Shown here piece by piece: positions 1-64,000 of a stretch of DNA of 64,000 nt. Positions within the stretch are counted from its first letter, which is position 1. Each line of letters begins with the position of its first letter. The notes under the pieces were generated by a model, which had not been told where the DNA came from, did no database searches, and saw nothing but the letters and a program-made list of their open reading frames with translations. Source of the DNA: Cetorhinus maximus (lineage: Eukaryota); contig NC_135901.1 in the NCBI RefSeq assembly GCF_964194155.1, forward strand, positions 21,762,001-21,826,000. The letters run 5' to 3'. A program made the translations under genes and the position numbers.

Positions 1-760
1 TTGATTATACAGTCCCACAACCCACAGTAAAAGGAGATGACTGGCATATTCTGGTAGTTATAGATATGTTTACCTGGTGGATTGAAGCTTTCACTGACTG
101 TAAAATTGATGCAGTCACTACAGTTGAAATCTTGTGGGAACAGATCTTAATCAGATGGGACTTTCTGAAAAGGATAGAGGGTGATATGGTTCTCATTTCA
201 CTGCAGATGTAATGCAGCAGCTCTTTCATCTTGTGGGTGTGGGACAACATTTCAACATCCCCAACCACCCAGAGTCCAGTGTGATGGTCGGGAGCTTTAA
301 TCACTCTGTAGAAACGACACTGAAAAAGCTATCATGAAGGAAACTGATGATCTGGTCAAGCCCAATGACTGGTGTCTTAATGACAATTCACTCCACCCCT
401 GTTCACTCCCCTGGTCACAGACCATTTCAGCTCATGACAGGTCTGCAAATCCAGATTGTGAATCCTCCCCCACCGGGGTCCCACTCCCCACTACTACTCG
501 ACAGACTCACGAACAGTTTCTCCAGAACCTCCCTGCTAGAGGCAGTGGAGAAGATGCATGCTTCCCATCTCAAAACTCCAAGGAGAACTACCCCACCCAT
601 TACATTAACTGTTCAATGGGAGATAAAGTCATGTTAAAAACATTGCTAAAATGGAGTGGGGCTGGGAAACCAATTGGGAAGGTCCACATGATGCTCTGAA
701 TAATTGAGAGAATCAAATCTTATATTCGGTAATTGGAAACAAGGAAAGGAAAAACAATAT
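1..760 (+). mobile_element. Degenerate LTR-retroelement/ERV integrase fragment
   Basis: From base 3 reads DYTVPQPTVKGDDWHILVVIDMFTWWIEAF (rve core motif type D..GP...LV.vD.FT.W.EAF); NHPESSVMV near 262-290 resembles HPQSSGMVER; frameshifted. Confidence 0.65.
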
Positions 761-865
761 CTATATTGCCAAGGAGATCAGTGTAAACAGTGCAAAATGA
801 AAAATCAGATAACCAGATATAGAATAAATGCTTTGTTTGATTTTGTCCAACAGGAACAAGATGTC

Positions 866-1010
866 ATAAAAGCAAAATAGTGCAGATGCCGGAAATCTAA
901 AACAAAAACAGAACATGCTGGAAAAACTCAGCAAGTCTGACAACATCTGTGGGGAGAGAAACAGAGTTAACATTTAGATTCTGTATGACTCTTTCAGAGC
1001 TAAAGGGAAG
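866..1010 (-). mobile_element. Penelope-like terminal (pLTR) fragment with degenerate hammerhead
   Basis: Matches the repeated terminus gcagatgc(t)ggaaatct..aaaacagaa..tgctggaaaaactcagca.gtctg that ends the RT/GIY-YIG element at 47863-50090. Confidence 0.65.
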
Positions 1011-1214
1011 TAGAAATGTGATTAAATTTATACTGTTTATGTGGGGTGCAGCAGGTGAAGCTGAATAGAAGAACAAGATGTGGATGGTCATCATGCCCCT
1101 GGACTGTGTCCAGACTGAAGATTTATTCCTGCTGCTGTATGATCCTCCCACCAGATTGTGGTGCTATCACGTTCTGGGGTTGTGAACGGCGTTATATCAA
1201 TGCAAGTCTTTTTT

Positions 1215-1610
1215 CCAAGTTGCTGACAACACTTACTCTCCCAACGTTGATGTCTGGAGATTTTGATTTTTGCCCCATATACCCAAACCCAGATCATTTC
1301 TCTATACTGGGGAGAGCAATGGTCCCAACACTGACCCTGGGGGACACCAGTGTTTACATCCCTCCGGTCTGAAGAACATCCATTAACCACTGCTCTCTGT
1401 TTTCTGTCCTTTCCCAAATTTCTACCCATGCTGCCCCACTCCCTTTAATAACATGAGCTTTAACTTTATCAACAAGCCTCCTGTCCGGCTCCTCATCAAA
1501 CACCTTCTGACAATCCATCCACACAACATCCACTGGATTTCCTTGCTCACTGCACTGTGTTATTCCCTCAGATAATTCCTGCTGTCTGTCCTGAATGAAT
1601 CCATCTCATT
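1215..1610 (-). mobile_element. CR1 LINE RT fragment
   Basis: Reverse strand gives VNTGVPQG..LG and AVVNGCSSD; CR1 RT region, decayed. Confidence 0.6.
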
Positions 1611-2071
1611 AACATATGTTGAGATTCAGGGACAGACTCTCCTACTCAGCCCTCAAGTCCCTTTCCATTATTCCTGTTGGTCTGAAGCTCATCACAGACC
1701 CCAGGGCCGGGTTCATGGTGAAACGGATGGTCCTGAGCTGCCTTTAGAAAATAACCAGCAATCCAACTCATCAGTTACAATATTTAACAGAACAAAATTG
1801 ATCAAAGGTTCTGATAAAACATTCTCCAAATTTTTATGACATGGCGCTGAGATTGTTCGTGATGGTTTCATGGTGGTCACCATTATTTGGTGTAGCCTGG
1901 GTTTATTTTATACACATTCCTGCCCATCGCTGTCCCTGAGGCCCTTTACCCCCACCCAGAATCCCCATCCTATTGGAGAAAACTCAGTCACTGACCTGAG
2001 ATTAGGGATTTAAATGGTGGCTCGAACAACCCAGCATTCACCAAGAGGCAGAATCAACCCTAACTCATAAA

Positions 2072-3088
2072 AACCAGAGCCCAAAATAAAACAGTGAACA
2101 TTATCCCCCAGACCCGAATATAAAACAGTGAACATTATCCATTCCCCCACCGCCACAGACCCGAATATAAAACAGTGAACATTATCCCCAGACCCGAATA
2201 TAAAACAGTGAACATTATCCCCAGACCCGAATATAAAACAGTGAACATTATCCCCCAGACCCAAATATAAAACAGTGAACATTATCACCAGACTTGAATA
2301 TAAAACAGTGAACATTATCCCCCAGACCCGAATATAAAACAGTGATCATTATCCATTCCCACACCCCCACAGACCCGAATATAAAACAGTGAACATTATG
2401 CCCAGACCCGAATATAAAACAGTGAACATTATCCCCAGGACTGAATATAAAACAGTGAACATTATCCCCAGACTTGAATATAAAACAGTGAACATTATCC
2501 ATTCCCCCACCCCCACAGACCCGAATATAAAACAGTGAACATTATGCCCAGGACTGAATATAAAACAGTGAATATTATCACCAGACTTGAATATAAAACA
2601 GTGAACATTATCCCCCAGACCCAAATATAAAACAGTGAAAATTATCCCCCAGACCCAAATATAAAACAGGGAACATTATCCCCCAGACCCAAATATAAAA
2701 CAGTGGAAATTATCCCCAGACTTGAATATAAAACAGTGAACATTATCCCCCAGACCTGAATATAAAACTGTGCACATTATCCCCCAGAACTAAATATAAA
2801 ACAGTGAACATTATTCCCCAGACCCGAAAATAAAACGATGAACATTATCCCCCAGACCCGAATATAAAACAGTGAACATTATCCCCCAGACCCGAATATA
2901 AAAGTGAACATTATCCCCCAGACCCGAATATAAAACAGTGAATATTATCCCCCAGACCCGAATATAAAACTGTGAACATTATCCCCCAGACCCGAACATA
3001 AAACAGTGAATATTATCACCCAGAACTAAACATAAAACAGTGAACGTCATCCCCCCCAGACCCGAATATAAAACAGTGAACATTAACC
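2072..3088. repeat. Minisatellite, ~30-31 bp unit agacccgaatataaaacagtgaacattatcccc(c), ~30 copies
   Basis: Directly visible tandem units; a few longer variants carry attcccccaccccc. The ORFs here are repeat artefacts. Confidence 0.97.
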
Positions 3089-3119
3089 CGCAGGTCTGGG
3101 AGCTGCCGGGAGACTGTGA

Positions 3120-3450
3120 CATTCCAATATTCCAGATGAGCTCATTCCAGGAACCATATTTAAGGACCCGATTATTGGAGACCAGGGACACCCCCCTTCA
3201 AACTTGCCTCATGTGAGGAACTGCACCAATGAGGTTCAGGAATGATGCAACCAGAGTCACATGACCACCAGATGTGTCATCGAGCAAAGCATCACAATGT
3301 TGAAGATGTGTTTCAGGTGTCTGGATAGGTCTGGAGGTGATCTTCAGTACTCGGCAGCCAGGAACTCCAGAATAATAGTGATGTGCTGCACCCTCACAAC
3401 ATTGCATAGCAGAGGAGGAGGAGGAGGAAGGGACAGACTCAGCTAGTGGG
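3120..3450 (+). mobile_element. PIF/Harbinger (HARBI1-like DDE) transposase remnant
   Basis: LLGDQGHP...SHMTTRCVIEQSITMLKMCFRCLDRSGGDLQYS...RIIVMCC(L)HNIA matches the C-terminal DDE_Tnp_4 motifs; frameshifted. Confidence 0.8.
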
Positions 3451-3569
3451 AGATGAGGCAGCCTGTCAGGTACTGCCTGGGAGTGGCGGGTGAGGCCGGT
3501 TAAAGGGTCAGAAGTGAGAACGCTTTGAGTGAAGTTCCCACTTGCATGTCTCCTTTATCCATCATCCCT

Positions 3570-4345
3570 CTCCTAGACCAGCCTCACATCATTTCTCCCA
3601 CTCTGCTGCAGACCAGCTGGTATCATCCTGGTCAATCTTCTCTGCACCCTCCAATGTCTCTATATCCTTTTCATAACATGGTGGCCAGAACCGTACGCAG
3701 TACTCTAAGTGCGGTCTTACCAAGGCTTGATACAGATTCAGCTTAACTTCCGTACATTTCAATTCTATCCCTCTAGAAATAAATCCTAGTGCTTTGTTTG
3801 CTGTTTTATGGCCCTGCTAACCTGGGGCACTGCTTTTATTGTTTAGGGTGTTTGCACTCTGAGATCCCTTTGTTCCTCTACTCCACCCAGACTCATACCT
3901 TTTCCTACCACAGATGTGAAGCTGACTGGTCTATAATTCCCTGGGCATATTCTGTCTACCATTTTAAATATAGGAGTTACATTAGCTATTTGCCAGTCTT
4001 CAAGCACTACACCTTTTTAATGAATGATTAAATCTCTGTAGTGCGGCTTCTGCTATCTCTTCCCTAGATTTAAACAAAAATCTGTGGTTGCAATCCATCC
4101 GGATCCGAAACTTTATTCTCTTTGAGTTTGATTTGTTTCTTTAATACAGCCCCCTTCTGGACTTTAAATTGACTTATCTCATGACTCATCTCATCATTCA
4201 ATGTCACATCTCCATGTTCTATCTCCCTGGTAAATACTGAAACACAATAATTATTGAATATTTCTGTCATCTCTCTATCGTTCCCTGTGGTATTATCCTG
4301 CCTAATCCCTTAATGATCCTATTCCCATTCCAGCCTTCCTCTTTT
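3570..4345 (-). mobile_element. CR1 LINE fragments
   Basis: MTEIFNNYCVSVFTRE...KLKENKVSDPDGLQP and YKAMVRPHLEYCVRFW-type segments on the reverse strand. Confidence 0.7.
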
Positions 4346-4359
4346 ACTGATGTTGTCAA

Positions 4360-5690
4360 CATCCTTCCACCTACATAAGATGGTGGATGTGCAGCAAATC
4401 AAACTGTTGGGGATGGGGGAGCTTCCTATGGTTCATTTTTACTGATGGCTGAAGAGACCAATCCGTGAGAGGCAGGTTCTGCCACAGGTGGCACATATGA
4501 AATAGTTCTCAGGTGTGGTTGTGGGTTGTTGTTTTCAGTGTTGGCATCTGTTGTCAAGCCACTGTAATGCCCGTCCTCCATCTTGTGAACATACCCGAGC
4601 CAGTGAAGTCACCTCTGCTTGATGAGAGCCAGCATGCTTGGGAGATTTGTCTTTGAGAGGACTGCCACATTCTTGATTCTGTCCCTGAGATGCCCAGTGC
4701 CATAAACATCGAAGGTGAAAGTTGTTGAACTTCCTTTCCTGATCACTGTAAATCGTCCATGTTTCACAGACAACAAGGTGCTGAGGACAGAGGCTTCATA
4801 AACCAGCATCTTGGTGCTGAGAGGCAGCTTGATGTTATTCCATGGACGACTCGTGAGTCGGCCAAAAGCGGAACTGCTTTCCCTACGCATGTATCGAGCT
4901 CTGCATTGAGAAACAGATTGTCTGTCGCTGTGGACCCAAGGTCATAGATTTCACTGACCACTTCCAGCGGGGTGTTATTTAGTGTGATATTTAGGGTGGA
5001 GATGTGACACCATGTCCCCAAACCACAGTTTTCTTGATGTTTACAGTAAGGGAGAACAAGTTACAGACATGGGAGAGACAGTGCATGAGTCTTTGTAGCT
5101 GAGTTTCTGTGTGAGTCACTAGCATGGCATCATCACTGTAGCAGAGGTCTGTGATCGAGACAGGCTGTATTTTTTTGACTTCACTTTCAGACTGGACAGG
5201 TTGTAGAGTTTACCATCTGCTCGAGTATGCAGGAAAACTCCTTCCATATCTGCAGGGAAGGCCAAGGTCAGGAACATAGAAAAGATAATACCAAACAAAG
5301 TGGGGGCTCGGACACATCCCTGTTTCACTCCATTCTTCATCCTGAAACTGTCAGAGGTGGAGCCATCAAACTGTACAGTACAGGGTATGTTCTTATGAAA
5401 GGAGTGGATGAGACTGAGGAGTTTTGATGGACAAAGCTCTTGCTGCAATCTCCTCTGTCACCTTTGTTTTTGTGTATGATGATGATTTTTGTGTCACCCA
5501 TGTCCTGGGAATGGATCCTACCTTCCAACAGAGAAGAAAGAAACCATGAAGATATAGCAGTAAACAGGACTTGCTGTGCTTGAGAATTTTGGCTAGAATT
5601 CCTTCCTTGTCGGCTGTCTTTTGGTTTGTCCAACTCAACCATGACAGGAAGCTGTGGGAAATAGTTAAACGGAGATTGAGAGGTGTCTGT
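4360..5690 (-). mobile_element. RTE-clade LINE ORF fragment
   Basis: FDGSTSDSFRMKNGVKQGCVRAPTLFGIIFS, LYNLSSLK, SAFGRLTSR, KMLVYEASVLSTLL are RTE/BovB-type RT motifs; multiple frameshifts. Confidence 0.85.
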
Positions 5691-6102
5691 CTCATGAGAG
5701 TTCCTTGATAATTTAATTTCAAAATGAAGTTGTCACTGTATGTAATGTGCAAGAAAGTCAGAATTGTCAGCAAGGATTAATCAGCATTTTCTGATTAGAG
5801 ATGTTAATCAGTGGAACATTCCAGACACTGAATTGTAGAGTTTGCACCAAAGATCAATTTTGGATTGAAGTAAAAGTTCACAATTTTATTGTTTATAGTT
5901 CCTGGTGAGAGTTCTTGAGTTAAAGGGAAAAATCACTGATGGTGCTTTTAAAAAGGGACATTGCAACCCTGAAAATCAGTGACATCTCCAGAATATTAAA
6001 CTCCAGCCAGTTAGAGGGATTGTTAACAGCAGAAACAAACCCAGACTATCAATTCAGGGTGTGATTAACAGCAGCAAAATGAGCAAAATCCAACTCCTGC
6101 AG

Positions 6103-7041
6103 TCACTTATGAAGTCGCTCGTGTGTCACTAGACTGCAGGAGCGAGTGAATCCCTTCCCACACACAGAGCAGGTGAATGGTCTCTCTCCAGTGTGAACTC
6201 GCTGGTGCACAAAGAGAGCAGATGAACACCTGAACCTCTTTCCACAGTCAGTGCAGCTGAATGGCTTCTCCTCAGTGTGAATTTGCTGGTGTGACTTAAG
6301 GGTGGATGATACAGTGAATCTCTTTCCACACACAGAGCAGGTGAATGGTCTCTCCCCAGTGTGAACTCGCTGGTGTTCAACAAGGGCGTATGACTGCTTG
6401 AAACTCTTCCCGCAGAAAGTGCAGCTGAATGGCCTCTCCCCAGTGTGAACTCGCTGATGATTCACCAGGCTGGATGACTGAGTAAATCCCTGCCCACACA
6501 CTGAGCAGGCGAATGGCTTCTCCCCAGTGTGAACTCGCTGGTGTTCTTCGAGGGTGGATGAATACCTGAACCTCTTTGCACAGGAAGTGCAGCTGAATGG
6601 CTTCTCCTCAGAGTGAATTCGCTGGTGAGTCACCAGATTGGATGACTTTGTGAATCCCTTCCCACACATGGAGCAGGTGAACGGTCTCTCCCCAGTGTGA
6701 ACTCGCTGATGTTGATTGAGGTCAGATGAAGACCTGAACCTCTTTCCACAGGAAGTGCAGCTGAATGGCCTCTCCTCAGTGTGAATTCGCTGGTGCAACA
6801 TTAGGCAGGTAGGCTGAGTAAATCCCTTGCCACACACGGAACAGATGAACGGCCTCTCCCCAGTGTGACTGCGTCGATGGTTTTCCAGCAGGGATGGATA
6901 ATCGAATCCTTTACCACAGTCCTCACATTTCCATTGTTTTTCCACTGTGCTGGCCCAGGTGTGACTGCGTCGATGATATTCCAGCCGGGATCTATAACTG
7001 AATCCTTTACCACAGTCCTCACATTTCCATGGTTTTTCCAT
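6103..7041 (-). CDS. Tandem C2H2 zinc-finger protein, 11 fingers, no visible effector domain
   Basis: Open frame with 11 C-x2-C-x12-H-x3-H units and TGERP/TEEKP linkers; first ATG (MEKPWK) in strong Kozak context ACCATGG at 7041. Confidence 0.92.
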
Positions 7042-7859
7042 GGTACCAGTATCCTTGTGTCTCTCCAGGCTGGACAATCAGTTGTCGCCTCAGCTACACA
7101 TAGAACACGTGTACAGTTTCTCCCCACTGGAAATGGTGTGATGTTTGTTCAGGCTGTGTAACTTGCTAAAACCCCTTCCACAGTCAGTGCACTGTAATGC
7201 TGTCACTCAGGGTGTTAGGGGGTGGGGAGTGTGTCTTGGTGCTTTTCCAGTCACACTGATGTTTGAAATCTTCTTCCACAGAAAGAGCAGACTCTCCTTC
7301 CACATTCAAAGGCCGATGATATTCAGGTCCTGATGAACTGACTGACTGTCAGTTCTTGACATGAAGTTTGGTTTGAGTTTCCCATCTGTAAATCTTCTCC
7401 TAATATTATCCTTTATAAGGAGATTACACAAGTCATCACTTTAAATCCAAGGCAGAAATCAGGAACAGACAATTCTAGTTTCTGTGGAACATTTTTTCCC
7501 CTCTTGTTTCCCCAAAGCTGTAAATCCCCGTCCCACACACACTCCCTCCTCCCTGGGCTGAAATCCAAACTCATCTCACCATCTCCACCATTTCTTTCCT
7601 CCACTCCCAGTTTTCTCCCTCCCTCTCCTCTGCCTGGGTTCAGTTCTCCAGCTCCTGTCTGCAGACTGACAATAAAATCAATGAGTCTTATTGGGGGTTT
7701 GGGGCCTCCAGCGGGTGTTTCTGAATCCTCCCCGCCCACCTCCCAGGGTTTCCTTCCTTCCCACAGATCAGATCCTCATTGATTTGAGCCCAAAGTGTAA
7801 CCTCTTATTTATTGTCCCCCCTCCCCCATCCTCTGATGTGAACCATCCTCCACTCGCTG

Positions 7860-8280
7860 AGCCAGGATGGCGGCCGTTAACCTGGGCCTGTTCCCGGGAG
7901 GGAGAAGCCCCGCAGCTGCAAACCAGGAGCTGACAATTATTCCTCAGGGTTTGCGGATCCACAAAATGTTTCCAAATCCTCCCACCCACCGCCTCGCTCT
8001 GACTCCACTTCTCCGGGACAAACAGGCGCCTCGTTCCACAAGGCCATCGATCGCAGTGCGCATGCTCCAGACTCTTTGACACTGCACCTGCGCACTGGTG
8101 TCCCGCTGCACGGCGCATGCCCCAGCTCACGGGACTCGCCTGATAGACAGATGTTCTGGACCAATAGAGGCTGGGGGCGGGTCTGGAGGACAGAGCGGGA
8201 GAGGCTGGTTCTTCAACCAATCGGAGTGAATGAGGGGCGGGGCTGAGCCCGGATCTCCCTCATTGGCTGAAACTCTGCAT
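7860..8280 (-). promoter_or_regulatory. CpG-rich promoter/first exon of ZNF gene 6103-7041
   Basis: GCGCATGC motifs (8058, 8113), CCAAT boxes (8161, 8217, ATTGG 8262), GGGGCGGG boxes, YY1-like GATGGCGGCC at 7866; locally high CpG. Confidence 0.7.
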
Positions 8281-8529
8281 CATTTCAAAAGCTGATTTAT
8301 TGCAAACTCCAGGAGAAAACTGGACCTTTCTGTTTGTAGCTTTAAACAGATGAAACCCTGTGGGAGTGGAGCAAACGTTTCAACATTTGTTAGTGAAATG
8401 TGGGAACATGATGAAACAATGTACAAACAATTAAAGTGCTGACTTCAAGAGCAACTGGGCAGATCGGGAATGTCATCATTAGAATAAGGAGAGCCCCTGG
8501 TTTCAATAAATGAAGTGACAGGGCTAGGA

Positions 8530-9810
8530 CAGAAACATAGAAACTAGGAGCAGGAGTAGGCCATTCAGCCCTTCGAGCCTGCTTTGCCATTCATCACGAA
8601 CATGGTTGATCATCCAACTCAATAGCCTGCTCCCGCTTTCTCCCCATATCCTTTGATCCTTTTAGCTCCAAGAGCTATATCTAACTCCTTCTTGAAAACA
8701 TAAAATGTTTTGGTCTCAACTACTTTCTGTGGTAATGAATTCCACAGGCTCACCACTCTCTGGGTGAAGAAATTTCTCCTCATCTCAGTCCTAAATGGTC
8801 TACCCCAATTCCTCAGATTTTGACCCCTGGTTCTGGACTTCCCCATCATCGGGAACATCCTTCCTGCATCTACCCTGTCTAGTCCTGTTAGAAATTTATA
8901 GGTTTCTATGAGATCACCCCTCATTCTTCTGAACTCCAGCGAATATAATCCTAACCGACTCAATCTCTCCTCATACGTCAGTCCCGCCATCCCAGGAATC
9001 AGTCTGGTAAACCTTCGCTGCACTCCCTCTATCACAAGAACATCCTTCCTCAGATAAGGAGACCAAAACTGCACATAATATTCCAGGTGTGGTCTCACCA
9101 AGGGCCTGTATAATTGCAGCAAGACATCCCTGTTCCTGTACTCGAATCCTCTGGCTATGAAGGCCAACATACCATTTGCCTTCTTTACCGCCTGCTGCAC
9201 ATGCATGCTTACCTGCAGCGACTTCTGCATGAGGACACCCAGGTTTCTTGCACATTCCCCTCTCTCAATTTATAGCCATTCAGATAATAATCTGCCTTCC
9301 TGTTTTTACCACCAAAGTGGATAACCTCACATTTATACACATTATACTGCATCTGCCATACATTTGGCCACTCGTTCAGCTTGTCCAAATCACACTGTAG
9401 CATCTCTGCATCCTCCTCACTGGTCACCCTCCCACCCAGCTTTGTCATCTGCAAATGTGGAGATATTACATTTAGTTCCCTCATCTAAATCATTAATATA
9501 TATTGTGAATAGCTGGGGTCCCAGCACCGATCCCTGTGGTACCCCACTAGTCACTGCCTGCCATTTAGAAAAAGACTCATTTATTCCTACTCTTTGTTTC
9601 CTGTCTGCCAACCAGTTTTCTATCCATCTCAATACACTACCCCCAATCCCAATTTTACACGCTAATCTCTTATGTGGGACTTTGTCCTAAGCCTTCTGAA
9701 AGTCCAAATAAACCACATCCACTGGCTCCCCCTCATCAACTCTACTAGTTACATCCTCGAAAAATTCCAGTAGATTTGTCAAGCATGAATTCCCTTTCGT
9801 AAATCCATGC
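8530..9810 (-). mobile_element. CR1 LINE, 5'-truncated, relatively young
   Basis: [50 protein letters not shown]; CR1 3' tail ggccgaatggcctactcctgctcct..ttctatgt. Confidence 0.95.
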
Positions 9811-9939
9811 AGGTTAGGGAGAAGGTTAATGAAGTTCAGCTCTTCTCTCTGACGGGATTTCCATTTGTCCCTTTCACCATGTTCACCTTCATTGTTTTCC
9901 ATTTTCCTCCTGGTGTTTGACAAGGCGTTTACCAAAACT

Positions 9940-10220
9940 CAAACACTACCATTAACACTCCCGCTGTCTTGTGTCTTGTCAAACTTCTCCTTGGCTCCCA
10001 CCTATCCTGACTTTCTACTTTGCTCCACCTGCTTCACCCCTTCTTAAACAGTATAAGATTCATCACATTTCTGTTCCTCATTAGCTCTGAAGAAGGGTCA
10101 TACAGACTCAAAATGTTAGCTCCGTTTCTCTCTCCACAGATGATGCCAGACCTGCTGAGTTCTTCCAGCATTTTATGGTTTCATTTCAGATTTCCAGCAT
10201 CTGCAGTACTTTGTTTTTAT
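9940..10220 (+). mobile_element. Penelope-like 3' end with hammerhead-like motif
   Basis: ctgaagaagggtcatacagactcaaaatgttagct at ~10087 followed by the shared PLE tail. Confidence 0.7.
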
Positions 10221-11434
10221 CTTAGGGAGAAGGTTAATACTGTCATCATTCAGAACAGCACAGACTATAAAGGAATAACTGATCTCAAAGACAATCTCGT
10301 GTAGTTTGTGTGGAGCAGATGTGCTGAATCAGTTTTAAAGGAGTTAAATTATCTATGTTTTCTAGATTGGACAATCACGTTAAAATGTGGAACTCAGATG
10401 GGATATCAATTAGTATGTTGTGGAAAGATCTGGATCCAAGTGATAGGGTTTTCAGTTCTGATTCTTGTGATAACAGCAATTCCATGGCTATCTGTTGGCA
10501 AGACTGATGGAAGTACTTAAAGTGGAGAACATGGATGTGTTGGAGGATTATGTACACAAGGAATTTGTAAACAATCTGAGGATAATAGTGAGGGGAAAGA
10601 AAGGGATCTTCAAAACAGCAGACACTTCATGTTGTTCCGGAAGAAGTGGGGCCTGGAAGTGAGGATGTCAGGTTTTACACAGCACACGGTCAGCCTGTGG
10701 TTTCACTCTGGATGAAGAATCTCTGAACGGTACCATTCAGATCACTCAATGAGATTCTCAGAGAACCAACATCGTCTGCTCAGACAGAGGAAGGTTTGTG
10801 TTACAGCTAATGAGAAGCAGCACACACACTCTCAGACACCCATGAACACACAACCGCATTCTCATACACAGAGAACCACATTCACACACTCACACAGGAA
10901 TACTTCCTGTCCCATCAGGTGGACAAGAGCAGACTGCCTCATACTGAGGATAAAGTATCAGTGTCTGTAAGGACCACAACGTTAGAGGAACTCAAGTAAA
11001 CATTATCCTCCAGTGACTATGAGTGGTTTTGTTCATGCAATTCCACTGTTTTCTCTGAACCTTAAATCAACATTAAATAACATTTGGGACATAGGAAACA
11101 ACAAACAATAACATTGAACAAAAAGCTAAAAGCTATAATACATCCTGACATTCCATTGTCATGCTGGGTGATCATCCCCAGTGGGAGATAGTGTAAAATA
11201 CAAAACAACATTCTGAGATAATCACAGCATCTACTTTCCTCCTGGTTTGCTTGATGGAGAGAATGCTAAGACAGGTTACAATGACAAAGAATATAATTGA
11301 AATGCAAACAGTCATTCGGCAGTACAGAACTTAAATATTTCTGAAGAAAGACCACATGTCGAAGCTTTTCATCTTGTATTCAACAGGACAATTCGCAAGA
11401 GTGCCAAATGTAAAAGGAACAACAATTTATACTT

Positions 11435-12170
11435 CATAGAGTCTTAGTGTTTTACAGCACAGAAAGAGGCCCTTCGGCCCATCATGTCCATGCCAGCCAT
11501 CAAGCCCCTATCTACTCTAATTCCATTTTCCAGCACTTGGCCCATAGTCTTGTATGCTGTGGCGTTTCAAGTGGTCATCTAAATACTTCTTAATTGTTGT
11601 GAGGGTTTCCGCCTCTACCACCCCCTCAGACAGAGTTCCAGATACTCCACACCCTCTGTGTGAAAAAAAAATCCTCAAATCCCCTCTAAACCTCCTGCCC
11701 CTTACCTAAAATCTATACCCACTGGTTATTGGCCCCTCCACTAAGGGGAAAGGTTTCTTCCTATCTACCCACCTCATAATTTTGTGCACCTCAATCAGCC
11801 TTCTCTGCTCTAAGGAAAACAACCTCAGCTATCTAGTCTCTCGTCATAGCTGAAATGCTCCAGCCCAGGCAACATCTTGGTGAATCTCCTCTGCACCCTC
11901 TCCAGTGCAATCACATCCTTCCTATTGTGTGGCGACCAGAGATGCACACAGTACTCCAGCTGTGGCCTAACTAACATTTTATACAGCTCCAACATAACCT
12001 CCGTGCTTTTGCATTCAATGCCTCGGCTGATAAAGGCAAGTATCCCCCATGCCTTCTTAACCACCTTATACACTAGTCCTGCTGCCTTCAAGGATCTATG
12101 GACATGGACACCAAGGTCCCTCTCATCCTCTATAATTCCTAGGGTCCTACTATTCAACTCCATTCCTCAA
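11435..12170 (-). mobile_element. CR1 LINE 3' fragment
   Basis: ERDLGVHVHRSLKA...LELYKMLVRPQLEYCVHLWSP; CR1 3' tail near 11440-11490. Confidence 0.92.
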
Positions 12171-12194
12171 TACTCTGTCTGGCTCAGTCTCGGT

Positions 12195-12655
12195 GCTACC
12201 ACGATGCACAGCGAAAGTGAAAAAGCCATTCAACAGCTGAGAAATAACACAGCCTCTGGAGCAGATGGAATTTCTGCTGAAATTCTGAAACACGGCGGTG
12301 TTACGCTCCTGGCATAGTTCCATAACCTCATATTCCTGATCTGGGAAGAAAGATGCATGTCAGGGGATCTCTGGGACACTCTGGTTGTGAAGATATTCAA
12401 GAAGGGAGACAAGTCCGAATGCGGTAATTACAGAGGAGACTCTCTGCTGCCTGCCACTGGGAAGATCATTGCAAGGAATCTCCTCAATCACCTTCTCTTA
12501 GTGGCCCAAGAGCTCATTCCAGAGTCACAGTGCGGTTTTCCCCCATTGAGAAGCACCACAGACATAATCTTCACTGTGCGGCAAACCCCCCAAAACACCA
12601 AGGAACAGCATCAACCACTGTACTTGGCCTTTTTGTCCTCACAGAAGACATTTTC
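12195..12655 (+). mobile_element. RTE-clade LINE fragment
   Basis: KAIQQLRNNTASGADGISAEILKHGG; KIFKKGDKSECGNYRG.SLL...PESQCGF. Confidence 0.85.
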
Positions 12656-12659
12656 TTTA

Positions 12660-13258
12660 TCATTCACGGGATATGGGCTTCACTAGCTGGGTCAGCATTT
12701 ATTGCCCATCCCTAATTGTCCTTGAGAAGGGGGTGGTGAGCTGCCTTCTTGAACCGCTGCAGTCTATGTGGTGTAGGTACACCCACAGTGCTGTTAGGAA
12801 GGGAGTTCAAGGATTTTGACCCAGTGACAGTGAAGGAACGGCCGATATATTTCCAAGTCAGGATGGTGAATGGATTGGATGAGAACTTCCAGATGGCGGT
12901 GTTCCCATCTATCTGCTGCCCTTGTCCTTCTAGATGGTAGTGGTAATGGGTTTGAAAGGTGCTGTCAAAGGACCCTTGCTGAATTCCTGCAGTGCATCTT
13001 GTAGATGGTACACACTGCTGCTACTGTGCGTTGGTGGTGGAGGGAGTGAATGTTTGTGGGGACTGCTTTGTCCTCAGCGGCGTTAAGCTTCTTGGGTGTT
13101 CTGGGAGCTGCACTCATCCAGGCAAGCGGGGAGTATTCCATAGCACTCCTGACTTGTGCCTTGTAGACAGTGGACAGGCTTTGGGGAGTCAGGAGGTGAG
13201 TTACTCATCACTGAATTCCTAGCCTCTGACATTCTCTCACAGCCACATTATTTATATA
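12660..13258 (-). mobile_element. Second CR1-clade LINE family (family B) 3' fragment
   Basis: Reverse complement of the 3' end aagggcaattagggatgggcaataaatgctgg seen at 20470 and 47645. Confidence 0.85.
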
Positions 13259-13259
13259 G

Positions 13260-13388
13260 AGATAAAAACAAAAAACTACTGCGGATGCTGGAAATCCAAA
13301 ACAAAAACAGAATTACCCGGAAAAACTCAGCAGGTCTGGAAGCATCAGCAGAGAAGAAAAGAGTTGACGTTTCGAGTCCTCATGACGT
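13260..13388 (-). mobile_element. Young Penelope-like terminus, truncated within the hammerhead
   Basis: Nearly the same as the termini at 21390, 50030 and 51610-51725. Confidence 0.8.
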
Positions 13389-13389
13389 C

Positions 13390-14655
13390 TGTTCCTCTAC
13401 ACTTCTCACTATCATATTCTTTCCCTTTGCCGTGTTTGCCCTCCTCAAATGTATTTATTATCTCACGCTTCTCCAGATTGATTTCCATTTGCTACATATC
13501 TGCCCACCTGATCAATCTATTGATATCTTCCTGCAACCTACAGCTTTCTTCCTCACTGTCAACAAGAAGGCTGGAAGTGTCTTAATCATGCTCCCTATGC
13601 TAATGGCTAAATCATTGATATATACCACAAAAAGCACAAACCTTGTCCTGAGCCATCCAGAACCCAACTGGAAACAGTTTTCCAGTCACTAAAACACCTT
13701 TTGATCATTCCTCTTTGCATCCTGCTGTTCCAGCTGATGACACTTCCTGCAGTTCTGATTGTCTAGGATACGAGAAGTGTCCTGGTTTTCCCAAATAGAA
13801 CTGGATGTGCAGTCCATGGGACTGGGATGTTGTGCCATATCTAGTTATCTAATTATTAACTGACTTAAGAAAAATAAACTTACAATTAAAATAAATAAAG
13901 TTTCAGCGGCTACTCACTAATCAGCTTCTTCCATTGTGCTGAAGTCACCTTATTTTTATAGGGAGTTAACTGAAATGTTTTTTTAACTCTTATTATCTAA
14001 ACACCTCAGAGTTTAATTTACTGAAAAATTAAGACTTCTTCACTGTTAAAATTCCTTTAGTTAGATTCATATTTATCCCCTAGATTTGATGAATGAAACA
14101 CTGACTGTAATTATAAGATAAATTATCAAATTGACTTCAGTTTTATGCTAATTAATGTATCTAGTCTTACTTTTTAGTTGTTTAATGTGGTGACCAAAAC
14201 TATACTCAGTACTTTAACTGTGCTCTAACTAGTGTTTCATACAACTCTAACATAATCTCCTTGCTTTTATATTCTAGGCGCTGGACAAGAAAGGAAAGTG
14301 TCCCAAATGCTTTCTTGACCACCTGAACTACCTGTCCATCCACATTCAGGGATCTGTGGATATGCACCCCAAGGTCCCTCTGTTCCTCTACACTTCTCAG
14401 CATTAACCCTTTTTTTGTCTTGTTGCCCTCCCAAATTCATTATCGCACACTGCTCCAGATTGAATTCCATTTGCCATTTTCCTGCCCATCTGACCAGTCC
14501 ATTAATGTCATTCTGCAGTCCATGGCTTCCTTCCTCATTGTTAAACAAACCAGCAGCTTTTGTATCATCTGCAAATTTCTTAATCATTGCCCCTACATTT
14601 AAGTCTATATCATTGATATAAACCACAAAACTGTGGAACCCCTTTGAAACAGGCG
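13390..14655 (-). mobile_element. CR1 fragments, including a CR1 5' end/ORF1 N-terminus (13725-14175)
   Basis: INDIDLNVGAMIKKFADDTK; RDLGVHIHRSL; ORF1-type MAQHPSPMDCTSSSIWE...CRKCHQL. Confidence 0.75.
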
Positions 14656-14667
14656 TCCAGACATGAT

Positions 14668-15816
14668 TCAGTTCTGGATGAGGTTAAAAGCAGCAATAAC
14701 AGCAGAATCCATCCCCTGCAGTCGCATGTGAACTTGCTGGTGTCTCAGCAGGTTCTTTGACTGAGCGAATCCCTTCCCACACATGGAGCAGGTGAACGGT
14801 CTCTCCCCAGTGTGAACGTGCTGGTGTGTCAGCAGATTCCTTTTACTTTTAAAGCTCTTCTCACAGTCAGAACATTTAAAAGGTCTCTGATCAGTGTGAA
14901 CAAGTTGGTGTGTAGTGAGATGGGATGACTGAGTGAATCTGTTCCCACACAAGGGGCAAGTGTACGGTCTCTCCCCAGTGTGAACTCGCTGGTGTATCAG
15001 AAGGTCAGATGAATCAATGAATTCCTGCCCACACTCAGGGCAGGTGAACAGCCTCTCCCCAGTGTGAACTCGATGGTGTCTCACCAGGTGGGCTAACCGA
15101 GTGAATCCCTTCCCACAGGTAGAGCAGGTGAACGGCCTCTCCCCAGTGTGAGTGTGTTGATGTTTCAGAAGATCCCTTTTGCTTTTAAATTTTTTCTCAC
15201 AGTGAGAACAATGGAACGGTCTCTGATCAGTGTGAACAAATTGGTGTTTCAGAAGGTGGGATGAACAAGTGAATCCCTTCCCACACACGGAGCAGGTGAA
15301 TGGCCTCTCCCCAGTCAGAGTGCGTTGGTGGTTCTGTAAATCCTTTTTACTTTTAAAGCTCTTCTCGCAGTCAGAACAGTTAAAAGGTCTCTTATCTGTA
15401 TGAACAAGTTTGTGTGTCAGGAGGTGGGATGATTGAGTGAATCTCTTCCCACACACTGCGCAGGTGAATGGTCTCTCCCCAGTGTGAGAGCATTGGTGTA
15501 TCAGTAGATCCTTTCTGCTTTTAAAGCTCTTCTGACAGTCAGAACATTTGAATGGTCTTTGGTCAGAATGAACTTGCTGGTGAGTCCGGAGGGTTGATAA
15601 TGCATTAAATCCCTTCCCACATTCAAGGCAGGTGAATGGCCTCTTACCAGTATGAACATGCTGGTGTGTGTAGAGGCTGGATGACTGAGTGAATCCCTTC
15701 CCACACACAGAGCAGGTGAACGGCCTCTCCCCAGTGTGAATACGTCGATGAGTTTCCAACTCAGATGGGTAATTGAATCCCTTCCCACAGTCCCCACATT
15801 TCCACGGTTTCTCCAT
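14668..15816 (-). CDS. Tandem C2H2 zinc-finger protein, 13 fingers (one degenerate), no visible effector domain
   Basis: Open frame; ATG of MEKPWK in ACCATGG context at 15816; finger 6 ends HQRTL; short C-terminal extension. Confidence 0.92.
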
Positions 15817-16754
15817 GGTGTGGGTGTCCTTGTTTCTCTCCACATTTGACAATCAGTTGAAGCGTCATCCACACACAGAACATGTGTACAGTCCCTCCCT
15901 GCTGTGAATGGTACACTTTTTTTTCAAGCTGTGTTGCTGGTTAAAACTCTTTCCAATCAGTGCACTGGAATACTCTCACTCATGTGTGTATGTCTCAGTG
16001 CTATTCAGTCACAATGTTGTTTGAAATCTTTCCTTACAGTCAGAACAAACAAACATTTCTCCTTCCACATTCAAAGTCCAATGATATTCAGGTTCTGATA
16101 AATCGAGTGACTCTATCAGATCTTGACATGATGTTTGGTCTGAATTTCCCATCTGCAAATCCAACCCTCTGAATACCCTGTAAAAGGAATTTACATTGAA
16201 AGACTCAGAATATTCAAAAAACAAAGGCCATCCTGTCCAACTACTCGGCTGGTTTTTATACACCACATGTTTCTCCTCCCATTCCATGCACCTCATCTCA
16301 TTTTTTCAGCTTATCTTTCTATTCCCATTTCCCTCACATACTCATCTAGTTTCCTTTCAAAATTATCTCAATGGTTTCCTGGGTTTCACACTGTAACCAC
16401 TCTCTGAGTCAAGAAATTTCAAGTGGAAACATTCTCTCCATATCTACCGCGTCCAACCCATTGATCATTGTAAAGATCTCTATCAGCTCACTGCTAACTC
16501 TTCCCTTTTCTAAAGGAAAAAGATAGCTCCAACCTGTTCAATCTTTCATAACAGATGTATTTGTTTTGGTTTACAAAATGAATCACTGTCAATCCAGGAT
16601 AGAAATTGAGAAGAGACAAACATTTCTCTCGGGTTGAGTTTGCTGTGTGTAAATCCTCCCCTTCTAACCCCCTGTAAAAGGAGATTCCAAAATCCATCCC
16701 TGTCAGTCCAGGGTAGAAATGCACAATATTCTCTCCTCCTGCTTACAGGGACAG

Positions 16755-17195
16755 AGATGACCGCGCATGCGCCCTGCTGCTCATTGACCTAGAAAGATGG
16801 CGGCCGTTAACCCGGGCCTGTGACCGGAAGAGGTCGGCAGCTTTGCTCGATTTGGTGCAAACGCGGGTCCGGCAGCTTCTCATTCGGGTCCAGAGACCGA
16901 CACCTAGTGTTTATGAAGCATCCAGTCCATCCTCCGGCACCATTCCTCTCCTCAGTTTCGCTGTTTCTCACCTTTTCATCCCATCCTTCCTCCTTCAGCT
17001 CCCGCAAGCCCCAGACTTCAGTCACAACGACACTGCGCCTGCGCGCAGGGCGCCAGCCGGAAGTATGATCAGGTGGCACCCTTCCTTCATTCCGATTGGT
17101 TGGAGAACCAGCTAGTCCCTCTCGGTCTTCCAGTCCCGCCCCCTCTTCCTATTGGTCCGGAGCTGCCGTCAATCACCCGGGCGTTGTGACGGTTA
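16755..17195 (-). promoter_or_regulatory. CpG-rich promoter/first exon of ZNF gene 14668-15816
   Basis: CGCGCATGCGC (16762), AAGATGGCGGCC YY1-like (16795), TGCGCCTGCGCGCA, CCGGAAGT ETS-like (17057), two ATTGG boxes, CCCGCCCC. Confidence 0.75.
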
Positions 17196-17209
17196 CAAAC
17201 GCTGAGAGC

Positions 17210-17990
17210 GGCCACAGACTCAGCCTGACTTGCTGATTCTTGGCCTCTTGGGAAATTAGAGCTAGAGATGGTGTGTCTACGGAGAGGGAAACAGAGTAAA
17301 TGTTTCAGGCCGCTAAATTTTTATCCAAGCTGGAAGAATTTAGAGATTTAGTTGTTTTCCAGCATGTACGGAGTCAGGGAAATGAGAAGGGGAGAGGATA
17401 GGATGGAAGGCTGGAGTGATTGAATGACAAAGCGGATGATGCAAGGCAACACTGGGTGATAAGGAAAAAAGTAAATAAACTAATGGGACAAGTGAAGAGA
17501 CAAAAGACAGGTCCAGAAGAGGTATGAATGCTAACAGCAGAACAATTACAAGCATCTACTGTCTGAAAAAAATAGGATTGGTGGTTATGATCTGAAATTG
17601 TTGAAAAGAATATTGAGTCCAGAAGGTTGCAAACTGTCTAATCAATGATGATTCCTCGAGTTTTCCTTTGAGATTCATTGGAACAGTGCAGGAGGCTGAG
17701 GACAGAGAGGTCAGAACTGAAGTGAGGCAGAGAACTAAAATAGTAAATGATCAGAAGCTCAGTATCACGTTTGCAAACTGAATGGTGATGTTCCACAAAG
17801 CAGTCACCCAATCTGATTTAATCTCCTCAGTGTAGGAGAGACGGCATCATGAGTAGTGAAACACGATGCTAAATTGCAACAAGTACAAGGAAATCACTGT
17901 GCCACCTGGAAAGCGTGTTGAGGGCCTGGAATGTAGGAAGGGAGGAGGTGAAAGGGTGGGTGCAGCATCTGCTGTGCTCGCACGGAAATG
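17210..17990 (-). mobile_element. Old Penelope-like element fragment (terminus plus GIY-YIG region)
   Basis: Degenerate homology to 49400-50090, e.g. ttgttgaa..atattgagtccagaaggttg and cagtcacccaatctg. Confidence 0.6.
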
Positions 17991-18489
17991 ATTCAAAATG
18001 ATATTCATAAGAAGACCAGAAATAGGAGCAGCAGGAGAACATATGGCCACTTGAGCCTCTGCACCATTAAATGATCTTCCTCCTTAACTCCACTTTTCCT
18101 TCCTATCCCCAAATCCATTGATTCCCCAGTATCTAAACTTTCATGGATTTGCATCTGGAATATATTCAAGACAGAGAATAATTTGCAAGTGCTCCCGATC
18201 ACTGCTCGGCAATCATATTAACTGAACTTTATTCTGGCCTAGTGTCACAGCACTGAAATCTTGTCTTTCTCTGACACGTTATTCTTAATGTCATAATTGA
18301 CAGATTAAGAGTAAAACAGCCACCGGTTCACTGTAAGGAGAAGAGACAACTTTGTAATTACTCCAAAATGTTACAGTCTGGCTCATTAGATCTGGTTATT
18401 CCATCCCATTTTATTTTCATCTCATGGAAAAATGAGTAAAGTACTGAAACATACGCGCTTTTGGGGACAATGGTGAGTTTGCTGCTCAG

Positions 18490-18785
18490 ATTAGCTCAGG
18501 TCTCCATATTATAAGATAGATCTAAAAGGACTGGAGAAGATGCAAGAAAAAAAATACTAGAATGATGCCAGAACTGGCAGGTTACACCTATTAAGAAAGA
18601 CTGGACAGGCTGTAAATGTTTTCTCTGGAAAAGAGAGTGAAGGATGATCTGATCCTTTAAGATTATGAAAGGGTTTGACAGGATAGACAAGTGGAAGATG
18701 TTTTCAATTGCAGACAGAATGAGAATAAATATCATTTAGTCACTAATAAATTTAATATGCAGTTCCAGAGCAACATTTTAAACCA
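18490..18785 (+). mobile_element. Old CR1 fragment
   Basis: Decayed SPYY.KDI..LE..Q...TRMMPEL segment. Confidence 0.55.
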
Positions 18786-18789
18786 GAGA

Positions 18790-19015
18790 TTAAAAACTGA
18801 AAACATTGGAAATACTCAGCATATCTGTGGATGGAGACGGAAGATTAATATTTAAATCTGTGCACAGATGCAGTCCAGTTCTGATGAAAGATCACGGGCC
18901 TGAAATGTAAACTGTTTCTCTATTTACAAATGCTACCAGATCTGCTGAGTATTTCCAAAAATTTTCCAAAAGTTTTTAATTAAGATTTGAAGCATCCACA
19001 GTATTTTGCTTTTCT
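18790..19015. mobile_element. Old inverted pair of Penelope-like termini; hammerhead on + at 18876-18914
   Basis: ggaaatactcagcatatctgtgga on the left, ctgctgagtatttcc on the right; cagtt-CTGATGA-A-stem II-GAAAT-GTA-aactg. Confidence 0.6.
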
Positions 19016-19019
19016 TTAA

Positions 19020-20545
19020 CTGGAGAGTGCTGAAATGAACTCCATGTGACATCAAGAAAGAGCTAAAGACACTGGATACTGCAAAGGCTATGGGCCCAAA
19101 CAATATTCCAGCAATAGTACTGAAGACTTGTGCTCCAGAACTTTCCACGTCCCTAACCTAGCTGTTCCAGTACAGCTATAACACTGGCATCCACCTGGCA
19201 ATGAGGAAAATTCCCCAGGTATTTCCTGTACACAAAATGCAGGACAAATCGAACCTGTCTAATTACCTCCCCATCAGTCTCCAGTCCCAATAATCTGGTC
19301 ATTGACGCCCAGTTTGGGTTCCGCCAGGGCCACTCAGCTCCTGACCACATTACAGCCTTGGTTCAGTCAATGACAAAAGAGCTGAACTCCCGAGGTGAGG
19401 TGAGAGTGACTGCCGTTGACATCACGGCCGCATTTGACCGAGTGTGGTATTAGGTAGCCCTAGTGAAACTGGAGTCAATGAAAATTAGGGAAAACTCTCT
19501 GCTGGTTGGAGTCATACCTAGCAGAAAGGAAGATGGTTGTGGTTGTTGGAGGTCAGTCATCTCAGCTCCAGGACATCACTGCTGGTTGGGCCTCGGACAC
19601 TACCTCAGTTGCTGCATCAAAGACCTTCCTTCCATCACAAAGTCAGAAATGGGGAGGTTCACTGATGACTGCACAATGTTCAGCACCATTTGTGACTCCT
19701 CAGATAGAAGTCAATGTTCAAATGTAGAAAGATCTGGACAATATCTGGACAATATCCAAGCTTGACTGACAAGTGGGAAGTAACATTTGCACACACAAGT
19801 GCCAGGCAATTACCATCTCCAAGAGAGAATCTAACCATCACCCCTTTACATTCAATGGCATTACCATTGCTGAATCCTCCACTATCAACATCCTGGGGGT
19901 TACCATTGACCAGGAACTGAACAAGATTAGCCATACAAATACTGTGGCTACAAGAGCAGGTCAGAGGCTAGGAATCCTGTGGCAATAACTCACCTCCTGA
20001 CTCCATCGTCTACAAGACACAAGTCAGGAGTGTGATGGAATACTCTCCACTTGCCTGGATTGGTGCAGCTCCTACAACACTCAAGAAGCTCAAAGCCATC
20101 CAGGACAAAGCAGCCCACTTGATTGGCACCCCATCCACAAACATTCACTCCCTCCACCACTGACGCACAGTAGCAGAACTGTGTACCATCTACAAAATGC
20201 ACTGCAAGAACTCACCAAGGCTCCTTAGACAGCACCTTCTAAACCCAAGACCACTACCATCTAAAAGGGCAAGGACAGCAGATCTCTCGGAAACACCACC
20301 ACCTGGAACTTCCCATGCAAGTCACTCACCATCCTGACTTGGAAATATACTGCCATTCCTTCGCTGTCACTGGGTCAAAATCCTGGAACTCCCTCCCTAA
20401 CAGCACTGTAGGTGTACCTACACCACATGGACTGCAGTGGTTCAAGAAGCTAGCTTACCACCACCTTCTCAAGGGCAATTAGGGATGGGCAATAAATGCT
20501 GGCCTAGCCAGCTTCGCCCACATCCCGTAAATGAATTTAAAAAAA
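19020..20545 (+). mobile_element. CR1-clade LINE family B, 5'-truncated
   Basis: ALDI.AAFDRVW, ESYLAERKMVVVVGGQSS, F(T)DDCTMFSTI; 3' end ...catcccgtaaatgaatttaaaaaaa. Confidence 0.9.
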
Positions 20546-20547
20546 GA

Positions 20548-20950
20548 TTGTGAAACTAACCACCAGAAGGATTTGTGATTCCCGCCTGAGCTGGAAATTC
20601 TTAGATAAAACTCCACCGTGCAAAGATAATTTGAAAGCTGATTGTGGAAAAGGTTTTCTCAGTCATCCCACTTACTGACGCAACAGCACATTCACATTTG
20701 AGGGAGGAGAATCAGACACATTGTGTGTGCAAAGGCATTCACTCAGTTTGCCCCCTGGTTAACACTCCAACTTTAGAAACTCAACACTTTTGATCTACTA
20801 GTCCATTCTTATTGGCGAGGGATAGTTTAACTCTTATGTCTATGGAAAAAAGCAATCATTTGTTCACCCCACCTGCTGAGACTCCAGTGAGTCCACATCT
20901 AACTGTAGGGGTTTGTTCTGCTGTTAATCACACCCAGGACAGAACTATGG
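20548..20950 (+). pseudogene. Highly decayed ZNF remnant with 3' UTR block
   Basis: DCGKGFSQSSHLLTQQHIH-like segment at 20640-20696; conserved ttctgctgttaatcacacccaggac at 20916. Confidence 0.6.
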
Positions 20951-21389
20951 TGGGGGACCCGTGCTCTTTAGTTGCTGTATCAATTGATTTAGTAAGTTTG
21001 TAACTTGGACAAATGGCTCCAATTGTAATCGGAATTCTGATCGCAAATCACAATGTTCTATTTAAAAATGTCAGATCTCAATGGCGTCGCTCTGACCCAG
21101 CATTCACTGCGGGTAAGACTGTGCCCTATCCACACGACAGGCGCGCCTCGCGCAGGCGTAGTTCCCGACAGAGAGTAGAGCATGCGCAGTGTAGGCTGTC
21201 AGTAGCGCTGCAAGGAACGGGGAAGAAACAATCGAGTGCAGTTGAGTAATGGAGTCGGTGGGTGAGCGGGGAGGATTAGAGCCAGCGGAATGGGCGGGAG
21301 GCTTCATAAATACCACGCGGAAGCTTCAAACCCCGAATAAAAAGTTACCGGTCCCGCATTAGCACCGAAAGGACTATGAGCTGCGGGGT

Positions 21390-21667
21390 TAAAAACAAAA
21401 AGCTAAAAGCTACTGCGGATGCTGGAAATCCAAAACAAAAACAGAATTACCTGGAAAAACTCAGCAGGTCTGGCAGCATCGGTGGAGAAGAAATCAGTTA
21501 ACGTTTCGAGCCTTCACGGCCCTTCGGCAGAACTGAAGCATAGTTAGGAGAAAGGAGACTATGCTTCAGTTCTGCCGAAGGGCCGTGAAGGCTCGAAACG
21601 TTAACTGATTTCTTCTCCACCGATGCTGCCAGACCTGCTGAGTTTTTCCCGGTAATTCTGTTTTTGT
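21390..21667. mobile_element. Miniature palindromic Penelope-like insertion with 15-bp TSD
   Basis: Arms ~21436-21544 and 21558-21667 are near-perfect inverted repeats; TSD tatgagctgcggggt at 21375-21389 and 21668-21682. Confidence 0.92.
21566..21608 (+). ncRNA. Minimal type-I hammerhead-like motif (mirror copy on - strand at ~21494-21536)
   Basis: tcagtt/aactga stem I; CUGCCGA-A core (A6 variant); gggcc/ggctc stem II; GAAAC-GUU with loopless palindromic stem III. Confidence 0.6.
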
Positions 21668-22139
21668 TATGAGCTGCGGGGTGCCTCCCGCTCACAGGCC
21701 CGGTATAGTAGGGCGCATGCGCCGTGATCCTGGATCAAGAGACAGGCAGAGTGGGTTGCCAACCTTCCAGGATTGGACTGGAGTCTCCAGGAGCTGAAGA
21801 TCAATCTGCAGGACACTGCTGTGTGCAGCCCTGGAGAAATATCTTAAGAGCATTAAAAAGATTGTTTTAATTTGTAATTTTCTTTGAACGTTTCTCCTTA
21901 TAAAAATGTTGAAAGTGGGACAAATCATCATCCAATTGCGTCACGAGAAATTTTGCTTTTCAGTTGGCCTGAGAAGGCAGCGTGTCACAAGGAAGGATGT
22001 GTTAGCCGACTAATGGCTGGAGCATGGGGACAAGTCATGTGATGGAACCTCCAGGAATACAATCAATCAGAGTTGGCAAACCTAGAGGAGAGAATATTGT
22101 GAATTTCTGTCCTAGACTGACAGTGATGGTTTCTGTAAA

Positions 22140-22330
22140 CTTACAGGACACTGGAGGATTGATAGACGGGAAACTCAAACCAAACATCACATCAAGATCT
22201 GACAGATTCACTCGATTCATCAGAAACTGAATATCAGCAGCATCTGAATGTGGAAGGTTTGTCTGTTCTGTTTGTGGGAAAAAATTTCAGATATCAATGT
22301 GGCTGGAAAAACATCAAGACACACAAACCC
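22140..22330 (+). pseudogene. ZNF main-exon start truncated by CR1 insertions
   Basis: ttacag acceptor, conserved leader [30 protein letters not shown], first finger VCSVCGKKFQISMWLEKH, then CR1 sequence. Confidence 0.7.
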
Positions 22331-24990
22331 TGGTTAGACCACACCTGGAGAACTGTGTTCAATTCTGGACAAACGTCAGGAAGGATAGAATGGCCTTGGA
22401 GGGAGTGTAACACAGTTTTACCTGAGTGATATCCAAACTCCAAGGGTTAAATTACAGAAGAAGATTACACAAAAGTGTCATTATGGCACAGAGGAGGCCA
22501 TTCAGCCCATTGAGTCCATGCCAGTTTTCTGGAGCAATCCAGTCGTCCCATTCCCCTGCCCCTGCTCTATCCCCGTATCCTTGCAGGTTTATTTCCCTCA
22601 AGTGTCTGTCCAATTTCCTTTTGAGATCATTCATCAGGTCCATTTCCACCTCCCTTCGTAGGCAGTAAACTCCAGGTCATTACCACTCACTGTTTGAAAA
22701 CATTCTTCATCACATCTCCTGTACCTTTTACCCAAAGCCTTAAATATGTGTCCCCGAGTCCTTGTACAATCAGCTGATGGGAACAGCCTTTCTTTGTCCA
22801 CCTTATCTAAACCTGCCAGAAACTTGTGCACCTCAATCAAATCCCACCTCAACCTCCTTTGCAGGAACCATTCTGGTAAACCTCCTCTGCACCTTCTCAA
22901 GGACCTGCACATCCTTCCTAACATCTGGTGACCAGAAGACACTCAAATTGGAAACTTGCCAGAGCTTTGTAAAGATTCAGCATAGCTTCCTGTTTTTGTT
23001 CTCAATATCACTATTTATGTAGCTCAAGATCCAATCAGCTTTGCTAACGTCTCTCTTAATACATCCTGTCACCATCAGAGATCAAAGCACATGAACCCCG
23101 GGTCCCTCTGTCCATGCACACTCTTTAGAACTGAGCCATGAATTATATCTTCCCTCTCCCTATCCCTTATGCCAAAATCCAGCACCTCACTATGAGCGTT
23201 GTAATCCCGGAAACCCGGGAATTTAGAAGATGAAGAGGTGATTTGATCAAAGTTTTTGGGATATTAATTGGAACTGACTGGGTAGATAGAGAGGAACTAT
23301 TTTCACTGGTTGGGGAATCTAGGACGAGCGGGCGGAGGCTAAACATAGAATCAGGTTCCAGCACCTTTTCAGAAAGAGAGTTCCCGATCCTGACAACTCT
23401 CTGTTGGTGCAGAAACTGCTGGACTCGATGCTGAGTCTGGAAGGTTGTAAAGTGACTAATCGAAAGATGAGCTTCTGTTCCTCGAGCTCCCTTTGAGCTT
23501 GATTAGAACAGTTCAGGAGGCCAAGGACACTGAGGTCAGAGTGGGAGTGGGACGGAGAAGTTAAATGATAAATGACCGGACCTCAGGGTCCAGCATGCAC
23601 TTAACATGGTCAAATCCTTGATAAAATCCTGGCAGTATAACATCCAATTTCCTTTTGAAATGATTAATCGTCTCCACTTCCACCACCCTCATGGGCTGAG
23701 TTCCAGGTTATTATTGTAGAAACATGCTCTCAGAGGCTTTTTAGTCAAACAAATTAAGCTTTATTTAGACAAGAGCTTCTGTGGCTGCTTGTATCCAGCC
23801 AGCCCCTCCTACAACCACTTCCAAGGAAACTCCTCCCCTAGAATTTATTCCCCCACGCTAGCTACACATTGGTTGAACAAATCACATGACCCTACTTGCT
23901 GTGAAAAAAGTTCTTCCTCATATCCCCTCTTGCATCTCTTGCCCAAAACATGTATCCTTATACCATCAGCTAATTTAAAAGGATTTCCTTTGTCCACCTT
24001 ATTCTAAACCTTTCATAATCTTGTATACTGCTATCAAATCTCCCCTCAATCTCCCCTGCTCCAAAGAGAACAACCCCAGCTTCTCCAGCCTAACCTTGTA
24101 GCTAAAATCCCTCATCCCTGGAACCATTCTGGTAAATCTCCTCTGCACCTTATCAAGGCCCCTCACATTCTTCCTAAAGACTGGGGACCAGAACTGGATG
24201 CAATATTCTAGATGTGACCTAACCAAAACTCTATAACATAAGAACATAAGAACTAGGAGCAGGAGTAGGCAATTCAGCCCCTCGAGCCTGCCCAGCCATT
24301 CAATACGATCATGACTGATCTCATTTCGGCCTCAACTCCAATTTCCCGCCCTCTCCCCATAACCTTTCAACCCATTACTAATTAAAAATCTATCTCCTCC
24401 TTAAATTCATTCAGTGTCCTGGCATCCACTGCACTCTGGAATAGTGAATTCCACAGATTCACGACCCTTTGAAAAAAGTAATTCCTCCTCATCTCTGATG
24501 TAAATCTAACACCCCTTAGCCTAAAACTATGGCCTCTCGTTCTAGAATGCCCCACAAGGGGAAACATCCGCTCCACGTCTACTTTGTCGATCCCCTTTAG
24601 CATCTTATATACCTCAATTAGATCTCCTCTCATCCTTCTAAATTCTAGCGAGTATAGGCCTAAACTGCTCAATCTCTCCTCATAAGACAAGCCCCGCATC
24701 TCTGGAATCAATCTAGTGAACCTCCTCTGAACCGCCTCCAGTGCAACTAAATCCTTCCTCAAGTAAGGGGACCAAAACTGTGCACAGTACTCCAACTGCG
24801 GTCTCACCAATGCCTTGTACAGTTGCAACAACACTTCCCTATTTTTAATACTCTATTCCTTTTGCAATAAATGCCAAAATTCCATTTGCCTTCCTTATAA
24901 ATGCCAAAATAATGCCCTTGTTTTTATACTCAGTACCTCCATTTATGAAGCCCAAGGCCCCATATGCTTCACTGACTACCCGCTCAATCT
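22330..24990. mobile_element. Nested CR1 copies (mostly -) plus a PLE fragment at 23410-23600; youngest CR1 at 24237-24900 (-)
   Basis: MLLQLYKALVRPQLEYCAQFWSPYLRKD (24382-24834), VRSHLEYCIQFWSP (23999-24247); CR1 tails at 22480 and 24240. Confidence 0.85.
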
Positions 24991-24999
24991 GTCCTGCCA

Positions 25000-25700
25000 T
25001 AAGAAATTGGTCCCACAAATGGTTTAATCATCACCCATACACAGAAAGCCTATGTAATGATACAAGATTTAAATTAGTCCCTGTAATATTTGCCCTGAAC
25101 CCCAATACACACGTCCCCAAGGTTATGTCATCCCATCTTCAAGCACCTTGATGTTCAGATGATAAGGGAATTATCCGGGGATTTCAGAAGTCAGAATGCA
25201 GGGAGAGAGAGATGGGTGGACTATGACCACCCAGTAGCCAAGACCCCGCCGTTAAGGCAGTTTTGCAAAACACTGCGATCGTTCCTGTGATAGTGACACC
25301 AGTAAAAAGGGTGGAGGGAAGAGAGGGATCAGTGACTGGGCTGGAATAGGGGCCATGGCTGGCACGGCCGCTGGGAAGCACTTAGACATCGAGAATATGG
25401 GGGAACAGGACGAGGCTGTGAGGCAGCAATGGACAGGAATCTTCAGTAAAAGAAATAAAAGGCAGAGAGATGAAATCCTGGAACAACAAGAAGGAGTGAA
25501 ATCCAGAAAAGAGATGGTGGATGGACTGATTGAGAGAAAGGGAATGGTCAATAAGATCATTCAGCAGAATAAGATTGAGGTGATAAGTCAGAACATGTCT
25601 AAAGAGGTTCCCTGTGTGATGTAAGGAGGGTTTTTATTGGATCAGGTACAACAAGGCCAGGAGGACATTGAAAAACAATAGAGTCCAACATTAGACAGTC
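25000..25700 (+). mobile_element. Possible retroviral env-like remnant
   Basis: Frame of ORF 25355 extends upstream to GGKR|GISDWAGIGAMAGTAAGKHLDIENM (basic site, then Gly/Ala-rich peptide), followed by a helical stretch and Cys; internal stops. Confidence 0.4.
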
Positions 25701-26117
25701 CAAAGGGCCTGGAGAGGGAGGGTTAATAAACCTCAGGAGTCACAGGGCCGGGAGGATATTGAGAAACAATAGAGAGCTCAAAGGGTCTGGAGGGGGAGAG
25801 TTAATAATCCCAGGGAGTCACAGGCTGCACAAACTTCTAGTGTGGGCCCAGACCCATTGTAAAACAGTGAACAAATAAATCCCTGACTTTACTGAGACTC
25901 TTTTCCATGTCCCAGCTCCTGTAAATACTGACGGGAAAGGGAACAGAATCTCAGGAGGTTCCACACCGCTGGCTGCTCGTGAGGAAGTGATCTCCGATCA
26001 GATTAATGTGCTTCTGCTGTGAGTATTTAATAAAGTGTCTGAACTTCTCATTGTATTTCCTGTCCAATATCCCCCTCATCCATGGATCTTCCGTTTTCCC
26101 AACTGGGGGAAAAAAAT

Positions 26118-26247
26118 TGCCTAAAGCTGCGGATGCTGGAAATCTGAAACGAAAACAGAAATTGCTGGAAAAGCTCAGCAGGTCTAACAGCATCTGTGGA
26201 GAGACAAAGAGTTAACGTTTCGAGTCCATATTACCCTTCAGAGCTGG
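26118..26247 (-). mobile_element. Penelope-like terminus with hammerhead motif
   Basis: Reverse strand agct-CTGAAG..GGTAATATGGACTC-GAAAC-GTT-aact plus the shared tail. Confidence 0.75.
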
Positions 26248-26259
26248 TGTTGAAAAAAA

Positions 26260-26480
26260 TTGTCGCTGATTGGCCTCAATGTGGCAGTATTACCCAGAAT
26301 GCCTCATGGGTCAGAAAGCTCCCTATCCATGAGAACAGGAACCCAGAGCACCGGTGTGGGAGCCGGGCTGTGCTCAGAGCATGCTCAGTGCGGCTGGTGG
26401 AGACGGACTGGGGTGGAACAGGCAGCTGAGGAGGCTGGAGGAGATTGTGGATGCATGGGAGGAATTGGAGCCAGGGGTGG
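26260..26480 (+). promoter_or_regulatory. Probable promoter/first exon of ZNF 27381-28350
   Basis: ATTGG at 26269, gagcatgctcagtg (also seen at 34231), GC-rich. Confidence 0.5.
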
Positions 26481-26985
26481 GTCAGAATTAGATGATCTCA
26501 GATAATCCTGGAAGGCTGAAGGGCTGGAGACGACCACGACCGTCAGGGAGCACAGGGGATGATGGTGAACAAGACTTGGTGCAAGTAAGGAGATGAGCTG
26601 CTGAGTTTTGCGTGACCTCCAGTTTCTATGGAGTTGAATCTGGGAGGCCGACAAGAAGCACAGTCGAATTGTTCAGTTTAGAGGGAACAAAGGAATGGAT
26701 GAGTTTCAGCAGCAGATGAACTGAGGCAGGAACACAGTTGGGTGATTTTACTGAGGTGGAAATGGGTCGTTTGAGTGATTTGTAGTCAGAAGCTCAGCTT
26801 GGGCGGAAATATGACAACAAGATTGTGAACTGTCTGGTTCAGCCTCAGAGAGCTGCAAGAGGGATGGAGTTGGCGGTTAGGGAGTGGAGTTTGTAGCAGG
26901 GACTGAAAACCATGGCTTTCATCTTCCCAACATTTAAATGGAGGAAATTTCTGCTCATCCAGTACTGCGTGTCAGACAAGTCAGG
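26480..26985 (-). mobile_element. L2 LINE fragment in ZNF intron
   Basis: Homologous to 57700-58230 and to the L2 region at 29450-29550 (ttcctccaattaaatattgggaagattgaag). Confidence 0.6.
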
Positions 26986-27380
26986 ACAGTGTGTGAGTTG
27001 GAGGTGATGGTTTCACTGACACCTGTTACCTTCGTCCTTCTAGGTCGTGGGACGTTGAGGGTTTGGGATATTCTGCCAAAGTTCTGGTTGAGTTGAAGAT
27101 GTATTAAACACATCTTCACCCCCTGCACCTCCCACCTCTCTCTTTCCTCCCATGGAGGCAGAGTCCTGTGTAACCCAGATCAGGTGGCAGGTTCCATTCC
27201 CTGAAGGACATTAGTGAACCAGCTGGGTTTTTATGACAATCCAGCAGTTTTCATGGTCACTTTTTCCTAGTGCCGGACCCACAAATTACCAGATTCATTC
27301 AGCTCAATTTCACAACCTGCATTTGTGTTTTTTTGGGTTCTCTCTCATTCCCTTTTTTCTGTTTTAAATCAGTTTCACAG

Positions 27381-28350
27381 GGGATTAGAAGAGAGGATTT
27401 GCAGTCGGGAAACAGAAACAAAACATCACAGCAGAATCTGACAGTCGCCTGATTTATCGTAACCTGAATATCATTTGATTTTGAACAATGAAGGAAAAAG
27501 CACCGTTCACAGTGGAGAGAAACCGTACACGTGTTCTGTGTGTGGACGAGGTTTCAACCGATCATCTAGCCTGTCAAGACACAAGCGCAGCCACATCCGG
27601 GAGAAACCATGGAAATGTGAGGACTGTGGGAAGGGATTCAGATTCCCATCTGAGCTGGAAGGGCATCGGCACATAGGGGAGAGGCCGTTCACTTGCTCAA
27701 ATTGTGGGAAGGGATTTACTCTTTCATCCAACCTGCTGAGCCACCAGCGAGTTCACAGTGAAGAGAGACCTTTTAAATGCCTAGACTGCAGGAAGTGCTT
27801 TAAAAGTTCCTGGGAGCTGATGTCCCATCAACATGTTCACACTGACAAGAGACCATTTAAGTGCTCTCAATGCGGGACTGGGTTCAGGGGATCATCCCAA
27901 CTCACTGTACACCAGCGAATTCACACTGGGGAGAGGCCATTCATCTGTCCCCAGTGTAGGAATGGATTCACTCAGTCATCCCACCTGCTGAGACACCAGC
28001 AAGTTCACACGCGGGAGAGACTGTTCATCTACTCTGAGTGTGGGAAGGGATTCACTGAGTCACACAGCCTGTTAACACACCAGCAAGTTCACACTGGGGA
28101 GAGGCCATTCACCTGCTCCCAGTGTGGGAAGGGATTCACTCAGTTATCTAGCCTGCTGAGACACCAGCAAATTCACACTGGGGAGAGACCATTCACATGC
28201 CCCCAGTGTGGGAAGGCATTTAGTCATTCACCCCACCTGCTGACACACCAACGAATTCACACTGGGGAAAGGCCATTCACCTGCCCCCAGTGTGGGAAGG
28301 GATTCACTACCTCATCCAACCTGCTGAGACACCAGCGAGTTCACAAGTAA
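27381..28350 (+). pseudogene. ZNF gene with ~10 fingers, start codon apparently lost
   Basis: Open frame 27475-28350, but paralogous AAC ATG GAA GGA reads AAC AAT GAA GGA; finger 2 has a deletion (HRH) and one finger lacks a Cys (IYSEC). Confidence 0.7.
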
Positions 28351-28554
28351 CTAAAGTGGTGGGATTTTGCTATTAATCACATCCAGGACTGAACCATGTT
28401 CACTGGGATCTGTTTCTGCTGATGTTAATAAACTACAGACCACTTAGAGGGGCTAATATTCTGGATAAATGTCAAATAAATTAGTTTTGTGTTAAAGACA
28501 TGATGTGTTGAATCTTTTTAATATCTCTAACACAAGTTTGTTCCTTTTGAAGTG

Positions 28555-29550
28555 CTCTCCCTCTCCCCTAGCCTCCATCCTCACCCCCAGCAACCGGTGT
28601 GAGGATCTCATGGAGCTCCTTTGTCACTAAGATTGAGACAATCCGATCAGCTGCCTCTGCTGCTTCCCTCCCTTCCACTCGCCCTCCCTAAAGTTCCCCA
28701 TTACACGAGCCCTGAACTCAGATCTTTCTGTAGTTTCTCTCCCATCTCCCCTTAGGCCCTCTCAGAGCTCATCTTGTCCATGAAACCAACCTCCTTCAAC
28801 AACCCTGCTGCAACTAAACTACTGATCCCTCAACTTCCCCATGTTCACTGACTATGTTAACAGTTTTCTCTCTCAGGTACTGTCCCTCTCTCCTTCAATT
28901 CTGCCATCATTATACCCTTCTCAAAAAACAAATCCTTGACCCCACTGTCTTTCCAAACTACTGCCCCATCTCCAGCCTCTCTTTCCTCTCCAAAGTCCTT
29001 GTTGTCACCTCCCAAATCCCTGCCCATCTTTCCCAGTGCTCCATGTCTGAATCCCTCCAGTCATGTTTCTGCCCCTGTCACAGTACTGAAACAGCTCTTA
29101 TCAAAGTCACAAATGACATCCTATGTGACTGTGACAAAGATAAACTCGCCCTTCTCGTCCTCGACCTGTCTGCAGCCTTTGACAAAGTTGACCACATCAT
29201 TCTGCATATTCGCCTCTCCCCGTCATCCAGCTGGGTGGGGCTGCTCTCTCCTGGTTCCATTCTTCTCTATCTAACCATCGCCAGAGAATCACTTGCAATG
29301 TCTTCCCTTTCCACTCACACAGTTCCCTCTGGTGTCCCCAAAGGATCCAGCCTTGGTCTCCTCTTATTTCTCATTAACCTGCTCCAAACAATGACATCAT
29401 CTGAAAACACTCACTTATCACATTTACACTGACAGCTCTCAACTCTACCTCACCACCACCTCTCTCGACTTCTCCATTCTTGGTAAATTATCAGACTGTT
29501 TGGTGGATGTGCAGAAAATTTCCTCCAATTAAATATTGGGAAGATTGAAG
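28555..29550 (+). mobile_element. L2 LINE RT fragment
   Basis: NYCPISSLSFLSKVL, QSCFCPCHSTETALIKVTNDIL, LDLSAAFDKVDH, GVPKGSSLG. Confidence 0.9.
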
Positions 29551-30019
29551 TCATTGAATGGTTGTTAGAAGCAAATTCAGTCGTAACTTTCAAAAATGAT
29601 TTGGATTTTAAATTAATATGGAAAAATTTGGAAGGCAATCGGAAAAGAGCAGGGGAGTCGGACAGATTGGTAATGTTTTCAGGGACGGTACAGGCACAAT
29701 GGGCTGAATGGCCACCATCCGTACTCTATGATTCTATCATATCATGTTTATTATGAATCATTATATTATTACAGATGATAGAATCTCCTAATAGTACAGC
29801 AGTGAAGGAGGCCAGTTGGCCTATCAAATCTGTACTGACAAATTCGACGACCTATCCAGTTAGTCCCACTCCTCCATTCTTTACTCATCCCTGCATCATT
29901 TCTCCTTCAAATATTTATCCAGTTCCTTTTTGAAGTTTACTCTTGAACCTGTATCCATCAGATAGTGAATTCCAAATTCTTACCACTTGTTACTGAAAAG
30001 ATTTCCTCATGATGCTAGC

Positions 30020-30148
30020 ATAAAAGCAAAAGATTGCGGATGCTGGATATCTGAAATAAAAACAGAAAATGCTGGAAAAACTCAGCAGGTCTGACACCAC
30101 CCGTGGAGAGAGAAACAGTTAACATTTCGAGTCCATATGACTCTCCTT
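30020..30148 (-). mobile_element. Penelope-like terminus
   Basis: Shared tail; reverse strand TGAAGGAGAGTCATATGGACTCGAAATGTTAACTG. Confidence 0.7.
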
Positions 30149-30149
30149 C

Positions 30150-31225
30150 ATTACACAATACCAAATCTAGGACAGCCTGTTCCCGAGTCGGTTCCTCGAC
30201 ATTCTGGTCTAAAAACCATCTTGTATACTCCAGGAATTCATCCGCTAGAGTATTTTTGCTAATTTGGTTTGCCCAGTCTATATGCAGCTTAAAGTCACCC
30301 ATGATTACCGTAGCACCCTTGTTACATACATCTCTAATTTCCTGTTTAACACTGTTCCTTACCTTATCGCTAATGTTTGGAGGCTTATAGACAACTCCCA
30401 CGAATGTTTTCTGCCCTTTGTTTCTTCTTAGCTCCACCCAGACTGATTCTTGGTCTAGATTTTCTAAGGCAATATCCTCTCTCATTACTGCACCGATTTC
30501 ATCCTTAACTAACAATGCCACACCACCTACTTTTCCTTTTTGCCTGTCTGTCCTAAATATCGAGTACCCTTGGATATTCAGTTCCCAGACTTGGTCACCC
30601 TGCAGCCATGCCTCCGTAATCACAATCATATTGTACCCGTTTACATCTATTTGCACTGTTAATCCATCTACCTTATGACGAATGCTCCATGCATTCAGAT
30701 ACAGAGCCTTTAGACTTGTCTTTTTAACAATTTTTATACACCTCTTTTTGTACTATGGTCCTATTTGCTGCTAGCCCTTGTTTCCTCTGCCTTCCACTTT
30801 TACTTTCTACTTTTCCATCTTTCATTCCTATCTTTGTTTCCCTCTCTTGTGTCTCCTCACTCAGTTTCCCATTCACCTGCCAGTCTAATTTAAACCCTCC
30901 CCACATTACTAGCAAATACCCTTGCGAGGGTACTGGTCCTGGTCCTGCAACCCATTCAGCTTGTACATGTCCCATCATCCCCAGAATCAGTCCCCATGCC
31001 TCAGAAATCTAAATCCCTCCCTCCTACACCATCTCTCCAGCCATGTATTCATCCGGTCTATTCCTGATCTCGGTGGCACATGGTACTGGGAGTAATCCTG
31101 TGATTACTACCTTTGAGGTCCTGTTTTTTAATTTATTTCCTAGCTCCCTATATTCTGCTTTCAGGCCCTCATCCCTCTTTTTACCTATGTTGTTGGTACC
31201 GATATGGACCATGACCTCTGCCTAA
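30150..31225 (-). mobile_element. CR1 ORF1 (SGNH esterase) end and ORF2 APE endonuclease
   Basis: VHIGTNNIGK...VVITGLLPVP (SGNH); ITEAWLQ, IFRTDR, GVVYKPP, IMGDFK, LDLVL (APE). Confidence 0.9.
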
Positions 31226-31277
31226 TCTATGATATAGTAATATATCATATATTAACTATATATGTAATATTTTTTAA

Positions 31278-32560
31278 AGTTCATTCACGGGATGTGGGCT
31301 TCACTGGCTGGGCCAGCATTTAGTCCCCATACCTAGTTGCCCTTGAGAAGGTGGTGGTGAGCTGCCTTCTTGAACCACTGCAGGTACACCCACAGTGCTG
31401 TTAGGAAGGGAGCTCCAGGATTTTGATCCAGCGACTGAAGGAATGGCGATAAATTTCCAAGTCAGGATGGTGAGTGGCTTGGAGGGGAACTTCCAGGGGG
31501 TGGTGTTCCCATCTATCTGCTGCCCTTGTCCTTTGAGGTGGCTGCGGTCGTGGGTTTGGAAGGTGCTGTCGAAGGAGTCTTGGTGAGTTCCTGCAGTGCA
31601 TCTTGTAGATGGTACACACAGCTGCTACTGTTTGTCGATGGTGGAGGGAGTGAATGTTTGTGGATGGCGTGCCAATCAAGCGGATGTCCTGGATGTTGTC
31701 AAGCTTCTTGAGTGTTGTTGGAGCTGCACTCATCCAGGCAAGTGGAGAATATTCCATCACACTCCTGTCTTGTGCTTTGTAGATGGTGGACAGGCTTTGG
31801 AGAGTCAGGAGGTGAGTTACTTGCGGCAGGATCCCCAGCCTCTGACCTGCTCTTGGAGCCACAGTATTTATATGGCTGGTCTAGTTCTGTTTCTGCTGAA
31901 TGGTAACACCCAGGATATTGATAGTGGGGGACTCAGTGAAGGTAATGCCACTGAATGTCAAGGGGTGATGGGTAGATTCTCACTTGTTGGAGATGGTCAT
32001 TGCCTGGCACTTGTGTATTGCGAATGTTACTTGCCACCTGTCAGTACAAGCCTAGATATTGTCCAAGTCTTGCTGCATTTAGACATGCACTGCTTCAGTA
32101 GCTGAGGAGTCGCGAATGGTGCTGAACATTGTGCAATCACCAGTGAACATCCCCACTTCTGACCTTATGATGGGAGGAAGGTCATTGATGAAACAGCCTG
32201 AAGATGGTTGGGCCTAGGACACTACCCTGAGGAACTCCTGCCGTGTTGTTGTAGAAATGAGATGATTGACCCCCAACAACCACAACCATCTTCCTTTGCG
32301 CTATGTATGAATGCAACCAGTGTAGAGGTTCCCCCCCTGATTCCCATTGACTCCAGTGTTGCCAGGGCTCCTTGATGCCACACTTGGTCAAATGCTGCCT
32401 GGATGTCAAGGGCAGTCACTCTCAACGCGCCTCGGGAGTGCAGCTCTTTTGTCCATGTTTGAACCACGGCTGTAATGAGGTCAGGGGCTGAGTGACCCTG
32501 GCAGAACCCACGCTTATCATTAGTGTGCAGGTTATTTCTTAGCAAGTGCTACTTGATACA
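31278..32560 (-). mobile_element. CR1-clade LINE family B
   Basis: [58 protein letters not shown]. Confidence 0.9.
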
Positions 32561-33171
32561 GAAACAGGCCCAATCTCAATGCCGTGATGAACATTTTCGA
32601 TCACCAATTTAGCTTTGAGTGACACTGTTACAATCGATAATTTTCCATATGCTAGAATGTGCCCCATCATTGACTACAGGAGCCTGGTGTGATTACTCAG
32701 CACTCGGTTGCACTCTGAGCATGTGCAGCACAAGTGGTGGATGTAGAACATGCTGATCATGAGCTGGTTGGAGATGACACTGAATTACAGAAAATATCGA
32801 GTCCAAAAACAGAGAATTCTGTTCAACTGACCTGTGCTGGTGTTTATGTTTCACACAAGATACATTCCATTTCATCTATCTCATGTCTGCTTTTCAGCAT
32901 ATCTTTCTTTACAGAGATACGAACACTGAATTAAAAGCAAAATACTGTGGAAACTGGAAATCTGAAATAAAAATGGAAAGTGATGGAAAAACTCAGCAGG
33001 TTGTTTCCATCAGTTTGTACCAGTCTTGATCTTGGTGAATTTCAACTTCGGCCTTTTTCCAATCTGCAATTGCAGGTGGAGATGGGGGTGAATTGCACAG
33101 ATTGCATCATGGAGGATGGTCCAGACATTCTGGTATCTACATACTTTAAGTACCTATTGTGTGTAATGCGC

Positions 33172-34064
33172 TGTCATGAAAATATAATGCATTTCATCAT
33201 ATTGATGTGATATGTTGTAAAGGTAGGTTAATTTTGGGGTTTGGATTAGTTTCTCTGTGTGGATATGTGTGGGGGAGGGGATTTAATGGAATTGGAGACA
33301 GCTGGTCTGGAGCTTTTGAATGATCAAAAGGGAAGCTAGGTTTGAAATGCTAAATACATAAACCTGGCTGAAGTTTTAGAATGCGAGATGTGAGGAACAA
33401 TTGCATTTTTAGATAAATTAGGTTAGTTTGAACTTCAAAGAGACGATAAGATGTTACATCTAGCCATAGGAAGCTAAGTCAAACAGTGTGATTATTTTTC
33501 CCAAAGGTTACTGATAATATGAGTACTATGAAAGATTTATGATATGAGAAAAGTAAAGTTGCAAAGACATATTGGGGCATTGGAATTTACATGAAGAGAG
33601 AAACATGTATAAAGCAGAGGAAAGGCATTCTAAGATCTAACACAAGTGTGAAAAGCCTCCAGCCTCTATGCATTAAGTTGCTGTCTGCAGGAACTGAAGC
33701 TAAGAAAACTCACTTTGAATATCATTGTCCAAGGTATTGTGTGCTTTACCTGGGTCTGTTAAACTTATGTTTTGTTTTACTGTTGCCTTAACAGAGGTGT
33801 AAATGGGAGCTAGATTAATTAGGGGAGTTAGGAGTTATTATAATAGTAATTTGTAGACCTATGAATGTGCTTAAAATCTTTTATTCTGTTAATGAATGTT
33901 TAATTTAGTTTAAAAAAAACTCTAATTGTGGGTGGACTTATTACTACTGAATTCAAGGCGCGCATCTCGAGATAAAATACAAATTGCAAAACAGTAGTGG
34001 CAGGTTTCAGGTTTCGCTTTGTGATTTGAGTAGCTCGGCATTTACCATCCGCTGTGCCATAACA
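33172..34064 (+). mobile_element. Probable solo LTR immediately upstream of a ZNF promoter
   Basis: TGTCATG...CATAACA termini, flanks gcgc/tcgc (imperfect 4-bp TSD), internal TATAAA at ~33608; non-coding. Confidence 0.45.
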
Positions 34065-34179
34065 TCGCCCCGGGTTCCGATCTCGATTGGGAAGCCGATG
34101 CATTGAATTTTATGTTCCCAAGTCAAGATATCAAGGCGGATTATTTACCCAGAACACACCGCATTGCAGAAAGTCCCCT

Positions 34180-34660
34180 ATCAATGACAATAGGAGTCCA
34201 GTGCGCAGGTGCAGTGTGGGTGTGCGCTCTGAGCATGCTCAGTGTCAGTCATGGTGACAGAGGGAGGAGGAGCGGACGGTTCGGGAGGCGGGAGGAGATT
34301 GTGAGCACAGGGTAGGAATGGAAACCGCGGCTGGACTGGGAACTGGATCAACTTCTGGGGTAGGCCCCAGGCCCCGTGTTTACCCCGCGGTGACAGGCCT
34401 GGGAGGGAGGGAGCGATGGAGCCGGCGGCTGGACGGGGAGGATTTGGAAACACTTTGTGGACCCGCAAACCCTGAGGAATAATTGTCAGCTCCTGGTTTG
34501 CAGCTGCGGGGCTTCTCCCTCCCGGGAACAGGCCCAGGTTAACGGCCGCCATCCTGGGTCAGCGAGTGGAGGATGGTTCACATCAGAGGATGGGGGAGGG
34601 GGGACAATAAATAAGAGGTTACACTTTGGGCTCAAATCAATGAGGATCTGATCTGTGTTT
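34180..34660 (+). promoter_or_regulatory. CpG promoter/first exon of ZNF pseudogene 34908-35870
   Basis: GTGCGCAGGTGCA, GAGCATGCTC, GGCCGCCATC (34544); 34436-34657 nearly identical to the reverse complement of 7762-7983. Confidence 0.7.
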
Positions 34661-34907
34661 GGGAAACTGTTAACAAATGGCCCCTTGTAAAACATGATCT
34701 CCAGTTGTAGATTTTATTAAAAAGATACAGAGAATTATCCAACACTTTATTTAGATTTCAGCCCAGGGAGGAGGGAGAGTGTGTGGGACGGGGATTTACA
34801 GCTTTGGGGGAACAAGAGAGAAAAAATGTTCCATAGGAACTAAAATTAACTGTTCCTAATTTATATGCCGTGCTTACAATGAGGTCTTTTGAAATTTCTG
34901 CTTACAG

Positions 34908-35870
34908 GGCATCAGAAGGGAGAATTTATAGACTGGTAACTCAAACAAAACATCACATCAAGATCTAACAGAGTCACTTGATTCATCAGGAGCTGAATAT
35001 CACTGGCCTTTGAATGAGGAAGGAGAAATATTTGCCTGTAGAAAAAAAAGTCACTCATCTATTTGACTGGAAAAGCATCAAGACAAACTCACACCGGTGA
35101 GAGTGTTCCAGTGCACTGACTGTGCAAAGAGATTTACCTAGTTACACAACCTGAAAAAAAAATTACAGCATTTACAGTGGGACATTGTGAATCCCACGTA
35201 CACGTGTTTTCTGTGTGTGTGTGGACAAGCATTCAACTGATCATCCAATCTGGAGACACACAAGGGCACCCGCACCACGGAGAAACCATGGAAATGTGGG
35301 TACTGTGGAACTGGATTCATTTCCCCATCCCAGCTGGAAATTCATCGGTGTATTCACACTGGGGAGAGGCCGTTCACCTGCACCGATTGTGGGAAGGGTT
35401 TCACGCAGTTATCAAATCTTCTGACACACCAGCGTGTTCACAGTGGTGTGAGGCCGTTCAGCTGTTCCGTATGCGAGAAGGGATTTATGAGATCATCTAA
35501 CCTGGGAACCCACCAGTGAGTTCACACTGGGGAGAGGCCGTTCACCTGCTCAGTGTGTGGGAACGGCTTCACTCAGTCATCTGCTCTGCTGACACATCAA
35601 CTTGTTCACAGTGATCAGAGATTGTTTAAATGTTCTGACTGTGAGAAGAGTTTCAAAGGACCAATAAATCTGCTCAAACACCAACCAGCGAGTTCACACT
35701 GGGGAGAGGCCGTTCACCTGCTGTGTGTGTGGGAAGAGATTCACTCGGTCGCATAACCTGCACAGATACCAGCAAGTTCACGCAGGGGAGAGGCCTTTCA
35801 ACTGCTCCGTCAGTGGGAAGGGATTCACTTTTTCATCTAATTTGAAGAGACACCAGAAGTTTCACATATG
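34908..35870 (+). pseudogene. ZNF pseudogene (~7 fingers)
   Basis: MEKPWK start reads ACG (35277), in-frame TGA at 35517, frameshift near 35683; conserved leader and 3' UTR present. Confidence 0.85.
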
Positions 35871-35939
35871 ACAGCAGGGGTTGGATTCTGTTGTTATTGC
35901 TGCTGTGAATCACATCCAGGTTTGAACTATGTTCAACTG

Positions 35940-37503
35940 GGGTTGGATTTTCATTTTCTGATGGGGGTGGGAACCAGGACTTGTGCGATTTGAAAATGAC
36001 TTTCCTGGTCGGAGGCACTGGACCCGCTGCCTCTGAGACAGTTTGTAATTTTCAAAGCGCCGGTGGTGGGGAGGAAACAGGAAATCCACTCACCACCAAT
36101 TAACGGCCCCTTAATCTCATTAAAGAACTTGTTAAGGAGCCTGTCTGGAACAGAATGGGATTTTCAATCTTTTTTCTGGATTTAAATTGATTTATGGGGT
36201 ACAGGTTGTTTGTAATAAATCCCCAATTGTGAATGAAATAATCAGGTTCTTAGGACTTAACCATCTGGCAGGAATGAACACTTTAAATGGTCATTTAAAA
36301 AAGATTTATTAACCAAAAAGGTGGAAAGGTAACAAGTTAGAAAGATAAAAATCAAAGTTTCAGTTAACAGTAAGAGGAGAACATTTAACTTTAACGATTA
36401 AACAGACCTCTCACAACATTCCTCGGTCGATCAGGCCGAAGACGTGAAGTGAGGATAACCCTCCATCATTCGATACACAGATAACATGCTAACAAAATGG
36501 CCTCTCGCAACCTTCATTTTTACACTTAAAAGATGCTGCTGGAAATGGCTAATTAGTCTATGATTTGTCAATAATGTGACAAGAGTTAATTCCATTGGTT
36601 TTAGCTAATTTACCACATTGTCTTAAAGTTAGGACAGTGCCTTCCTTTAAGCTATGTCTCTCATCTTGATGTCTTTACAGGAGCCCATTCATTAAGATAG
36701 ACTCAACAATCAAGGACAGTGTGTGTTCCTGATAGGGAACAAGTCCAGGGCTTATCCCATTTCTTTCCCAGCTGTTACAGCACTTTAATTCTCTCATAAG
36801 AAATGCTAATAGAGAAATACAGAAATAACATAAAGCGACTTCTAATTAACTACCAATCATCTGTTGCTCATCAGTGACTGCTTTGTAATATTGCTTTGGG
36901 TTAGTTTGTTGTAAAAGGTTTACATCAAAATGGCTTCTCATCTCAGTGTTAGCAGAAAATCGTGTTTTGAGCTTGTTAGCTTATTACAATGAATATGACA
37001 TGAAATGAACCTGAAAATGGTTGGGCCACACTAAAATCTAATACCCAGACTTACTTACAGGATGATGACAGACAGTCTGGTGCATGTTAATGCACAGCTG
37101 TTAGAGTTACCATGAGTCAAAAGGAAGTTAATTTTCATTTTCTTTTTGTAAAATTTGAGGGGTAGACTTGTTCTGGTTCGAGCGCTGTACCTCGACTTGA
37201 TGTCCGTGCGCACTTGTGTTGTCTTTATTGTGCTGGTCATTTCATGAGCTGCCAGCTCCTCTCGGAAAAGCAGCAGCAAACCTCAAAATAGCTGCCATCT
37301 GCCTTTGCTGCTGGCATCAGACAGGAAGCTCCCTCTCCCCAGAGGCACTTGGTGTCTCAGGTTGGATGCTGAGCTCAACCCCTGCCAAAACAGCTCATTT
37401 ACACTTAAAAATAGTGTAACAAGAGCAATGCAGTTCAGGTGCAGTGTCTGGACCCAGAATTCATCCAGTATCAGGTTCTCAACCCTCTTTGAAAATCCAA
37501 CTC
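35940..37503. mobile_element. Non-autonomous DNA transposon (Harbinger-like TIRs) with a nested LTR-like insert (~36211-37059)
   Basis: GGGTTGGATTTTCA ... TGAAAATCCAACTC (13/14 match), flanks ctg/ttg; ZNF 3' UTR resumes at 37504; inner TGTAA...TTACA. Confidence 0.65.
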
Positions 37504-37697
37504 TTGGAGTTTATTCCTCCTGATGTTAATAATCCCTGTAACAGGGCTGGAGTTTAGTATTCTGGTTAAATGTCAAATAAATCAGCTTGGCGTCAAACAC
37601 ATAATGTGTGGAGTATTTGTTTTCTCCAGGATAAGAGGAGACAAATTGAAATCCTGTTCTCAACTGTTCCATTTCTGGGCCTTTTCTCCCCTGTTAA

Positions 37698-38132
37698 AGA
37701 AAGATTTGTATTTCTGCAGAGCCTTGCATGACATCAGGATGTCCCAAAGCATTTTACAGCCAATGAAATTCCTTTGAAGTGTTGTCAATGTTGTAATTCA
37801 GGCAATACAGCAGCTAATTTATGCACAGCAAGATCCCATAGACAACAAATTAATAATACCCAGATAATCTGTTTCAGTGATGTTGATTGAGGGATAAATA
37901 TTGACCAAGACTCCTGGGAGAAACCCCTGGCTCTTTGAAATAGTGTCAATGGATCTCTTACACCCGTCCATTCTGTCTCAGTGCCATCTCTAACAGTCTG
38001 TCTCTGACAGTGCAGCGCTCCCTCAGCACTGCAGTGGAATGTCAGCCTGAATTTTATGCTCATCTTTCTGGATGTGGATTTGAACCCACAACCTCCTGAT
38101 TCACACATAAAAATGCAACACTGAGCCACGAC
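37698..38132 (-). mobile_element. tRNA-derived Deu-domain SINE (SacSINE1/AmnSINE1-like)
   Basis: Reverse strand head gtggctcagtg...ggttgtgggttcaaatcc (A/B boxes), Deu-like core (gtgctgagggagcgctgcactgtcaga; gggatcttgctgtgca.aaatt.gctgc), L2-type tail. Confidence 0.8.
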
Positions 38133-38249
38133 TAACAACTTATCATCACTTTGGATTATTTCAGGACCTAGACCTTTTGTTACTCTCATGGACAAGTCCC
38201 AGCTCCCCATACCTTCCAGAGTGTCTCTCCAAGCCTTGGTAGCAAACAT

Positions 38250-39610
38250 CATCTCACTTTGCTGAAAAGGAGGAAGAGGGAAAATGGGGAACTAGAGATC
38301 AGTCAGTCTAACATCAGTAATTGGCAAAATGTAGGATATGAGGGATGTGTTAACAGGGCATTTAGAAAATCATTAACTGATTGAGCAGAGCCAACATGGA
38401 TTTATGAAAGGGAGATCATGTTTGACAAATCTGTTCAGAGCTTTTTGAAAATGTAATAAGTCAGGAGGATAATGAAGGTATCAGTAGATGTTGTGTATTT
38501 GGATTTTCAAAAAGCATTTGATAAGGGGCCACACAGGAGGTCATTACACAAAATTCGGTCTGGTGTTTGGGGGTATCTTAGCATGGACTGAGGATTGGTT
38601 AATGGTCAGAAAACAGAGAGTAGGAATAAACGGGACATTTTCAGGTTGGCAGGCTGTGACTAGCAGGTACCACAAGGATCTGTAGTTGTGTCTCAGCTAT
38701 TTACAATCGATATCAATGACTTAGATGAGAGGACTGAGTGTAACGTATCCAGGTTTTCTGATGATACAATGTTGGGTGGGAAAGTAAATGCTGAGGAGGA
38801 CACAAAGAGGCTGCAGAGGGATATAGACAGGTTGGGTAAGAACATGGCAGATGGAATACAACATGGTGAAGTGTGAAGTTATACACTTTGGTAGGAATAA
38901 TAAAAGAAAGAATATTTTTCGAATGGTGAGAGACTGGGAAATATTTGCATTCAGAGGGACCTGGCTGTCCTTGTACAAGAATCACAGAACGTTAACACGC
39001 AGGTATAACAAGCAAATGGTAAATGGTCTGTTAGATTTTATTACAAAGGGATTGGAGTATAAGAGTAAAGATGTCTTACTACAACTATACAGAGCATTGG
39101 TGAGGCATCACCTGGAGTACTGTGTGCAGTTTAGGTCTCCTTACCTAAGGAAGGACATACTTGCCCTAGAGGGAGTGAAACCAATATTCACCAGAGTGGT
39201 TCCTGGGATGAGGAGATTGTCCCATGAGGAGAGATAGAGCAGACTAGGCCTATATTGAATGGAGGTAGGAAGATTGGGAGGTGACCTAACTGAAACATTC
39301 TTAAATGGCCTGACAGGGTAGATGCTGAGAAAATGTTTCCCGTCTGGAGAATCTAGAACACGGGGAATCATTTAGGACTGAGATGAGGAAGAATTTCTTC
39401 ACTTAGTTGTGAATCATTGGAACTTTCTACCCCAGGGATCCGTGGCTCTCAGTTATATTTAAAACAGAGGTCGACAGAGTTTTGGGTACAAGGAGAATTA
39501 AGGTTTGTGGGGAGTGTGGATCTGAGGTAGAAGATCAACCATGATCGTATCGAATAGCAGAGCAGGCTTGATGGGCCGAATGGCCTCTTCCTGCTCCTAT
39601 TTCTTATGTC
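38250..39610 (+). mobile_element. CR1 LINE, 5'-truncated
   Basis: QHGFMKGRSCLTNL, INDLDERTECNVSRFSDDT, LLQLYRALVRHHLEYC; tail ggccgaatggcctcttcctgctcctatttcttatg. Confidence 0.92.
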
Positions 39611-40327
39611 CGTTAAGCTTCGGTCTGGTTCCCCTCAAGCTGCTGAGTGGGTGAATTAAATCTTTCTTCACAAATCACCCGGATACCAGACTACAAGTCA
39701 GGCCATGAACATTGTTTATTGTTTACAAATCACACTGAAATGTGGCACACAGACCCTTTCTAGACATGTCTAAATGTGATCAGAGTTATCCAGCAGTTCA
39801 GCACTAATGGGGAGAGCTATTTCATAAAACAAGGAACAAAGACTCCACAGGATATTCAGTGATTCACTGTAAATCAGCACGAATGGATGCTGAGTATTAA
39901 TTACAGCAGGGAGCAGGTTCTGAGGTTATCAATTGGTGAGCTTACTTTCAGAACAATTCCTTCAATATCTGACAAGTTAACAGCTTTGAACAGCCCATCT
40001 CACAAATAGCTCGAGCCTACTTGTAATTACAAACATTCAGTTTACTGAGCCTCATCCTCGAGTTACAGAACAGACTTTCTCCCATCAATATCGAGCTGCA
40101 GGACTGCACTGTGATCTGTTTATTGTTCATCTTTAGTTCAAGACAGTTTCTGAGTGATTTACATTGAAAACGAGGTTTGCAGACATGATGGTTTATTCAC
40201 ACATGATTCACATGCCAAGTCTAAACTGGGTAACTGACATTAAGATCAACCCCAACTGTCAGAATCAACATGATTCAGTCCAGGATGTGATGAACAGAAG
40301 CAACAATAGCAGAATCCAACCCCTGTC

Positions 40328-41199
<872 letters not shown>

Positions 41200-41619
41200 T
41201 TTCTAAGGATGGTGATATTCAGGTCCTGATGAATCAAGCGACTCTGGCAAAGTTTGATGTGATTTTGATTCCCGACTGCAAATCCTTCTAATACTCTGTA
41301 AACTGAGCCCAAAATAGAAACAAAGAACTGTGAAAGAGAACCGACAAAAACACAAAGGCAGGTTGTGAAATTGAGCTGAATGAATCTGGTAATTTGTGGG
41401 GCTGGCACGAGGAAAAATTAACCATGAAAACTGCTGGATTGTCATTAAAAACCCAACTGGTTCACTAATGTAATTCACAGAAAGGAAGCTGCACCCTGTC
41501 TGGGCCTACACAAGACTCTGGCCTCTATGGGAGAAGAGAGAGAGGTGAAGGAGGGGAAAAGGAGATGGATTTCATCGATCTGCAATTCAACCAGAATTTT
41601 GATAGAATCCCCCAAACCC

Positions 41620-41925
41620 CTGACCCCCACCACCTGGAAAGACAAGATCAGCTGGTGCATGGGGAAAACCATCAGCTCCAAGACACACAGCAGGGTTCAC
41701 ACTTGGGAGAGACCGGACACCTGCTCCACATGAGAAGGGATCTAATCCAACATCCAACCGGCTGACACACCAGCGAGTTGAGCATTGACTCCAGGGGTTG
41801 GATTCTGCTGTTAAACACATCCAGGACTGAGCCATGTTCATTCTGATACTTTGGGTTTGTTTCTGCTGATGTTAATAACCTTTGTAACTGTTCTGGAGGT
41901 TTAATATTCGGGAAATCAGCTTATT
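41620..41925 (+). pseudogene. Decayed ZNF 3' remnant, antisense within the intron of the 40328-41199 gene
   Basis: HSRVHTWERPDTCST, SNRLTHQRV, then the complete conserved 3' UTR block. Confidence 0.65.
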
Positions 41926-41999
41926 TTACTTTGTAACCCTTACCCTTCAAATGAAGTATCTTTCTTCGCCCTATAACAAACAGTGATTTGCTTGTAATG

Positions 42000-43310
42000 C
42001 TTTCAGTTTAGTTACTGTATTCAGTGCTGACCATGTGGCCTGCTCTACATTAGGAAGATCAAACCCAGGTTGGGTTATCACTTTGTGGAACAACCTCTGT
42101 TCATTCTGTGAGCTTGACCCTGAGCTTCTGGTCACTTGTCAATTTAATTCTCTGCTCCACTCCCACTCTGACCTCTCTGTCCTTGACCCCCTGAACTGTT
42201 CCATTGAAGCTCAACGGGAGCTCAAGGAGCAGCAGCTCATCTTTCAATTCGACACTTTACAACTTTCCAGACTCAGCATCGAGTTCAGCAGTTTCTGCAT
42301 CAGCAGAGAGTTGTCAGGATTGGTAACTCTCTACCTCAAAAGGTGGTGGAACCTGATTCTATAAGGAACTTTTAACAGGGAGTTGACAGGTATTTGATAA
42401 TGAAGAACTTAATGATTACAAACAGTAAGTGGGTGTAAGGGACGAAACATGACTGCTCTTTCACAAGCACAAAGGGTTGAATGGCCTTTCTGTGCTGTAA
42501 GTTTCTTTGATTCCAGGATTTGGTCATTTATCCCCTTGAGTCTGTTCCACCATGCAATGAAATCATGGCTGATCTGTGACCTAACTTTATACACCTGCCT
42601 TTGCCCCATATCCATTCATAGTTTTAGTTAACAAAGATTGTTCAATATCAGATTTAACATTAACATTGATCTCGCATCAACTGCTGTTTGTGGAACAGAG
42701 TTCCTAACTTCTACCTCCCTTTGTGTGTAGAAGTGTTTGCTAACTTCATTCCTGAAAGGTCTGGCTCTCATATTTACACTATGCCCCCAATCCCAGATTC
42801 CCCAACCAGTGGAAATCATGTCTCTTTACCCAATCAGTTCCAATTAATATCTTGAAAACTTTGATCAAATCACACCTTATTCTTAATTCCAGGAAATACA
42901 ACACACGCTTGTGTCATCTCTCCTAACAACTTAACTCTTGGAGTCCAGGTATCATTCAGGTAAATCTGTGCTGCACTCTCTCCAAGGGCAATATATCCTT
43001 TCCAGAACTGAACACAGTTCTCCAGGTGTGGTCTGACCAGGGCTTGTGTATCCAGATGCTTCTCCAGTCATCGTGATACCTGAAATTAAATTATCAGGAG
43101 AGATGACTGAAACTCAGATTGTTTCCTGGAATTTAGTAAATTAAAGGGTGATTTAATCCAAGATTGAGAGAAATTATTTCTGCTGACTGGGGAGTCTAGG
43201 TCAATGGAAATAGTCTTAAAATTGTAGCCAGGTCTTCCAGAGTGAAATGAGGTAACAATTGTTGACACAAAGGCTGGGAAAAGTTTGGAATTCTCTCCCA
43301 CAAATGACAA
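42000..43310. mobile_element. PLE GIY-YIG fragment (42000-42300, +) and CR1 fragments
   Basis: EAQRELKEQQLIFQFDTLQLSRLSIEFSSF (compare 49510-49600); RARPFRNEVSKHFYTQR. Confidence 0.7.
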
Positions 43311-43900
43311 TTCCCTCACCAATATCGCCAGCCATTCACCACCCCCCACCTCCTTCCCTCCCAAGATGGTGACAGGCAGTTGCCTGCAGTAAGACAAGCC
43401 AGTCATCAGGGTCTCCAGTTCTGCACTCATCGTTTGTTTTTTTATTCTATATTAGGATGTGGGCGTTGCCCATCCCTCATTGCCCTTGAATTGTGTGACT
43501 TCTCAAGAGGAAAAAAACAGTAAAACCTGGGAAATAAGAATGCTGGTCGGAAATAGCCTTGTGTAACTTAGAATGGAACAGCAGTTAAAAACTGGGAATT
43601 AAGAGTATTAGTCCAAACTGCTTTTTTTTCCTTCTGGGCTTGACTGTTTCAGAATGAACCACATCACTGTGGGTCTGGAGTCATATGTAGACCAGACTTG
43701 GTAAGAACGGCAGGTTTCCTTCCCTAAAGGAACATTAGTGAATCAGATGGGGTTCACCACAATCGATGATAGTTTTATGGTCACTATGACTGATTTAGTC
43801 ACTGAATTTAAAGTCCACCAGCTACCATTCGAACCCATATCCTCAGACCAGGATAACTGGATTTCTAGCCCAGTGACATTACCACTAGGCCACTGTCTCC

Positions 43901-44120
43901 CCTCTGAGCTCGCGCACGGTTTCCAGGCTCCCCCCGGTGCACAATCTCCAGCCGCCCTCTGAGCTCGCGCGCGGTTTCCAGGCTCCCCCCGATGCACAAT
44001 CTCCAGCCGTCCTCTGAGCTCGCGCACGGTTTCCAGGCTCCCCCCGATTCACCATCTCCAGCCGCCCTCTGAGCTCGCGCGCGGTTTCCAGGCTCCCCCC
44101 GGTGCAGAATCTCCAGCCGC
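43901..44120. repeat. CpG-rich tandem repeat, ~55-bp unit, ~4 copies
   Basis: cctctgagctcgcgcrcggtttccaggctccccccgrtgcacaatctccagccgc starting at 43901, 43956, 44011 and 44066. Confidence 0.95.
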
Positions 44121-44149
44121 CGACTTCATTTCTCACCCTTTGTGATCTG

Positions 44150-44590
44150 AGCTCGACCGCTCCTTCATCCAGCTCCGGTTTCAGTACTGCGCATGCATCA
44201 TTCACAGCCTAGCCCCGCCCCTCCATCACTCCGATTGGTTGGAGGACAAACCGCTTCGCTCGGTCCTGTACTCCCGCCCCTCTCTTCCTATTGGTCCGAA
44301 GCTGCCTTCAATCAGCCGGGCATTGTGAGCTGTTAGGTGAGAGGTCACTGTCGGGAGCAGGTTAATAAACCCCGAGCGGGGTTTACAAATCCCGAGTGCG
44401 GCCCCAGAGCCGAATATTAAACAATGAGCATTCTCCACTCTCACTATCCGCCGCTTCCGGCTTCTCTCCGGGAACAACCTCAAAGAGACCAGGACCCTCC
44501 GAGCATGCGCGATCCACCCGGCCAACCCGCGGCAGATAGAGCGGTTTCTGATGCGCACGGGATTGTGGGTATTTCGGACGGCATTAGAGG
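44150..44590. promoter_or_regulatory. CpG promoter, probably for ZNF 40328-41199 (-), possibly bidirectional
   Basis: TGCGCATGCA (44188); double ATTGG plus GC-box block paralogous to 17092-17190; GCATGCGC at 44503. Confidence 0.65.
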
Positions 44591-44619
44591 CTAAGTCCCA
44601 GTTAATCATTAAAATAAAA

Positions 44620-44750
44620 TCAGTCACTGTGGATGTTGGAAATCTGAAATAAAAACAGAGAATGCTGGAAAAACTCAGCAGGCCTGGCAGCATCTGTGGA
44701 GAGAGAAACAGAGATAACGTTTCGAGTCCGTATGACCCTTTTTCGGATCT
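44620..44750 (-). mobile_element. Penelope-like terminus
   Basis: Shared tail; reverse strand AAGGGTCATACGGACTCGAAACGTTA. Confidence 0.75.
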
Positions 44751-44886
44751 TTCTCTGAATCTGAGGAAGTGAAGATGAGATTCTACTGGCATCAGGACTG
44801 CAAAATAAGAAAAACCAAGATCCATCTCCTATCATCCACATCTTTCAATAATGGAGCTGTTGGCCAATCTTCGCAAAGAATCTGTT

Positions 44887-45351
44887 TCAATAAGTCTGTA
44901 ACAGAGCAATACACAGATGTTCAGCTATGCTTTGAAATGGTCCCTTGAGCCCAGTCCCACAGTGAGAGCACCTGAAAGGTCTTTCATCAGTGTGAACATG
45001 TTGATGGGTAATCAGGTCCCCAGAACTTTTATAGCACTTCCCACAGTCTGGACATTGAAAAGGTCTCTCCCCAGTGTGAATGCGCTGGTGTGTTAGCAGG
45101 TTGGATGACTGAGTGAATCCCTTCCCACACTCGGAGCAGGTGAACGGCCTCTCCCCGGTGTGAACTCGCTGGTGTGTAATCAGCTGGGATGAGCGACTGA
45201 ATCCCTTTCCACATGTAGAGCAGGTGAACGGCCTCTCCTCAGTGTGAGTGCGTCGATGAGTTTCCAGCTCAGATGGGTAACTGAATCTCTCCTCACAATC
45301 CCCACATTTCCATGGTTTCTCTCCACTGTGAACAGTGCTTTTTCCATCCAT
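44887..45351 (-). pseudogene. 3'-truncated ZNF gene (4 complete fingers)
   Basis: [15 protein letters not shown]...; fifth finger breaks at CSHCGTGL and runs into unrelated sequence; no conserved 3' UTR. Confidence 0.75.
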
Positions 45352-45582
45352 GTTCAAAGTTCTACGGTATTCAGGTTACGATAAATTGGGTGACTCCATC
45401 AGATGCTGATGTGATATTTGTTTGAGTTTCCCAACTGCAAATCCTCTGCTTCTAATACCCTGTGAAATTGATTTAAAACAGAAAAAAGGGAGTGAGAGAG
45501 AACCCACAAAAACACAAAGGCAGGTTGTGAAATTGAACTGAATGAATCTGGTCATTTGTGCGGCTGACACTAGGAAAAAGTA

Positions 45583-46190
45583 GGCTCGAAACGTTAACCC
45601 TGTTTCTCTCTCCACAGATGTTGTCAGACCTGCTGAGTTTTTCCAGCATTTTCTGTTTTTATTTCAGATTTACAGCATCTGCAGTATTTTTCTTTTATCA
45701 TAACATCCTTACTTTTATGTTTAATTGCTCTCATAATAAAGGATAGCATTCCATTAGCTTTCTTAATTACTTGCTGTATCTGCATACTAACTTTTTGTGA
45801 CGAATACATTAGAACACCTAGATCCCTCTGCCCCTTGGAATCCTGCAGCTATTCTCCATTTAAGTAATACTCTGCTTTTTTATTCTTCGTGCCAAAGTGA
45901 ACAAGTTCACACTTTCCAACATTTTACTCCATTTGCCAGATATTTTGCCCACTCATTCAACTCATCTATATCTGTCTGCAACCTGCTTATGTCCTCTTCA
46001 CAACATACTTTCCAACCTATCTTTGTGACATCTGCAAATTTAGCTGGCTGCCTTCACTCCCCTCTTCTAAGTCATTGATATAAATTAGAAAAAGTTGAGG
46101 CCCCAGCACAGGCCCCTGCGGGACTCCACTTGTCACATCCTGTTAGTCAGAAAAAGAGCCCATTTATGATGTTTCTGTTTTCTGCTAGCC
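45583..46190. mobile_element. PLE terminus (+, 45583-45698) abutting a CR1 fragment (-)
   Basis: ggctcgaaacgttaac plus tail; QKVSMQIQQVIKKANGMLSFI. Confidence 0.75.
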
Positions 46191-46194
46191 AACC

Positions 46195-47718
46195 GTGACA
46201 AGATTCCGGCAAAAGTACTGAAGACGTGTGCTACAGAGCTTGCTGCGCCCCTAGCCAAGTTGTTCCAGTACAGTTACAACACTGGCATCTACCCGGCTAT
46301 GTGGAAAATTGCCCAGGTATGTCCTGTACACAAAAAGCAGGACAAATCCAACCCGGCCAATTACTGCCCCATCAGTCTACCCTCTAGCATCAGCAAAGTA
46401 ATGAAAGGGGTCATAAACAGTGCTATCAAGCGGCACTTGATTAGCAATAATCAGCTAACTGACGGCAAGTTTGGGTTCTGCCAGAACCGCTTGGCTCCTG
46501 ACCTCGTTACAGTTTTGGTTCAAACACGGACAAAAGAGCTGAACTCTCGAGGTGAGGTGAGAGTGACTGCCCTTCAGATCAAGGCCACATTTGACCGATT
46601 GTGGCATCAAGGAGCCCTAGCAAAACTGGAGTCAATGGGAACCAGGAGGGAAACTCTCCGCTGGGTGGAGTCATACCTAGCACAAAGGAAGATGGTTGTG
46701 ATCATTGGAGGTCAGTCATCTCAGCTCCAGGACATCACCGCAGGAGTTCCTCAGGGTAGTGTCCTCGGCTCAACCATCTTCAGCTGCTTCATCAATGACC
46801 TTCCTTCCATCATAAGGTCAGAAGTGGGGATGTTCGCTGATGATTGCACAATGTTCAGCACCATTTATAACTCCTCAGATACTGAAGAAGCCCATCTCCA
46901 AATGCAGCAAGACCTGGACAATATCCAGGTTTGGGCTGACAAATGGCAAGTAACATTTGCGCCACACAAGTGTCAGGTAATGACCATTTGCAACAAGAGA
47001 GAATCCAATCATCGCCCCATGATGTCCAATGGCATTACCATCACTAAATACCCATTATCAACATCCTGGAGGTTACCACTGACCAGAAACTGAACTGGAA
47101 CAGCTATATAAGTACTGTGGCCACAAGCACAGGTCAGAGGCTAGGAATCGGGTGACGAGTAACTCACAACCTGACTCACCAAAGCCGTTCCGGCATCTAC
47201 AAGGCACAAGTCAGCAGTATGATGAAATATTCTTCACTTGCCTAGACGTGTGGAGCTCCCACAACACTCAAAAAGCTGGACACCATCCAGGAAAAAGCAA
47301 CCCGCTTGATTGGCATCATATCCTCAAACATTCACTCCCTCCACCACTGACACACAGTAGCAGCAGTGTGTACCATCTACACGATGCAATGCAGGAATTC
47401 ACCAGGGCTCCTTCGACAATATCTTCCAAACCCATGACCACTCTCATCTAGAAGGACAAGGGCAGCAGATAGATGGGAACATCATCTGGAAGTTCCCCTC
47501 CAAATCACTCACTTGGAAATATAATGCCGTTCCTTCACTGTCGCTGGGTCAAAATCCTGGAGCTCCCTTCCGAACAGCACTATGGGTGTACCTACACCAC
47601 ATGGACTGCAGCAGTTCAAGAAGGCAGCTCATGATCACCTTCTCAAGGGCAATTAGGGATGGACAATAAATGCTGGTCCAGTCAGCGAAGCCCGCATCCC
47701 ATAAGTGGATTAAAAAAT
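46195..47718 (+). mobile_element. CR1-clade LINE family B RT
   Basis: ORF 46260-47093 with [31 protein letters not shown]; family 3' end. Confidence 0.93.
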
Positions 47719-47862
47719 CTTCTATCCATTATAATGTTTCCCCTACACCATAAGTTTTTATTTTTCGCAATAAACTTTGATGTGGCAGCTTATCATGTCG
47801 ACATAATCCCCTTCTAACCCCCTGTAAAAGGAGTTTCAAAAATCCATCCCTGTCAGTCCAGT

Positions 47863-50090
47863 ATCTACCTCACGGAGGCTGAGCGTCAACTCGCAGACAC
47901 TTCCTCCTACCTCTCCCTGGACCATGACCCCACCACGGAACATCAAGCCATTGTTTCCAGGACTGTCACTGACCCCATCTCCTCTGGAGATCTTCCTTCC
48001 ACAGCTTCCAACCTGATAGTCGCCCAACGTCGGATGGCCCGCTTCTACCTCCTACCCAAAATCCACAAACAGGATTGTCCCGGCAGACCGATCGTGTCAG
48101 CTTGTTCCTGCCCCACGGAACTCATTTCTCGCTATCTTGACTCCCTTCTCTCTCCCCTTGTCCAGTCCCTTCCCACCTACATCCGTGATTCCTCTGACAC
48201 CTTACGTCACGTCAACGATTTCCAGTTGCCTGGCCCCAAACGCCTCCTCTTCACCATGGACGTCCAATCCCTCTACACCTCCATCCCCCACCGGGATGGT
48301 CTGAGGGCTCTCCGCTTATTCCTTGAACAGAGGCCCGAACAATCCCCATCCACCACTACTCTCCTCCATCTAGCTGAACTTGTTCTCACACTGAACAATT
48401 TCTCCTTTAACTCCTCTCACTTCCTCCAAATAAAAGGTGTGGCTATGGGCCCCAGCTATGCCTGTCTCTTTATGGGGTATTTGGAACATTCCTTGTTCCA
48501 GTCCTACTCCGGCCCCCTTCCACAACTCATTCTCTGGCACATCGATGATTACTTCAGTGCTGCTTCATGCTCTCGTCGGGACCTGGAAAAATTTATTAAC
48601 TTCACTTCCAATCTCCACCCCACCATCATTTTCACATGGTTCATCTCTGACACTTCCCTTCCCTTCCTTGACCTCTCTGCCTCAATTTCTGGTGATAGAC
48701 TGTTCACCAATATCCATTACAAGCCTACCGACTCGCACAGCTACCTCGACTACAGCTCCTCACACCCCGCTTCCTGAAAGGACTCCATCCCATTCTCTCA
48801 GTTCCATCGCCTCCATCGCATCTGTTCTGATGATGCCACTTTCAAAAACAGTTCCTCTGACATGTCCTCCTTCTTCCTTAACCGAGGTTTTCCACCCACG
48901 GTAGTTGACAGGGCCCTCAACCGTGACCAGCTCATCTCCCGCGCATCCGCCCTCATGCCTTCTCCTCCCTCCCAGAAACATGATAGGGTCTCCCTTGTCC
49001 TCACTTATCACCCCACCAGCCTCCACATTCAAAGGATCATCCTCCGCCATTTCCACCAACTCCAGCATGATGCCACCACCAAACACATCTTCCCTTCACC
49101 CCCCCGGCGGCATTCCGTGGGGATCGTTCCCTCCGTGACACCCTGATCCACTCCTCCATCACCCCCTACTCCTCAACCCCCTCCCACGGCACCTTCCCAT
49201 GTGACCGCAGAAGATGCAACACCTGCTCCTTCACTTCCTCTCTCCTCACCATCCAAGGGCCCAAACACTCCTTTCAAGTGAAGCAGCATTTCACTTGCAC
49301 TTCCCTCAACCTAGTCTACTGCATTCATTGCTCCCAATGCGGCTTCCTCTACACTGGAGAGACCAAACGCAGACTGGGTGACCGCTTTGCAGAACACCTT
49401 CGGTCTGTCCGTAAGCATTACCCAGACCTCCCTGTCTCTTGCCATTTCAACACTCCACCCTTCTCTCATGCCCACATGTCTGTCCTTGGCTTGCTCCATT
49501 GCTCCAGTGAAGCTCAACGTAAACTGGAGGAACAGCACCTCATCTTCCAACTAGGCACTTTACAGCCTTCCGGACTGAATATTGAGTTCAACAATTTTAT
49601 ATCTTGAACGCTTTCCTCCATCCCCACCCCCTTTCCGTTTCTTCCTCCTCCTTTTTGTTTTTTCCAATAACTTATATAGATTTTTCTTTTCCCACCTATT
49701 TCCATTATTTTTAAATGTATTTCTACCCATTGTTTATCTCTACCTTTTAGCACTTTTAGTATTCCCCCACCCTCACTACAGCTCTCTGTACCTTATCTGT
49801 CCTGCGTTCCACTCTTAATTAGCACATTCCTTTAGATAATATCACCACCTTCAACACCTCTTTGTCCTTTTGTCCGTGACTTCTTTTGGTTATCTCCACC
49901 CATTACTGGCTACTTGTCCCAACAGCGCCCCCCCCCCCCACCCCTTAAACAAGCTTATATTTCACCCCTTTCCTATTTTTACTTAGTTCTGTTGAAGGGT
50001 CATGAGGACTCGAAACGTCAACTGGGCTCTTCTCCGCCGATGCTGCCAGACCTGCTGAGTTTTTCCAGGTATTTCTGTTTCTGTTTTTTT
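47863..50090 (+). mobile_element. Penelope-like retroelement (Neptune-type), 5'-truncated: RT, Zn-knuckle, GIY-YIG, pLTR with hammerhead
   Basis: FYLLPKIHK..PGRPIVS, TMDVQSLYTSIP, GVAMG, HIDD; CDRRRCNTC linker (~49200); NLVYCIHCSQCGFLYTGETKRRLGDRFAEH; a few stops and indels. Confidence 0.93.
49984..50024 (+). ncRNA. Minimal hammerhead-like motif in PLE 3' region
   Basis: tagtt-CTGTTGA-A-gggtc atgag gactc-GAAAC-GTC-aactg; GUC cleavage triplet, non-canonical position 6. Confidence 0.6.
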
Positions 50091-50129
50091 AGAAATTCAG
50101 AACATTCTCTCCTCCAGCTGACATGGACA

Positions 50130-50425
50130 GGGATGGCCGCGCATGCGCCCTGTCGCACATTGCCGCTGATCAACATGGCTGCCGTTCACCTCGCTTTGCA
50201 GCTTCACCTCGCTTGGAAACGGGGACCGGCAGCTTCGAGTTCGGCAGTCTGAAGCTTACATAACATGTTTAAAAAACCTTTCGGTCCACTGTTCGGGTCC
50301 ATCTCTCCATCCATCCCTCCACTCAGCTTTTCCGATCGGACCCAACAAACAAGCTTCCATCCGTCGCCATTACTCGCTCCGCGCATGCTCAGACACAGTT
50401 CGACACTGCGCCTGCGCACTGACCT
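50130..50425 (-). promoter_or_regulatory. CpG promoter/first exon, probably for ZNF 44887-45351
   Basis: CGCGCATGCGC (50138), CAACATGGCTGCC YY1-like, GCGCATGC (50381), TGCGCCTGCGCA; paralogous to 16720-17045. Confidence 0.7.
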
Positions 50426-50455
50426 CCTGTTGTGTGCATAGGGGACATTCTCTAC

Positions 50456-51725
50456 AAAACAAAAACAGAATTACCTGGAAAAACTCAGCAAGTCTGGCAG
50501 CATCGGCGGAGAAGAAATCAGTCAACGTTTCGAGCCTTCATGGCCCTTCGGCAGAACTGCAGCATAGTTTCAACAAGGGAGAAATATAAATTGGTTTAAG
50601 GTGGGTGGGGGGTGGGGGTGGGGGGGAAAGAGACACATTGAGGGTGTGGTGTGAGCAGATAATAATCAAAAGATGTCACAGACAAAAGGGTCAAAGAGGT
50701 GTTGAAGGTGGTGGTCTTTGTCTGAGAAAAGTGCTAATTAAGAATGGAAAACAGGATATTCAAAGTACAGCTCTAGTGGGGGTGGGGTGGAAAGACTAAA
50801 GGTTTTAGTTTTAGATTTAAAAATAATGGAAATAGGTGGGGAAAGAAGAATCTATATAAATTATTGAAAAAAAAGGCGGGTGGGGGGGGAAAAGAAACGG
50901 GGTGGGGATGGGGGGAGGGGGAGTTTAAGATCTAAAGTTGTTGAATTCAATATTCAGCCCAGAGGGCTGTAAAGTGCCTAGTCGGAAGATGAGGTGCTGT
51001 TCCTCCAGTTTGCGTTGGGCTTCACTGGAACAATGCAGCAAGCCAAGGACAGACACGTTGGCAAGAGAACAGGGTGGAGTGTTAAAATGGCAAGCGACAG
51101 GGAGTGAAGCCCAACGCACACTGGAGGAACAGCACCTCATCTTCCGACTAGGCACTTTACAGCCCTCTGGGCTGAATATTGAATTCAACAACTTTAGATC
51201 TTAAACTCCCCCTCCCCCCATCCCCACCCCGTTTCTTTTCCCCCCCCACCCGCCTTTTTTTTCAATAATTTATATAGATTCTTCTTTCCCCACCTATTTC
51301 CATTATTTTTAAATCTAAAACTAAAACCTTTAGTCTTTCCACCCCACCCCCACTAGAGCTGTACTTTGAATATCCTGTTTTCCATTCTTAATTAGCACTT
51401 TTCTCAGACAAAGACCACCACCTTCAACACCTCTTTGACCCTTTTGTCTGTGACATCTTTTGATTATTATCTGCTCACACCACACCCTCAATGTGTCTCT
51501 TTCCCCCCCACCCCCACCCCCCACCCACCTTAAACCAATTTATATTTCTCCCTTGTTGAAACTATGCTGCAGTTCTGCCGAAGGGCCATGAAGGCTCGAA
51601 ACGTTGACTGATTTCTTCTCCGCCGATGCTGCCAGACTTGCTGAGTTTTTCCAGGTAATTCTGTTTTTGTTTTGTTTTGGATTTCCAGCATCCGCAGTAG
51701 CTTTTAGCTTTTTGTTTTTATCTTT
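50456..51725. mobile_element. Large palindromic Penelope-like insertion with 15-bp TSD
   Basis: Arms 50456-51026 and 51103-51673 are inverted and near-identical around a 76-bp spacer; TSD ggggaYattctctac at 50441-50455 and 51726-51740; GIY-YIG C-terminal coding sequence in both arms. Confidence 0.95.
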
Positions 51726-51924
51726 GGGGATATTCTCTACCGCGGCGAATGCTAAGTAACCTCCCCCCCCACCCCTCAAATTGAAAGTACAAAGTAGGAT
51801 ATCCTGATTTGTTTCCCTGTTACAGAGTGGAGACTGGGGCCGGAGAGGCCAATAATAAAGTTAAAGAACAAATTATACTGAAAGCCAACTGCATGGGCTG
51901 TTCATTATCCACCGGTAAGAAGGA

Positions 51925-52800
51925 GAACAGCATCAAAAATGGCAGAATCCAACGCCTGCAGTCACGTAAACTCACCGGTGTCTCAGCTGGTGGGAAGAAC
52001 AAGTGAATCACTGCCCACACACAGAGAACATTTAAACAGTCTCTCTCTGGTATGAATGTGCTGCATTCATCAAATCCTTTAGAACCATAAAAACAGTTAT
52101 GGTGCAGAAAGAGGCCATTCAGCCAATTGTGCCTGTGCCGGCCAAAAAAGAGAAAAAGAAACCAGCCACTCATTTTTATTCCACTTTCCAGCACCTGGTC
52201 CGTGTCCTTGCATGTTCCAGCACTTCAGATGCAGATCCAGATAACTTCTAAATGAGTTGAGCATTTCAGCGTCAACTCCCAACTTAGGTAGTGAATTCCA
52301 GTTGCACACTGCCCTCTGAGTGAAAAAAGTTTTTCCTCATATCCCCACTAATCCTTCTCCCAATCACTTTAAATCTATGCTGCCTGATAATTGACCCCTC
52401 AGCTGGGGGAAACAAGATTTTCCTGTCTACTCTATCTCGGCTCCTCAAAATTTTGTACACTTTAATAGGGTCACCTCTAATTAGCCTTCTCTGTTCTAAG
52501 GAAAACAAGCCCAGCCTATCCAATATCTCCTCATAGCTGCAATTTTCAAACCCCGTCAACATTCTTGTAAATCTCCTCTAGACTCTTTCCAGAGCAATTA
52601 TGTGAACTTTCTAAGTTGTTGGGAAGACTGAGTAAACCCTCTTGCACTCATGAAATACCTGAGCAGTGTATCCATTGTGACTGTTGCTGTGTCACTAAAT
52701 GGGATGGCCGAGTGAATCCTTTTCCACTCTCAGCCAATAAAGATCCTCTCCCTGGTGCCACAGCATCCAAAGTTTTTCAGCTTAGACTGGTAATAGAATC
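51925..52800 (-). pseudogene. Decayed ZNF remnant split by a CR1 (52082-52600, -)
   Basis: Reverse strand FKCSLCVGSDS..LRHR and GKGFTRPSHLVTQQQSQ segments; 3' UTR start ctgcaggcgttggattctg; CR1 LDRLGLFSLEQRRL. Confidence 0.6.
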
Positions 52801-53364
52801 GCTCCTTAAAGTAGACAACAACAGCTTGCATTTATACAGCACCTTTAATGTAATAAAAACGTCCTGAGATGCTTCACATGAGAGTTAACAATCCCCATGT
52901 TAACACAGTCTGTGCTTGTGTCTCTCATTTGGTATAATTTTGCTATAATTTCCATACAAGAAAATTGGGAATACACATATTTTACCAACATAATTGTACA
53001 TCACTCCTCTGGATGTAAAATAATAGATTCTCTGGCTCAGTTTGATCTGTGCCTTGGTAGATCTGTTAGGAATATACTTGATGTTTGCTATATCACACAC
53101 ATTTATTTCAGTTGAAGGTCTTGATGCTGATTGTCTCCCAGGCAGAATTATTCCAACAACTTTAATAATCAGTATTTCTTATTTCTGAGCTTTGTTTCTA
53201 CTGCTTCTGCATCCAGTTGACCCCCTTGTTACTTCTCATTTCTATTTTAGCTCATTTTTCTTCACTATCCTTTTTCCTTATACATTTCCCATCTACATCC
53301 TACCGGCCCAGACCGATTTTCTTCCCAGAGTTAATAAGGATATTAGATGTGTCATGAAGCAGTC

Positions 53365-54422
53365 TACTCTCCATCATGTGTAAAGTAATGGAAGGGGTCA
53401 TCAACAGTGCTATCAAGTGGCACTTGCTTAGCTATAACCTGCTCACTGACGCCAAGCTTGGGTTCCGCCAGGACCACTTGGCTCCTGACCTCATTACAAC
53501 CTTGGTTCAAACATGGACAAAACAGCTGAACTCCCGAGGTGAGGTGAGAGTGACTGCCCTTGACATCAGGGCAGTGTTTGACCGAGTGAGGACGCCCAGC
53601 AAAACTGGAGTCAATGGGAATCATGAGGAAAACTCCCCGCTGGTTCGAGTCATACCTAGCACACAGGAAGCTGGTTGTGGCTTTTCGAGGTCAGTCATCT
53701 CAGCTCTGGGACATCACTGCAAGAGTTCCTCATGGTAGTGTCCAAGGCCCAACCACCTTCAGCTGCTTCATCAATGACATTCCTTCCATCATAAGGTCAG
53801 AAGTGGGGATGTTCGCTGATGATTGCACAATGTTCAGCACCAAGAAAGAATCTGACTATCGCCCCTTGATGTTGTATTACCATCACTGGATCCCCCACTA
53901 TCAACGTCCTGGGGGTTACCATTAACCATAAACTGAACTGGAATAGCCATATAAATATTGTAGCCACAAAAGCAGGAATCATGCGACGAGTAACTCACCT
54001 CCTGACTCTCCAAAGCCTGTCCATCATCTACAAGGCACAAGTCAGGAGTGTGATAGAATACTCTTCACTTGCCTGGATGTGCAGTTCCCACAACACTCAA
54101 GAAGCTTGACACCACCCAGGACAAAGCAGCTCACTTGATTGGCACCACATCCACAAATGTTCACTCCCTCCACCACCGATGCACAATAGCAGCAGCATGT
54201 ACCATCTACAAAATGCACTGCAGGAATTCACCAAGGCATTTCGACAGAACCTTCCAAACCCATGACCACTGCCATCTAGAAGGGCAAGGGCAGCAGATAG
54301 ATGGGAACACTACCACCTGGAAGTTCCCCTCCAAGTCACTCACCATCCTGACTTGGAAATATATCGCCGTTCCTTCACTGTCATTGGGTCAAATTCCTGG
54401 AACTCCCTTCCTAACAGCACTG
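53365..54422 (+). mobile_element. CR1-clade LINE family B with internal deletions
   Basis: KVMEGVINSAIK, ALDIRAVFDRV, MFADDCTMFST. Confidence 0.9.
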
Positions 54423-54589
54423 GCTGAAGAGCTTTGGTGTCGAGTGCACATACATGGCTACCTGCTCCTCACCCCCTCAGCACAGCTCCTGGCCTCTCTC
54501 TTTCCTTTCGTGCTCCACACATCATTGAAGTTTCCCGAATGCTGCTGTTGTGGTTTAAAGTCTCGGTTTAAAGTCTCAAGCAAAGGACA

Positions 54590-54725
54590 GCACGTCTGAC
54601 AGTGCAGGACTCTCTCAGTCCTCTGGGGCGTGTTAACCTCGATTGCTGTTCTCAAAGTCTTAACCATGGGAATTGACCTCATAACCTTCCCACATAGAGG
54701 TGAACGTGCTATCAACAGAGTCACA
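54590..54725 (-). mobile_element. SINE head fragment (same family as 37698-38132)
   Basis: tctgacagtgcag.actc.ctcag...ggaattgacctcataacct resembles 38003-38130. Confidence 0.45.
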
Positions 54726-55129
54726 GCAAAACAAACAATTCAACTTGGGAAAACATTTGAGGTGCCATAACCTACAAACCTATGGAGGAAGAATTTAGAA
54801 TGCATTGCTCTTTTCCTGCCAGCATGGATAAGGTGGATCAAATGGCCTCCTAGGACGTAACTATTTCTATTGTTCATTGTGTATCTTGTGAATGTTTGCT
54901 CAATTGAGGCTTGAAAAGGTCACATTAAGTGAAAGAAAACTGATCCACAGTGACTCAAAATATTGGCATATGCTGGAAATCCAAACTCAAGCAAGAAAAT
55001 GTCGGAAACCAAGCAGGTTAAACCGTATCTATGAAGAGGGAAACAGAGTGAATGTTTCTGGTCAGTGACCCTTTACCCAAACTGGAAGAGTTTTGGAGAT
55101 TCTTCACCTTGGGGAAGTGCAGTGGGAGA

Positions 55130-55660
55130 GGTGGAGCTGTCAGCTGCTCGGAACCGGCCGGCGCTGAGTTCAAAAGGAGAGTGAAAAAAAACACATTGTG
55201 ACATCACAGGAAAGAAGCAATTTGATTGGTTGGAGAAGAAGCTGGCTACTTGCTGAGTATCTGGTGAGTATCTTCATAAATGTTTAAGGTTTATTATATG
55301 TCTAAAATTTAGAATAAAGTAAGAACTGTACTTTTTGGTAAGGTTTATTAAGTAAGATTTAAAAGTTTAAGTGATTTAAAAGCTTAAGGCATGGCAGGAC
55401 AGCTCAGAAAAGTGGAATTCCCGTCCTGTGGCATGTGGGGAGTTGTGGACACTTCTCGTGACCCAGACGAGCCCATGTACAGCAAGTGCACAAGCTTGAG
55501 CTCTGTGTTTCAGAGCTTGAGCAGCGGTTGGAGTCACCGTCTGTGAGGCAGAGAACTCCATGGATACCACGTTCAGAGAGATGGTCACACTACAAGTTAG
55601 GGGCAAGCAGGCAGATAGTGAATGGGTGACCGCCAGGCAGTCTAAGAGAAATGGGCAGGC
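55130..55660 (+). mobile_element. CR1 5' UTR and ORF1 N-terminus
   Basis: MAGQLRKVEFPSCGMWGVVD...ELEQRLES...FREMVT...EWVTARQ. Confidence 0.65.
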
Positions 55661-55905
55661 ATTCTGGATCTCTGGAAGGTTGTAAAATGGCGAATTGACA
55701 GGTGAGGTTCTCTTCTCTGAGCTTCCATTAAGATTGAAAGGAACAGTTCCAGAGGCCGAAGACAGAGAGGAGTTTGTTCTGTTATTTACACATCAGACAG
55801 AACTATGTGGAGGTTCTGTGCAACTTGGTTGTTGTATTAATTGATTTAATAATTTTATATCTTTGTCCTGTGGCTCCATTGTAATCTGATCGCAAAACAT
55901 AATTT

Positions 55906-56912
55906 TAGTACATAAAATTAGTATGCGGGTACAGCCATTGATAAGGAAGGCAAATTTAAAGTTGCTGTTTATTGCAAGGGAAATGGAATATAAAAGTCGG
56001 GGTGTTGTGCTACAGTTGGACAGGGTATTGGTGAGACCTCATCTATAGTACTGTATAGTTTTCGTCTCCTTGTTTAAGAAAGGATATAAATACAGAATAA
56101 GTTTAGAGAAGGTTCACTAGACTAATAGACTGGGATGGTGGGGCGGTGGGAGGGGGAGGGGAGTGGGGGGTGGGTGGGGTTGATGGGCGGTAGTGCTATC
56201 TTGCAAGGAAAGGTTGGACAGGCTGGGCCTGTATCCATTGGAGTTTTGAACGTTAAGAAGTGAATTTATTGAAATATATAAGATCCTGAGGGGACCTGAG
56301 AGGATGGATGCCAAAAGGATGTTTTCCCTTGTGGGAGAGACTAGATCTAGGGGACACAGTATAAAATTAAGGGGTCTCCCATTTAATACAAAGATTAGGT
56401 GGAATTTTTTCTCTCAGAAGGTCATGAATCTTTATAACTCTCTTCCCCGGAGAGCAGTGGAGGCAGTGTTAGTGAATATTTTAAAGCAGGCGGAGGTAGA
56501 TTCTTGATTGACAAGGTGGTCAAAGGTTATCAGGGCAAGCAGAACATACGACCATATGAACAAGGAGCCGCAGTAGGCCATTCAGCCCTTCGAGCCTGCT
56601 CCACCATTTAATAAGATCATGGCTGATCTGATAGTAACCTGAAATCTGCATCCCACCTACCCCTGATAACCTATCACCCCCTTGCTTATTAAGAATCTAT
56701 TTACCTCTGCCTTAAAAATATTCAAAGTCTCTGCTTCCACTGCCTTTCTTGAAGAGAGTTCCAAAGCTTCACGACCCTCTGAGTGAAAAATAATTCGTCT
56801 CATCTCTGTTTTAAATGGGCGACTCCTTATTTGGAGCTGAGGCCAAAATCAGGTCTTATTAAATAGCGGATTCGAAGGTCCGAATGGACCTCCTGCTCCC
56901 AATTCGTATTGG
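55906..56912. mobile_element. CR1 (+) with a nested CR1 3' end (-, 56543-56830)
   Basis: RMFSLVGETRSRGHSIKLRGLPFNT; CR1 tails in both orientations; interrupts sequence paralogous to 20911-21100. Confidence 0.8.
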
Positions 56913-56939
56913 TAATTTTCTATTGAACAACATTGCCTT

Positions 56940-57370
56940 TCAATGGCGAGGCTCTTACCCAGCATTCGCGACAAAAGAGAACGTGCCCCAAACTCAATGC
57001 AGGAGCCACTTGCGCAGGCGCAGTGGCGAGTTGTGGAGTAAGCATGCACATTGCCGTCTCACACAGGAGCATGCGCAGCGCGGTTCTAAAGGCGCGTGCG
57101 CATATTTGGTGCTGGCTTTTCAGTGAGGCGGTCAACTTGACGCCGCAGCCTCTAAGAAATGGCCGATTGTAGGAGGACAGTAAAGTTGGTGGACCGGGTC
57201 GGGAGGCTTCATAAACACGCAGTGGAGACCTCAAAATCCGAATAAGAAACTCTGTGTCCTGCGTTGCCATGAAACGGAGCTGCAGCTGAGGGACTTAACC
57301 TGACGACAGACGGAGATTAACGGCCGGCATCTTTATATGGTCATGTGCAGCGGTGCGCATGCGCGGTCAT
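56940..57370 (+). promoter_or_regulatory. CpG promoter/first exon of ZNF pseudogene 58624-59255
   Basis: TGCGCAGGCGCA, GAGCATGCGCAG, GCGCGTGCGCA, TGCGCATGCGCG (57354). Confidence 0.7.
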
Positions 57371-57699
57371 TCATGTCCCTGTCAACAGGAGGAGAGTATA
57401 TTGTGCATTTCTACCCTGGACTGTCAGGGATGGATTTTGGAAGTTCAATTTACAGGGGGTTAGAAGGGGAGCATTTACACACAGCAAACTCAAATCAAAA
57501 GTTGAAATGCTTTTCCCTTCTGAATTTTTAATCTTGGACTGACAGTGGTGACTTCTTTTTGAATAGGTCATTAGAAGACCAGGATTTGAAGGCAGGAAAC
57601 TCAAACCAAGCAACGCATCAAAACCTGACAGAGTACAGTCGATTCATCAGGACCTGAATGTATGTTGTCCTGTGGCAATAGATTTAAACATCTGTGCAA

Positions 57700-58230
57700 C
57701 TGGAAATAGGGAAGGGAAAGTCATTGAGGAATTCAGAAAGAAGGATGAGAATTCTAAATTTAGATGCTGCATAACTAGGGGCTTATGTAGGTCAGCAAGG
57801 ACAGGGTGATGGGTGGGTGAGTGAGTGGGACTCAGTGCAGAGGATATAGTCAGCAGAGATTTAGATAATCTCAAGTTTCTGAGGAGGTGAATGTGAGAAT
57901 CCAGCCAGAAGTGTGTTAGAATAGCCAGGTCTAGAGATAACAAAAGAATGGATGAGAGTTTCAGAAACATGAGCTGAGACGGTGCAAAGTTGAGCAATGT
58001 GACTAAGATAGAAATAGGCACTGTTCGAGATGGCACAGATATGTGGTTGGAAGTTCAGCTGGGGGTTAAATGTGACAGTCTGGTTCAACTGTAGATAGCC
58101 AGGGAGACAGATGGACTGGATGGAGTCATTGGCTCGGGAATGGAGTTTGCAGTTAGGACTAAAGACATGGCTTCAGTCTTACTAATATTTAAATGGGAGG
58201 AAATTCCTGTTCATCCAGTACTGGATGTCA
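57700..58230 (-). mobile_element. L2 LINE fragment in ZNF intron
   Basis: LNFQPHICAISNSAYFYLSHIAQL...ETLIHSFVISRPGYSNTLLAG (L2 C-terminus). Confidence 0.8.
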
Positions 58231-58623
58231 GTCAAGCCGGGACGATGTGTGACTTGGAGGAGAACTTGAACGTGATGGTGTTCACACACACCTGCTCCTT
58301 TGGTCCTTATAGGTTGTGGAGGATCTGGTTGAATTTTATGTATGTAAAATCCCTCTCCTTTGCTCCTTGCTGCTCCCATCCCTCTCTCCTCCAGTTGAGG
58401 TCAGATTCTTGTGTAGGCCAAGATCAGATGGCAGATTCCCATCTTTGAAGGACATTAGTGAACCAGTTGGGTTTTTTGACAATCCAGCAGCTTTCATGGT
58501 CACTTTTTCCTAGTGCCGGCCCCACAAATTACCAAATTCATTCAGCTCAATTTCACAACCTGCCTTTGTGTTTTTGTGGGTTCTCTCTCACTCCCTTTCA
58601 TCTGTTTTAAATCAATTTCACAG

Positions 58624-59255
58624 GGTCTTCGAAGGGGAGGATTTGCAGTGGGGAAACTCAAACCAAACATCACATCAGAATCTGTCGGAGTCACCCAATT
58701 TGTTGGAACATAAATATCATCAGGTTTTGGACATGGAAGGGAAATGCACCATTCACAGTGGAGAGAAACCATACACGTGTTCTGTGTGTGGACGAGTCTT
58801 CAGCCGATTATCTGATCTGTCAAAACACAAATACAATGGGGAGAAGCCATGGAATTGTGAGGATTGTGGGAAGAGATTCATATCCCCTTCTCAGCTCGAA
58901 ACTCCAACGGAGTCATACAGGGGGACGCCATTCACCTGCTCCAAGTGTGGGAAGGGATTCACTCAGACATCTTACCTGCTGAGACACCAACGATTTCACA
59001 CTGGGTAAAGGCCGTTCACCTGCTCCATGTGTGAGCAGGGATATACTCAGTCATCCGACCTACTGAGACATCTGTGAGTTCACAATGGGGAGAGACCATT
59101 TATCTGCTCAGAATGTGGGAAGGGATTCACCCAGTCATCTAGCCTGCTCAGACATCAACAAATTCACACTGGGGAGAGACCGTTCACCTGCTCCAAGTGT
59201 GGGAAAGGATTCAGTCAGCCAACCCATTTGCTGAGACACCAAGGAGTTCATAGTA
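58624..59255 (+). pseudogene. ZNF pseudogene (~6 fingers)
   Basis: ATG at 58733 ([12 protein letters not shown]), deletions in fingers 1-2, TAA at 59006, TGA near 59075; conserved 3' UTR 59255-59390. Confidence 0.85.
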
Positions 59256-59599
59256 ACTACAGTGATTGAATTTTGCTATTAATCACAACCAGGACTGAAC
59301 CATGTTCATTGGGGTCTGTTTCTGCTGATGTTAACAATCTCCAGCCAGTTATAGAGACTAATATTCTGGATAAAATGCAAATAAATCATTTTTGTACTAA
59401 ACACACAGCATCTTGAATGTTTTTAATATTTTTAACACTTTAATTCTTTTTGAAGTGCTCTCCCTCTCCCCTCCGTCCTCACCTCCAACAACAACTGTGA
59501 GGAGCTCATGGAGCTTCTTTGCCACTAAGATTGAAACAATCCAATCAGCTGCTTCCCTCTAACTAACCCAATGGGCTGAACTGCCTTCAAATTTCATCC

Positions 59600-62375
59600 A
59601 TAGTGTAGGACAAAGTATTCAAGAGAAAATATTGTGTGCTTTGTGATAAATATATACTAATATTGTAGGGTAGATGACATTCAAGAAGAATAGGAAGCTA
59701 GGTAAAGGCGAGGGGGGGTTGGTGGCACTGTTAATCAAAGAGGGCATTGGTGCAATAGTTAGAGATGACCTTGGTACAGGAGTTCAGGATGTAGAATCAG
59801 TTTGGGTGGAGATGAGGAATAGTAGGTGGAAAAAGTAATTAGTGGGTGTGGTCTACAGGCCCCCTAACAGTAGCCACAGTATAGGACAAAGTATTGAAGA
59901 GGAAATATTGTGTGTTTGTGATAAAGGGATGGCAATAATCATGGGTGATTTTAATCTACACATAAACTGGAAAAATCGGATTGGGAATAGTAGCCTGGAT
60001 GAGGAGTTCTTAGAATGCTTTGGAGATAGTTTCTTAGAGAACCAACCAAGAGCAGGTTATATTAGACTTGGTAATGTGTAACATGACAGGATTAATTAAT
60101 TACCTCAGAGTAAGGGCACCCCTAGGTAGCAGCGACCACAATATAATTGAATTTTACATCCAGTTTGAAAGGGAGAAGAATGGTTCTAAGACCTTAAATA
60201 AGGGCAACTATGTGGGGATAAAAGCTAAGTTAGCTGAAGTGAACTGGGAAACCAGGCTAAGCGATAAATCAATAGAGAAACAGTGGCAGACACTTAAGGG
60301 GATAATTCAGAGTGTTCAGAATAAGTACATTCCTACTATTAAGAAAATCTAAGGGGAGGACCCACCATCCGTGGTTAACTAAAGAAGTTAAGGAAAGCAT
60401 CAAACTTAAGAAAAAAGCAGAGAACTCCACAAAGATGAGTGGCAGGATAGATGATTGAACAGAATATATAGAATGGCAGATAATGGCTAAAAGGTTAATC
60501 AAGAGAAAGGAATTAGAATATGAGAGGAAGCTAGCTAGAAATGTGAAAACGGGTAGCAAGAGTTTCTACAGGTACTTAAAAAGTAAAAGAGTAAGTAAAG
60601 TGAGTGTTGGTTCTCCAGAGAGTGACAGTGGTAGATAATAAGGAAGGAAATGGTGGAGGAAATGAACACATATTTTGCTTCTGTGTTCACTACAGGGGAT
60701 ACAAAAAGCATTCCAGCAACAGCTGCAAATCAAGAGGTGAACGGGAGAAAGGAACTTGGTGAAATTGAAATCACTGGGGAAATGGTATTGACCAAATTGA
60801 TGGAGCTGCAGGTCTCCGGGTCCCGATGGATGACATCTTAGGGTCTTGAAGGAGGTTTTTAATGATGTAGGTGATGCACTGGTGTTAATTTTCCAAAATT
60901 CACGACATTCTGGAAAGGATCCATCAGATTGGAAAGTAGCAAATATCACCGCTCTATTCAAGAAGGGAGGAAGGCAGAAAATAGGAAACTATGGGCCAGT
61001 TAGCTTGATGTCTGTTGTGGGGAAGTTATTGGAATTGGTCATTGAGGAGATTATAGCTGGGCACTTAGAAGAGCTCAAGGCAATCGGGAAGAGTCAGCGT
61101 GGTTTTGTGAAAGGAAAATCATGTTTAACCAATTTATTTGAGTTTTTGAAGGAGTAACACGCGCAGTGGATAAAGGGGAGCCTATAGATGTACTGTACTT
61201 GGATTTCCACAAGGCATTTGCCACATCAAAGCTTATTACGGAAAATAAAAATGTATGGTGTAGGGAGTAACATATTAGCATGGATAGAAGATTGGCTGGC
61301 TGGCTGGCAGAAAGCAGAGAGTATGCATAAATGGGACATTTTTTGATTGGCAGGATGTGGCGAGTGGAGTCCCACAGGCATCTGTACTCGGGGCCTCAAC
61401 TTTTTTGATTTACATCAATGACTTAGATGAGGGGAGTGGAGACATGGTAACTAAATTTGCAGATGACACAAAGATAGGTCGGAAAGTATATTGTGAAGAG
61501 GACATAAGGAGGTTGCAGATGGATATAGATAGGTTCAGTGAGTGGGCAAAGATTTGGCAAATGGAGTGTAATGTGTGAAAATGTGAAGTTGTTCATTTTG
61601 GCAGGAAGAACAAAAAATCACAGTGTTACTTAAATGGAGAACAGCTGCATAATTCTGAGATGCAGAGGGATCTAGTTATTCTAGTACGAGTCACAAAAAA
61701 TTAGTATGCAGGTGTGGTAAGTAATTAAGAAGGCTAATGGAATGCTATCCTTTATTACGAGGGATTGAACATAAAAATAAGGATGTTATGCTTCAGTTAT
61801 ACAAGGCATTGGTGAAACTGCATCTCAAATGCTGTGTGCAGTTTTGGTCTCCTTATTTAAGGAAGGATGTAAATACATTGGAGGCTGTTCAAAGGAGGTT
61901 TACTAGATTGATACCTGGAATGAGTGGGTTGTCTTATGAGGAAAGGTTGAACAGACTGGGCTTGTTTCCACTGGAATTTAGAAGAGTGAGGGGTGATTTT
62001 ATTGAAGTATACAAGATCCTGAATGGCCTTGACAAGGTAGATGTTGAAAGGATGTTTCCTCTTGTGGGTGAGTCCAAAACTAGCGGGCACTGTTTTAAAA
62101 TTAGGGGTCGAATTTTAAGGACAGAGAGGAGGAGCAATTTTTTTCTCTCAGAGGGTTGTGAGACTTTGGAGCTCTCTGCCTCAGAAGGTGGTGGAGGCAG
62201 GGTCATTGAATATTTTTGAGGTAGATAGATTCTTGTTAGGCAAGGGAATTAAAGGTTATCGGGGTTAGGTGGGAATGTGGAAATCGAAGCACAAGAAGAT
62301 CAGCCCTGATCTTATTGAATGGCGGAGCAGGCTAGAGGGGCTGAATGGTCTACTCCTGTTCCTATTTCTTATGTT
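59600..62375 (+). mobile_element. Long CR1 ORF2 copy (APE to 3' tail) inserted into an L2 fragment
   Basis: GVVYRPP, IMGDFN, LGSSDHN, DWKVANITALFKKG, GFVKGKSCLTNL, FADDTK and tail; L2 sequence on both sides (59460-59590, 62376-62620). Confidence 0.95.
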
Positions 62376-63329
62376 GTTCTTCTTTCCAGAGCCCTTATCC
62401 TGCATATTTCTTTAGTTTCTCTCCCATCTCCAATCATCTCCGGTCAGTGCTCATTTTGTCTGTTAGACCCACCTCCTGTTCCATCGGCCATATTCTCACG
62501 AAACTGCTGATCATGCGCATTCTCTATGTTTGCGCTGATATCGTTAACAGTTCTCTCTCTTCAGGTGCTGGCTTGCTCACTTTCAAATCTACCATCATCA
62601 CCCCCTCCTCAAAATAACAAACCCTCTGTCCTTGGTCAAAGAGGTCTGAAAGGAGGAAAGTGAAGTAGAAAGGTGGAGAGGTTTCAGGAGGAAATTCCAG
62701 AGCTTAGTGTCCAGGCCGCTGAAGGCGCGGCCACCAATGGTGCAGAGGTTAAAATCGGGGATGAAGGACATTGGGTAATGGTGCTCCATGTATGTGGGCC
62801 CGATAGCCCAGTCTCAAGGCCCAAATCTGAACGTTGGGACATAGTTTGACCGTCTCTAGTCTCAGAGAAAAATAATTCTTCCTACAGACATTTTGTAACA
62901 TCTTTTTTTATGGATACCATAAAAATTTAGGACCAGTTGAGCTCTCCTGTGTACTCGATGGGGATTGACTTCAATAGATTTCAAACTTTCTGGATTTCAG
63001 TGTTACAAGAAGAATGTGTTTGAGTAAATTTTTTAAAAAAATACAAATACTGAAAAACTGGAAAGGACGAAAATGGGGAAATACACAGCAGACCGAACAT
63101 TTCAAAGTGATAAATGAATGGTCACTGTTTCAGGCAGGACTCCTTCAGGATGAGCACTTCCCACCAGCACCAACCCCCCCCCCCCCCCCCCTCCCTGTTC
63201 ACTGAACATTCCTTCACCCACTCAACCACCCATTGCACATCCACCCAATGGCTCCCAGCCCGGATTGACATTCAGCATGAACCCAGTGAGAGGGTGAGCT
63301 GGCCCTCGGGATGTCAGAATGGACAAGAG

Positions 63330-64000
63330 CTGGAATTGGTTCCAATCAATACATTTTCTGTGTCATTATTTAAAAAGGAAACTTAATATTTTGTCAAACC
63401 CCTATGTGCACACCCTTGGTGAATTACAATTTATGGCCAGACCCTTCCTATTGCTTCTTCATGGTTTCAGCAGAGGGAGAGACAGGCTGCTCAGATCCGT
63501 GCTCTCACTGCCAAGAGGCTTGTGGTCTCCACCCTCTGGTTTTCAAAGCCCCTCAGGATCCTGGCAAAGACTGATCCACCTGTATCTGTACAGGGGCAAG
63601 TTCAGCACGTGGGAGATGGGGCAGCATGTCGGGAGATGGGGGTTTTGTGGGGCAACGGGTGAAAAGCGGGAACACTTTGACCGGAGTTCCCACTTCTGTG
63701 TCTCTTTTCTCCATCATCCCGCTCCTGGACCAGCGCCACATCATTCCTCCCACTCTGCTGCAGACCAGCTTGGTGGAGATCAGTGATGTGTTGTAAGGTC
63801 AGGGATACAATATCTGTCATCCTGATTAAGAAAACAGATATCTCCTGCACGGCCGTGGTCATGGCCTGCATGGACCCATTTCAGAGCTGCTGTTGAATCT
63901 CCATGGAGGCAGCCACTCTCTCCATGACAGACAGTCTCTGGAACCCCGTCCAGCCTGACGACCCTCCCTGTGCTCCTCCACATAGGGAGACTGTAGTGTA
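63330..64000 (-). mobile_element. Possible decayed transposon accessory ORF (unassigned)
   Basis: Helical-looking reverse-strand peptide MQAMTTAVQEISVFLIRMTDIVSLTLQHITDL; no diagnostic motif seen. Confidence 0.2.

What the first reader, a model, noticed from the sequence alone, without database searches (positions are those of the whole stretch)
21375..21682. Minimal 278-bp non-coding hammerhead palindrome inside a ZNF first exon
Seen: ~109-bp inverted arms, 13-nt loop, exact 15-bp TSD, and the same asymmetry as the 50456 element (tail on one arm only, short arm ending at the same ..gtaattctgtttttgt point). It contains no coding sequence, only ribozyme plus terminus. Comparison with paralogous promoters (16810-16900 on -, 57215-57300) places it ~20 nt upstream of the putative first donor (cacaggcccg|gtatag). 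Inference: it would be transcribed as an exonic hairpin from a host promoter. It is either an extreme 5'-truncation/inversion product or a MITE-like non-autonomous PLE derivative. The downstream gene (22140-) is dead, so the promoter may now drive only a hairpin RNA.
Basis: partly seen in the sequence, partly recalled or inferred. Interest (0 to 1): 0.7.

Follow-up and report, generated by a model that had tools for sequence, protein, structure and literature searches.

The report
Ordinary Penelope mirror-image insertion stub
This hairpin is one of more than a thousand similar mirror-image stubs left by a known kind of jumping gene (a Penelope-like retrotransposon), each with its own centre, so it is ordinary; together the stubs suggest that the element likely copies one RNA from both cut ends of the target DNA.

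Summary
In detail: 278-bp insert, 110-bp arms, 13-nt loop, 15-bp target duplication, tail on one arm. It is the 3' tip of a young, coding Penelope-like family, present twice head to head. This is the textbook layout of these elements.

It is not a MITE-like family. Its junction occurs once in 4 Gb, and 95 of 100 sampled small palindromes have different centres. It is not minimal: 1,061 of 1,293 counted palindromes fall in smaller centre-size bins. The hammerhead has an A6C core and is fully paired in the predicted hairpin.

In a relative, RNA-like contigs start near 21200 and cross the empty site, so a 5'-UTR position is plausible. They read unspliced through the proposed donor.

The useful by-product is population data: the tail is on exactly one arm in 113 of 115, either arm can be longer, both arms share subfamily alleles, and inner ends pile up at a TATA/Inr-like site. 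This favours priming from both target strands on one RNA. The scan noted this layout and the pile-up before on other DNA of this genome; the genome-wide counts are added here.

The parts
21375..21389 (+). Left copy of the 15-bp target-site duplication
   Evidence: exact
21390..21434 (-). 45-nt 'tail' of the Penelope-like 3' end, on this arm only; inferred to be the stretch between the two reverse-transcription start sites
   Evidence: two-start-site model from PMC11167929
21435..21544 (-). Left arm: element 3' end in antisense (cDNA positions 46-155)
   Evidence: 100% identical to many genomic copies
21545..21557 (-). 13-nt loop = further element sequence of the longer (tail) arm, which reaches cDNA position 169; 1-nt overlap at the join
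21558..21667 (+). Right arm: element 3' end in sense, cDNA positions 155 to 46, ending at the tail-less start site
21567..21607 (+). Minimal type-I hammerhead motif with A6C core (CUGCCGA), 5-bp stem II, GAAA, self-complementary ACGU stem III, GUU triplet; mirror copy at 21495-21535 on the minus strand
   Evidence: predicted fully paired in the hairpin; no hammerhead hit in Rfam
21668..21682 (+). Right copy of the target-site duplication
21001..21800 (.). CpG island with ZNF-type promoter motifs; RNA-like contigs of a relative begin at 21198-21201
21703..21708 (+). Proposed first splice donor; GT is seen at the like place in some paralogues, but contigs of a relative cross it unspliced
22126..22400 (+). 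ZNF exon remnant: in-frame stop before one degenerate finger, no finger array
50455..51720 (.). Larger palindrome (1,266 bp) of a sister subfamily, same anatomy, at another CpG-island promoter

Best explanation
It is a one-off, non-coding insertion of the 3' tip of a young Penelope-like retrotransposon, present twice head to head, and was likely made when both cut strands of the target primed reverse transcription on the same element RNA. Shown: the parent family encodes RT plus a C-terminal GIY-YIG nuclease; such palindromes range from about 250 bp to 3.7 kb, each with its own centre and target duplication; the tail is on one arm only; either arm can be longer; both arms carry the same subfamily alleles. 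Inferred steps: (1) the nuclease cuts the two strands 15 nt apart; (2) one 3' end primes at the outer start site (tail) and the other at the inner site about 45 nt in; (3) both cDNAs stop early, here at 169 and 155 nt; (4) their ends are joined bluntly or through a short match (1 nt here) and gaps are filled. The stub lacks the element's ORF and its TATA-like motif, so it is predicted to be dead on arrival. If the host promoter is active it would put a 110-bp hairpin in the 5' part of the transcript, in which the ribozyme is predicted to be locked; that is a likely side effect, not a function.
For: Junction unique in G000 (1 match). 95 of 100 position-ordered small palindromes have distinct centres; a target duplication of 8-16 nt was found in 91 of 100, 12-15 nt in 65. 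Parent ORF in L039: RVT_1 E = 7e-7, GIY-YIG E = 4e-4. Tail on exactly one arm in 113 of 115 loci chosen only on their centre; tail arm longer in 29, tail-less arm longer in 46, within 2 nt in 38 of 113. Arms discordant at non-CpG diagnostic sites in 0 of 103, 1 of 91, 0 of 90 and 0 of 75 pairs, against 20-46 expected if independent. Overlaps of 3 nt or more in 20 of 69 junctions without inserted bases, against about 6% by chance. Literature: an inverted 5'-truncated copy and a one-sided 30-40 bp tail are typical of these elements (PMC8557442; PMC3846280); an anole element cuts and extends both strands in vitro from two start sites that bound the tail (PMC11167929).
Against: Shared alleles show the same source copy, not the same RNA molecule; one dominant source at a time, or conversion between arms, would look alike. 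A mixed model (one cDNA folds back, the other anneals to the copy) is not excluded. Both Pfam scores lie just under the curated cut-offs. 2 of 115 loci have two tails. Not every copy is a palindrome: 5 of 18 copies picked on the tail arm showed no inverted partner within the roughly 6 kb fetched. The focal site is unusual in being a CpG island (0 of 50 other palindromes), although the anole enzyme prefers AT-rich DNA.
Confidence: 0.85

Rival explanations
1. Same origin (one-off Penelope insertion) but made by fold-back: a single cDNA, or an antisense RNA, primes on itself and copies itself, as proposed in PMC3846280.
For: Arms share alleles and their inner ends are usually close (within 10 nt in 82 of 115). 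Centres recur at self-complementary motifs. Self-priming was proposed for such head-to-head repeats.
Against: Fold-back of the tail-bearing cDNA requires that arm to be the longer one, yet the tail-less arm is longer in 46 of 113. Fold-back of the tail-less cDNA cannot supply the tail without a second priming. Many centres are perfect palindromes with no loop, which fits pairing of two ends better than a hairpin.
Confidence: 0.2
2. A MITE-like non-autonomous element that replicates as a palindromic unit.
For: Over 1,200 small palindromes with like outer ends exist; some centres recur, for example four loci with one 52-nt centre.
Against: This junction occurs once; 95 of 100 centres are distinct; recurring centres sit on self-complementary motifs and recur in different subfamilies, and the four loci sharing a centre do not all share arm alleles; sizes run on to 3.7 kb.
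Confidence: 0.03
3. An exapted hairpin RNA: the promoter now makes a long double-stranded stem that yields small RNAs against the Penelope family or regulates the ZNF gene.
For: The site is a CpG island that is likely transcribed in a relative; the hairpin is very stable; the nearest downstream ZNF exon is degenerate.
Against: The insertion is young (one arm mismatch; 100% identical to many copies) and appears absent in the relative, so there is no sign of selection. The promoter may serve the 8-finger exon at 27381. With 14,617 core copies many will fall in transcripts by chance.
Confidence: 0.05

Closest known systems
Insertion units of endonuclease-positive Penelope-like elements (inverted 5'-truncated copy plus one-sided tail; PMC8557442, PMC3846280, PMC2377424)
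   Same: Head-to-head inverted terminal copy, tail at one end, target duplication, hammerhead in the terminal repeat, parent with RT and C-terminal GIY-YIG.
   Different: Tail is 45 nt rather than 30-40; duplication 12-15 nt rather than the 8-10 nt of the rotifer examples; both halves are so short that only the terminus remains. Clade (Poseidon, Neptune) not tested.
PAc, Poseidon element of Anolis carolinensis (PMC11167929)
   Same: Two fixed ends that bound the tail; element RNA continues beyond the tail in tandem copies, as expected for internal initiation.
   Different: That work is in vitro and, in the passages searched, does not link the two sites to inverted genomic copies; here the link is inferred from genomic copies only.
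Minimal type-I hammerheads of metazoan PLEs (PMC4209133) and the natural A6C hammerhead variant (PMC7151607)
   Same: Minimal stem III with self-complementary ACGU; stem II keeps a compensatory pair (C-G 83, U-A 33 of 119). Pairs of such motifs on opposite strands 100-700 bp apart were already noted in Schistosoma.
   Different: Core is CUGCCGA, which in two other hammerheads strongly lowered cleavage in Mg2+; here the motif is also predicted to be locked in the hairpin.
LINE-1 twin priming (recalled, no call)
   Same: Both target ends prime on one RNA and give an inversion with short junction matches.
   Different: In LINE-1 the two cDNAs copy different parts of the RNA; here they copy the same part, so the product is a palindrome.
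Non-LTR retrozymes (bioRxiv 10.64898/2026.07.22.740005, first of five parts read)
   Same: Non-coding, hammerhead-bearing, derived from PLE termini.
   Different: Retrozymes are head-to-tail tandem units; this is a single head-to-head pair.

Membership tests
EN+ Penelope-like element insertion | Parent ORF with RT and C-terminal GIY-YIG endonuclease | tested here: met
   L039, 673 aa: RVT_1 at 162-326, GIY-YIG at 576-611, both just under curated cut-offs; the insert's bases 1-169 match its end at 100%
EN+ Penelope-like element insertion | Inverted 5'-truncated copy with tail at one end | tested here: met
   113 of 115
EN+ Penelope-like element insertion | Target-site duplication of variable length | tested here: met
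   15 bp here; 8-16 nt in 91 of 100
EN+ Penelope-like element insertion | Hammerhead motif in the terminal repeat | tested here: met
   motif at 21567-21607 by pattern; variant core
EN+ Penelope-like element insertion | Placement in a named clade (Penelope/Poseidon, Neptune, Nematis) | not tested
   no tree built
MITE-like non-autonomous family | Many copies of one internal structure and uniform size | tested here: not met
   junction unique; 95 of 100 distinct; 250 bp to 3.7 kb
Non-LTR retrozyme | Head-to-tail tandem units each with a complete hammerhead | tested here: not met
   single head-to-head pair
Active minimal hammerhead | Canonical core CUGANGA | tested here: not met
   CUGCCGA here and in 115 of 119 copies counted, part of them selected on this core
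Active minimal hammerhead | Free to fold, with a second sense copy for dimer formation | tested here: not met
   one sense copy per strand; predicted pairing with the antisense arm 1.0
Active minimal hammerhead | Self-cleavage | not testable with these tools
   needs an in vitro assay
First exon of a ZNF gene | Site lies downstream of the transcription start | tested here: inconclusive
   contigs guessed to be RNA, from a relative and two studies, begin at 21198 and 21201 while a DNA run goes on; contigs cannot fix a start or strand
First exon of a ZNF gene | Donor at 21702/3 is spliced | tested here: not met
   X15 and X16 contigs run unbroken across it; relative only, and rare spliced forms may be dropped

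The most novel reading that the evidence does not exclude
The palindromes are a genomic record of how Penelope-like elements integrate: one RNA is primed from both target strands at two fixed sites, one each, and the two cDNAs are joined head to head. About a thousand mini-palindromes whose longer arm ends 143-151 nt from the tail are run-off products from the 5' end of the element's own transcript, marking its start at an Inr-like TCAGTT about 25-30 nt downstream of a TATA-like motif, at the 5' edge of the hammerhead. The focal element would be an early-terminated product of the same reaction on the 3' terminal repeat.
Probability: 0.45. Interest if true: 0.55.

Novelty: new member of a known kind. 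Interest (0 to 1): 0.27.

Why it matters
The element itself matters little: it is one dead stub among more than a thousand. The population matters more. Reviews call the origin of tandem and inverted Penelope structures undefined (PMC8557442). The one-tail rule, the free choice of longer arm, the shared alleles and the pile-up of ends give concrete predictions for the existing in vitro system (PMC11167929) and a predicted transcription start for this family. Searches for 'Penelope' with 'twin priming' and 'inverted', with 'head-to-head', 'pLTR', 'self-priming' and with 'strong-stop' listed no paper whose title or opening abstract lines state this model; only PMC3846280 (self-priming) addresses it. 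Subscription papers and supplements were not seen.

Tried and rejected
Rfam scan: no hammerhead family hit; the mir-3127 match (41 bits, gathering 82) reflects only the hairpin. MITE family: rejected. Simple fold-back of the tail arm: rejected as the sole route. Splicing as the cause of the pile-up: the sense strand has a branch-point/AG-like site there and a donor-like site 83 nt downstream, but the joined form occurs once in the genome and a 3-nt match explains it equally. A cap-templated extra base at the run-off point: ends spread over 143-147, not resolvable. Expression in this species: no RNA holder listed; the one small RNA-guess run of the same organism label (X20) does not cover the site; this is no evidence either way. 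The empty-site joint is not among the joints shown (1,450 hidden); bridging is inferred from contig 22 of X16 adding depth at both 21318 and 21706. First estimate of inner ends was capped at 149 and missed one subfamily, so it was redone. The paper on PLE hammerhead variants that cleave as dimers (PMC5785218) was not held. Papers seen: PMC8557442, PMC3846280, PMC2377424, PMC6765202 as search passages; PMC11167929 parts 1-2 of 4 plus passages; PMC4209133 parts 1-2 of 4; PMC7151607 abstract and Results; the 2026 preprint part 1 of 5; PMC3088659 listing only. No supplements were read.

Full report
Observation. The sequence is as described. An exact 15-bp duplication (21375-21389, 21668-21682) flanks a 278-bp insert with 110-bp arms (one mismatch), a 13-nt loop and a 45-nt tail on the left arm only. 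The transcript would fold at -241 kcal/mol, z = -24.6. I number the element from the tail end (cDNA position 1 = 21390). The left arm runs from 1 to 169, the right arm from 155 back to 46, with a 1-nt overlap. The loop is simply element sequence of the longer arm: positions 1-169 match other genomic copies at 100%.

Parent. [quoted passage not shown] A 16-nt word covering the ribozyme core occurs 14,617 times in the 4.0-Gb genome. In tandem copies the element continues past the tail, so the tail end is internal to the RNA, as for the anole element (PMC11167929). An inverted 5'-truncated copy and a one-sided tail are the typical anatomy of these elements (PMC8557442; PMC3846280). That the host is a shark or ray is my recall and the wording of earlier notes; I did not test it.

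Family or one-off. The loop junction occurs once. Among 100 small palindromes taken in chromosome order from three size bins, 95 centres are distinct and 91 have their own duplication of 8-16 nt. Palindromes of the same family run from about 250 bp to 3.7 kb. Centres that recur lie on self-complementary motifs and recur in different subfamilies. These are repeated one-off products.

Not minimal. With one pair of anchors, palindromes with centre spacers of 0-30, 31-60, 61-90, 91-120 and 121-150 nt number 99, 568, 394, 126 and 106. These are exact-match lower bounds and a few loci fall in two bins. The focal element has a spacer of 97 and lies in the fourth bin. 962 of 1,293 lie in the second and third bins. 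In 115 fetched loci from the first four bins (20, 40, 40 and 15), the longer arm ends at 141-149 in 53; weighted by bin size about 54% end at 143-151, and shorter arms trail below. On the sense strand this point is an Inr-like TCAGTT about 25-30 nt downstream of a TATA-like TTATATTT (motif names recalled) and is the 5' edge of hammerhead stem I. I infer run-off at the RNA's 5' end. Earlier notes of the scan had flagged this boundary on other DNA without genome-wide counts. The focal element passes this point by 10-25 nt, so it came from a longer template and stopped early.

How the palindrome forms. In the 115 loci, chosen only on their centres, the tail is on exactly one arm in 113, on both in 2, on neither in 0. 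The other arm ends at 38-50 in 81 of 100. The tail arm is longer in 29, the tail-less arm in 46, and they are within 2 nt in 38. At four non-CpG diagnostic sites the arms disagree in 0 of 103, 1 of 91, 0 of 90 and 0 of 75 pairs, against 20-46 expected for independent templates; at two CpG sites in 4 of 112 and 3 of 82. Overlaps of 3 nt or more occur in 20 of the 69 junctions without inserted bases, against about 6% by chance; the other 46 have extra bases. The simplest reading is that both cut strands prime on one RNA, one at each start site, and the two cDNA ends are joined. This fits the in vitro finding that the anole enzyme extends both strands from two sites and is predicted to be a dimer. 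It is an inference. Shared alleles prove a shared source, not a shared molecule, and a mixed fold-back model stays open.

Ribozyme. The motif at 21567-21607 has core CUGCCGA (A6C) and a self-complementary stem III. Stem II keeps a compensatory pair across subfamilies (C-G 83, U-A 33 of 119), so the fold mattered to the parent. Such minimal motifs cleaved weakly and only as dimers or with an extended stem III (PMC4209133), and A6C strongly lowered cleavage in Mg2+ in two other hammerheads (PMC7151607). In a host transcript the antisense arm is made first and is predicted to pair with the whole motif (probability 1.0). The ribozyme is cargo here.

Host context. The site lies in a CpG island (21001-21800) similar to other ZNF promoters of the window; 0 of 50 other palindromes had such flanks. 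Contigs of two runs guessed to be RNA, from a related organism and two studies, begin at 21198 and 21201, do not cover 20616-20846 or 21001-21154 where a DNA run does, and one appears to bridge the empty site. This is a weak hint that the start lies upstream of the insertion. The same contigs run unbroken through the proposed donor to 21824 and 22022, so the 'first exon' boundary is not supported. The 22126-22400 remnant has a stop and one degenerate finger. But the 8-finger exon at 27381-28350 has no CpG island closer than this one, so the promoter may not be orphaned; that frame lacks the start codon seen in paralogues. Expression in this species could not be tested.

Verdict. A real but ordinary Penelope-like insertion stub; new member of a known kind; interest 0.27. 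The credit is for the population pattern, which makes an open point of Penelope integration directly testable.

Noticed in passing
G000 genome-wide: Inner ends of small palindromes pile up 143-151 nt from the tail, at an Inr-like TCAGTT downstream of a TATA-like motif; likely the element's transcription start.
   Followed up: partly
window 50455-51720 and 49985-50087: The larger young palindrome also sits at a CpG-island promoter, with an older copy (core CUGUUGA) nearby. Both young palindromes of this window hit promoters, whereas 0 of 50 others had CpG-island flanks.
   Followed up: partly
L232 (G000:C21:31215770): A palindromic insertion in which an 83-nt hammerhead unit is repeated head to tail exactly between an acceptor-like and a donor-like site; one case genome-wide. 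It could be a back-splice relic or a 3-nt microhomology duplication.
   Followed up: partly
window 27381-28350: 8-finger ZNF exon with a typical acceptor but no CpG island of its own and no in-frame start codon where paralogues have one; may belong to the 21.2-kb promoter.
   Followed up: partly
window 22248-22260: One contig of a relative's DNA run has 8 more bases after 22253, so the remnant's single finger may be in frame with an ATG there and out of frame here.
   Followed up: no
L032 (G000:C8:20347356-20348003), L051: Short head-to-tail tandems (period 257) made of the terminus plus the element's 5' start; retrozyme-like in layout.
   Followed up: no
L043: Long palindrome with an extra inverted piece (positions 1133-1203) at the centre, suggesting both cDNAs reached a similar length before part of one arm was lost.
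   Followed up: no
window, 13 copies at 868-51720: The ZNF cluster holds many older Penelope termini of 72-89% identity besides the two young palindromes.
   Followed up: no

Follow-up and report, generated by a model that had tools for sequence, protein, structure and literature searches.

Results

A zinc-finger gene copy with a palindromic insertion beside its promoter

The window is a 64,000-nucleotide stretch of the Cetorhinus maximus genome, and all positions are numbered from its first letter. A C2H2 zinc-finger (ZNF) exon with four intact fingers lies at 44887–45375 on the minus strand, followed by an older Penelope-like element (PLE), a putative ZNF core promoter with first exon (50255–50420, minus strand) and a palindromic insertion (50441–51740, counting the flanking target-site duplications, TSDs). 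The exon is cut within its fifth finger at ∼44932, where four of four paralogues continue and about 1.57 kb of the closest paralogue, L087, is missing. Judged from its sequence, this ZNF gene copy looks like a relaxed one.

At least 20 paralogous ZNF promoters (G000 C24 and small contigs) make up the family to which this one belongs, and they are 66–95% conserved over 350 bp on either side of the insertion point. The promoter carries motifs that, by their consensus, we take to be NRF1-like (50408–50417 and 50381, with another at 50139) and YY1-like (CGCCAT at 50365). The CGCCAT is conserved in six of seven aligned sequences, and a minus-strand splice donor at 50255–50259 in all seven. The NRF1-like motif at 50408 is 38 bp from the inserted DNA, close to the ∼35 bp given by the first-pass annotation. 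The insertion is located just upstream of the core promoter, between the promoter and conserved upstream DNA and at the edge of a CpG-rich stretch. A finger array is found to the left, on the minus strand and within 9 kb, at 8/8 paralogous promoters, one of which has a further array on the plus strand, to the right. Given these leftward arrays and the conserved minus-strand donor, the ZNF transcript presumably starts near 50380–50400 and runs leftward, away from the palindrome, which it would therefore not cross.

The older PLE copy (47864–50090, plus strand), in what is probably the first intron, is 5′-truncated, 2.2 kb long and 87.6% identical to the full-length family copy L042 described below; it has a CUGUUGA core and a GUC triplet. 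It is shared with the paralogue L089 (92% over 2.4 kb), whose promoter has no palindrome, so the likely order of events is older PLE, duplication, palindrome. Two other inverted pairs were noted in the window. One is 222 bp long (7762–7983 and 34436–34657; 98.6% identity, 26 kb apart). The other, of 170 bp at 75% identity (56365–56832), lies to the left of a plus-strand ZNF at 58.5 kb and is possibly a duplicated head-to-head promoter.

Anatomy of the palindrome

The inserted DNA measures 1270 bp (50456–51725), in agreement with the 1.27 kb first reported. It is bounded by a 15-bp TSD (50441–50455 and 51726–51740, plus strand) that contains one mismatch and was the sole repeat of at least 10 bp in the junction search. 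The last two nucleotides of the left TSD can equally be read as the element end, and at 51731 the right TSD differs from the three closest paralogues, with a T instead of their C.

The insert is built from two pieces of one element. The left piece is an inverted, tail-less PLE arm including a spacer (50454–51104, minus strand), and the right piece is a forward arm (51103–51725, plus strand); each contains an ORF end and the 3′ non-coding region/pLTR. In an ungapped comparison, 50454–51026 (minus) pairs with 51103–51675 (plus) over 573 bp with a single mismatch, 51010/51119, which is private to the right arm and lies 16 nt from the central junction. A second alignment stretches the pairing to 584 nt at 99%. 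The unpaired 76-nt spacer (51027–51102, minus strand) consists of element sequence oriented like the left arm, of which it forms the 5′ extension, and the minus-strand reading frame runs on into it. The remnant of the RT-EN ORF thus comprises the last 59 codons in the left arm and spacer and the last 33 in the right arm (stop at 51202–51204). Only the right arm carries a 50-nt tail (51676–51725, plus strand), a sequence that in L042 continues into the 5′ UTR and ORF start. Aligned to the family sequence, the pieces share a 2-nt microhomology at 51103–51104; at central junctions the overlap obtained by exact extension is upset by nearby mismatches, and reliance is placed only on the palindrome's own 2 nt.

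These measurements bear out the arms of ∼570 bp with one mismatch, the 76-bp spacer, the 15-bp TSD with one mismatch and the ∼50-nt right-arm tail of the first-pass annotation. It had also placed a GIY-YIG C-terminus in each arm; the ORF-end codons are present (33 and 59), but the GIY and YIG motifs themselves are absent. The left piece is 98.3% identical to L042, a natural full-length copy, over 652 bp, and both pieces are ∼98% identical to it, 3′ non-coding region/pLTR included; the first-pass reading of inverted pLTR-bearing arms of a PLE is supported.

The PLE family in this genome

A search with the right arm as query returned at least 1078 candidates, the best 40 of which scored 97–100%; family copies reach 3 kb. 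L042 (1520–4291, minus strand), L038, L054, L056 and L057 are near-full-length, with uninterrupted frames of 800–924 codons, and the family appears to have been active recently. L042 has a partial-tandem pLTR-ORF-pLTR structure with a 924-codon frame, and its 5′ pLTR runs through the tail into the ORF start. Its domain matches are weak (RVT_1, E 7e-6; GIY-YIG, E 4e-4), both just below the Pfam cut-offs. The predicted ORF with RT and C-terminal GIY-YIG, the pLTR-ORF-pLTR order and the inverted 5′-truncated copy place the element, by its sequence features, among the endonuclease-bearing (EN+) PLEs. A Cys-rich linker between RT and EN is C-x4-C-x2-C in L056, while L042 has another residue for the first Cys; under the criterion of PMC8557442 it may point to the Neptune clade. 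Among 35 copies that otherwise agree at 98%, a poly-C/A tract in the 3′ region (51491–51530) takes 34 distinct forms.

A CAG/GTAAT donor-like site followed by a U-rich run is present just upstream of the tail (51655–51700), and its left-arm copy faces the ZNF gene; the Penelope pLTR contains a 5′-UTR intron (PMC8557442). Classification as a non-LTR retrozyme was considered and rejected. Retrozymes are defined by tandem direct, non-coding units, each with a hammerhead (bioRxiv 10.64898/2026.07.22.740005), and the units here are inverted and contain ORF remnants.

The palindrome as a single, real insertion

The empty site was recovered at nine of ten distinct paralogous sites (14 loci examined), with contiguous flanks around a single 15-mer; the tenth has the 15-mer and the right flank only. 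Because paralogous promoters carry the empty site, the palindrome is a real insertion. A 105-nt read contig (51702–51806) runs without differences from the tail through the TSD into the flank in 4/4 runs, all from one sample, possibly that of the assembly itself; just 24 of its letters are on the element side, below the 31-letter bridging rule. Read depth was also considered as a measure of heterozygosity and rejected: the junction contig has ∼40% of the flank depth and its remaining letters match the paralogues L079–L081, which confounds the depth.

The palindrome could instead be a fold-back artefact of assembly: among the contigs listed, none reaches across the insert, and neither the left nor the central junction appears. 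A fold-back would, however, give no TSD, no one-sided tail and no anatomy common to many loci. The locus has the first two as well as an arm-private base and a microhomology junction, and 22 other loci display a like anatomy, each with its own TSD. Together with the empty sites and the right-junction contig, these features make an artefact exceedingly improbable. The first-pass proposal of one young integration event fits the single TSD around both arms, the one-sided tail and the paralogous empty sites, and a single insertion of a PLE is close to certain.

A hammerhead-like motif with a non-canonical core

Each arm contains a minimal hammerhead-like motif with an A6C core (50519–50559, minus strand; 51570–51610, plus strand), composed of a 5-bp stem I, a CUGCCGA core, a 5-bp stem II, the palindrome AACGUU and a GUU triplet. 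The layout is that of a minimal type I hammerhead, with stems I and II, GAAA, a palindromic helix III remnant and an NUH triplet, and to this extent the earlier assignment of one minimal hammerhead to each arm stands. The core does not agree with it: CUGCCGA takes the place of the canonical CUGANGA in 30/30 young copies, an Rfam scan of the 64-kb window gave no match at the gathering score, and the monomer hammerhead fold is no better than that of shuffled sequences (z 1.08). Among 78 motif matches at 40 loci the core is CUGCCGA in 59, CUGUUGA in 11 and CUGAUGA in 4, older copies having mainly CUGUUGA. Stem II shows one compensatory change between young and older copies (C-G vs U-A). In another hammerhead, A6C brought the Mg2+-dependent rate at 0.3 mM down from 0.3 to 3.55e-6 per min (PMC7151607). 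The motif appears to be a non-canonical core variant whose activity is doubtful.

An RNA spanning the palindrome would contain one hammerhead copy in sense, predicted to be fully paired with the other arm within a 579-pair duplex. PLE hammerhead variants reportedly cleave as dimers. With a single sense copy held in such a duplex, the opposite-strand hammerheads could not form the usual dimer from read-through RNA.

Inverted arms are frequent among the closest family copies

An inverted arm abuts the 5′ end in 23 of the 40 best family copies, the palindrome locus included (7.5 kb upstream were taken for the 39 other matches). These 40 loci are the best matches to a tail-bearing query among at least 1078, not a random sample, and are biased to tail-bearing, near-identical copies; L038 and L054 represent one duplicated insertion, and two of the 23 inverted arms are just 30–42 bp long. 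An independent query yielded five further palindromes among 30 loci. The palindrome is thus the majority product among the closest copies, ordinary in kind rather than exceptional.

The geometry of the arms, analysed with the reference L042 left out, is highly regular. No inverted arm (0/23) has the tail. The inverted arm ends within −6 to +3 nt of the tail start at 18/23 loci, and the forward arm ends 40–50 nt into the tail at 21/23. The TSD is 13–17 bp long at 22/23 inverted loci and exactly 14 bp at 15/23; the TSD finder is unreliable on non-inverted copies, so no contrast in TSD length with these is claimed. The longer arm is the inverted one at 8/23 loci, among them the palindrome locus, and the forward one at 13/23, with two loci equal. 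The 5′ ends of the arms are nonetheless often close, lying at most 35 nt apart at 5/23 loci (shuffled mean 1.1, p 0.0014) and at most 100 nt apart at 8/23 (p 0.00025).

A few other arrangements were noted. The central junction of L065 (G000 C12) has ∼60 nt of non-matching sequence and a short extra inverted piece, and L049 has another mini-palindrome 4 kb upstream. In the window, a miniature palindrome of the same subfamily (21375–21682) has CUGCCGA cores at 21530 (minus) and 21572 (plus), an exact 15-bp TSD, the tail on the left arm and its centre ∼20–30 nt upstream of the hammerhead.

The two arms share sequence variants

Sharing between arms was analysed in the 21 palindromes with at least 100 bp of overlap (L035 and L062, with less, were dropped), and L054, the duplicate of L038, was excluded from majority-base calls. 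Non-majority bases of the forward arm are common to the inverted arm in 68/102 cases, compared with 213/3374 between loci, and divergence is 5.4 per kb between arms and 9.6 per kb between loci. A two-site marker in hammerhead loop II, which is AA in 20, GA in 12 and AG in 7 of 39 forward arms, is the same in both arms at 20/21 loci against an expected fraction of 0.39 (p 9e-8). ORF variants shared by the arms recur in another of 62 loci more often than arm-private ones (23/45 vs 8/34, p 0.02), indicating that many were inherited and not converted later. Together with the finding that the longer arm may be the forward or the inverted one, the sharing of markers favours priming of one RNA from both target strands.

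A different account would have two RNAs or two insertion events supply the arms, which gene conversion later made alike. At common polymorphic sites 14/145 arm comparisons are discordant, with L043 and L053 discordant at two sites each, and some palindromes may, on this sequence evidence, have had two templates. L059 has 15 shared variants and one private variant between its arms, and among the 40 candidates scored, of 1418, none is a close sibling of it. Yet one TSD, of modal length 14, encloses both arms, and neither the 20/21 marker concordance nor the inherited shared variants fit separate origins. Two RNAs or two events are therefore very unlikely.

Other comparisons bear on whether one arm was copied from the other. 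The longest hypervariable tract differs between the arms at 15/18 loci and is the same at three, including the palindrome locus, where all four hypervariable tracts are equal and one has a form found in no other of 35 copies. Of 89 shared variants, 31 occur in no other of the 62 loci, and their synonymous fraction is neutral. Shared and private variants do not differ in synonymous/non-synonymous composition (p 0.58) or CpG context (p 0.67), comparisons that are uninformative here. An excess of private substitutions at 4–30 nt from the 5′ ends of the arms (7/1085 vs 120/45031; p 0.03) was noted post hoc and given no weight.

Discussion

A proposed route to the inverted insertion

The palindrome is best explained as a young, 5′-truncated insertion from an abundant PLE family, in which one RNA was likely copied from both cut strands, and which likely has no function at this site. 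The twin-priming route by itself is somewhat favoured. An RT-EN protein, which the anole element suggests by analogy to be dimeric, would nick the two strands ∼14 bp apart. On one RNA, one target 3′ end would prime where the tail ends and the other ∼45 nt upstream of that point. The two cDNAs would stop independently, here 76 nt apart; joining of their ends through the 2-nt microhomology and filling in of the strands would leave two arms, a one-sided tail and a TSD. The hammerhead would be cargo of the pLTR, and the insert a dead stub that parts a duplicated ZNF promoter and the conserved sequence upstream of it. We infer that two-strand priming on one RNA accounts for the asymmetry of the tail, the fixed TSD, the shared markers and spacers that extend either way. 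The anole PLE behaves compatibly (PMC11167929): in vitro it cuts and extends both strands and begins reverse transcription at two sites that bound the tail, and mutants in its hammerhead remain able to insert.

The main competing route is fold-back or self-priming, in which one cDNA folds on a short microhomology, copies itself and meets a stub primed at the other nick; in a variant put forward for Adineta Penelopes, an antisense template serves for the self-priming (PMC3846280). Such a model is already in print, and fold-back would explain the excess of near-equal arm 5′ ends, which later conversion fits as well. The 31 shared variants present at no other of the 62 loci, neutral in their synonymous fraction, suit it too, again equally with conversion, as do the four identical hypervariable tracts of the palindrome locus, one of them in a form of its own. 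Against this, many loci would require loops of 0.3–2.8 kb, and the arms differ in their longest hypervariable tract at most of the loci compared. Folding back of a tailed first strand leaves the unpaired part on the tailed side only, so it cannot alone explain the palindrome locus, and plain fold-back of this kind is excluded for the eight loci with the longer inverted arm, which still need a second priming for the tail. Fold-back is accordingly possible but rather unlikely. Twin priming followed by fold-back of the longer cDNA could account for the excess of near-equal 5′ ends, and a shared broken RNA end is an alternative explanation for it.

Returning to priming of one RNA from both strands, the notion can be extended to the family. 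It is an even call whether shark PLE palindromes record asymmetric twin priming, with one RNA copied from two fixed sites that lie 45 nt from each other and are each coupled to one strand of a staggered, 14-bp cut, in a family that stayed mobile despite core drift from A6 to U to C, which would imply that self-cleavage is dispensable or assisted by protein or metal. If true, asymmetric twin priming would account in a single step for the tail, inversion and TSD of EN+ PLEs. The features that produce tandem and inverted PLE structures have been called still undefined (PMC8557442), and the steps after priming were left unvalidated for the anole PLE (PMC11167929). The family statistics bear on this open question, and the same-template, strand-asymmetric, 14-bp geometry yields definite predictions for the in vitro system already available. 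A literature search, with incomplete coverage of subscription journals, found no twin-priming model for PLEs.

Possible function of the palindrome

The locus could also be functional, a reading compatible with the above origin: divergent ZNF or pLTR transcription would produce a 570-bp hairpin RNA, leading to family silencing, A-to-I editing or changed ZNF expression. The 579 arm-to-arm pairs predicted for an RNA across the insert, the conserved NRF1-like motif nearby with the CpG-rich edge, and the Penelope small RNAs reported in Adineta (PMC3846280) are in keeping with such a role. The ZNF mRNA, however, presumably leaves the insert behind, as judged from the leftward arrays at all eight paralogous promoters; the ZNF exon is truncated relative to its paralogues; and the same hairpin is offered by many other copies. 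Function at this site is thus quite unlikely. The dsRNA, small-RNA, ADAR and cruciform proposals of the first-pass annotation would apply equally to those other copies. The palindrome locus itself is of little weight: it is one stub among many, and its ZNF neighbour, itself truncated, belongs to a large cluster of such genes. Hairpin-derived silencing could be tested in a genome where a single family has left numerous long and nearly perfect palindromes, but nothing marks out this copy.

Comparison with known systems

The layout of the palindrome is already in print (PMC3846280, PMC8557442, PMC4209133); the first-pass annotation likewise took it as established that PLEs can integrate with inverted pLTRs and carry minimal hammerheads. 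In the Adineta vaga Pen2a EN+ PLE units (PMC3846280, PMC8557442), as here, an inverted 5′-truncated copy adjoins the 5′ end, one end has a tail, a TSD surrounds the whole unit and the junction shows microhomology. The tail is 40–50 nt here and 30–40 nt in Pen2a, and the modal TSD is 14 bp compared with 8–10 bp. Unlike the Pen2a units, the arms at the palindrome locus are short stubs without the ORF body.

The Anolis carolinensis Poseidon element PAc (PMC11167929) likewise has two preferred element ends bounding the tail, and its tail is also sequence that continues into the next unit. The PAc hammerhead overlaps the ORF start and its priming sites are 111–118 nt into the ORF, whereas in the present family the tail end lies upstream of L042's first Met. 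The parts of PMC11167929 covered give no strand asymmetry for PAc; here the inverted arm is never tailed.

With the minimal type I hammerheads of metazoan PLEs (PMC4209133), the present motif shares a short stem I, an extra nucleotide before stem II, G10.1-C11.1 and a palindromic helix III remnant. It differs from the hammerheads in that paper, as excerpted, in its A6C core with C7 and its GUU triplet. Opposite-strand hammerhead pairs lie 100–700 bp apart in Schistosoma; low activity of minimal hammerheads is reported as well (PMC4209133). The two cores here are 1021 bp apart, farther than in those pairs.

In twin priming by L1, the second target strand primes internally, the cDNAs are joined by microhomology and a single TSD results; the two cDNAs are copied from different regions of the RNA. 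Internal second-strand priming, a microhomology join and a single TSD are common to L1 twin priming and the route proposed here. Unlike in L1, both cDNAs would here start at the RNA's 3′ end, which gives a duplication. Set beside these systems, the palindrome is a real, young and ordinary EN+ PLE insertion, and it is the family-level mechanism alone that is of wider interest.
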